Position numbers and translations under genes: made by a program. Of a stretch of 64,000 nucleotides of DNA, positions 1-64,000 are shown piece by piece; the first letter of the stretch is position 1; the number at the start of each line of letters is the position of its first letter. Source of the DNA: Lepidodermella squamata (taxonomy: Eukaryota; Animalia; Gastrotricha). Below the pieces are notes generated by a model, which saw only the letters and a program-made list of their open reading frames with translations, made no database searches and was not told where the DNA came from. The stretch spans positions 461,239 through 525,238 of the forward strand of contig JBLDXI010000073.1 in NCBI GenBank assembly GCA_047495785.1, written 5' to 3'.

Positions 1-3000
1 TACCACACGTAAGTTGCCTGGAACATGGTTATCTGAGTCCCTCGTATCTCTAATAATTTTCAGCGACCTGCTCACCAGCCTGTGCCAATGGAGTTTGCCA
101 GGCTGATAGGACATGCGACTGTACTGGAACTGGATACACAGGGACTCGATGTGAAAATGGCAAGCTTCTTAAAGTCCTTTTATAGAATAATGCTGAAATA
201 ATGCAATGCAGCCGTGTGCTCCCCTTCATGCGCAAACGGCGGAGTTTGCTCAAGACCGAGCACATGCTCCTGCGTTAACGGCTACACTGGGCCTACCTGC
301 TCTCTCTGTGAGTGTTTTTATTGTCAAAAATGCCTGATATTATGAGCAAATTCTTTGATAGCATCTTGCTCTCCCGCCTGCTTGAATGGTGGAACGTGCA
401 ATGGCAACAAATGCACATGTGCAGCTGGATGGGCGAGAAATGATTGCTCAATTCGTGAGTTTTCTTCTCAAACCGTCTTATCATAGTTGGACTCATTTTC
501 AAACCTTCCAACTTCTAATGTTATTGTGACCTACCTAGAACCTTGAATTTTGTCACTACAAGCTTAAATTTCCCATTTGAAAATCCATTGATCCCCTTGA
601 CGTTTTGCGATTTCTAGGCTAAAGAACTAATCATTTTTACTTCTCTTTCATGGAAATAACCTTCCGCTTAAACAAAAGTATTCACGTTCTTTGTGTTAAT
701 ATACCTGGGTTTATTATGGTGATATCTTTATCTCTCGTAAAAACGTGTATTTATGAAATGTGAAGCTACCTGCACGCCGGCCTGTCAAAATGGCGGCACC
801 TGCGTCGGCGGCAACGTGTGCAAATGCGCGAATGGCTACACAGGCTCAACGTGCTCGGATGGTATGGCAATAATAGACAGTAAATGTTGGCATCTTTTGT
901 TAATAATTTTCGCATGACGCAGCTGTGTGCACACCAACTTGCAAAAATGGTCGATGCACTGCGACAAATTTGTGCTCTTGCGATTCCGGATGGACTGGTC
1001 CAGATTGCTCAACTTGTAAAATGTTCCTAAATGTTCTCTTTAATCAATTTAACGTTCGTTTCGATATGAAGCTGCCTGTTCGTCGCCTTGCTTGAACGGA
1101 GGAGCGTGTACAGGAACGAACAAGTGCACTTGCGTTGGAGGATACACGGGTGCAACGTGTGCCGAATGTGACTCATCGTTATTACTGATTTAGCTGATAA
1201 ATCTTAACTATTCTAGATTCTTGCTCGCAAACGTGCAAAAATGGAGGTGTCTGTATACGTCCGAACACCTGTAGCTGTGGTGATCAATGGGCTGGCATTG
1301 ACTGTAGCATACGTAAGCTAAAACATTTTAATTCCACTTATCATAAATTACTAGCATTAGAACAGCTGTTAATGTTAATAACTGGATTTTTCTGTTCGAT
1401 CAGCATGTTATCTTTCTGGGCAAAGCTTCGTCCAGAAAAGGCTTCCTTTTTAGGGTTTTTCGCTTACTGTGATTCAGACTAATTAACAAATTCGCTCAAT
1501 TTAGATAGGTATTAATTATTAATTTAATTATTAACTTTAGCAAACTCCTAGTCGAGAGCGCGTAGAAATATACGAATTCCTCCCGCAGTCATCCCGCACA
1601 TCCCGCAGTTCATCATGTGGACGTCCACGTGTATTGCAGCGTGATAAAAATTTCTCTGCATTCTCCCATACAAAAAATAGTGTGCATATGTTAATGATTT
1701 TGCGAGAAGATGAATGCTTATGAATGCAGTTCAGGTTTAAAAGTGAAAATTGTAGGGCTGAACGCCTGAAACATACAGGCCTTGCATATCTAATTCTGCT
1801 TTTGCTCCTCCTGATCTAATTTTTGAAATGATGATGAAAATGATGATAAAATTAGGCCGGATCAGCCGGATCATCCAAGGGGGCGTCGTGACACTCCAGC
1901 TCCAACCACAGAAAGGCTTAACAACCACAGGGAGGACCCGTTGGTTCCTTTGGCTGGGTGCTAGAGAACACCTCAGCTTCCGGATCCTACTCCTATCGCA
2001 CTACAAGTAAGGTAGTTGCCTTGGACCTGCTGAAAATAGTTTTTCCTCAGATAAGATACATCTTACCTTCAAGTAGCCTGCGTGGACCTCATACGCGGAC
2101 CTCATACGGTCAAAATCAGGTGCCATGATTCGTCATTGAAGAAGAAATGCGGAAGTGTAATGTAATGTGGGAAAAAATCTCGACTACATCCTAAAAAAAC
2201 GAGTTGATACGGATTAGGATACGCTAAACAGCCAAATTCCAGGTCTGAGATGTAAAAACTTCTTTACATTCTTTCTCTATATTGCGAAACCATTGCAACA
2301 TCCAACATTGCTGAGTTAATTTACTTGTTGCTAATTTAGCCACGTGTACTCCAGCCTGTGCGAACGGCGGCATTTGCTCATACGTCAATCTTTGTACCTG
2401 CGTGAACAACTACTACGGATCGCGCTGCACGCAATGTGAGGCTAGCAATCTTTCGATACCATCTCATACCTATGTTGTTTCTCCAGTTTCCTGCGTTAAA
2501 ACTTGCCAGAATGGAGGAACCTGCACAGCCCCGAACACTTGTACCTGCGGTGCGGGCTGGAAAGGAGATGATTGCACTACTCGTAATGAGCTCATCCCGA
2601 AGCTTGGACCAATCGGCTAATTTTTCAATTATTTACAGCGATTTGCAATTCACCTTGCCAGAATGGAGGAACTTGCATCGCTCCGAACACGTGCAAGTGC
2701 GACGCTGGATGGCGAGGGGCTACTTGTTCTCAGAGTAAGGAGCATCTTCAAGGAAATGCAAAACTACAGACTGATTTTATATTTCAGCCAAGTACTATAT
2801 ATCCGCTAGCTCAACTAATTTCCGCGACGCTACGACAAATTGTGAGACATCAAGCAGCCGCGCTGCTGTGATTTACTCGCAAGGTGAGTGGGACAAGGCG
2901 AAGATCAGCTTGGGGTCAAACAGCAAAGTTTGGATTGCGCTATCGGCTGGATTCCGATGGATCTACGACAATTCGCCGGTTGGGTTTTCTGATTTATGGG

Positions 3001-3976
3001 GAAATGGCGAGCCGAGCGGTGACGGCAGTTGTAAGTACATAGCTCAGGGTTCGATCTTCGATCCCCGAGCTCCCAGGGATGGACAAAATTCTTTTGCTGT
3101 ATTTGCCAAAATGACGAGTCATTTAGGGTAATAACCGAGCGAAGCGAGAAAAGTTTGGAGATTTTCCACTAAAACACGCCTCAGAACCTTCTAAAATTAA
3201 CAAAACAGTGGGTTAAATTCTAATTTTGTTGTCTGGCCCAGCTGAGCCCCCCTGAAAGTCGCACACTGACATAGCTATCTAGATAGCGCTGCTAATCAAA
3301 ACTACTTGTGGATAATATCCCTGATATTAGGCTAACAATTATGTGATGGCTTTGTAATCGTTGCTTATCCCAGGATCATTCAAAAAGGCATTGTTGATTT
3401 GCTCTTGATGCTCTTGCAATTGCAGGCGTGGAAATTGCAGTTTATACAGGCATAACGCAAGGTTTAAACGACATATCGTGCTCAACGATTCGAAATTCAC
3501 TGTGCCAAGATCCAATCAATGTGAGGGCTTTCTTGTTAGTACAATTCCTCAATTGACAATTTTTATTTTCACAGGAAAATGACTTGGTGGTCGTCACGCC
3601 GGCTGGTATTTGGGATTTAGCCAGAGGTAAATGTGAGGCGGTAGGACGAAAATTGGCGGTATTGAAGACGAAAACACTTGTTGATGCAATGTTGAGTGCG
3701 TCGAAGTATGGCTGGGTCGCCGGTAAGCGTCCTGATGGCAATAATTTCTACTGGTCCACGGGCGTCGCTGTCACGCCGAGCAACGTCATTCCGCCGTGGG
3801 CTCCAGGCCAGCCGGAAATAAACTTGAACAAGCAATGTGAGTTGGCTTAATTTGTTTTGCATGTAATATGTTACTTCAAATGTACTGTTTTAGGTGTGAC
3901 GATGGGCACATCGGGTCAAATGACCGTGGAAAGGTGCAGCAACAGCAACTATGCACTTTGCGAATATACAAACTAA
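1..3976 (+). CDS. EGF-repeat + double C-type lectin protein, paralog A (5' end outside window; EGF exons 8-17, CTLD1, CTLD2)
   Basis: About 96-nt phase-1 exons each encoding C-x3-C-x-NGG-x-C-x4-C-x-C-x2-G-[WY]-x-G-x2-C between short introns. CTLD1 [14 protein letters not shown]...GEPSGDGSC...LND; CTLD2 [10 protein letters not shown]...WAPGQPE; ends CEYTN-TAA at 3974-3976. Confidence 0.88.
3050..3260 (-). repeat. Dispersed repeat fragment (other copies about 29700-29860 and 55570-55760)
   Basis: Shared core TTTTGAGAGGTT..GGAGC..GTTTTAGTGGAAAATCT, seen here as the reverse complement (agattttccactaaaacacg...). Boundaries approximate. Confidence 0.55.
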
Positions 3977-5344
3977 CAAGAGGGGCTTATGAAAGCCAGG
4001 CTGAACAAGTTCCGTGACAATATGCTTTCAGCTTTGAGTTCTATCAGTATTTTTTCGGTAGTTCCCCCCTTGAACCTGAATCTACAAATGGTTTGCATCA
4101 TAAAATCGTTATCATCGTGCCTTTTTTTGAAAGCCTTTGCTTCCTGTTTGTTCACGTAAATAAACGCTTTGATTTCAATCGAGTTTTTTAACGGCATTCG
4201 AGTATAAGGTATAACAAGGAGCCTAACCAGAGGGGGGAACCTTATGTTTTCTTTCCTGGCCACTGCGGAAACTTGAGCAATGTAAGGACGGCCCTAACTT
4301 ATATCCCCTTTCGGTAAACTCCCCATCTTCTACACTGCACAACGCTCCAATGCTTTGCGACTTGCCAGCCCATTCATCGATACTTTTTGAACGGTGCCTA
4401 ACGACCGAAGTCCTGAAGATTCAGCGGTTAAAACTTGTCTTGATACACCGGAAGGTTCAAATTTGTTCCAGCCCTACATCATGCTGAAGATGAAAACGCA
4501 GAAAGTTAACGTAATAATGATATATCCTGTATAGAATACGCTCGGTTAGTAGCTGGATCTACTAATTGCCAAACCTGCCGACCATGGAGGATTGAAAAAA
4601 ATTGCCAACATTTATTAAACAATTGCTGAAGAACCATGGCTAAAAATAAAGCTGACGCCCAGCCACTTTTAGATGCATCAGCAACAGCTTCAACATCACT
4701 TTCATTCTGGTCGATTTCCCATTTTATTTACAAACTCAAAAACTATGTAGGGCATTTTTAGCAATTTGAAAAAATCCTAAAATCCCGAGAAAATAACTAC
4801 CACGTAAAATTCTTCCCGTGAACTTCTCTCTGAGGTTCCATCAAAAAAATTGAGAGAACCAGCTCAGACTTAAGGGAATTGATTGACGTAACATTTTTCT
4901 AAGTTATACATTCAAATGATTAATCGCAAAGCCTCTTTTTGCAAACGATGAATGCACAGATGTTGCTAACCTGAATCTTGAACGGTAAAAACGCTATTCA
5001 CGGTTCGAGAGGCAAGTTGCAAGTCATTGTATACATTTTTGCAGTCGAAAGCAATAGATAACGACAACAGATCTCAGAAAAATCCGAACAGAATTTGATC
5101 CAAAAAGCAAAAAATTTAAGTAATAAAGGGGAACTCCCCGTTGTCGTGGGCCGTCTTTGTTCGTTCCGTCCGTCCGTTCAGACTGCGTTCAAGCGACGGC
5201 GAGGCGTAAAAAAATGTGTGTGTGTGTGTGTGTGCCAAAAAGGGAGTGCCTATTCCAACCCTGGTTTTTCCGACAGGCTTGAAAAGTGTATCTGACGGTT
5301 ATTTTATGCGTGATGTGGCTCTCAACACTTCCCAATCTATAGCC

Positions 5345-5560
5345 AATGTTGAGTTGTCGTTATAGTATTAGTGAATTGTCGAGTTGTCTTCTGCCGAATT
5401 GTCGCTGAAGGGTACGATGAATTTTCACTGCCGAGTAGTCGTTTGCCGAGTTGTCGTTTTCGATCGAATACAAAAATATTGCCGAATTGACGTTTGCTGA
5501 ATTGTCGCTGTCGAATAGTCGTATTCCCAATTTTCGTTGCTCAGTTGTCATACAACCGCT
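5345..5560. repeat. Array of short degenerate repeats (GCCGA[A/G]TTGTCG), TE subterminal-like
   Basis: About 10 copies of gaattgtcg / gagttgtcg / gccgagtagtcg within 200 bp, upstream of the transposase remnant. Confidence 0.55.
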
Positions 5561-5990
5561 AATTATTTCGGTTTAATTTTCGGATATATTTGGCTCGAAT
5601 TATTTCGTTCGGAGATATTCTCAGCAAAATGAATTATTCGAGCCAAAAATATAGAAAATTTAAACGATATTATTATCGCAGAAATTTTACCAGATAGAAA
5701 CATTCTAATCATTAATTTTCTTAGAATTTTCATAATGTTCCCGAAGACAAAAACGCGGCAGAAGAATGGCAAAGATGCCGATAATTTGCAATTTGCAAAT
5801 AGCTGTTTTCACCAATTTCTTGAAAATTAATTATAGGAGCCTGGAGCCTGCAAGATTTACTTTGGTTTCATTATTTGATAGACCGTGAAATCTGGTCTAC
5901 TGAAACTGAAAAAAATTTTCCAATTAATAAAACACCGTTTCAAGTCCTTTAAAAATTGGTGATCAATCATTATGTTTCCGATATTCCGGG

Positions 5991-7367
5991 TCAAAGTCCA
6001 TCGTCATCCAGCAAAAAATTGCAGTTGGTGACTTGGTGACTTGGTCGCATCTGTGTCTGACTTGGTCGGGATGGATCGAAAAAGGCCTGGTGAACTCGAA
6101 TGGCGTCAATGACATCAGACTTCAAATAGACGGAATGGGTGGTAGAACCAGCATGGCGGAAGGTTATATCTCTGCCAATATTTGCTTGCCATCTAGAAAG
6201 CGAAAATTGGGCAGCGATGGTGAGTACCAATTGGCAGTCTTCAAAGGAAAGGAATCCAGTGAAAATTTCCGCAATTACCTACACTGTCGATGAACTGGTT
6301 AATCTTGTAAGAAATGGTATCGAGATGGAAAAAAATACGGCTTTCCTGTTTCGGTTTGATAATTTGCGCGGACTATCCCGCTCTTGTTGAATTGTTAGGT
6401 TGTGGTCATCAAAACAGCCATTGTCGTTGCGTTATTTGCACTCAGGACATTCGAAAAATTCCAGACTTCGCTACTGGAGAAACGAAAAAACGTCGATTTG
6501 ATCTTTACACGCCAGATCAGAAAGGGAAGGTTGGATGGTCCAAAGACTTCAAACCAATGATTAATTTGAGCCCCCAAAGTTGATAATTATTCCCGACTTT
6601 TTGCACATGCAGATCAACATTGGTAGGAAACTGTTTCAAGCGGTTTGTGAATAAAAATAAAATTTATTATTAACTTTTCCGATTAGATGTTCGAAAATTT
6701 GAACGACTTCAAGATGAAAGGCCCAATCCGCCAGTTGTAAAGCTTTATTGAACAGTCAGTGAATATTACTGTTGATGTGAGAACCGTTCGCTCCAAGGTT
6801 TGCGTCACAATAAAAAATACCAATCATCACGGATTTGCCAAGGTGAGCTCTGAGCTTGAGGAAATACCTGTTGAAAATATTGAATTTTAAGGCTTTCAAG
6901 GCTTTCTCAACCAGACTTGCCCCAGAGCCGTTGATGAAAGCTTTTTTTGTGCCTGACGACTGGCGTGGCCAAATTCGTAGAATGTACCGCACGCATTCGC
7001 GATTCGTCTAAACCTGAGAACCGATTTTTGAAAAGGCTAGCCGATGTTCGAAGGCTTTTCATCGCGGCGCTACTGGTTTTCGACGATGTGCGAAAGGCGA
7101 GATCTGGAGCAGGAAAACTGATGCTTTACAACTTCGAATCTACATGGCAAAGAACTGTTGGGCCAGTCACCTCCTACGCGCATCTTCTTGCCAGACACGT
7201 ACGAATATCTTGATCAAGGTATCGATCTTTACGCCTTGTCGACAGAATCGATAGAAATCATGTTGAAACAGCAGCGTTCTGATATTGCGAATAATACTAC
7301 TAATGCTTCAGCCATTCCGCGACAAATCCTGGGCCTCGTAAATATTCGGGAAAGCTTGTTCTTTTGA
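5991..7367 (+). pseudogene. Decayed RAG1/Transib/Chapaev-type (CMC clade) DDE transposase
   Basis: Ordered motifs: IRLQIDG (D at 6129), QLAVFKGKES, CADYPALVELLG (D at 6371), CRCVIC, PDFLH (6592), TSYAHLLARH, LYALSTESIE (E at 7254). This parallels RAG1 core D600 / D708 / CxxC / DALH / YFHKTLAH / E962. Frameshifts, an in-frame stop near 6738, and two short introns with GTTTG donors. Confidence 0.72.
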
Positions 7368-7481
7368 TAAATATGCGCTTATCATTTAAATTCCAATTAA
7401 AGATAAATAAAGAGAAAAGAGAAATGTCATCAATCACTTTTATTGTTTCTTTATTGGATGCTCGTCTTCAGTCTGAAGTAT

Positions 7482-7792
7482 TCAGAATTTGTTGACTTTG
7501 TAACGCATTCTCTCGCTGTCATATACAAGTTCATAACCATCTTTGCGATAGAATTTGAAAGCAAATTTTCCAGCCTTGAATTTTTCGTCGATTACCCTGA
7601 TGTGCTTAGCAATAGCTGTTTCGGTGCGCCCTAGACTACTCGACAATCCCGGCTCGTTCTCGCGAAGGTAAAATTTCAGCGCTGTTGTTGTGCAGCCTTC
7701 GATCCTCTTCACCCTAACCAGCGAGGTGAAGGCATGGCGCGAATGGTTTTCTTCATCGAATATCCACGGTACTTTTTCACGATGAGCGTGAT
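7482..7792 (-). CDS. Terminal exon (about 103 aa) of an unknown gene convergent with the transposase; 5' part missing
   Basis: Acceptor ttcag at 7793-7797 (minus), open frame DHAHREKVPWIF...YKVNKF-stop. AATAAA on + (7406) and on - (7439, 7450) between the two stops. Confidence 0.5.
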
Positions 7793-7928
7793 CTGAATTT
7801 CAGAAATATTAAATTAGTCGGATATGGCTTTCAGCGCGAGCAGTATAGTTCTGAAGTTTTGTTTCTAATTTGAATATAGGCCATCGTGAAAATCTAGAAA
7901 TTTAAACTGCAATTCTTTTTCTTTTAGG

Positions 7929-8470
7929 TATGGAAATTTTGAGTCCGAACGGGATTAACGATCAACCTTGCGGGGACCCAAGTCGAAATGCTCTCTGCCA
8001 AAATCCAAACGATGTAAGAAAACTTATTGTATGTGACGGTCCCAATAAGTTTTTTTTCCAAAGATAACTGACGTCCAAGCCATCGGGCCGGCTACTCAAA
8101 ATTGGGCGGACGCTAAAGTCACATGTGAAACCAGAGGACTAAAACTTGCAATCCTTAGGACAAGGCCGCTTGTTCAGCAAATGCTGGACCAAGGGAAGGT
8201 TGGGTGGATTGGCGGAAAGCGCCCGCCTGGCAATAATTTCTACTGGTCCACGAACGTCGCTGTCACGCCGAGCAGTGTCATTCCGCCATGGGCTCCAGGC
8301 CAGCCTGAAATAAACGATAAAAAGCAATATGAGATGATATTTTTGTAACATTAATCGCTTTTTTAATCGCAATTTGCGGTAATTCAGGCGTAACGATGGA
8401 TACGTCGGGTCAAATGACGGTTGAACGGTGCAGCAACGCCAACAATGCGCTATGCGAGTATACAAACTGA
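7929..8470 (+). pseudogene. Orphan 3' fragment of an EGF/CTL paralog (B): end of CTLD1 plus CTLD2
   Basis: MEILSPNGINDQPC..., GWIGGKRPPG..., WAPGQPE, CEYTN-TGA. Donor after KQ is mutated (ATGAGA instead of GTGAG). No upstream EGF exons. Confidence 0.8.
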
Positions 8471-9580
8471 ATTGGAAAGCATAGGGGCGATGTCAAAAAA
8501 CCATTTTCATGAAGAACAACTTCAATGATTAATTGAATTGAATACCCATATAAACTATAAACCTCGCGTGCTTTATTACTCTGCTTCGCTCTTAAACCCG
8601 CATTCTCAAGTTTCTTGGTTCAAACAGATGATTCTGAGCATAATTTGAATGCAAAAATAAATTCCGGGGTTCGCCCATCGCTATTCGGGAATGCAAAATC
8701 TACGGAATTTGCTAAAAACTTGCTAAGAACTTGCTAAACTGCGGAAAATGTTTACAATTTCACCCACGTTCAGCTTCTCCGACGCGCTCTTTCACGAGGC
8801 CTTCCTAAACACTAGAGCAGGATTTTCCCAACATGCTATATCTTTGGGCTCCAGGCCGGCTGGAAATAAACGATAACAGCAATGTGAGATGAACTATTCT
8901 AATTTATACATTTTATTAATCGTTGATCACTGCTGTGAAAAGACACTTTCCGTTTATTTTGCTATGACTTTCGCCCAAATATTCGCCCTTTAACACAGCT
9001 CCAAGTTTGTTTAATAGTAAAAATCGTAAAGGTTTTTAGCAGAGTTTGTTCTTATTAATATCGGATTTTCAAAAGCCAATGGCAAATCGCGAGGTCTCAT
9101 TTCACTCACAAAGTGGCTAGAGTAGAACTGGCCAAATACGGCGAATTCACGGCCGAATTCTTCTTCAGCCAAGATAAATAATCTAATTTCATACTTTCCA
9201 GGCAAATGAAAAAGCTAGTCGGGAAATTGAAAAACGAATATGCCAAACTAGGCACTTCGGCGCACAGTTTGCATCAGGTTCACTGCCAATTTTCATCGCG
9301 CTTGTTTTTCGAATATTACAGATTCATACAGATGAATTCTGGTTCGTCGACCAGGTTACCGCTTTGCCAGTTTTACATAAAAATTCACTGTTTCTGAGGT
9401 GTCGATTTCCTCGATTAAAAAAATCAAATTATAGAAAAGGTTTCAGCTATTTTGTTGATTCATTTTGTTGTTTCTGTTTTTTCCATCTTTTTTATTTTTT
9501 ACCTTGAAAAATGAAAAACCAACATCCGTAGTATACTTTTATTGCTAGGTGGACAAAAGGTTTCCTCAGCTGTTTACCAC

Positions 9581-9995
9581 TGGGTTGCAGGGAGCTGAGA
9601 TTTAGTCCTTCGCAACATTCAAGTGATTGATAAAAGAAATTTGACTCACGCGCCGTGCAATCTGATCCTGCCCAGCCTACCGGACAGCTACAGGTATGCA
9701 AGTCCTATGCAAGTCCCCACGTTACATAAAACTTTAACACAGAAAAATGATTGTTATTAACCACTGAAATTCCGAAGAACCTACTGCTGCAGCCAATGCA
9801 AGACCCGCCATTTTGATACGGGTTCTTCGAGCAAGCGGCTAAATGAGAGAACTAGAATGATTTGAAGCCTCAAACATCCTTTCTCTCACATATGCCATAG
9901 TTCGGACCCATCCACCGTTCGAAGTAGTTGCATTTGTTAGAGCTAACGCAAGTTCGCCCATTTTGACAAAGAAGGTCATCAAAGTTAGCTAGTAA
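9581..9995 (-). pseudogene. Inverted, degenerate copy of EGF exons 3-6
   Basis: Reverse complement matches NKCN...[28 protein letters not shown] exons and their introns, with indels. Confidence 0.75.
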
Positions 9996-10938
9996 TCGAG
10001 AAATTTTAAAGCTTCTCGAAATAGGTGTTTTTCCATTACGGATATCGCAAATAAAAGAACAGTCAAATTCGCACTCATGTTTTGCCGTTTGCCTTTTGTG
10101 GTTGGCATCGTACGCAATGTTTTAATCGTTGTTTTTTCACAAACAACGGCTGAGTTTCTAAACAGTTGAGAAAGTCAGTTCGGAAAACCTTTTGTCCACT
10201 TTGCAATTAGATTAAAGACGATAGGAGGATGAATATAGGATGAAATTAGATGAACATAGGAGGATGAAATGGCTGAATCAGAGCTTTGCTTCCACAAGCT
10301 GTCGTTCACGTGGTGCTAAGCCGGCCCCTGGCTCGCATTTTTCTCAGGTGTATGGAATTAGCTAACAAGCTGCCCTTGGGATAACGAATAAGCTAAACAG
10401 TATGGACGGTAGCTGGCCTTCAGGCGAATATTTTCCGCTATCCGCTACAAAGCTCCCAGATATTGTATACTATTTCAGTTATAGCGACAGTGTCGAAAGG
10501 CGAGAGTTTTTATTTTTCCTTTAAATTTTAATCCAATCAGATACCAATCAGAATCAGAAAATATACAATACCTGATATTTTCATCTCAGAAATTAAAGAC
10601 TCAGCCTCCTAGGCCGCTTGCGATGATGCTTTTGTGTGCCTATCAGGCCCATTAGCTATTAGCGCTAGTAAACTAATATTCGTTGATGAACAAAAAAATG
10701 TGAGTGAGAAAAAATATCGCATAACGCAGCACGCATGGAAAATTCGTGAGGAGCCTCTTTACTAAATAAAACAAACTAAGGATGAAATTAAAAACATGAG
10801 AACAACATGGGTTCAAGTGAATATAGCACTTTCGCGCTTTGTGCGGTCAATTACGTGAGCGTTCATCTCCTTCAACCACCGGTATGTATAGTGGTTTAGC
10901 TCTTAACAACCAGCCGACCGCGCTTACGTTTGTGTCAC

Positions 10939-10959
10939 ATTAGCCGGGAGCATATAAAA
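10939..10959 (+). promoter_or_regulatory. Conserved ATTAGC...CATATAA (TATA-like) upstream of EGF/CTL genes; also 12811-12831, 22415-22436, 33394-33415
   Basis: Same motif pair 80-110 bp upstream of the ATG in paralogs C, E and F. Confidence 0.5.
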
Positions 10960-11033
10960 TACAACAGAAAAAGTGTTGAATTCAACATTGGGCAAATTTG
11001 TTTAAGGATTGCTCAGGTCAATTTCTGCATAAC

Positions 11034-12403
11034 ATGACGCTGATACTATTCCTACTCTATGGTAATATCCTGAAATCACTTCATCAAATCATTCGGCTTG
11101 TTCCTCAAAGGTCTGTATGGGTCGAGCTTGGGATGTACGCCGAACGAATCTCAGAAGAAAAGCGCGGTAAATGATGGCGCTCGAATTGTAGCCCATCTCA
11201 TGAAACTATTTTCCTAACCAGCTTTGGTGCTCGAATGGGGGAACTTTCGACTCGGCAAGCGGTTCTTGCATTTGCCCGCCTGGGTATGGCGGTTCCCAGT
11301 GCGAAAAATGTACGCAACTATCTTACGGAGATTCAACGTGCTAGTTTTTCCCGTTCGTCTCATAGTTACGTGCCCCAATTGTCTCAACGGAGCAAGTTGC
11401 AGCGGCCCGAACAAATGTAGCTGCGCTTCAGGCTGGTCCGGCCAGAACTGCGAAACTTGTAATGGAAATTAATCACTTATTGCCGTTAATATTCATCAAT
11501 AACTAGCTAACTGCGTTGACCTACCCTGTCAAAATGGCGGAACTTGCGTCGGCGCTAACAAATGCAACTGCACAGATCGGTGGATGGGTCTAAACTGTGG
11601 CACCTGTAAGAACAGGGTTCTTCAAGGTTTAAAAGTGACTTTAATTAGTCTGATTCAGCTGCTTGCTCGAAGAACCCATGCAAAAACGGTGGGACGTGCA
11701 TTGGCTACAGCCTTTGTTCTTGCTCGACTGGCTACTCCGGTTCCGACTGCGGCAGTGGGTCATTTCAAAATTCGAAGAATGATTATCCTCCTTGTGTATT
11801 CAAGTTTTCTGCAATCCGCCCTGTGCAAATGGTGGAATATGCCGAGCCGGTAATACATGTAGCTGCCCTGTTGGCTGGGCAGGATCGGATTGTACGACGC
11901 GTTAGTGCTATACAGAAATGCTGTAATTGATCTCATGAAAAAATTGAATCGCTATTCCACAGCTTCGTGCAACCCTGCGTGTCAAAATGGCGGGTCATGT
12001 ACGAGCCAACTGACTTGCACTTGCCCTGATGGCTACACGGGCCTTACATGTGGAGTCTGTACGTCGAAATAATTGTTGCCTCCCTCTCGTGAATGCTAAC
12101 ATTTCCCTTCAGTTACCTGTTCTCAGACTTGTGCGAACGGCGGTAGATGCTCGGGGCCGAATACTTGCACGTGCGCCGATGGTTGGACTGGAAAGGATTG
12201 TACCACACGTATTTGCCTTCGATCATTGTGTTAGTTCCTCTCAGCCCGAATCAATTTCAGCCACATGCTCGCCGGCGTGTGCCAATGGCCTTCAGGCGAA
12301 TATTTTCCGCTATCCGCTACAAAGCTCCCAGATATTGTATACTATTTCAGTTATAGCGACAGTGTCGAAAGGCGAGAGTTTTTATTTTTCCTTTAAATTT
12401 TAA
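11034..12403 (+). pseudogene. Truncated duplicate of paralog C (signal peptide + 7 EGF + partial 8th, no CTLD)
   Basis: ATG 11034, MTLILFLLY/GLYGSSLGC. EGF8 is broken at the duplication junction and reads on as ANGLQANIFRYP...FKF-stop at 12403. Confidence 0.75.
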
Positions 12404-12905
12404 TCCAATCAGATACCAATCAGAATCAGAAAATATACAATACCTGATATTTTCATCTCAGAAATTAAAGACTCAGCCTCCTAGGCCGCTTGCGATGATG
12501 CTTTTGTGTGCCTATCAGGCCCATTAGCTATTAGCGCTAGTAAACTAATATTCGTTGATGAACAAAAAAATGTGAGTGAGAAAAAATATCGCATAACGCA
12601 GCACGCATGGAAAATTCGTGAGGAGCCTCTTTACTAAATAAAACAAACTAAGGATGAAATTAAAAACATGAGAACAACATGGGTTCAAGTGAATATAGCA
12701 CTTTCGCGCTTTGTGCGGTCAATTACGTGAGCGTTCATCTCCTTCAACCACCGGTATGTATAGTGGTTTAGCTCTTAACAACCAGCCGACCGCGCTTACG
12801 TTTGTGTCACATTAGCCGGGAGCATATAAAATACAACAGAAAAAGTGTTGAATTCAACATTGGGCAAATTTGTTTAAGGATTGCTCAGGTCAATTTCTGC
12901 ATAAC

Positions 12906-15900
12906 ATGACGCTGATACTATTCCTACTCTATGGTAATATCCTGAAATCACTTCATCAAATCATTCGGCTTGTTCCTCAAAGGTCTGTATGGGTCGAGCT
13001 TGGGATGTACGCCGAACGAATCTCAGAAGAAAAGCGCGGTAAATGATGGCGCTCGAATTGTAGCCCATCTCATGAAACTATTTTCCTAACCAGCTTTGGT
13101 GCTCGAATGGGGGAACTTTCGACTCGGCAAGCGGTTCTTGCATTTGCCCGCCTGGGTATGGCGGTTCCCAGTGCGAAAAATGTACGCAACTATCTTACGG
13201 AGATTCAACGTGCTAGTTTTTCCCGTTCGTCTCATAGTTACGTGCCCCAATTGTCTCAACGGAGCAAGTTGCAGCGGCCCGAACAAATGTAGCTGCGCTT
13301 CAGGCTGGTCCGGCCAGAACTGCGAAACTTGTAATGGAAATTAATCACTTATTGCCGTTAATATTCATCAATAACTAGCTAACTGCGTTGACCTACCCTG
13401 TCAAAATGGCGGAACTTGCGTCGGCGCTAACAAATGCAACTGCACAGATCGGTGGATGGGTCTAAACTGTGGCACCTGTAAGAACAGGGTTCTTCAAGGT
13501 TTAAAAGTGACTTTAATTAGTCTGATTCAGCTGCTTGCTCGAAGAACCCATGCAAAAACGGTGGGACGTGCATTGGCTACAGCCTTTGTTCTTGCTCGAC
13601 TGGCTACTCCGGTTCCGACTGCGGCAGTGGGTCATTTCAAAATTCGAAGAATGATTATCCTCCTTGTGTATTCAAGTTTTCTGCAATCCGCCCTGTGCAA
13701 ATGGTGGAATATGCCGAGCCGGTAATACATGTAGCTGCCCTGTTGGCTGGGCAGGATCGGATTGTACGACGCGTTAGTGCTATACAGAAATGCTGTAATT
13801 GATCTCATGAAAAAATTGAATCGCTATTCCACAGCTTCGTGCAACCCTGCGTGTCAAAATGGCGGGTCATGTACGAGCCAACTGACTTGCACTTGCCCTG
13901 ATGGCTACACGGGCCTTACATGTGGAGTCTGTACGTCGAAATAATTGTTGCCTCCCTCTCGTGAATGCTAACATTTCCCTTCAGTTACCTGTTCTCAGAC
14001 TTGTGCGAACGGCGGTAGATGCTCGGGGCCGAATACTTGCACGTGCGCCGATGGTTGGACTGGAAAGGATTGTACCACACGTATTTGCCTTCGATCATTG
14101 TGTTAGTTCCTCTCAGCCCGAATCAATTTCAGCCACATGCTCGCCGGCGTGTGCCAATGGCGTTTGCAAAGCTGATAAAACTTGCGACTGTACTGGAACT
14201 GGTTACACTGGAACTCGGTGTGAAACTGGTACGTTTAATCTATGCTTTGCGATCAAATCATCTTTAATTATATGGAAATTCCGGTGTAAACGATCATTTC
14301 CCCTTGTTTTTGCAGCCGTGTGCTCCCCTGCTTGCGTAAACGGCGGAGGTTGTTCGAGACCGAACACCTGCTCATGCATCAACGGTTACACTGGGCCTAC
14401 CTGTTCAATCTGTTTGTGATTTTGGTTGCCATTGAAATTTCAGGCTATATTAACTACTAATTCTACAGCATCTTGCTCGCCTGCTTGCTTGAATGGCGGA
14501 ACCTGCAACGGCAATAAGTGCACATGTGCCCCTGGTTGGACAGGAAATGATTGCTCTATTCGTGAGTCTTCTTTTCAAATATCCCAATATCCTAATAGCC
14601 TCCAGACATTTTTTAAAACATTTTGAAATATTACTCTGTTTTGAAAGCTTTACATCACAACAAATTTGCTTTGTTTCTTTTTATGCGAAATTTCCCATTC
14701 ATGCAACAAAAGCAAAGACCTCTCTTGGTCTTATACCGGGGTTCATTATGATAGCATTATCTCATGTAATAACGTGTATTCATTAATATTGCAGCTACTT
14801 GCACGCCGGCTTGTCAAAATGGCGGCACCTGCCTCGGTGGCAACGTATGCAAATGCTCGAATGGCTACACAGGCTCAACGTGCTCAGATGGTATTGCAAT
14901 AACAGACAAGTTGTTGGCAGCTTTTAATGATGATTTTCTCATGACGCAGCCGTGTGCACTCCAACGTGCAAAAATAATGGCCGCTGCACTGCGACAAATC
15001 TGTGCGCTTGCGACTCCGGATGGACTGGATCGGATTGCTCAACTTGTAAATCCTATATTCAATTCCTCTGATAAATTTAATATTTTCCAACTCCTGAAGC
15101 GGCTTGCTCATCGCCCTGCTTGAACGGAGGAGCTTGTTCAGGAACGAACAAGTGTACTTGCGTTAATGGATACACTGGGGCAACGTGTGCTGCATGTGAG
15201 TCATCGCTTCATCGTTATTGCCCGTCCATCTAATACCCATCCTTGTCACCAGATACGTGCTCCCAGACTTGCAAAAATGGAGGTGTCTGCATATCCCCAG
15301 ACAAGTGCAGCTGTGGTGATCAATGGACCGGAATCGACTGTAGCATTCGTAAGTTGAGATGATTATTTTTTAAATTCTGAGGATAAAATTATGGCTGCAA
15401 ATAATCAATTTTACTACAACTTTTCGCTGGAATATGCTTATCGAATATGCTGAATATAAAATATCATTGTCATTTCAGCCACGTGTACTCCAGCCTGTGC
15501 GAATGGCGGCATTTGCTCCTACGTCAACCTGTGTACCTGCGTGAACAACTACTACGGCTCGCGCTGCACGCAATGTGAGATTAGCAATAATTCGATTACA
15601 TCCATACAACATATGCTTTGTTCTTCAGTTTCCTGCATTAAAACTTGTCAGAATGGTGGCACCTGTACAGCCCCAAACACCTGCACTTGCGCTACTGGAT
15701 GGAAAGGAGATGACTGCACTACACGTAAGGAGCTCATTTCAAAGCTTGGGCCAATCAACAAACTTTTCAAACTTTTCCTAGCGATTTGTAATTCTCCGTG
15801 CCAGAATGGAGGAACTTGTATAGCTCCGAACACGTGCAAGTGCGACTCAGGATGGAGAGGGGCTACTTGCTCTCAGAGTAAGGAGTTTTATCAAGGGAAA

Positions 15901-16786
15901 ACAATGGTGATACTTGATTCTACCCTACAGCTAAGTACTATCTCTACGGGTCCCAAGATACTTTTCGCGTCACTACGACTGGTTGCGAGACTCCAACTAG
16001 CCGCGCTGCTGTAATTTACTCGCAGAGCGAATGGGAGAAGGCGAAGATTAGCCTGGGGACAAGGAGTAAAGTTTGGATTGCACTATCGGCCGGTTTTCGT
16101 TGGATATACGATAACTCTCATGTTGAACTGTCAGATGCCTGGGGAAGTGGTGAGCCAAATGGCGACGGCAGTTGTAAGTTTTCAAGATGCCGCTGTCTCT
16201 TTTTTCACTCGCTTGCGTATACTGCAGGTATGGAAATAATAGCAAACTTCAATGGTCTTAATGATTACGGTTGCACCCGAACTAGAGGCGTGGCAATCTG
16301 CCAGGACCCGGGCAATGTGAGAAAATTAGATTTAAAAGTAAAATAAGCCCGATTTTCGTCTACCAGGTGAATGCCATAACATATTTGCAAAACACTTTTA
16401 CTTGGGACGATGCAAAAGCTGCATGTGAATCAAATGGGCTGCGACTAGCTGTGGTTAAGACAACGCCACTGGCTCGGTCGATAGCCAGCGCCCTGTACGC
16501 GTTACCTGGGCAGGCAGGATGGATCGGTGGCCGCCGCCCAGAAGGCACTAATTTCTACTGGTCGACAGGCGCCACGGTCACGCCGAGCAATGTCATTCCG
16601 CCATGGGCTCCAGGCCAGCCTGAAATCGACGTCACCAAGCAATGTGAGCTGATAATTTACCTGTAATAGTCGTCTTTTTCAACATAAATTTCCCGTTATT
16701 CAGGTGTGAATATTGACACATCAGGCCAAATGACAGTCGAAGGGTGCGGCTCCACGTACGATTGTCTATGCGAGTATACAGCTTAA
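12906..16786 (+). CDS. Secreted EGF(17)-CTLD-CTLD protein, paralog C
   Basis: Signal peptide split over two exons; 17 EGF exons. CTLD1 has EPN...LND; CTLD2 GWIGGRRPEG...QPE; CEYTA-TAA at 16784-16786. No transmembrane segment. Confidence 0.9.
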
Positions 16787-18870
16787 AACGGGAATACAGC
16801 TTGGAGACACTGGAAATCAGCTTCAACAGCTCGTTGCCTAAAAACAAAGACAGTTACAGCCTCCGATTTTAAATAAATCCTGATCAATTTTAAAATGGAG
16901 ATCTCTAGAAATAATCACTAGAGTTGAGAGCGAAATCGTTACGCTCTGTGATGTTTTCGTACCGTGATTTGAAATGTTGCGTCCCAGGTCGGATAATCTG
17001 GATCCTTGACTTAAAATGGGGAAATATTGGGGAACAATTTACTGAGAAATCATTGAATTCAGTACCATATTGTTTCAATCAGTTCCAAGTCCTCATATTG
17101 ATACTCTATAACTCTAACCCAACCCTGACCAGTCAACTGAGAGCTTAGCCGGCAGTAGCTTAAGGTTTAAGTAACTTATACTTCGACTGGAAATGCTCCA
17201 GGCCTTATTGAAAATGTTTTGAAACGTGGGTTATCCAGCCAGGGACGCCCGGTCGACGAAGTAGGGACGATCCCTGACATCTCCCGGCATCTTCTTGACT
17301 GATTTGGTACCGCATTAGGATTTTCTCCTTGACATTCACCTGAAATTAGCAGAAGCAACCTGCAGTGGATAAATAATAGATTAGGATGCTCGAGGTTATG
17401 GGATTGCTTGAGGGAACGTTTTTGTTGTTCCATCTGACTAAATACTTTCCCACTCTCTGTTTTTCGTGCCTCAACCTCTCGAGGTTGGTGAGCCTACAAG
17501 TAATAACTAGTACCCAGCTCAAGAAGGTTAAGGCATTAAATAGCATTAAGCATATTTAAAATGAGCAGCAAATTTGAAAACTTATGCATACAACGTAATA
17601 TCCGACTTTTGAGACTTTAAACGAACAATAGGAGGGGTTTCCTACAATGCAGTCGTTCATCACATGACTTTTTCAAGTGCGAAACTGCTATTCTATTCCT
17701 TTTCCAAAATTCATCGGTAAAACATACTTATTTGAAAGCCATCAGACTCCTATGTGCATCCGCGTCCTTAACAGAGCCGTGTTGGCGTGAAGCTGGTTGC
17801 CTAATCTGTAAACTTGAGCTCAATGCCCGAGCATTTGAACAAAAGGGAAATTTTCGCGTGCTATTGTTTTTCTCTCCTTGAGAAGTGTTAAGCTTAAAGA
17901 AATTTTTCGTCCTGTCTGGCAGTGGCGTCGGCGTGCTCATCTGATAATTAAGAATCGCCGCCGGCCTGATCTTTAATATTTTTAAACAATAGGCTGGCGG
18001 CGGCGCTTGACTATAAGCTGAGCTCGAAATGGCAATTACTGATGCAATTAAGGGCAATATTTGCGCCAACGACGTCGGACAACTCGTGATTAGCACTTGA
18101 GAGAAATAACGTTATGGAGACTCCACTCAAGGAAAATGTTGTTAACTGTTAAGGCAAAGACGAAAATCGATGATTTACGATCAAGGCAAAAAATGAGCAA
18201 AAAATCGTCGCTTACACAAATTAAATCGCCATTTTTGAGCCACCCGCAATTACGCACTAGAGAATGACCAGTCGCAGGCTAACTTTACCGGTTTTCACCT
18301 TGTTAGACTCAACTAATCTCAAACCTAAATACATATTTAATCATTTGATTCGTTTCTTTCCGGAGGTCTAATAGAGGGGGGGGCATGGCTGGTTTTGCAG
18401 TCACAGCGACTGTCAGGGCGGGGTAATGCGAAAGTGGAAAGATCAAAACCTAACACCTACTCAGGCTTGAGAAGATTCTGCGTTTGATTTTTTTATACAA
18501 CCGAAACAATTCAAGCTGATTAGCGCTTAGCTTGCCGTCTTTCTTCAATTTAAAACGCGAATCAATGCAGTTTCATTGTCTCGATTCGAGGGGTTAATTT
18601 ATTCATGCTTATAATCCACCATTAAAAATATACTTCGAATAATAATTGTAGGCTTTGATAATATACCGGGGTTTATTATTATGGTATCATCAATTTTAAT
18701 GACCTTCCTTATTTATTATCCGTATTTAAAAGGATTAGCAGCATCCAAACATCTCTTCCATTCAAAAGTGAAGCTTTCCATTAAAAACAAGGAACTTTTT
18801 GTATTTACGATAATAAACCAGGGTTTATTACAATAGCATCATCTCTCTCTTAACTGCGTGTATACATGTA

Positions 18871-21152
18871 TACCTGCACGCCGTCTTGTCAAAATGGCGG
18901 CACCTGCCTCGGTGGCAACGTGAGCAAATGCTCGAATGGCTAAACAGGCTCGACTCAGGGTAGTGACTACTATTTATCCCCCAGCACAGCTTCAACTTTC
19001 TTTTTTTTTTATTTACGCAGAAATTTCGGCTTTTTTTATCACGGTGATGAGGTGCAGCCTAGGGCATTCACACTCTTTTTGAAGCGTTCGATGTCACACG
19101 TTGCGGGAAGCAAGTTTTTGGGAGTTCATTCCAGGTGTCTACCAATTTTACTAGCCGGTGGTAGGGCTCGATAGGCTTTCGCCTGTTATCCAAAGCAAAT
19201 TTTGACACCAATGCCACTTGATGCTAATGACGATTTGCTGAAACGCGTCAGCTAGTTGTTTTGATCGGTAGCTCCTTGAAAAGGTCACGGCGTGCCTTTC
19301 TTGGCCACGATGATTTCGTACATATAAGACGTAGTTCCGACAAATCGCCGATGTTGGAGTGACGGTAATTTCGTTTTCACAATCTTGCAAAAAAGGTTTT
19401 GAATGACTTCAGAATATCCGGTGATAAATGAGCCAGTGCCACCACAACTGTCTCGAGAATCAGCAATGCATGTCTTGAATGCATTCGCTCGAGTAAAACG
19501 GTGGATTTTTCCTGTTGCTGCTGCGACGCCTGCTCAATCTAGATCTGCGCGCCTTTCTTACGTCTGCCGCTGTTTGACCGCGCGTAGGCTAAGGTGTTAT
19601 CGACTCTTTTCCGCGAGTCCATCGACACACGATGAGCTCCGGCCCATGAAACCGCCATTTCTTCTCCCTTCTGGACAGCCTCAATCGACGTATCGCCCAA
19701 GTTGAAATCGTCGGCGAACGTGTATGTCGTCGGCGGGAACTCGATTCTCCGTAAATAGCCGAGTAGAGAAAAAGCCACAAGGTTGGTCCCTACCTCTTAC
19801 TTCCTTGGCATATCCCGGCAACTTCTTTATGTAGGCTAGAAGTGGCTCCAGCAACTAAAACTCGGAAGTATCGCTCAAACAGAAAGGATTTAATCAAGCA
19901 CTGAACTTGGCCTTGTATTCCCGCTTCCCATAGGATTTCAAGCAATAGCGGTCGATCGACGCGATCAAATGCGCCACTAACGTCGCAGAGTGTCGCAGAG
20001 TGAACTCTTAACGATCTTTGAAAGCCGACACAATGTCGATTTCCGCCGCAAACCGTGTGTCTGTCGTGCCGCATCCAGTTATGAAGGCTGCTTGGTCTGG
20101 CGGAATGCGGAATAATACCGTTGGCTATCGCTGTTTTTAGAACTGCCGCAACTACTAATCGCTCCAGTGCTTTGCCGAGAATTTACCCAATTCCGACCGG
20201 TCTGTATTGGATTCACCAGATTTCGCCTTCTTTTTGTGGATTGGGCAAATATTCACAAGCCAGGTACCTTCTCGCTTCATTTTTTCCCAGAGGACTAACA
20301 GCGGGTCTGCGATCCAATCGGCTAGTTTTCGCAGGGGCGTTGGTCCTATGTCTCTCGGGCCTAGGGATTTTCCAAGCTGCAGCGCTTTCAGCTTGGCTAT
20401 CATTTCATTCCTTGTGATGACTATGGTGGAGAGGATGTTGTTCGGTCGGCCGTCTTCTGTCCGTTTGTCGGTAGGTTGAAGTAGTTCCATTTTTCTGTCA
20501 CCGGGTGAATGAGAAAAGGCAAAGATTGGGGTCATACATCAAAGTGTGGACTGCGCTATCGGCCGAAGTTTAGAAAATTTTACTCATTCTGTTTGAAATC
20601 GTTAGAAACATCAATTTAGCTAAATAAATTCAGCATTCAGATGGTCATGGTTTGTACCGGTACAAAGGCCCTCTCATTTCTAATTAGGGTATGTAAATAA
20701 AGGTAAGGAGTGAAACGGTACCAACGGGACGAGAATCCGATTCTTATTCCCAATGTAATGGGCGCATGCGGGAATAAGGTTCTTATAAAACGCCGTTTTG
20801 CGCTTTATTCCATTAGGAATTAGGACGAAAATTGGCAGTATTGAGGACGAAAACACTTGTTGATGCAATGCTGATAACTACGTCGAAGTATAGCCGGTAA
20901 GCGTCCCGATGGCAATAATTCTGCTAAACTGACTGAACTCTACTGGTCGACGGGCATTGCTGTATCGCCGAGCAATGTCATCCCGCCATGGGCTCCAGGC
21001 CAGCCGGAAATAAACAAAAACAAGCAATGTGAGTTGGCGTAATTTGTTTTGAATATACTTATGCTGCTTCAAATGAATTACTGTTTCAGGTGTGACGATG
21101 TACACATTGGGTCAAATGACCGTGGAAAGGTGCACTTTGCGAATATACAAAC
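18871..21152 (+). pseudogene. Paralog D remnant (EGF exon with stop at 18871-18952; CTLD2 remnants at 20821-21152), interrupted by a LINE
   Basis: TCTPSCQNGG exon with TAA; [15 protein letters not shown] and [13 protein letters not shown] with indels. Downstream sequence matches that of paralog A. Confidence 0.8.
18995..20540 (-). mobile_element. 5'-truncated, decayed non-LTR retrotransposon (CR1/Jockey-like RT)
   Basis: KSLGPRDI, ICPIHKK, DVSGAFDRVD, GICQGS and FADD motifs across frameshifted ORFs. Poly(A) (T10 at 19001-19010) with AATAAA on the minus strand. Confidence 0.88.
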
Positions 21153-22536
21153 GAGAAGAGCCTATGAAAGCCAGACTGAACAAGTTACGTGACGATATGC
21201 TTTCAGATTTCAGTTCTATTAGTATTACTTCCGCAGTTTCCCCCTTGAACCTGAATCTACAAACATCGTTAACATCGTTGAAACATTCGGATTTTAGCCT
21301 TTTTACGTCAATTTGAAGGCCTTTGCTTCCTCTTCGTTCACGTAAATAAACGCTTTGATTTAAATCCGAGTTTTTAAATGGCATTAGGGTTTCAGGGTAT
21401 GTATACCTTCACATTATACCTTAAATTGTGAAGTCGAAAAGAATCATGAGAGCATGCGGTAAAGCAGTGGTACAAAAAACTATTTCGAGTACTGCGGCGA
21501 CACAATGCTCTAATCTCCAATGCCTTGCGACCTGAAAGAAAGCTCACGCCCAGCCGCGTTCGAGATCCATCGGCAGCTGCTTCAATTTCGTTTTCATTCT
21601 TGTCGATTTCTTATTCTAATTTACTATTCTAATTTACTATTTACTTATTCTAAAATATTGTTCCCCGTAAACCTTTCTCCCAGGTTCAATCAACAAACTC
21701 GAACGAACCAGCTCTGATTTCTGACTTACGGCGATCGATTGAGCAAAACTCATCTTCTTTTTTTGCGTCCCCACCGACATTTCGAGTTGATGATTCAGCT
21801 GAACATCTGTGACCCATGATGCTCCGTTCTTTTCTCATGGGTAGACAGTCTATACTCTTAAATTTTTAGTAGCCCAATCAACAGCAGACGTGGTTTCCCT
21901 GGGACTTAGATTTGCAATTGTTAATAACTTGGGAACAATGCGATCTAACACGGCCGCAGATCTCAGAACAATCCGATGAATTTAATCCACAAATAAAAAA
22001 ATGCTTGATATTATTGTCTTCATCCACACGAAAAAGTGAAGATCATGACGTTCGCTCTGTCTGCCGCGTGCTCATCTAATCATTGGGTTTCACGCCGGTA
22101 TGTTGACGTTAGCTCTTAGCCACGCCAACAAACACCGTCGAGTGCTCTTAACATCTATTACTTGAGCATACTTTAATACAAAGTAATTAACGTCTAGACG
22201 GCCGACGCCCCTTGATTCGTATCATCGCCTATGTTATCTTTACTAAAACTTCGGCGGGTGCTTTGCTGTCACGAAATGTTTTTTTACAAATTCTATACGG
22301 CAATCAAGCTAATTGTCACCGGCTGACGGCGCTTGGCGCGTCTGCTGCCAGACTGAGAATGAACTTTCAATTAAAAATACTATTCTTATTGTCTGCGATG
22401 CCCGACGCCTTATGATTAGCGTGGCCGCTCATATAACTGGGCGAAAATGAAGGTAGGTGCAGTATTACCCCGGCAAAAGTATAACGAAACCTCCATAATA
22501 AAGATGATGAGTTTCTCAGGACGATCTTCTGATTCA

Positions 22537-30792
<8,256 letters not shown>

Positions 30793-33515
30793 CCTGGAAC
30801 GCGAGAAGCAGCGTGCAAAACATTCGAAAAATAACATCTTTCAGTTAAAAATTGCTTCAGTTATTTTATGCTTGTTCTTGGATGTCTTTAATCTTCATGT
30901 TAATGAAAGCAAATAATTTATTCATCCGAATTGTTTGTTTGTGTATATATGTACATATTGTACGTATTTGTTCCATAAAGGTTCGGATTAATCGCGAGTG
31001 TCTTTGAGACGGATGACAGATATATGAAATATTTCACATGCCAAATCGTCAACAATAAATAATTACACATGTTCGTCTGTTTGAAACTAAATATAACTCG
31101 CATCATTGACTTCTATATTATTTCGTACGTGCTGGAAGTAAAGAAAGCAGATAATACACTTGAAAATTGTTTGTTCAGCATAGTGCGCAAGGTCACATTT
31201 CCTTTCAAGTTAGCTGACATTTTCGAGCCAAAACGTCTTCAGGAAGAAGGGAGAAGTCGTCATGAATGATCTGAGGAAGCGAAAATGACCGAGCATTGAT
31301 GTGGCCTCGTCGCGTCGCTGCCACCTCTGCCTGAGCTCCGCTTACCCTTTGATTTTTCGGTGGTTTGAACCCAATAAAACCGCTCACCAATTGCCTCTTG
31401 CTTAACATTAGCAAAGAGGCAACTTGCAGCGATTGTTCGGAATATCATGCGGAAGTTCAATTGGCTTAGACCATGACAAGGGTTGAATCTCTAGTAGCTA
31501 CTTGAGAGGCTATCATTCGTGATTCATCAACCTCCGATGCAAAAATGTATCGAAATATTTTGGATATCACCTTTGGATTTTTTTCACCTTATCTACAAAC
31601 AAATATGCGCCTTTACACCGTCTATCTCAGACGAACTGCCGTATTGACTGTGAAAAGTTTTCGTTCCATAGAAGATGTATCAACTTTTGGAATTCTTTAA
31701 AGCCTGAAACTATTAATTGTAGCTTTGAAAAATTTAAGATTGCCATTTCGTCGTCTGACTATAGTAAATTTCTTACCTCGTCAGCGAGGCGCCGTTGATA
31801 TATTTCAATGTATTTCTAATATGTATCAATTTTGCTTCATATTACCAATTGCTGTAATTGCTACTGCGGTGCTTGCAAGACACTTTTAAATAAATAAATA
31901 ATAAATAAATAAATATTCTGGCTATCAGAAGCGATACTTTTCGAGGAAGACTTGAACTAAAGACTTAAGTGGAGTGCTGATTTCTGAATTGGGCACCTCC
32001 TGATGTTGGCACCAGCTTTGCTAAAAGGCATCTGAATCGCGGGCAGCGGCTTTTGCTTACTTCTTGGAAATTCGAAGTTGCGCCAAACACTGCAAAATCA
32101 AGCAGCGTTGGAACGGGAGTAGACCAAGGTATAACCGGAATTATTTCCGGGAAAATCGCAGAGGACGGCTTCGGAACAGGTTAAGCAAAATTATCAGACA
32201 CTAAACGACGAGGGCAGAGTACCCAAGATGCGAGAACCCGTTGGCTTTCCACAGATCCCGCTGCCTCTACGGGTGTGACTTCGCATTGAGATGGGTTTTG
32301 TTCAAGTTTACTCTGGACCCTGGAAATACAGATCGAGCCAGGGCCTACGTTTTGCGACTGGGAGGCGAGCGGAATAGACAGAACCATGGTCGAGTCTCAA
32401 TAATTGTATTGCATTTCAGGAAATTGCATTTAAATTGACAACAATTGTTGGTAAATCGAATGTATATAATCCTTATTTTGACTTTCGTCCTACGATGAGA
32501 CTCGAACAACATTGGTAGAGATGTTAACACAGCAGATGGGCCATTGCGAGGACTGCATCGCTAATCAGATAAAAAAGTGGGTCAACAGCGCCTCGGAGTC
32601 TTCGAAATCCATACTGATGCTCAGGTAGCAGGCTCTGACGAAGACATTTTTTAGCATCATGACTGCCAGTTTTGTGAAGTTTCGCTGTCAGCAGTGACAC
32701 CGGGCGGTGTGATTCCTGGAGCTTCCTGCCGGGTAAACTATCGAAAATTTTAATATTTGCTATTATGCTGGAAGTTATTATGATACCGTACTGCCCGAAT
32801 GCCCGAAAAGTTAGTCAGCCTCGTATAAAGGTCGGTCTCAAGTATAAGACGGGGTTTCGACTTGTTCTGAAAAAAATTAAAGGACATGCCTAACATTTCT
32901 GGCAGTACGGTATATCCAAACATCACAATCATCAGTCATCATTTTTCGGGTAAGGCTGAGGGTATGGGTGCTGCCTGGAAGTCAGTTCCTTATGAAAAAC
33001 CTTGAGTATTGCCCGCTGGGGGGTTACAAAAAATGGTTGATATGCATAATTTAATCGTCCCCGTCCACACAGCAAAGTATCATAACACTTTCGCTTTGCC
33101 AACTAACTATCTCTGCGTGCTCACCTTATCATAGGGTTTCAACGCTTGTATAATATTGTGGTTCGTCAGGCTCACGAGCACCGGCCGAGTACTCTTCACT
33201 GGTAGTACTTCTAAAGCGTTCGTAGAAAAACGCAATAAAGAGTCGTGTGATTGTGTGGGCTATGTATCATTACTAAAACTGCGGTTGGCATACTTTGTTG
33301 TCGCAAACAATTTTTTTCATAAAACCTCCACGGCAAGCAAGCTAATTAACGAATGGCTCCTGTCGATTGGCACTTGGTGACGCCGCACGGCTCATTAGCG
33401 TGGCCTCCCATATAAGTGGAAGAAACTGAAGGTGGGTGCATTATTGATACGGTTAAAGTATAACGAAACCTCCAAATTAAAGTACACACGTTTCTCTGGA
33501 CCATCTTATTATTCA

Positions 33516-37706
<4,191 letters not shown>

Positions 37707-38328
37707 ACGCTGCATCAGTTTTGATAGATACTTTCGTTAATTCTTGATCGAAACCACTCTTTATTAGGATAATGTAACGTGAATATGAATAAAACATTCC
37801 CTTAAATTTCAAACACTTGTGTTTCCTTGGGCAACTTTCCTCGGGTCATCTGTTGACTATAATCATTCGGAACTAAAATTAATGGGTGCAAAACGGCTAG
37901 TTCCTTATACTTAATAGCTACCATAGACTACATCGTTGCTCAAATTTGAAAATATCTCGACAGTGGCCTAAGATTGCAACTCTCACAACTTGAAGCGGCA
38001 GCCCGGAAACCCTTACTGTGTGGTCTGATACCTGATACTAGTGCAAGTGGCGAAGTTCATTCATCGTTTAAAAGAGGAGCTTAGAAAAATTGAAGGATTT
38101 CAAGACCTGCTTTTACCATTGAGAAGATCGATGTCGCCATTCATGAAACTCTCCAATTTTTCCGAGCTCCTCATTAAAAAGATGAATGAACTTCGCCCCC
38201 CTGCACTAGTATCAGACCATACTGTAAATTGTGCGAGTATGCAGTTTAGGTTCATAGTGAAACTTCTCTGCAAATTTAGGGCACCGTCGAGGGGTATCAA
38301 TTTTTCAACACTCAGCGACTATAGCAAC

Positions 38329-38460
38329 CAGTGCGCGAAGTAGCATCCTCGAACTAGGGGGTATTTTCTGGCACAAATTTTACGACCAAAGGGTTTTTCA
38401 CTTTGGCCTGCCGATCTGGGGCGTACGATACCCCTCATTTCCCCCGTACCTCGCGCCCTG
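38329..38460. mobile_element. hAT-type MITE, 8-bp TSD ATAGCAAC
   Basis: TIR CAGTGCGCGAAGTA / TACCTCGCGCCCTG; TSD at 38321-38328 and 38461-38468. Truncated relatives at about 36270-36339 and 48688-48812. Confidence 0.88.
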
Positions 38461-40051
38461 ATAGCAACTGCTGCAAATTCGATAATGCCGTTTTGAGAGC
38501 TCCTTAATTTATATGAGTTCCGACTGTTGATGGTCAGACGATGAGCCTAGGAAGACTCATTTATTTGGAAGAAAAACAAATTCGAAAATGTCGACAATTT
38601 TCACGCATATTTAGGGAACCTTACCCTAATATTTATTACAAAATTCATAACCGGTATTCTTCTTTTAACTGATACGTTTTGTTCATCTTTTTTGACGAAT
38701 TCAACCGACTCTTATGCACAACGGAAGCCTCGAATAAACCAATTCAAAGATAAAACTTGGACAGTCAGTGGTTTTGTCTAATTTTGTAGCGTTATATCTT
38801 CAACAAGGTTGAAAAGGTGAGAACAATTTCTTTGAGATTGTCTAATTTTATGCTTTACGCCTAACGCCTACGCCCAGTGGATGGTAAAAAGCGATGTGAC
38901 TCTGTGCCGATGGTCTTGAATTTGACAAAATGCTTATCAAACTGACTCCTAAACTGTTCACTCAGAAATTGCATTAATGGGTATATTGTTGTGGAAAAAA
39001 CGAAGATTAAATCATTGCGCGCGAAGCCATTAACTCCAACAAAACGTGAGTGCGAAATTGGCAATAGTTCATGAGGCGAAGCAACAATAAAACTGTTATT
39101 TTTAGAGTGTTAATTACCTCCATGCGCTCATCTCTGTCACAGAATTTCATTGCTTAAATATTATGGTTTAGCTATTATCGAAGCTGAGCAAGACCGGCCA
39201 AGCGGTTCCCATCGCTAATTTACTCAGCTCAATGATGTATCTTACCTTTGAAACTGACGAGAACAATAATCGGAATCACAGCAACCTTTCGCATTTCCTC
39301 ACGGCGGCGCAAAAGTATCGATATATAAGGCCATAACTAAGTAGTTATTTTTCTAAATTTTCGTAATTTACAGCAGCAGGAAAATAGTACAGCAAGCATA
39401 TAATTTTGCTGGCTATCAGACTCAATAAGAAAATTCCCGGCACCAATTTTTGGCGATTTTCTACAGAATATCGAAAATGACGATTTTTTGCGAATATTGC
39501 CCTTTGGTACTGGCAGATAGTTCCTTCAATAAGAATCAGAAAACTCGGGAATAAATTCATAGCTAAGTCATAAAATGATGAATTTGGCACTGTTGTAAAG
39601 ATCGTGAAACGTGTCCTGTTTTGGCTTTGTAACTGGCGGAAGCGTAAAAATGGTGCTTTTGATGTCAGTCCTTGATATTCGTCCTTCCAGGCCACCATTC
39701 CGCGGCCTTCGGCTGCGCCCCTGGCCCACATAGAAAGCCTTCTTGCCTTCAGGCCAATATCCATCGTGCTATCCACCAATGATATCCACCCGTATACAAC
39801 GAGCAAATTTGGCTCTGCTAAAAATATTCTGTTTGATAATAAGCATACATCTTGGTGTGATGTCTCCTTTTCACCTAAAAGACGGAAATTAACTTTGATT
39901 TGACTCCAATATTAACACATGGTAACATTGAGTTGCGCCCGCTTGGCAAATCTTTAATCTCAGTGTTACTCTTGTCGTGATTTTGTAGCACCAAACCTGT
40001 AATATGTTTAATTGCATCATTTTGATCCACCATCGTTGGCCATATTATTAA

Positions 40052-40943
40052 CACTTTAACGGCCATATACTCATAGGTGAGTATTCTTGAATTTGCAGAA
40101 TATAGCCATATACTCGCATATGAGTAGCCCCAAATTTGCAGGATATCGCCGTATACTCATATGTCAGTAGGCGGGTGTGTTGCTTCTTTGCGATTTTTTT
40201 GCACGAGACCTGTGCTTCTAAAAAATCCGTCGGTGCTTCACCAAGACCAAATAACACCCATAGAACTCAAATCTGGAGTCAAAATCACTTTATACTCATT
40301 CATTTCCAAAGAAATCACTGATTATCGATTATCGATCATCTCTACATTTCTACATTTCTACAACTAGCTAATTTTTTTATTTCGCCTCCACGAGATGCGC
40401 CATGTTTCAAAATATTTTTTCAGTGGATCAGCTTATTTTTAGAGATCACGCTTTACAAGGGAAAAAATTCCAAAAAATCTCTAGTAGTGTCTTTTCAACA
40501 GAAAAACCTTAAAACCACATGATTGCTACACAATTTGGTTTTGTAATGTTTCCAAGCTAGCGCTGAATACTCATAGGTGAGTATAGCAATTTTGAGCTTT
40601 AAGGCCGTATACTCATTTGTGAGTATTCATTAAAAGAGCCTGATGCCATATACTCATGGGTGAGTATACAAATTTGCAGGAAAATGCCGTATACTCATAG
40701 GTGAGTAAGCGTTTTGCAGGATATCGCCGTATACTCAAAGTATACTCAAGTACTCAAAGCGTTTTTTAGCTATTACGTAATAAGGATGGGTCAGAAAAAT
40801 TCGGGACATTTACCAATGATCTTAGAATTCAATGAACTTCAATAAAATATAATAGTCTGGGGGTCGAATTTTTTGGTAGGTACATCAAAAATACCCCGGC
40901 GCTGCAGGAATGGTACACGTGAAAAACCCCGGCGCTTAAAGTG
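40052..40943. mobile_element. Non-autonomous piggyBac-type element, TTAA TSD, termini CACTTTAA
   Basis: TTAA-CACTTTAAC ... CTTAAAGTG-TTAA; about 7 internal copies of palindromic TATACTCA-N4-TGAGTA. Confidence 0.85.
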
Positions 40944-42010
40944 TTAAACAGTCCCTAAATTACTTGAAAAACTCATTCCGAACTAAAGCAAGAGGTTAAC
41001 ATAGACGTAACCGCAATTCACCCGGTTCTTGATAGAAGGTTGCAAGTTGCAAGAGACTTCCAGATGATTTTCTGAACACATTATAGGTGCTGCAGTGTAA
41101 TAAGTAACACCTGGAAAAATCATGCGAAATTTGCATTGAAAATTGCAATGACACGACCAAGTCACCAAGCTCTCTGGACGACAACACGCGAGCTGACTGT
41201 GGCTGATGGATGACAGCAATGGCTGACAATGGACTTTGATCCGGAAAATCAGAAACATAATGTAGGGTGGCCTGGAAATAAGCACGATTGAATTGGAATT
41301 GCACTTGCTCCAGCAGTCGGCTGGAAATAGCCCCTTCGACCAGGGTGCGAAGTACGGGTTGCTGGGATGTTGCGACACCTCAGCTACTGGACTCCTACCT
41401 CCTACCAGAAGAAGGCAGGCCGCTGTTCCCGCCAATATACTTGATAATGGCGCATTCTATGACAGGCGAGTCGGCGATGAGGGTTTTGCACGACTTCGTA
41501 AATTATCATCAACCTTGTGAAGCCATGCTTTTGAATCCATCATGAATAGGAATCTATGAATAGGAATCAGGCTGATTTCTTGCTGAAAAAGGCCGAATGT
41601 GGGTCGAATGATTCGCAGCATCTGAGCAATGTGAAAGCAACTGTAGACTGTGTATGACAGGACCAATGGTCGATTCTCAACATTTGTATTGCATTTCAGG
41701 ACTGTAAATTGATAACAGTTTTTTGCCAATCGAATGTGTCTAATTCTTATTTGGACGTTCGTCCTACGATGAGACTCAAGCTACATCAGTGAAGACGTTA
41801 GAGAGAGACAGAGCGAGTTTCGGAAGCTAAATGAGCTGAAGGACTGGGTTACTACGATGGGTTACTATAAGAGTGTTGGTCAGCATTAGCAGCATTACAG
41901 TAAATTATCTTGCACATATTCTACAATCGAAGGATCCAAGCCGGTTGCTTCGATTATGAGGAATGTCACAAAACAGTTCATAAGAGTTACTGAAAGCACC
42001 AGATGATGTT

Positions 42011-42645
42011 CTACGGGTTCCAGCAGTTGGCCACTTGAGTGTTGTGTCTGACCCAAAACCGTGTGTCACGCATCAGCTGTGAGTAGGCATAGAATCTCCA
42101 CCCGCCAGTCGACGCGGCCGCGGCATTCCACGTTGGTCCACAAAATGCGGTCGCACTCATTCCAGGGATATTCACACCGGTAGCATGAGTACCCATAGCC
42201 CATCCGGGGCCGAATTGGGTAGCGCAAATAGCATCGCCAGCAGCGCCCGATGTAAGGGCAGTCCCTAAGAAAGGAGGAAGCGGTTAAGAACAATATTCAG
42301 TATAAATTGATGTGAAATACCCCTGATCGGCGTTGTAAGAGCAGCATGGCCACTGAACCAGTTGTTGTAGAACTCAGCGCTAAACGCCGCTCCTGCATAC
42401 GAGTTTGGTACCATGGGGTAGCATGGGCGGGGTGCGTTGTCGGATTTCACGCACAGGATTGGTAGGAATGTGGTGCAGTTCGTTTCACCGTTGTAGCCAT
42501 CGCAGCCGCTACAATACAATCGGTCAATGCCGAATTTCGAATCGTGCGCTTCGACGGTCCACGTCATGCCTTTGCCTCCGGCCGCTTCAACGGAAGCGAA
42601 GGCGAAACAAGCTACAAGAGCTGCGATGACAAAAGCTGTATCCAT
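42011..42645 (-). CDS. Secreted 192-aa Cys-containing protein H1, bacterial-like family (HGT candidate); exons 42645-42321 and 42264-42011
   Basis: Signal peptide, then GKGMTW...CDGYNGETNCTTFLPILC...GHAALTTPIRG/TALTSGAAGDAIC...GGWRFYAYSQL...TRFWV...ANCWNP. 56-nt GT-AG intron restores the frame. Confidence 0.85.
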
Positions 42646-44058
42646 TGTGTAGATTGTAGCAGGGGGACGAGTGATAGTGGATGAAATCTCGGAAATTTCG
42701 GCTCTATTTATAGAAGCAAAACTTAAGGAAGCAACATTTCCGGGTGCAAACAGGAAAACGTTATAAAAATATTGTTTTTTTGGATTGATACCTCGATGAA
42801 AAAATTAAACACGAAAATGCGATTCAAGTGTATGTTGCAGACAGGATAATTTAGCTTGAAGCTCAGTAGCGAGTGGCAACGTTAGCCTACTTTTTTTTAC
42901 AGTTTTTCCTTAACGTTCAATTTTTTGCGTCAATAAGGATGCTTTTATTCCGGTTAGTAATTGTAAGTTGAAAGCTTATGCAAATGAAATTTTTCTACAT
43001 CATTTTCGCATGGACCCAGAGTCGATTTCAATCTGTTGGCTGTCATTTTCGCTATGTTGGCAAAGAGTGGCTGCTTATCTCTGGTACCTGGCAAGTCGGA
43101 ACTTATTGTAAAAGAAATTAGCCCCCATATTTTCAATGCATTTCAATTGATTATTTCTTCCTAATAATCATTTTTATGAAAAAATAAATTCGAAATAAAG
43201 TCGAAATATTCTGACTTTGGAATTCGTCGTTTTACTGTTGGGGCCCGAGACCGATTTCGGCCCGTACGCGTTCGGGCGTTCGTATGAGGTCGGGTAACAG
43301 CACTTTACCACTCCGCTTTGGGACCGGTCTGCAACGTAACCGTATGCGACGAACTTCAACGAATTCCTCCCTACACGGGCTGCCCAACGTGTTGGCCCGA
43401 GCCAGGCGTAGAACTTAATCTTTCTGCTCCGAAGGAGGACGAATAAGTAAACATCTCCCAAACGGCCGTTTACGGTTTAAAGTCACTTTCATCCTTTCAT
43501 CCTTATTTCAACCTGACTTGATTGATGCCGGGCATCCGTGCACCACGGGATCTCTGCGGCGTCCGAAAATTCGTCACTACTTACTCGTTGTTCATAAGTA
43601 CATACATCCAGTGAACTTCTTAAAGTTAAACGCCTCGAATAATCTTGAAAGGAGTGAGATGAATGCCAAAGGCCATGGAGATTTTTATTAGCCGTAAAGG
43701 TTCGAAAGGTAAAATTAGAAGGAATTACGTTCAAGTTGACAGAGCTATCATCAGGTTTTCTCGGTTTTTATCCGGACATTTCCACGCGGAAAATTATCCA
43801 GCTTTGATACCGGAAGGTTTATAATTTTCAAGCCATAAATCATTCTAAACATGCAAAAAATGAACGTTATACTGAATTATCCTGTCTAAAACACGCTTAA
43901 TTGCATTACGTGTGCAGTTTTTTATATCCAGGTATGAATGCAAAAAAGCTTCAAAATAGTCAAAGACTTCAGCTTGCACCCGGAAATGCGGCTTCCTTCT
44001 GGGTTGATAATATATAATGAGTCGAGATTTCGCTTTAAACTCACTCCAACCAGCCGGC

Positions 44059-44776
44059 ATGCAAATGTTACGCGTCATCGTCATAGCTCTTGTAGCTTGT
44101 TTCGCTTCTGTTCAAGCGGCCGGAGGTAAAGGCTTAACTTGGTCTGTCGAAGCTCATGATTCGAAATTCGGCATCGATCGATTGGCTTGTACTGGCTGTA
44201 ATATCAACACGGGCGATACGAACTGCACAACATTCCTACCGATTCTCTGCGTGAAAGCCGACAACGCGCCCCGCCCATGCTACTCAGTCGGGCCAAGCTT
44301 GTTCGGATTAGCGGCGATGAATGTTGACTCCAACAACAACAACTGGTTCGGGGGCCATGCTGCTCTTACAGTACCGGTTAGAGGTAACGTGAAATTGTTG
44401 TGCCAAGCGTCAAAAGATTTCTCTCTGTTAAGTCGGATGTAATACAAAATTCGTGCCAAATTTGACATTGGTGGACAGTTTTATGTGGAATAAATTAAGC
44501 TTTTTACTTCTCACTGTTTTAGGAACTCGCCTTACATCGGCTACTGCGGGTGACGCCGTCTGCGCCTCACAACATGGTCCCGGATGGAATATGGCCACGC
44601 ATACTACAGGCGTGAATGTCCCCGGAATGAGTGCGACAGCATTCTGTGGATCCACGTGGAATGCCGCTTCCGGAAGGAGTGGCAGCGGGAGATTCAGCGT
44701 TTACTCTCAGCTGATGCCCAACACGCGGTTCTGGACGAAAGTCACCAATGAGGAGGGAAACTGTTGGGACGCATAA
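44059..44776 (+). CDS. Secreted 192-aa protein H2, inverted paralog of H1; exons 44059-44383 and 44523-44776
   Basis: Same exon lengths (325 + 254) and intron position as H1; GKGLTW...GDTNCTTFLPILC...TRFWT...GNCWDA. Confidence 0.85.
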
Positions 44777-45502
44777 AACATGTGTTGCTTTCAGAAACAC
44801 TCGGTGACTTTATTATTCTGAATTGCCGCGATAACTTCACTCATATTCCCGCGTTTCCGTGCAATTTTGTTACACAGCTCTTATCATACAATTTCCGAAT
44901 AGTTGAAAGTTGAATAGAACTCGTATAATATGAACCATGATAAATTGAACTGACAGTTTCTTTTGATATGACATCGGCTATACTATGATCACGGCCTGAT
45001 TTCCGAGGTCGCATTCAACGTCGAATCGGAAAGTGTGAATGAAACATCGGCACTGCCAGTCCATTACACGCGATCCATCATTCGCGGTGTTATGAATAAT
45101 TAAAATGCAGCCAGTTTGTTAGGGAGTTGCACTTATAGAGGATGCAGCTATCGAAGGATCGCTGTCATGGCGTTCAATTTTTAGAAATGTTCATTCATGC
45201 TGTTATCGATTTGGCTAAGTAAAAACATATGCCATGAGGTCCCTATTCATGCCACTTTAGAGCTCTCTCCTTTTAAAGAATAAAGTTGCCTAAGTTATAT
45301 AGCAATCAAACTCACAGGTAAAGCGCGATTTGGCTCCCCCAGAACGGGACTGCGTGAAAACCTCTTAACTTGACATTTTTCCTATCCATTTTTGAACGAC
45401 TCAACGGTCACGATTCTTACGGCGGTTTTACGTCCAGAAGCTAGCAGTGTTGAGTCCATACAATATTATTCGCAAGGTTTAGGCGCTTTTTACGTTTGTT
45501 TT

Positions 45503-46574
45503 ATGGCAATGGGAGCAAAAACAGTAATTTGTATGGTGGCTATTCTCGCTGTATTGTTCAATTTGGCAAGCGTTGAATTGCAAAAAATCGGTGGCAATGT
45601 TAGAAATATGCTCGATAACGCCTGGAACACCCTGCGGGACAATGCTAATCATTTTAAAGATAAAATCTGGGACAAAATATTTGGAGAAGTGAGCGAAGAA
45701 GACGAAACGCTTGAAGACGGCAGCGATGATGATTTGGTAAGTCACACGTTAACTAACGACGAAAATTTTAATAATCAGCTGAAAATAGGACTTGAACGAC
45801 AATCGTAGGGCTGACGTTTATACCCAGATCATAGAAAGATTGATCGATGTAGACAAGCGCCGACCGCGCAATCGAAACAACGAAAATGTCATGAAATCGA
45901 TCAGTTTTACACATTACAAGGAACACCTAACATCAAATAGCGTATCGTTCAAAGTCGAAGACGTCGACAAGGCTGTGCCTCATTTCGCCAGGTCGCATGA
46001 CTTGAATGAAAGAATCGGTCAGATAATATTGGAATCTGTGAAGTTATTTATTGCTCAGGAAAAAGACGACGTCAAATTCGAATTCACAAAAGGGCAGCCT
46101 GGCGAATTTATGCAGTATATTTATGCCTTCAAAAAAATTGGTATGTTGCTACAATTCTACGATTCCGATATTCACTAAACTTTGAATTTATGAGACATTG
46201 TATCGTCTGCATCGTTTCTCACAAAACGTTTCAGATGTATATTTTATTATTTCTTAGATGGAAACGTTTACATGGGTATATCCGCACACATCGTCAATTT
46301 TCAACTTGCTCCAGTTGAAAAGATTGAATATAAAGAGAAAACTGGGTGGTTTTCCAATTACAAAATCGAGGTTGGCCGAAGGATGGTAAATCGGAATTTG
46401 GAGCACAGAGAAAGGGTTGCTTTTCAGAGCTACATGGAGCATAGAGCCGTTCAAAAAATGATTGAAAGCATCAGCTTCGATGAAAATTCGCTCCGGCCTG
46501 AATCTGTGCTATATTTGAAGCTACGTCAACAAATCGAGCATGAGATCGCTGAGCAGCCGAGGGCCAAAAATTGA
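45503..46574 (+). CDS. Secreted protein of unknown function, about 300 aa; exons 45503-45736, 45789-46140, 46258-46574
   Basis: Hydrophobic N-terminus (VICMVAILAVLFNLASV). Three ORFs join in frame via GT-AG introns (phase 0, phase 1). Short acidic linker. Confidence 0.75.
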
Positions 46575-47414
46575 CAGTAAATATGACAATTGTTTGAAAC
46601 TGCCCCATATTTGTGAGGTTGTTAACGTATACAACTGAGTTTTCTGCCATGGCTATATTTGTGAAAAAAAATTCTTTTTTCGACATCAAAATAAATTGTT
46701 CAATGTTTATCAGCCAGAGACGACTGGTAAGATAATACTTCCCTTGACTTGGCATATCACTACACCTTTTTCCCTTTGATATAATATCATTATTTTTATG
46801 AAAGAAACACGTGTTTATTTTTTCATGATTCTCAGCTTCTTCATTTTATTCATTTTTTTACTTTTTTCTACCTAAGGATTTACTCGATCGTCGAAGGTTC
46901 GCCGTAAGCGATTACAAAACCCGAATTGGATGAATTTGATATCAAATTGAAGCAAGAGATCTGATCTATCTAGCTGTGAAATTAGAATACTGGCTGCCAT
47001 TTTGTTCTTGAAGATCATAGAGAACGTAGTGATCATTAATATTGAATAAGCACAAAATCTGATTGTAATTCACATTTTTGTTTTATTTTCTTTTCACCAT
47101 TTTGTATACTTGATTTGAACACCTGTGTAGGGTATAGTTTGAAGAGAATTCTCTGCCGATGCGTTGTCTCATCATTTTGTATATTTTCGCAAACTTTTTC
47201 AGATCTAGATTTCTGTAACTGGTTGCTTACCTGGTTGCAACGGAACGAATTGACCGACCTGCGACCCGTTAGCTCTGTTATTTTCATTTAGTCCATTAAA
47301 TCGTAAACGATAATCTTATGAAAAAATACAAAAGAATTTTCATTTTTCCTTAATACACCAGAGTTACGTATGGCGATAGTTTTGTCGTAAAAACGTGTAT
47401 TCATGATATTTAAA

Positions 47415-47750
47415 GCCACCAGCACGCCGGCCTGTCAAAATGGCTACACACAACGTGCTCGGATAGCATTCTCACAAAAGTCTTTATAGCTGGCAGCTTT
47501 CACTATCAATTTTTCATCAAGCAGCTGTTCATGCATACCACTGTGCAAAAATGGCCGTTGCTTTGCGACTCTAGATAGACTAGACCAGATTGCTCAACTT
47601 CGCATCATCCCCTTCAATATTTCCTGCAATCAATTTACCATTTGTCTTGACCTGAAGCGGCCTGATCCTCGCCTTGCAAGGGTTCTAGCGTTGGATAATC
47701 GATCAAGAGCAGCTGTGGTAATCGGTGGAGTGATTGTGGCATACGCGTAA
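47415..47750 (+). pseudogene. Heavily degenerate copy of EGF exons 11-14
   Basis: cacgccggcctgtcaaaatggc, tgcaaaaatggccgttgc, ccagattgctcaact and the preceding intron sequence match the paralogs; many deletions. Confidence 0.7.
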
Positions 47751-49134
47751 GTCTAAAAATGAACGTTTTAATAATCTTCAGTGCTAATCACGAGTTAATT
47801 GCATGTTAATGTACACCTATGAGGGCCAAAAATGCGAGCGACCTTGAGGGATGAGGGACTATAAAAATTCTAGAGTGGCTTTAACTTTTGACTTATGTTT
47901 ATTCAGAATTAACTAAATGTAAGCAATATCCAGGTTATAAATTGCATCTGCTCGCGTAAAATTGATTTTGAATGTTATGACATTCCGTTTCCTTTTATTC
48001 TGTTTCAAATTCAGAGTGGATTAGCTCATAATTGTTTCTAAGGTCGCGCTCCAACTTTATTGTTTTCGAAGGTGCTAACAGTTCCGTCAAACAAACGGGG
48101 GTCAACGGTTTTAGTGAGCACCTCATTCAACATTTTCTTCTATTTCCTGAAGATTTCTTCCAGTTTTTCACAGTTGTTTTTTTTATTTGACTTTGAAAAT
48201 GGCAACATCCCGAGGAGGGGCGGCGGGAGCTCCTGCCCGATTCTTCGAACAGCCCTAATTTCGCTCGTTCAACCGGTTTGAAATATGCAAACTCTAGAGC
48301 AACTTGGGACAACGAGTGAATTGGCTACGCATCATCGGTTGAAGGTTGAAGGGGATCAAAGACATTGCGGCTGAAGATACTTTCGAGGCTTTCTGTTGCT
48401 TTGCTGTCGATGCTTCTCCAAACCATGCTTGCCCGGTGAACATCGCGTTTCCTCGAATAAGTAGCCAGCTCAATTTCTTCTTCAGTTGACCAAAAAGGGG
48501 GGCTGTGCCGGGGCTAAGAGGGAAGCGGGAAGCTAAGAGGGAAGGGGGTAAATGATCCCCTTGAAGCTCCGACGAAAACGTGAAGGGGATACTTATGCTC
48601 GCCATTATGACTGGCGTTAATTATACTTTGCTGAAAATTGGCGGGATTATCATTTTGAAGTTATTTTTTACCAAATTGCCAACTGTACAGTACGCGAAGC
48701 ATTTAGGATGCTCGAACTAGGGTGTATTTTCGGGCGAAAATTGTATGACCAAAGGGTCCCCACGTGGTCTCTTTGGTGTTTTCCACTTTGGCCTGCCGAA
48801 CTGGGGGGTAACGCGACTCATCGTGATGAGTATGCTGTTGTTCGCCTGACTTGGATGATATTGATCATTGACGACTTTCAAAGCTCTTCATCTGCCAGGC
48901 TTTCCCTCACATCTTCGCCTCAATCTTTCGGAACTGACTTAAGCCTCAAGTACCTGCAGTTCAAAGCCGTTGCAACCTCCTCCATCGTTATTCGATGCTC
49001 GAACTCGGAAAGATCATGTTGCTTTTTGAGCTGTCAACAAATACCGCGGTTCATACGTCGTGGTCCATCAGTCGATCCAATATCGGTAAAAAAATCGAAA
49101 AATTGACGACCCTAGTTGTTAATAGCTGCGGGAC

Positions 49135-49290
49135 CAATGCGCGAAGTAGGATCCTCGAGCTAGGGGGTATTTTCGGGCCCAAATTTTATGACCAAAGGGT
49201 CCCCCTGTGGTTTTTTGGGGGATTTTCCACTTTGGCCTTGTGAACTGGGGGCTACGATACCCCTCATTCCCCCCCGTACTTCGCGCACTG
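49135..49290. mobile_element. hAT-type MITE (156 bp), 8-bp TSD TGCGGGAC
   Basis: CAATGCGCGAAGTA ... TACTTCGCGCACTG; TSD at 49127-49134 and 49291-49298. Same family as 38329. Confidence 0.9.
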
Positions 49291-50576
49291 TGCGGGACAC
49301 AGTTAAGCGCTAATTCTCGGGATTTCCTCCACACGTCACGAACTCAGGCGAGACGATCAGCATTGGAGGGCTCTCTCGGCTCTTTGGCTCATGGTTTGTA
49401 GTATGTGCCTTTTCTGGGCCATTGACGAGCTTATTCGCTGTGGAGTTCTTTCTATTAGGAATTTCAATCTCCAAAATAGCATCGGCCTTGGATGATGCCG
49501 AAAACGTGTGCCATGTCTAATTCATAGTTTTACGATACGGATTCGAAACGGCCCAGTGGAAGTGTTCGCATTCGGATTTGGATTTGGACAAGAAATGGTT
49601 CCTGACGATTTTAGGGCACCTGTTAACACCGGTTTAAGAATACTTGGGTGATACTGAGCTGCATTCATGCAGATCTGCCTGACACACCATGAGCGACAGA
49701 AAATTCTTCTTGGGGATTGGAGAATAGGTTGGGTAGTGTGATTATATTATGCGCGAGGATGGTCTCAAGCCAAATTAATTTAGGCTCAGTGTCGCGTGCC
49801 TAGAAAACACTGTTAACTAATACGAAATTAACGATCTTTCCATAGTAAATTTATTCGAGCTGAATTTGCAAAGAGTGCGGCACGCGACCACTTTTTATGT
49901 CACTGAATCTGCCCATTATAATTTTGAATAATTTAAAAAAAAAACCACAGGTACCTCTTTCATAAAGTCTGAATTTCTGCCAATAAATACTAGAAGCGGC
50001 CCTCTATCTAATGTTACCAGGCACACCTTGTGTTCACTTTTGGATAATTTTCCAAAATTCGCCAAAAAGTGCTATAATTGGTGATTTTGGGCAAAATTGC
50101 CATTCTTCTGCCGCGGTTGGCTCTTTGGGAAACTTTTTGAAAATTAAAAACTAAAAACAAAATTAGTTTATCCATGTTGAGAATTTTCTTTATCGAACGA
50201 TAACAAATTTGTTTGTTAAATAATTTAGTTCGATTTTCCGATTTTTTCTTGGCTCGAAAAAATCCTATTTGCTGTAGAATATCTCTGACCGAAGCAACTG
50301 TGAGAGAAAGTCCAACATGCACGGCCGAAAATAATCTGAAGATCAAACACATTTTATAGCGTTTATATCGATATCCACTGAAAAATCGCCACGTGAAGTA
50401 GCAGGATCAAATTATTTGCAAGTTGTTACGGAAACTAATATCCGGGCAATTTCCACCCGAAAATGTTAAAAAAAACAAAAAATTACCATCACCGCAAAAA
50501 ATCTCTGGCTATGTAGACGTTGTTATTTAGCTCTGTTTCTATTTATCTTGAGAAGCTACTGTTTTTTTGTTTTTGG

Positions 50577-51189
50577 AATAATTAGCTTAATTCCGGACCC
50601 CGCTTATAGTTCTGTGCAGGTAAAAGTTTAAAAATTCCGCCTTTTTCCTTATTTTCTTCACGCAAGTTCAATAATTTTATTAAATTCTCGCTAAAAATAG
50701 TTAATTAAATACAATTTCCAATTATTTCAAACCGTTGAAAACAATAGGTCAGAAAAATCGACTTTTTTGTCCCTCCGGCACTGGAGTACCGCCTTAGGGG
50801 AGTATCTTAGTCATCTTATTCATCTCGCTGGATCTCTAACCATAACACCTGGAAGCTTCTAATATTGATTTTCCTACTCCCCGGACTTGATTTAGTATTG
50901 AAAATATCTTTTTGAGAGATCATAACCGCCCAAAGTCATTTGACAAGCTTGCATGGCAAGTTAGGGTGATCACCTGAGTCATCCTGTCCTAAGGCGGGGG
51001 AAGAAGATCTTTTGAGACCACCAAAGTGATGTTGTTATTTTTTGTGTGAATTTAATAAAATTATTGAACTTGCGTGAAGAAAATAAGGGAAAAGGCGGAA
51101 TTTTTAAACTTTTACCTGCACGGAACCATATAGAGAACGTTCTCTATGCACGGAACTAAGCGGGGTCCGGAATTGAGCGACTAATTATT
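50577..51189. mobile_element. MITE / fold-back element with about 110-bp terminal inverted repeats
   Basis: aattccggaccccgctta...gcaggtaaaagtttaaaaattccgcc...ttattaaattc is mirrored at 51048-51189. Confidence 0.75.
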
Positions 51190-51607
51190 AGGTTCTACGG
51201 GGGGAGGGGGATAAATACCTGAGCATTATAGAGGCTATATAGCCAGAGATTTTTTACATGTTATGTTTTCAAAAAGATGCACACACACACACACAAAGTT
51301 TTTGTTTCGCGCGCTCTGATTACTACGTTCTCTATGTGTTATTATTTTATTATGTGAGCTTCGCCTAGGGTAATTGCCTTTTTAGGTAACCTTGCTATAA
51401 TAATAATAAGAACGTTGACAGCGCCAGCTCCACTTTCGTGACTGCTGTCAATCAAACTTGCCATACAACTACTAGAAGTAGCAGAGAGAGAGAGAGAGAG
51501 AGAAAGCGTTGCATCCATCTATTAGCTGAAGCTAACTACTTGGCGTGTAGAATGTGCTTCTTTCTTTCTCACTGACACCTTTGTTTTCGAGAATATCATT
51601 AGTGTAA

Positions 51608-54600
51608 ATGAACCCGTTTCTGATTGCCATAGGTAAATGTTGATCATTTCCGCCATTTGCTATTTGCTTCTGATCAGTCCTTTATTTTGGTTTAATACCT
51701 TGGATTCAAGCTTTTCAAATTTCACTTCAAAAGTTCACTTCAATACAAGCTTTTCAAAAGCGCATAAACTGAGTGAAAAAAGCTTGAATCCGAGTTGTTC
51801 AATGACGCTAACTATATGTTCCTCTTTTGTCATAAAAGGGTTAGCGAGCGTCGGTTTTTCCACTGGCTGCTCTCCGAGCCAACAAAGGAGCGCCCTGGTA
51901 AGTTTCTCCCCGCTAGTTTCTCTATAGCCAGCGTACCAATGGTTATCCAGGCATGTAAAAATGGTGGTACGTACGATTCTTCAGCTGATGCATGTCGATG
52001 CCCGTATGGTTACAACGGCACGCAGTGCGAAACATGTAAGTTCTACTTGCGAGCTCATAATCAATATCAAATGTAACCTAATCTTAACAGATTGGTGCGC
52101 GGGCTGCAAAAACGGAGGGACCTGTAGTGGTCCTAACACTTGCACTTGCGCAAGTGGCTGGCGTGGATCAACCTGCGAGGAATGTCAGTTGATAGCCTCC
52201 GACGAGAAAAATCAAATGCTCATGTTCCTGGCTAGATTACTGCGTCGAGCCGTGGTGCTGGAACGGTGGGGTGTGCAATGGCCCCAACACCTGCCTCTGC
52301 CTGCCTGCGTGGACAGGGCCGAGTTGCAACATATGTAAGCTCATCGATGTCGACAATGATCCTATTTGAACCTGTTTTTTCATTTCAGCCTCCTGTACGC
52401 CACCATGCGCAAACAACGGCGTTTGCCTCTCCGGCAATCAATGTAAATGCGTGAATGGTTACACCGGCTCGCGGTGCGCGGATAGTAAGACTAGCATTAA
52501 ATTAATCCCAACTTACTCATCTGTTTTATTTTCCAGTTCCCTGCCCTACACCCTGCCAGAATGGCGGTACCTGCTCAGCCCCGAACACTTGCACTTGCGC
52601 ATTTGGATATTTAGATGCTGACTGCTCCAGGGGTAAGGAGTTTCACTGCAAATATGCAAATAGCAAAATATGACAGCTGATTTCATCATTCAGCCAAGTA
52701 CTATCTAGCTGGAAGCACAACTAATTTCCGCGCCGCCACAACTATCTGTGAGACAGCAAATAGCCGTGCTGTTGTGATTTCTACGCAAGCTGAGTTGGAT
52801 AAGGCGAAAACTAGCTTAGGGGCAAGAGCTCAAGTTTGGATTGCGCTATCGGCCGGGTTTCGCTGGGCCTATGATGACTCGACAGTTGGTCTATCGAATA
52901 TTTGGGCAAACGGCGAGCCGAGTGGTGATGGCAGCTGTAAGTGTTGAGCAATACCGTAAATTCCCAAATACAAGCCCAGGCGGCAATTTGATGTTCTTTG
53001 TAGTGCCGCCTGGGCTTGTAATTGTTACGGTAACAATCCCCATAGACAATACTGTAACAGATAGGAAACTAACGATCTTTCCATAGTGAGTTTACTCGAG
53101 CTGAATATGCAAAGAGCGCGACGCGCGACCACTTTTTATGCCACACAACGCCCTATCCGCCCATAATTAATCTAATTAATTTCAAAAATAAAAAAGCCAC
53201 AGGCACCTCTTTCAAAAAATTTGGATTCTTGCTCATAAGTGATAGAAGCGGCCCTCTGTCTAATATATGTTAGAGCACCGAGTTTTGCTTCTAATCGAGA
53301 AAACGCGTAATTAGAAATAAGGCGGATTTTTTAATAATCTCGAGTCGAAGTTTACGAGAGGCAGCGTTTTCGACATTAGGATCCAAAAGAGTGATCTAAC
53401 ATTATTAGAGCACGTCTTCTAATTTTCAGGGACTCAATAATGCGCGTTTTTCACCTCATATTAATCACATTTTTCGATTTTTTCTGGGGCCGAAAAATCG
53501 CTAGAAAATAATCGGAAAATCAAAATTAATTGTTCTACCGGACACATTTTAGACAAATGTCTATGGCTAGCCCGGTTAAACCGCGGTTAACCGCCGGTTA
53601 ACCGTGGACTTGGGCTATTTCCTGTATCAGCTATCGACAATCATCGATTTACACCGATTTTGAAAAATCTGATAGAAGAGACGGTTCGAAATTCTAAATC
53701 TACTTACTAAATTGCCCCCCTGGCCCGATTAAATATCCCTTTAGCATCGATATTTGCGGTTTAAATGCAACTCCCGGTATTTGGCTTGGTTACTTCCGGT
53801 TTACCCCTATCAATTATCGAAATTATTTAAAAACTGTAAATGACTGCTTCAGGAGCGTTTTTTTCCTGGATTTCCTCCCTGAAACCTCAGAGGTAATTAT
53901 GAGTCGTAAGTACTTTCTGCAGAGAGAAATTGTTTTATATCTGCTTCCGCTTAGAAGATAGCAATTATTCTAATTGAGGCATTTTTAGGTAATACGAAAG
54001 GTTCCCTTTTGTAAGCAAATGAAACATTTTATGCTGGGGACTAATACGTGAATGAGAACGAGATGAATGGGAGCAAGCAATCCTCTAATTTTTTTGATCA
54101 ATATATTGCATGCAGTTATTTTGGTCAAAACCGCGGTTCCGAGGGGAGCTAACCGAACCGGCGGTTAACCGCGGTTATCCGGTTATTTTTTCAACCGCGG
54201 CATCTCTACCGAAAAGTTATTTCAGACGACTAAAAAATTCTCAAATTTGGTTTCGCTACAGCCTATTTGATTCCGCTACAGCAAATTAGGTTCCGCTCAC
54301 CGTTGAATTGTTTCATGTAAAAGGTCTGAAAATCTGGAATACGTGACCGGCTCATAAACTGGTAAAAAGACTAAAGATTGGAAATCAGTGATTGAAAATG
54401 AAGGAACATTTTAGCTCACGGGTAGTCTCAAACATATAAATTCACAATACCTAATTCAATTAAATTGTAAATTTTATTAAATTTCATTAAAATAACTAAA
54501 TCTCAATGCCAAAACATGAAAATAAGCAACTACTGGAACCTGAACACTAAAGATGTGTTTGCTCATTATTGATGACTAATTGATTATACCTTTCAGGTGT

Positions 54601-55128
54601 CACCATGTATGTGGGAATCGGGCTTAACGATGAAGCTTGTTCCACGATTAATAAAGTACTTTGCCAAAGTTTAACCGATGTGAGCCCTTTCATTACCGCG
54701 ACTTATTCCCTTCTAACTTTCATCAAATAGGAAAATGACATTCAAAACTTCGCGCCCGATTCTAATTGGGCGAACGCAAAAAGCAATTGCGACGGAAGAG
54801 GACTCAGACTAGCAGTCCTGAAGACGCGAACAATCGTTGACTTGATGATTAGCCAAAGTAAAGCTGGATGGATCGCCGCGAAACGCCCCGATGGCAGTAA
54901 TTTCTACTGGTCTACAGGCGGGATTGTCTCGCCCAGCAACACCATTCCGCCATGGGCCTCAGGCCAGCCTGAAATAAGCGATAGCAAGCAATGTAATTTC
55001 CTGAAAAAAGGCGCAGTGTTTTAACTATATTTCATGTTGATTCAGGCGTTACGATGGACACGACTGGTAAAATGACGGTTGCAAGGTGCAACGACAACAA
55101 CGATGCGCTATGCGAGTATACCTCCTAA
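51608..55128 (+). CDS. Secreted EGF(5)-CTLD-CTLD protein, paralog G
   Basis: MNPFLIAI/GLASVGFSTGCSPSQQRSAL; 5 EGF exons at about 51951-52632. CTLD1 EPS...LND split by a 1.66-kb TE-filled intron; CTLD2 QPE; CEYTS-TAA at 55126-55128. Confidence 0.85.
53571..54208. mobile_element. hAT-like non-autonomous fragment (AACCG/CGGTT subterminal repeats)
   Basis: Clusters ccggttaaaccgcggttaaccg and aaccggcggttaaccgcggtt, ending gcatctcta. No TSD verified. Confidence 0.5.
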
Positions 55129-56517
55129 AGCGGAAATCAACAAGATGCATATTAGATTTGATGGTTGATTGGATAACTTTACAAATATTGTGGTGGTTGC
55201 GTGATAAATATTATCGACGCATTTGGAATCCTGTAAGGTATTGTTGATCAAAAATGAGAATATTATGAACATAATATGAAGTTATATATTTTTTTAAATA
55301 TATTTGATACTTTCTTATATCTTGCAGAGTCTTTTATTATTATTAATTATTATAAATAATCCAGCAACTTACCGATAATCCCACGTGTTCCAGTTTCTCA
55401 AACTGCTTGTATGATAAATTTCGTGAATAAATGAAGATGCTAGCATTATATATATATTGGGGAAATTAATCCTGAAAATCGTCTTCATTTTCGGCTGGTA
55501 TTACCCACGAATCACCTGATCTCGGTTCTTCGTTACAATATGCTGTCTTCATTTTCAGCGACATTCTGGAGGGGGACAGACCAAACACGAAAATAAGAAT
55601 TTAGCCCTCTGCTTCGTCAATTTTGAGAGGTTTTGGAGCTTGTTTTAGTGGAAAATCTTCGCTCGCTTTTCTGGTTGAAATCACTAGTTTCGACAAATAC
55701 AGCAACAAATGTTTTTCCATCCCTTGCAGCTCCAGGATCCAAGATCGCACCCTGTTTTCGGGTTAGAGAGAATCCTTATAAATAGAAGGCGAAGCCAAGA
55801 AATTCTAGATTTGATATTGGCTAACCTTCAGTTCCATTTAACTAGCAATTCTGGGGCCGAGCCTTCGGCCCGGCCATCCTATTTAGTCCACCTATGGAAA
55901 AATAAAGGAACCACAAAGAATACATATTTCTTGGAGTGAAATCAACTTATCTGAGTGGACACGGACTTCAGCAACTAATCAGCAATCAACTTTAGTATAT
56001 ATCATTAGATATAAACATAAACATGTATCGCTATGAAGGTAAACGCTGCAAATCAATGCCTAACCTCGTGGGTCAGTCAAGTTGAGTCTGTTCAGACTAA
56101 CTTGCATCTCTCACTTTTCAGGGATTGTTAAGACGTCTCCTATATTAACACTTTAACTGCCCAAATTACGGCAAAAGTACCGTTGCGGTCGTAACTAAGT
56201 ATCGGTATTTCGTAACGACACTAAGTTTCGTTATTTTCAACCGAAACATTTTGCCGTCAAATAGTTCCGTTAATTTATTTCGGCATTGTCGGCATTTAGT
56301 AACGGAACATGTTCAAAAAACAACTCGCTTTTACTTGCTATTACCAACGTTATCAGAAATTGGCTCGGAATTTTTGCCTTACTCTAAATGTCGTCACTTA
56401 CATAGGAAATAGTTCTATAATTCCGAGTTAGGAGCAACAGTTCTCAATAGATTACGCAACTACGGCGACAATTTCAATGGAGAATAGTTTTTGAATGATG
56501 TTGATTTTTAAATCGTT

Positions 56518-57653
56518 TCAATAGCTGCTGGGCTCACTTTTGACCCTTTTCCGAGTATTCACCGATGAGCGCGCAGCCGCTGCTGATCGTCGATGGTCAA
56601 GGGTGGCTTGGATGGCCGAATCAATCAGGTGATACAACTTGAACGATCCCTGATAACGAGCAGCAACCCGAGCAGCCACCGCAAGCCGCATTTCTTCCGG
56701 GCACTGGGCCACAGAAACAAAGTTAGTGCCACTAAATTATCACATTTGTAGAAATTACAAGATTTTTCTTCTTTTATAAAAGTAACCTTTCTTTGCAAAT
56801 CCATATAAGCAGCGCTTTTGCATAATCGGCGATTTTGTCATGCGTACTAAATAGTAGCTCCTCCGTCTTGGCGTCAATTTCTACTTCCTTGCCATAAATC
56901 ACGCCGAGTTTTATAGGTGGCTTGGGATTTTTCGGCTCGGGCTTCGGAGCTAGTGCAATAAGCGACGAATCACCACTTGAAATCGAAATAGTTGGAGACG
57001 CGGGCGCCGGATGCTTTCGAGCGATTGCCTCAGTGTGACGGACCTCATACCAGACAATTTTATTGACGTGCCATTGCATCTTTTCGACCTCATCGCTCAG
57101 AATCGTGATGATTTGGAACTGCGCTTGGAACTGACCAGGGCATATTTCCGCAACCGATTTCGCAAGTGCCAGTTCGATTCGCTCTGCGCCATTAGCACTA
57201 AACAGGATGTAATCTGGGACTGGAGCTTGCTCGAACTCAGCTCGCGTGCCAGCACTGGATAGATTTGCGGACGATTTTGCTCGACTCGTAGAGGGCTCAT
57301 CGACTTCGAGTAAATCCGGATCGATTTGAAAGTCGGGGAAATCAGAAGCTGGTGGCGTAGCTCTCCTGCCTGCAGGTGCTTTCTGCGCAGTAGTTCGTTT
57401 ACTTGAATTTTTGGTAGGAGTGTCTTGACGTGTCTTCTTCCCAGGAGTTTCTTTCCGCGTTGCTTTAGCAGAAGCTTCCTTTGCCTGTCGATTTTTTGTT
57501 TGACCTTTCGGCTCCGATTGCCTTGTTGCCGCCGCTTGGGCTCGCGATCGAGTTTTCGGGAGAGATTTGCGGGAACTGCCAATGGCACCATTTTCTTCTT
57601 CCTCGGCGTCGTCCGCGTCCTCGTTCTCGTCGTCATCGTCGTCGTCGTCGTCG

Positions 57654-57685
<32 letters not shown>

Positions 57686-58199
57686 AGTCTCGTCCTCATC
57701 GGCCTCGGACACGCTTTCCATTTCCCCGGCTGGTATTGTCTTCCCGTATATGTCCTCTGCTGAAACTGACTACGATAAATGGAAATAAATTAGCCATGGG
57801 CTATGGTTGCAGATCAAGATAGCTTACCTTGTTGGACTCGTCGCCGCTTTGGCCGCGGTTTTCGGACTCCATCGCTGCGCAGCAACGCCGGAAATCTTCG
57901 TTGTGAGAACCGTCATCTTTCAAGATCGATGGTCTTTCCTCCGTTAGGCGAACCAATCTAGTAGCGGCAAAGATGGTCTTGTCGAGGAATCCGTAGACAA
58001 CAATCAATTTTCTTTTCTCAAAGTGATGGAAATTAGATCGATAAAATTGGTCGGGAATATCTTTGCTGTTTTTGAACGTAGCTGCGGGGTAATAAGAGCG
58101 TGTATGCAAGGTCCAGTTGGCGAAGCCTATTTTAGCAAACTTCGTTGGATCGGGGTGATAGTGATCCAAAGACACACTTTTGTCTTTGTGAAGTTTCAT
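56518..58199 (-). CDS. piggyBac cargo gene, 522 aa: PWWP-like N-terminus, D/E tract, K/R/S/T-rich linker, BEN-like C-terminus; exons 58199-57828, 57769-56787, 56731-56518
   Basis: Two GT-AG introns (58 and 55 nt) join three ORFs exactly in frame (372 + 983 + 214 nt). Domain labels are by pattern resemblance only. The mirror copy 60646-62326 (+) has a 1-nt frameshift. Confidence 0.78.
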
Positions 58200-58389
58200 T
58201 TCAAAAAATAAATCTTATTCAAGCAATAAATTTCCGAAGAAATGGTTTCTCATGCTCATTTACTGAAACGCAGCCTCAATTTATTGGAGCGCTGAGTTTT
58301 TCTCATCTCTAATTGATATCAATTCTACTCTCAACTCCCATTCATATAAGTTTTAAATTGGGCAGATCTTTTTGTTTGTTATCTTTCTA

Positions 58390-59149
58390 ATGGCTCCGGT
58401 TTGGCGTAATATAGGCCAGTCATTTCGGCCACGGCGATTTCCCTTCCGACCGACGCCACAATCTCATGTAATACCCAACCCTTTCCAGCTCTTCTTGAAA
58501 ATGGTCGGCGCTAATAGACTGTTTCGGGATATTGCGTCGTGGACGAATGCTCATGCATCCGCAAATCGTTTCATATTCATGAGACCCACTTCGAGTAAGC
58601 CATCTCTCTATTCTTTAAATTTATCAAAATCATGATCATCTGGGAATAGGAAGGGCTCGGTGGCGACCAACTAGCGCTCATGAAATTGCTGGATTTTTCG
58701 GTATCATCATGGATATGGGTTTCGAACATGGTTCGACAATCGAAGACTACTGGTCTACTCGGCGTCGTCGCCCTCGATTCATGTCGAGAAATCGATTTCA
58801 ACTTCTACAGTCAACTGTCCGATTTTCTGAACCCAGGAGGGCGTTGATGAACGCGGGCGTAAATCGCCTAGCTTCAATTCAAGATTTGATTAATCGATTG
58901 AATCGGAGATTTCTTATGCTACGATCTGCCCCGCGTTGCTTGGTAATTGATGAATCTCTAATGAATTATCGAGGAAACGTTGTTTTTCGGCAATTCAACA
59001 AGTCAAAGCGCCACAAGTATGGAATCAAAATTTACAGGCTTTGCGATCCAACGGGCTACTGTTATCGTTTCGAAATCCACAAGAAAATGTCAAGAGCAAG
59101 AAAAATTAGCCTGGCTGAGCATTTTGGACACGCAACGCTGGGTTTTTGA
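58390..59149 (+). pseudogene. Truncated mirror copy of the piggyBac transposase (cut at fold point 59076)
   Basis: Identical to the minus-strand copy up to YCYRFEI, then unrelated sequence; intron 58595-58649. Confidence 0.8.
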
Positions 59150-59165
59150 ATAAATGGTATTGATA

Positions 59166-60456
59166 CTAGGGCCGAGTTAGCCCTTCGATGATCTGCTTTC
59201 TCACATCTCTGATGGAAATATCCATTGTACCTGGCATTTTTCGCAAAAGACACCACGTGTTGACCACAGCGCTGTTCAGCAGCAGTTCTACGGCAACTTT
59301 GAATTCCCACCGTCGCGACTTCCGCAATGCCGAGTGGTAAGAAGCCATCTGGTCTTGTTTATCGATGCCGCATTTGCAGAGATTGTAGTCAATCAACGCT
59401 TTTGGAAGTAATCTGGGATGCCCTGAACGCTTCGAATGGTCCAAGGATTTTTTATTTTGGTGGAAGTTTGAGAGAAACATGACTTCCCGTCGATCAAAGA
59501 ACCGAAAAATCAAAGTTCCGAGATCATCAGTCGCAGCAGCCAGATCGCCGCGTTCGATGCGTCGCTGCAAGAGTTCCTGAGGGTTGCCGTTTCTGTTTTT
59601 ACGCAAGGTCCCAACAAGATGTGTGCTTCGTTTCCATAGCTTTCGGGAAAGCAAATAGGACGTAAAATAGTTGTCAGTGAATAAGATATGACCCCGGTCG
59701 AGGTGGTGACGCATAAGGCGCATGCAAAGCCTGGCTGTTACATTTCGCTTATTCGATTTTCCAGTGTATATTTCGAAACGATAACAGTAGCCCGTTGGAT
59801 CGCAAAGCCTGTAAATTTTGATTCCATACTTGTGGCGCTTTGACTTGTTGAATTGCCGAAAAACAACGTTTCCTCGATAATTCATTAGAGATTCATCAAT
59901 TACCAAGCAACGCGGGGCAGATCGTAGCATAAGAAATCTCCGATTCAATCGATTAATCAAATCTTGAATTGAAGCTAGGCGATTTACGCCCGCGTTCATC
60001 AACGCCCTCCTGGGTTCAGAAAATCGGACAGTTGACTGTAGAAGTTGAAATCGATTTCTCGACATGAATCGAGGGCGACGACGCCGAGTAGACCAGTAGT
60101 CTTCGATTGTCGAACCATGTTCGAAACCCATATCCATGATGATACCGAAAAATCCAGCAATTTCATGAGCGCTAGTTGGTCGCCACCGAGCCCTTCCTAT
60201 TCCCAGATGATCATGATTTTGATAAATTTAAAGAATAGAGAGATGGCTTACTCGAAGTGGGTCTCATGAATATGAAACGATTTGCGGATGCATGAGCATT
60301 CGTCCACGACGCAATATCCCGAAACAGTCTATTAGCGCCGACCATTTTCAAGAAGAGCTGGAAAGGGTTGGGTATTACATGAGATTGTGGCGTCGGTCGG
60401 AAGGGAAATCGCCGTGGCCGAAATGACTGGCCTATATTACGCCAAACCGGAGCCAT
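59166..60456 (-). CDS. piggyBac (PGBD / DDE_Tnp_1_7-type) transposase, about 411 aa; exons 60456-60252 and 60196-59166
   Basis: MSRNRF, VIDESL, KRHKYGIKIY, FTDNYFTS, VGTLRKNR, YN..K.GIDKQDQ: intact DDD triad. A 55-nt intron joins FQLF..IASWTN to WRPTSAHEIAGFFGIIMDMG. Confidence 0.93.
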
Positions 60457-61158
60457 TAGAAAGATAACAAACAAAAAGATCTGCCCAATTTAAAACTTAT
60501 ATGAATGGGAGTTGAGAGTAGAATTGATATCAATTAGAGATGAGAAAAACTCAGCGCTCCAATAAATTGAGGCTGCGTTTCAGTAAATGAGCATGAGAAA
60601 CCATTTCTTCGGAAATTTATTGCTTGAATAAGATTTATTTTTGAAATGAAACTTCACAAAGACAAAAGTGTGTCTTTGGATCACTATCACCCCGATCCAA
60701 CGAAGTTTGCTAAAATAGGCTTCGCCAACTGGACCTTGCATACACGCTCTTATTACCCCGCAGCTACGTTCAAAAACAGCAAAGATATTCCCGACCAATT
60801 TTATCGATCTAATTTCCATCACTTTGAGAAAAGAAAATTGATTGTTGTCTACGGATTCCTCGACAAGACCATCTTTGCCGCTACTAGATTGGTTCGCCTA
60901 ACGGAGGAAAGACCATCGATCTTGAAAGATGACGGTTCTCACAACGAAGATTTCCGGCGTTGCTGCGCAGCGATGGAGTCCGAAACCGCGGCCAAAGCGG
61001 CGACGAGTCCAACAAGGTAAGCTATCTTGATCTGCAACCATAGCCCATGGCTAATTTATTTCCATTTATCGTAGTCAGTTTCAGCAGAGGACATATACGG
61101 GAAGACAATACCAGCCGGGGAAATGGAAAGCGTGTCCGAGGCCGATGAGGACGAGACT

Positions 61159-61190
<32 letters not shown>

Positions 61191-63983
61191 CGACGACGAC
61201 GACGACGATGACGACGAGAACGAGGACGCGGACGACGCCGAGGAAGAAGAAAATGGTGCCATTGGCAGTTCCCGCAAATCTCTCCCGAAAACTCGATCGC
61301 GAGCCCAAGCGGCGGCAACAAGGCAATCGGAGCCGAAAGGTCAAACAAAAAATCGACAGGCAAAGGAAGCTTCTGCTAAAGCAACGCGGAAAGAAACTCC
61401 TGGGAAGAAGACACGTCAAGACACTCCTACCAAAAATTCAAGTAAACGAACTACTGCGCAGAAAGCACCTGCAGGCAGGAGAGCTACGCCACCAGCTTCT
61501 GATTTCCCCGACTTTCAAATCGATCCGGATTTACTCGAAGTCGATGAGCCCTCTACGAGTCGAGCAAAATCGTCCGCAAATCTATCCAGTGCTGGCACGC
61601 GAGCTGAGTTCGAGCAAGCTCCAGTCCCAGATTACATCCTGTTTAGTGCTAATGGCGCAGAGCGAATCGAACTGGCACTTGCGAAATCGGTTGCGGAAAT
61701 ATGCCCTGGTCAGTTCCAAGCGCAGTTCCAAATCATCACGATTCTGAGCGATGAGGTCGAAAAGATGCAATGGCACGTCAATAAAATTGTCTGGTATGAG
61801 GTCCGTCACACTGAGGCAATCGCTCGAAAGCATCCGGCGCCCGCGTCTCCAACTATTTCGATTTCAAGTGGTGATTCGTCGCTTATTGCACTAGCTCCGA
61901 AGCCCGAGCCGAAAAATCCCAAGCCACCTATAAAACTCGGCGTGATTTATGGCAAGGAAGTAGAAATTGACGCCAAGACGGAGGAGCTACTATTTAGTAC
62001 GCATGACAAAATCGCCGATTATGCAAAAGCGCTGCTTATATGGATTTGCAAAGAAAGGTTACTTTTATAAAAGAAGAAAAATCTTGTAATTTCTACAAAT
62101 GTGATAATTTAGTGGCACTAACTTTGTTTCTGTGGCCCAGTGCCCGGAAGAAATGCGGCTTGCGGTGGCTGCTCGGGTTGCTGCTCGTTATCAGGGATCG
62201 TTCAAGTTGTATCACCTGATTGATTCGGCCATCCAAGCCACCCTTGACCATCGACGATCAGCAGCGGCTGCGCGCTCATCGGTGAATACTCGGAAAAGGG
62301 TCAAAAGTGAGCCCAGCAGCTATTGAAACGATTTAAAAATCAACATCATTCAAAAACTATTCTCCATTGAAATTGTCGCCGTAGTTGCGTAATCTATTGA
62401 GAACTGTTGCTCCTAACTCGGAATTATAGAACTATTTCCTATGTAAGTGACGACATTTAGAGTAAGGCAAAAATTCCGAGCCAATTTCTGATAACGTTGG
62501 TAATAGCAAGTAAAAGCGAGTTGTTTTTTGAACATGTTCCGTTACTAAATGCCGACAATGCCGAAATAAATTAACGGAACTATTTGACGGCAAAATGTTT
62601 CGGTTGAAAATAACGAAACTTAGTGTCGTTACGAAATACCGATACTTAGTTACGACCGCAACGGTACTTTTGCCGTAATTTGGGCAGTTAAAGTGTTAAT
62701 ATAGGAGACGTCTTAACAATCCCTGAAAAGTGAGAGATGCAAGTTAGTCTGAACAGACTCACTTACTGACCACGAGATGTGTTAGGCATTGATTTGCAGC
62801 GTTTACCTTCATAGCGATACATGTTTATGTTTATATCTAATGATATATACTAAAGTTGATTGCTGATTAGTTGCTGAAGTCCGTGTCCACTCAGATAAGT
62901 TGATTTCACTCCAAGAAATATGTATTCTTTGTGGTTCCTTTATTTTTCCATAGGTGGACTAAATAGGATGGCCGGGCCGAAGGCTCGGCCCCAGAATTGC
63001 TAGTTAAATGGAACTGAAGGTTAGCCAATATCAAATCTAGAATTTCTTGGCTTCGCCTTCTATTTATAAGGATTCTCTCTAACCCGAAAACAGGGTGCGA
63101 TCTTGGATCCTGGAGCTGCAAGGGATGGAAAAACATTTGTTGCTGTATTTGTCGAAACTAGTGATTTCAACCAGAAAAGCGAGCGAAGATTTTCCACTAA
63201 AACAAGCTCCAAAACCTCTCAAAATTGACGAAGCAGAGGGCTAAATTCTTATTTTCGTGTTTGGTCTGTCCCCCTCCAGAATGTCGCTGAAAATGAAGAC
63301 AGCATATTGTAACGAAGAACCGAGATCAGGTGATTCGTGGGTAATACCAGCCGAAAATGAAGACGATTTTCAGGATTAATTTCCCCAATATATATATAAT
63401 GCTAGCATCTTCATTTATTCACGAAATTTTATCATACAAGCAGTTTGAGAAACTGGAACACGTGGGATTATCGGTAAGTTGCTGGATTATTTATAATAAT
63501 TAATAATAATAAAAGACTCTGCAAGATATAAGAAAGTATCAAATATATTAAAAAAATATATAACTTCATATTATGTTCATAATATTCTCATTTTTGATCA
63601 ACAATACCTTACAGGATTCCAAATGCGTCGATAATATTTATCACGCAACCACCACAATATTTGTAAAGTTATCCAATCAACCATCAAATCTAATATGCAT
63701 CTTGTTGATTTCCGCTTTAGGAGGTATACTCGCATAGCGCATCGTTGTTGTCGTTGCACCTTGCAACCGTCATTTTACCAGTCGTGTCCATCGTAACGCC
63801 TGAATCAACATGAAATATAGTTAAAACACTGCGCCTTTTTTCAGGAAATTACATTGCTTGCTATCGCTTATTCAGGCTGGCCTGAGGCCCATGGCGGAAT
63901 GGTGTTGCTGGGCGAGACAATCCCGCCTGTAGACCAGTAGAAATTACTGCCATCGGGGCGTTTCGCGGCGATCCATCCAGCTC

Positions 63984-64000
63984 ACTCTCACGAGATGTGT
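63984..64000 (-). other. Probable untrimmed PacBio barcode (bc1003 + T overhang)
   Basis: Last 17 nt ACTCTCACGAGATGTGT = reverse complement of ACACATCTCGTGAGAGT, which I recall as bc1003. Palindrome identity stops immediately before it. Confidence 0.8.

What the first reader, a model, noticed from the sequence alone, without database searches (positions are those of the whole stretch)
56149..60456. Two-gene piggyBac: transposase divergently paired with a PWWP-like / acidic / BEN-like chromatin protein
Seen: inside the TTAA-CACTTTAA end lies an intact three-exon 522-aa gene, head-to-head (190 bp) with an intron-containing DDD transposase. The cargo has a D/E run of about 35 residues, a basic linker and a C-terminal NLS-like RKRVK. 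Inference from patterns: the N-terminus (IGFANWTLHTRSYYPAA...IVVYGFLD...FRRCCAAME) resembles PWWP, and the C-terminus (YAKALLIWI...MRLAVAARV...IDSAIQATLDHRR) resembles BEN. Established: canonical piggyBacs encode one ORF with an acidic disordered N-terminus and a C-terminal Cys-rich domain; neither is evident in frame here. Hypothesis: a bipartite piggyBac whose accessory protein reads chromatin to target insertion or counter silencing.
Basis: partly seen in the sequence, partly recalled or inferred. Interest (0 to 1): 0.82.

Follow-up and report, generated by a model that had tools for sequence, protein, structure and literature searches.

The report
Two-gene piggyBac inside a fold-back palindrome
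This is one copy of a multi-copy, roughly 3.7-kb piggyBac jumping gene whose short transposase has no zinc-finger tail and which always carries a second gene with no known relatives. At this locus the sequence is folded back on itself, probably through an assembly error, and the proposed PWWP and BEN domains could not be confirmed.

Summary
TTAA (56145-56148) is followed by a terminal repeat from 56149. An intact 3-exon, 522-aa gene (58199->56518, minus strand) lies 190 bp head-to-head with a spliced piggyBac transposase. That transposase matches DDE_Tnp_1_7 at 2e-57, has all three DDD motifs and is only 411 aa. No Cys-rich domain occurs anywhere in the element.

The span 56149-60456 is not one element. 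The window holds a 2 x 4.2-kb palindrome (54862-59076 / 59770-63982) with 0 substitutions and 9 small indels. It mirrors 1.3 kb of host flank, and its junction lies inside the transposase at an 8-nt microhomology. I judge it about 65% likely to be a fold-back artefact.

Contigs of a public run of the same organism give the true unit: the terminal repeat 56149-56243 is joined to 59069. The element is therefore TIR-transposase-cargo-TIR, about 3.72 kb and multi-copy. This copy carries at least 17 private changes. A second organism keeps the same head-to-head pair.

The cargo is an orphan. It has no relatives in an exhaustive search, and its only domain signal is a sub-threshold Tudor hit. PWWP and BEN are unsupported exon by exon and untested on the joined protein.

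The scan already reported this family elsewhere in this genome (s1-430864).

Best reading: a two-gene piggyBac without a Cys-rich domain, whose partner protein probably replaces the lost C-terminal functions. That last step is inferred.

The parts
54862..59076 (.). Left arm of the palindrome. It holds the host flank, the element end, the intact cargo gene and the 5' 40% of the transposase.
   Evidence: Gapped alignment to the reverse complement of 59770-63982 gives 0 mismatches and 9 indel events. The repeat finder I1-I7 cover the same arms. The outer boundary, 54862, falls inside a copy of the window's own repeated exon family D9 (54767-55007).
56145..56148 (.). TTAA next to the element end (piggyBac target sequence).
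   Evidence: Read directly. The terminal pattern starts at 56149.
56149..56243 (+). Terminal repeat module of about 95 nt (CACTTTAACTGCCC...). Its inner part holds a 26-nt tandem pair at 56194-56245.
   Evidence: An X1 contig joins 56243 directly to 59069 on the same strand. Three different continuations follow 56243/56244: the window itself, X1 record 7 and an X3 loose end. Word depth here is several-fold above the element interior.
56244..56517 (-). Cargo-side subterminal region / cargo 3' UTR, with short inverted and direct CGG/CCG-containing motifs.
56518..56731 (-). Cargo exon 3 (70 aa plus stop; ...MRLAVAARV...IDSAIQATLDHRR...RKRVK...).
56787..57769 (-). Cargo exon 2 (327 codons plus 2 nt): acidic run, basic linker, helical region, Pro-rich linker, and the start of the C-terminal domain.
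57828..58199 (-). Cargo exon 1 (124 aa), a beta-rich N-terminal domain with a sub-threshold Tudor_3 match at residues 26-47.
58200..58389 (.). 190-bp divergent intergenic region, presumably a shared promoter.
   Evidence: It is bridged by X1 record 6 (57714-58587), X3 record 22 and X2 record 13.
58390..58594 (+). Transposase exon 1, left-arm copy (68 codons plus 1 nt).
58650..59076 (+). Transposase exon 2, left-arm copy, cut off after ...GYCYRFEI.
59069..59076 (.). Fold-back junction. The 8-nt microhomology TTCGAAAT is shared by the mid-transposase and the sequence just inside the other terminal repeat.
   Evidence: The X1 joint is 56243|59069.
59077..59769 (-). Single-copy spacer of the palindrome. 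It holds the transposase 3' half and 97 nt of 3' UTR, and is continuous with the right arm.
59166..60196 (-). Complete transposase exon 2 (342 codons plus stop): DDE_Tnp_1_7, DDD intact, no Cys-rich domain.
60252..60456 (-). Transposase exon 1, right-arm copy. The intron is 60197-60251.
   Evidence: Mirror coordinates.
60646..62326 (+). Right-arm copy of the cargo gene. A one-base shorter homopolymer near 60985 shifts the frame of exon 1.
62601..62699 (-). Right-arm copy of the terminal repeat (62601-62695) and its TTAA (62696-62699).
59770..63982 (.). Right arm of the palindrome. It ends 18 nt before the end of the window.

Best explanation
The window holds one insertion of a multi-copy piggyBac-family DNA transposon of about 3.72 kb.

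Structure of the element (shown):
- It has terminal repeats of about 95 nt and sits next to TTAA.
- Between the repeats are two divergently transcribed, spliced genes separated by 190 bp.
- One gene is a 411-aa transposase with an intact DDD catalytic core but no N-terminal acidic region and no C-terminal Cys-rich domain.
- The other is a 522-aa orphan protein: a beta-rich N-terminal domain, an acidic run, a basic linker, a helical region, a C-terminal domain and a basic tail.
- Shown: the two genes and the terminal repeat form one repeated unit in the source organism, and the same head-to-head arrangement occurs in a second organism.

Mechanism (inferred, about 0.35):
- In the model piggyBac the Cys-rich domain is essential and binds the transposon ends. 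The nuclear import signal lies in the same C-terminal part.
- This lineage has lost that part, so the partner protein may supply end recognition and/or nuclear import in trans. The Myb-like second protein of PIF/Harbinger elements does this.

The locus (inferred, about 0.65):
- The assembled locus is not natural. The sequence runs through the element to mid-transposase, switches strand at an 8-nt microhomology and reads back out through the same element and the same host flank.
- The two arms differ only by small, mostly homopolymer, indels.
- This is most likely a fold-back chimera fixed in the assembly rather than a biological inverted duplication.
For: Transposase identity:
- Pfam DDE_Tnp_1_7 at 2.2e-57 covers profile positions 50-349 of 349.
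- piggyBat 9c0f matches at 2e-34 and T. ni 6x67 at 3e-19. All three catalytic Asp motifs align.

No Cys-rich domain:
- Only 28 residues follow the catalytic domain.
- Only 97 nt separate the stop codon from the terminal repeat.
- No Cys-pair motif occurs in any frame.
- The only close database relative, P0001 (67% identity), also ends about 16 residues after the domain.

Gene models.

One mobile unit:
- X1 contigs cover 56209-56553, 56608-56774, 56778-57218, 57246-57441, 57714-58587, 59278-60184 and 59069-59307.
- All have word depth 250-356, against about 61-68 for locus-specific flank contigs.
- The last contig is joined to 56243, the inner end of the terminal repeat.
- At 17 sites X1's assembled form differs from the window, and 14 of these differences recur in X2, X3 or X4. 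This copy is therefore a diverged member of a family.
- Organism B contigs bridge cargo exon 1 to the spacer (58101-58311) and the spacer to transposase exon 1 (58275-58419).

Fold-back:
- The arms show 0 substitutions and 9 indel events over 4.2 kb.
- The arms include host flank and end inside a host repeated exon.
- The junction has a microhomology.
- The right arm carries a homopolymer frameshift where X1 agrees with the left arm.

Essential role of the Cys-rich domain in model piggyBac: PMC5861402, abstract seen.
Against: - No RNA evidence exists for either gene or for the introns. X4 is only a guessed RNA run and showed no splice joints.
- The second end and a TTAA duplication are not visible in the window.
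- The tool itself warns that contig word depth is not a copy number. X1 may be the sample the genome was assembled from.
- The cargo has no relatives. Conservation across old branches, and hence selection, was not shown here.
- This copy's private changes in the cargo (5 nonsynonymous, 3 synonymous) look neutral.
- Because the Cys-rich domain is essential in the model element, this transposase could simply be inactive.
- No contig in X1 bridges the fold-back junction. Contigs drop rare variants, however, so this neither proves the artefact nor excludes a real palindrome.
Confidence: 0.7

Rival explanations
1. The second gene is a passenger. It is a captured or newly arisen ORF that rides in the element but plays no part in transposition. 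It might, for example, serve the element against host silencing, or do nothing.
For: The cargo has no recognisable DNA-binding or transposition-related domain. It has no relatives anywhere. The private changes in this copy are mostly nonsynonymous. Earlier notes of this scan describe several other piggyBac elements with unrelated cargo genes in the same genome (unchecked).
Against: The transposase has lost a domain that is essential in the model element (PMC5861402), so something must compensate if the family moves. The pair shares a compact 190-bp divergent spacer that is retained in a second organism. The ORF is intact over 522 codons.
Confidence: 0.3
2. The palindrome is biological. A real fold-back inverted duplication arose in the genome by template switching at the TTCGAAAT microhomology, and it left two dead half-elements.
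For: The spacer-plus-microhomology architecture is exactly what replication-based fold-back inversions produce. The arms are long, and the structure survived into the assembly.
Against: The arms have zero substitutions and differ only by small, mostly homopolymer, indels, which is the error pattern of long reads. The worst cluster of differences and the frameshift sit in the right arm, which ends 18 nt before the window end. No junction-bridging contig was laid in X1, though this is weak evidence.
Confidence: 0.33
3. The family is non-autonomous. The transposase without a Cys-rich domain is inactive, and the copies were moved in trans by another, complete piggyBac transposase. Alternatively, the missing zinc-finger function is supplied by the stand-alone Cys-rich-domain genes noted elsewhere in this genome.
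For: The Cys-rich domain is essential for cleavage and joining in T. ni piggyBac (PMC5861402). Earlier scan notes report many other piggyBac elements and stand-alone piggyBac zinc-finger genes in this genome (unchecked).
Against: The DDD core and both ORFs are intact in a diverged copy. A 67%-identical relative in another sample has the same C-terminal truncation and is still open. That argues the short form is a maintained state and not a recent defect.
Confidence: 0.15
4. The cargo is an ordinary single-copy host gene that happens to lie next to a transposase.
For: Only one element end is visible in the window, and the cargo is intact.
Against: Cargo contigs in X1 have the same high word depth as the transposase contigs. 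They are contiguous with the terminal repeat on one side and with the transposase on the other, and they carry a consensus that differs from this copy.
Confidence: 0.04

Closest known systems
Canonical piggyBac / piggyBat transposons (T. ni piggyBac, PDB 6x67; piggyBat, PDB 9c0f)
   Same: Same superfamily. It has the DDE_Tnp_1_7 catalytic domain with the DDD motifs, TTAA at the end and terminal inverted repeats.
   Different: The canonical elements have one ORF of about 580-600 aa with a disordered acidic N-terminus and a C-terminal Cys-rich domain that binds the ends and is essential (PMC5861402). Here the transposase is 411 aa, lacks both regions and is paired with a second gene. The nearest relatives that keep the Cys-rich domain are 39% identical or less.
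PIF/Harbinger two-gene DNA transposons (transposase plus Myb-like protein; from my own knowledge)
   Same: It works like this on the proposed reading. The element encodes a DDE transposase and a separate protein, and that protein would bring the transposase to the nucleus and to the subterminal repeats.
   Different: The transposase superfamily is unrelated. No Myb/SANT or any other recognisable DNA-binding domain is found in the cargo here. The analogy is functional and untested.
P0001, a 382-aa ORF on Logan contig SRR19603261_2844188 (L001)
   Same: It is 67% identical to the transposase over 98% of exon 2, has the same exon 1 / intron layout and the same short C-terminus without a Cys-rich domain.
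   Different: The contig is only 1457 nt long, so neighbours, ends and any cargo gene cannot be seen.
The same family at another place in this genome (scan note s1-430864)
   Same: The length agrees with the 3722 nt that I derive here.
   Different: That copy is described as a plain element. The copy here is embedded in a palindrome and shows only one kind of end. I could not read that note's sequence, so the agreement is not an independent test.

Membership tests
piggyBac superfamily transposon | Transposase with the DDE_Tnp_1_7 (PF13843) catalytic domain | tested here: met
   E=2.2e-57, 195 bits against a cutoff of 22.4, profile positions 50-349 of 349.
piggyBac superfamily transposon | Catalytic DDD triad | tested here: met
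   VIDES, FTDNY and GIDKQD align with LDEG, MDNY and GVDRAD of piggyBat 9c0f.
piggyBac superfamily transposon | TTAA target-site duplication flanking both ends | tested here: inconclusive
   TTAA abuts the one end that is visible (56145-56148). The other end is not in the window. The right-arm TTAA is only the mirror image of the same site.
piggyBac superfamily transposon | Terminal inverted repeats | tested here: met
   X1 contig record 7 places the sequence 56167-56243, on the same strand, directly before 59069. This means it lies in inverted orientation at the transposase-side end. The outermost 18 nt of that end were not aligned.
piggyBac superfamily transposon | C-terminal Cys-rich (cross-brace zinc finger) domain, PF13842 | tested here: not met
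   No Pfam hit. Only 28 residues follow the catalytic domain. No Cys-pair motif occurs in any ORF of the element. Membership of the superfamily stands on the catalytic domain, so this is a variant that lacks a usual accessory domain.
PWWP domain (PF00855) / Royal family | Profile match to PWWP or a related Tudor/chromo-type barrel | tested here: not met
   No PWWP hit at E<=10. The only signal is Tudor_3 at E=0.015, 15.6 bits against a cutoff of 25.8, over 22 residues.
PWWP domain (PF00855) / Royal family | Five-stranded beta-barrel fold followed by helices | tested here: inconclusive
   The single-sequence AlphaFold model has pLDDT 45. Its predicted elements are H18-26, four strands (E29-35, E52-59, E64-71, E79-84) and H100-117. 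Foldseek found no match with E below 0.1.
BEN domain (PF10523) | Profile match to BEN | tested here: not met
No hit for the exon 2 tail or for exon 3, taken separately, at E<=10.
BEN domain (PF10523) | All-alpha BEN fold | not testable with these tools
   The candidate domain is split by intron 2. The exon 2 model (pLDDT 56) shows only a hairpin plus one helix of it. The Foldseek hits are meaningless.
Two-component DNA transposon (Harbinger-like logic) | Second protein required for transposition and binding the ends | not testable with these tools
   This needs a transposition assay and DNA-binding tests.

The most novel reading that the evidence does not exclude
A piggyBac lineage has replaced its built-in Cys-rich end-binding and nuclear-import tail with a separately encoded, lineage-specific partner protein. 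That would make it the first two-component piggyBac, mechanistically parallel to PIF/Harbinger. The partner's N-terminal Tudor-like barrel could additionally tether the complex to chromatin.
Probability: 0.3. Interest if true: 0.8.

Novelty: new variant of a known kind. Interest (0 to 1): 0.55.

Why it matters
piggyBac is a major genome-engineering tool, and its Cys-rich domain is regarded as indispensable for recognising the transposon ends. A natural, multi-copy piggyBac that lacks this domain and always carries a second gene would have two consequences. It would show that end recognition can be handed to a separate protein. It would also offer a small 411-aa catalytic core with an exchangeable targeting partner.

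There is also a practical lesson for this genome. The near-perfect 4.2-kb palindrome that includes host flank is probably an assembly fold-back. Similar structures elsewhere in this assembly should not be read as biology without support from raw reads.

Tried and rejected
Searches for relatives and domains of the cargo, all negative:
- Word-index protein search with cargo exon 2 (residues 120-315) and with exon 1: no relatives.
- Exhaustive HMMER search of the 162-aa structured part of exon 2 against 1.84 billion representatives: four hits, all translated tandem-repeat DNA, rejected as spurious.
- Two JGI metagenome scans, one with the cargo piece and one with the transposase alignment A1: nothing.
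- Exact-product look-ups for the 315-aa cargo ORF and the 323-aa transposase ORF: not on record. This copy has private substitutions in every ORF.
- Pfam at E<=10, exon by exon: only Tudor_3 at 0.015.
- PDB sequence searches of the three cargo pieces: chance hits only.
- ESM Atlas feature search: recognition below the useful level, with generic helical-repeat clusters.
- Single-sequence AlphaFold of exon 1 and of the exon 2 C-terminal part: pLDDT 45 and 56. Foldseek against PDB gave no match with E below 0.1. I place no weight on these.
- Cargo against transposase by BLASTP: unrelated.

Other negative checks:
- Rfam on 55000-64000: nothing.
- Terminal-repeat pattern elsewhere in the window, looking for related miniature elements: only the two mirror copies.
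- Literature searches for a two-ORF or BEN-associated piggyBac: nothing relevant.

Ideas rejected:
- The junction as a product of piggyBac hairpin chemistry. It lies mid-gene, not at an element tip.
- The last 18 nt of the window as a Tn5/Nextera or SMRTbell adapter. This was compared from memory only and does not match.

Full report
**What is in the sequence.**

The ORF map immediately showed that every ORF between about 55.1 and 59.1 kb recurs, on the opposite strand, between 59.2 and 63.8 kb. The repeat finder reports inverted arms at 100% complementarity from 54862 to 59081 and from 59765 to 63982. A gapped alignment gives arms 54862-59076 and 59770-63982 with 0 mismatches and 9 indel events. 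Most of these are single bases in homopolymers. There is also one cluster of five indels at 56065-56082 / 62762-62780.

The arms contain more than the transposon. They also hold 1.29 kb of flanking DNA, and their outer boundary falls inside a copy of one of the window's own repeated exon families (D9, 54767-55007). The right arm stops 18 nt before the window ends.

**Gene models.**

The intact cargo gene is on the minus strand of the left arm.
- Its exons are 58199-57828, 57769-56787 and 56731-56518. That makes 522 codons plus stop.
- Its introns are 58 nt (GTAAGC...TCGTAG) and 55 nt (GTTACT...ATTTAG), in phases 0 and 2.
- The right-arm copy has a homopolymer one base shorter in exon 1 and is frameshifted.

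The transposase starts 190 bp away, at 58390 on the plus strand.
- It has a 55-nt intron at 58595-58649.
- In the left arm its exon 2 stops making sense after ...GYCYRFEI, at 59076.
- The complete gene is read on the minus strand from the right arm through the single-copy spacer: exon 1 at 60456-60252, exon 2 at 60196-59166, 411 aa in total.

**The transposase.**

- Pfam DDE_Tnp_1_7 matches at 2.2e-57 and covers profile positions 50-349 of 349.
- Against solved structures it aligns with piggyBat (9c0f, residues 143-459 of 578, 2e-34) and with T. ni piggyBac (6x67, residues 166-485 of 594).
- All three catalytic Asp motifs are conserved: VIDES, FTDNY and GIDKQD.
- Only 28 residues follow the domain.
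- No Cys-pair motif occurs in any ORF of 25 aa or more in the element, on either strand.
- The N-terminus has about 25 residues before the domain begins and is not acidic.
- Database relatives are 39% identical or less and are insect PGBD4-like proteins, some with the Cys-rich domain PF13842. The exception is P0001, at 67% identity, from a 1.46-kb Logan contig. It has the same short C-terminus.

**The real element, from public reads.**

One run (X1, organism A) holds 73% of the sampled words of 55400-60200. Its contigs tile the element at 99% identity or more (table 8):
- 56209-56553: subterminal region into cargo exon 3
- 56608-56774
- 56778-57218
- 57246-57441
- 57714-58587: cargo exons 2 and 1, the spacer and transposase exon 1
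- 59278-60184
- 59069-59307

The last contig continues, on the same strand, into 56243->56167. In the common form of the element, the sequence just beyond the transposase 3' UTR is therefore the inverted copy of the cargo-side end. The unit is thus 56149-56243 followed by 59069-62695, about 3722 nt, with terminal repeats of roughly 95 nt. Only 97 nt lie between the transposase stop codon and the repeat, which leaves no room for a Cys-rich exon.

Three different sequences follow 56243/56244: the window's cargo side, X1's transposase side and a third in an X3 contig. This marks the position as the inner edge of a shared terminal module.

Word depths are 250-356 for the internal contigs and 1300-3300 inside the terminal module. 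Locus-specific flank contigs have depths of about 61-68. The tool warns that contig depth is not a copy number, so I use this only qualitatively.

A stronger argument comes from the differences. At 17 listed sites X1's assembled form differs from the window. Of these, 14 recur in runs of organisms B and C, so they are private changes of this copy against a family consensus. In the cargo these changes are 5 nonsynonymous and 3 synonymous. That is what neutral decay of an inserted copy looks like.

Organism B (X2, X3) holds pieces of both genes at about 92-99% identity. These include contigs that bridge cargo exon 1 to the spacer (58101-58311) and the spacer to transposase exon 1 (58275-58419). 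Organism C (X4, possibly RNA) holds pieces of both genes but shows no splice joints.

The cargo is therefore not a single-copy host gene. It travels with the transposase.

**The palindrome.**

The junction lies in 59069-59076. There, TTCGAAAT is shared by the mid-transposase sequence (CGTTTCGAAATATAC) and by the sequence just inside the other terminal repeat (CCGTTCGAAATCCAC). Inverted arms, a 693-nt spacer and a microhomology are the signature of a template-switch fold-back. That can happen in vivo, or in vitro through amplification or library chimeras and fold-back long reads.

I favour an artefact at about 65%, for these reasons:
- The arms have no substitutions, only long-read-type indels.
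- The damaged versions (the frameshift and the indel cluster) sit in the right arm, while X1 agrees with the left arm.
- The arms include unique flank that is cut mid-exon.
- The structure ends 18 nt from the window end.

No contig bridging the junction was laid in X1. The 67.2 depth in the bin 58942-59102 is fully accounted for by record 7. X1's contigs also lack this copy's private letters, so the absence of a bridging contig carries little weight.

Either way the sequence content is genuine, and only the topology is in doubt. On the artefact reading, the true locus is a complete element inserted at the TTAA at 56145-56148, and its far flank is missing from the assembly.

**The cargo protein.**

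No tool supports PWWP or BEN.
- Pfam at E<=10 finds only Tudor_3 at E=0.015 (15.6 bits, cutoff 25.8). The match covers residues 26-47 of exon 1 (FANWTLHTRSYYPAATFKNSKD). This is a hint of a Royal-family barrel, not a demonstration.
- Word-index searches, an exhaustive HMMER search, metagenome scans, PDB sequence searches and the ESM Atlas found no relatives.
- Without an alignment, AlphaFold gave pLDDT 45 for exon 1, with a short helix, four strands and a C-terminal helix. It gave pLDDT 56 for the exon 2 C-terminal part, with two long helices, a disordered Pro-rich linker, and a hairpin plus helix. Foldseek returned nothing usable.
- The BEN-like stretch is split by intron 2.

**How it most likely works.**

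Shown: a compact unit of terminal repeat, transposase without a Cys-rich domain, 190-bp divergent spacer, orphan gene and terminal repeat. It is repeated in the source organism and present in at least one other organism.

Established elsewhere: the Cys-rich domain of T. ni piggyBac binds a motif in the ends and is essential for cleavage, joining and transposition (PMC5861402). From my own knowledge, the nuclear targeting signal lies in the same C-terminal region.

Inferred: the lineage lost this tail and remained multi-copy, and a 67%-identical relative shows the same truncation with an open frame. The missing functions are therefore probably supplied in trans. The obvious candidate is the co-transcribed partner, which has a basic NLS-like tail and two or three folded modules. 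This is the logic of PIF/Harbinger elements. I give it about 0.35.

The main alternatives are that the gene is a passenger, or that the family is moved by other piggyBac proteins. The latter could include the stand-alone zinc-finger genes that earlier scan notes report in this genome (unchecked).

**Relation to earlier scan notes.**

The scan found this family before on other DNA of the same genome. That is s1-430864, a 3765-letter element whose follow-up called it a real two-gene piggyBac without a zinc finger. My independent derivation of a 3.72-kb unit and of the co-mobility agrees with it. I could not test its claim of three old branches that keep the second gene. The only older branch I reached (P0001) sits on a contig too short to show a neighbour.

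**Verdict.**

The features are real, but the locus was misread because the palindrome was missed. The bipartite element holds, while the PWWP/BEN chromatin reader is not shown. In kind, this is a new variant of a known family. Interest is moderate to high for transposon biology. It is tempered by the orphan status of the cargo, the lack of expression or functional data, and the likely assembly artefact at this particular locus.

Noticed in passing
window 55590-55760: A very high-copy short repeat lies in the flank. X1 word depth reaches about 11,000, there are many contigs with different joints, and the repeat is also present in organisms B and C. It is probably a SINE/MITE-type element and is unrelated to the piggyBac.
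   Followed up: no
window 63983-64000: The 18 nt after the right arm (CACTCTCACGAGATGTGT) resemble 62760-62782 of the same arm, sharing the 12-mer CACGAGATGTGT. At that site the right arm carries a 4-nt insertion (ACAT in left-arm orientation; ATGT on the + strand) relative to the left arm. This may be the start of a further repeated or noisy stretch. It is unexplained because the window ends there.
   Followed up: partly
window 11485-12223 and 13357-14095: Direct repeats that are 100% identical, 1872 nt apart, lie inside the EGF-like repeat gene region (families D2, D5, D10, D15). This may be a very recent tandem duplication or another assembly duplication.
   Followed up: no
window 25828-28389: Arrays of 148-149-nt units (family D3) sit among Cys-rich EGF-like coding repeats (family D4: CxNGGxC...). 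The host locus is a large, internally repeated EGF-type gene cluster.
   Followed up: no
L001 1-1457 (Logan SRR19603261_2844188): A 67%-identical piggyBac transposase without a Cys-rich domain, with the same exon 1 / intron layout, occurs in an unrelated public sample. It is the only close relative in 5.8 billion proteins.
   Followed up: partly
window 56065-56082: X1 carries a variant here with a 10-nt insertion (TGAGTCTGAA) and two substitutions. It lies at the same spot where the two palindrome arms differ by five indels. The site is a short TGAGTCTG-type repeat that seems unstable or hard to sequence.
   Followed up: no
window 55755 / 56145: One X1 contig of single-copy-like depth (65) joins 55755 directly to the TTAA at 56145, skipping 389 nt, with only 25 nt on one side. 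It could be a deletion allele or a cross-match of the high-copy repeat. This was not resolved.
   Followed up: partly
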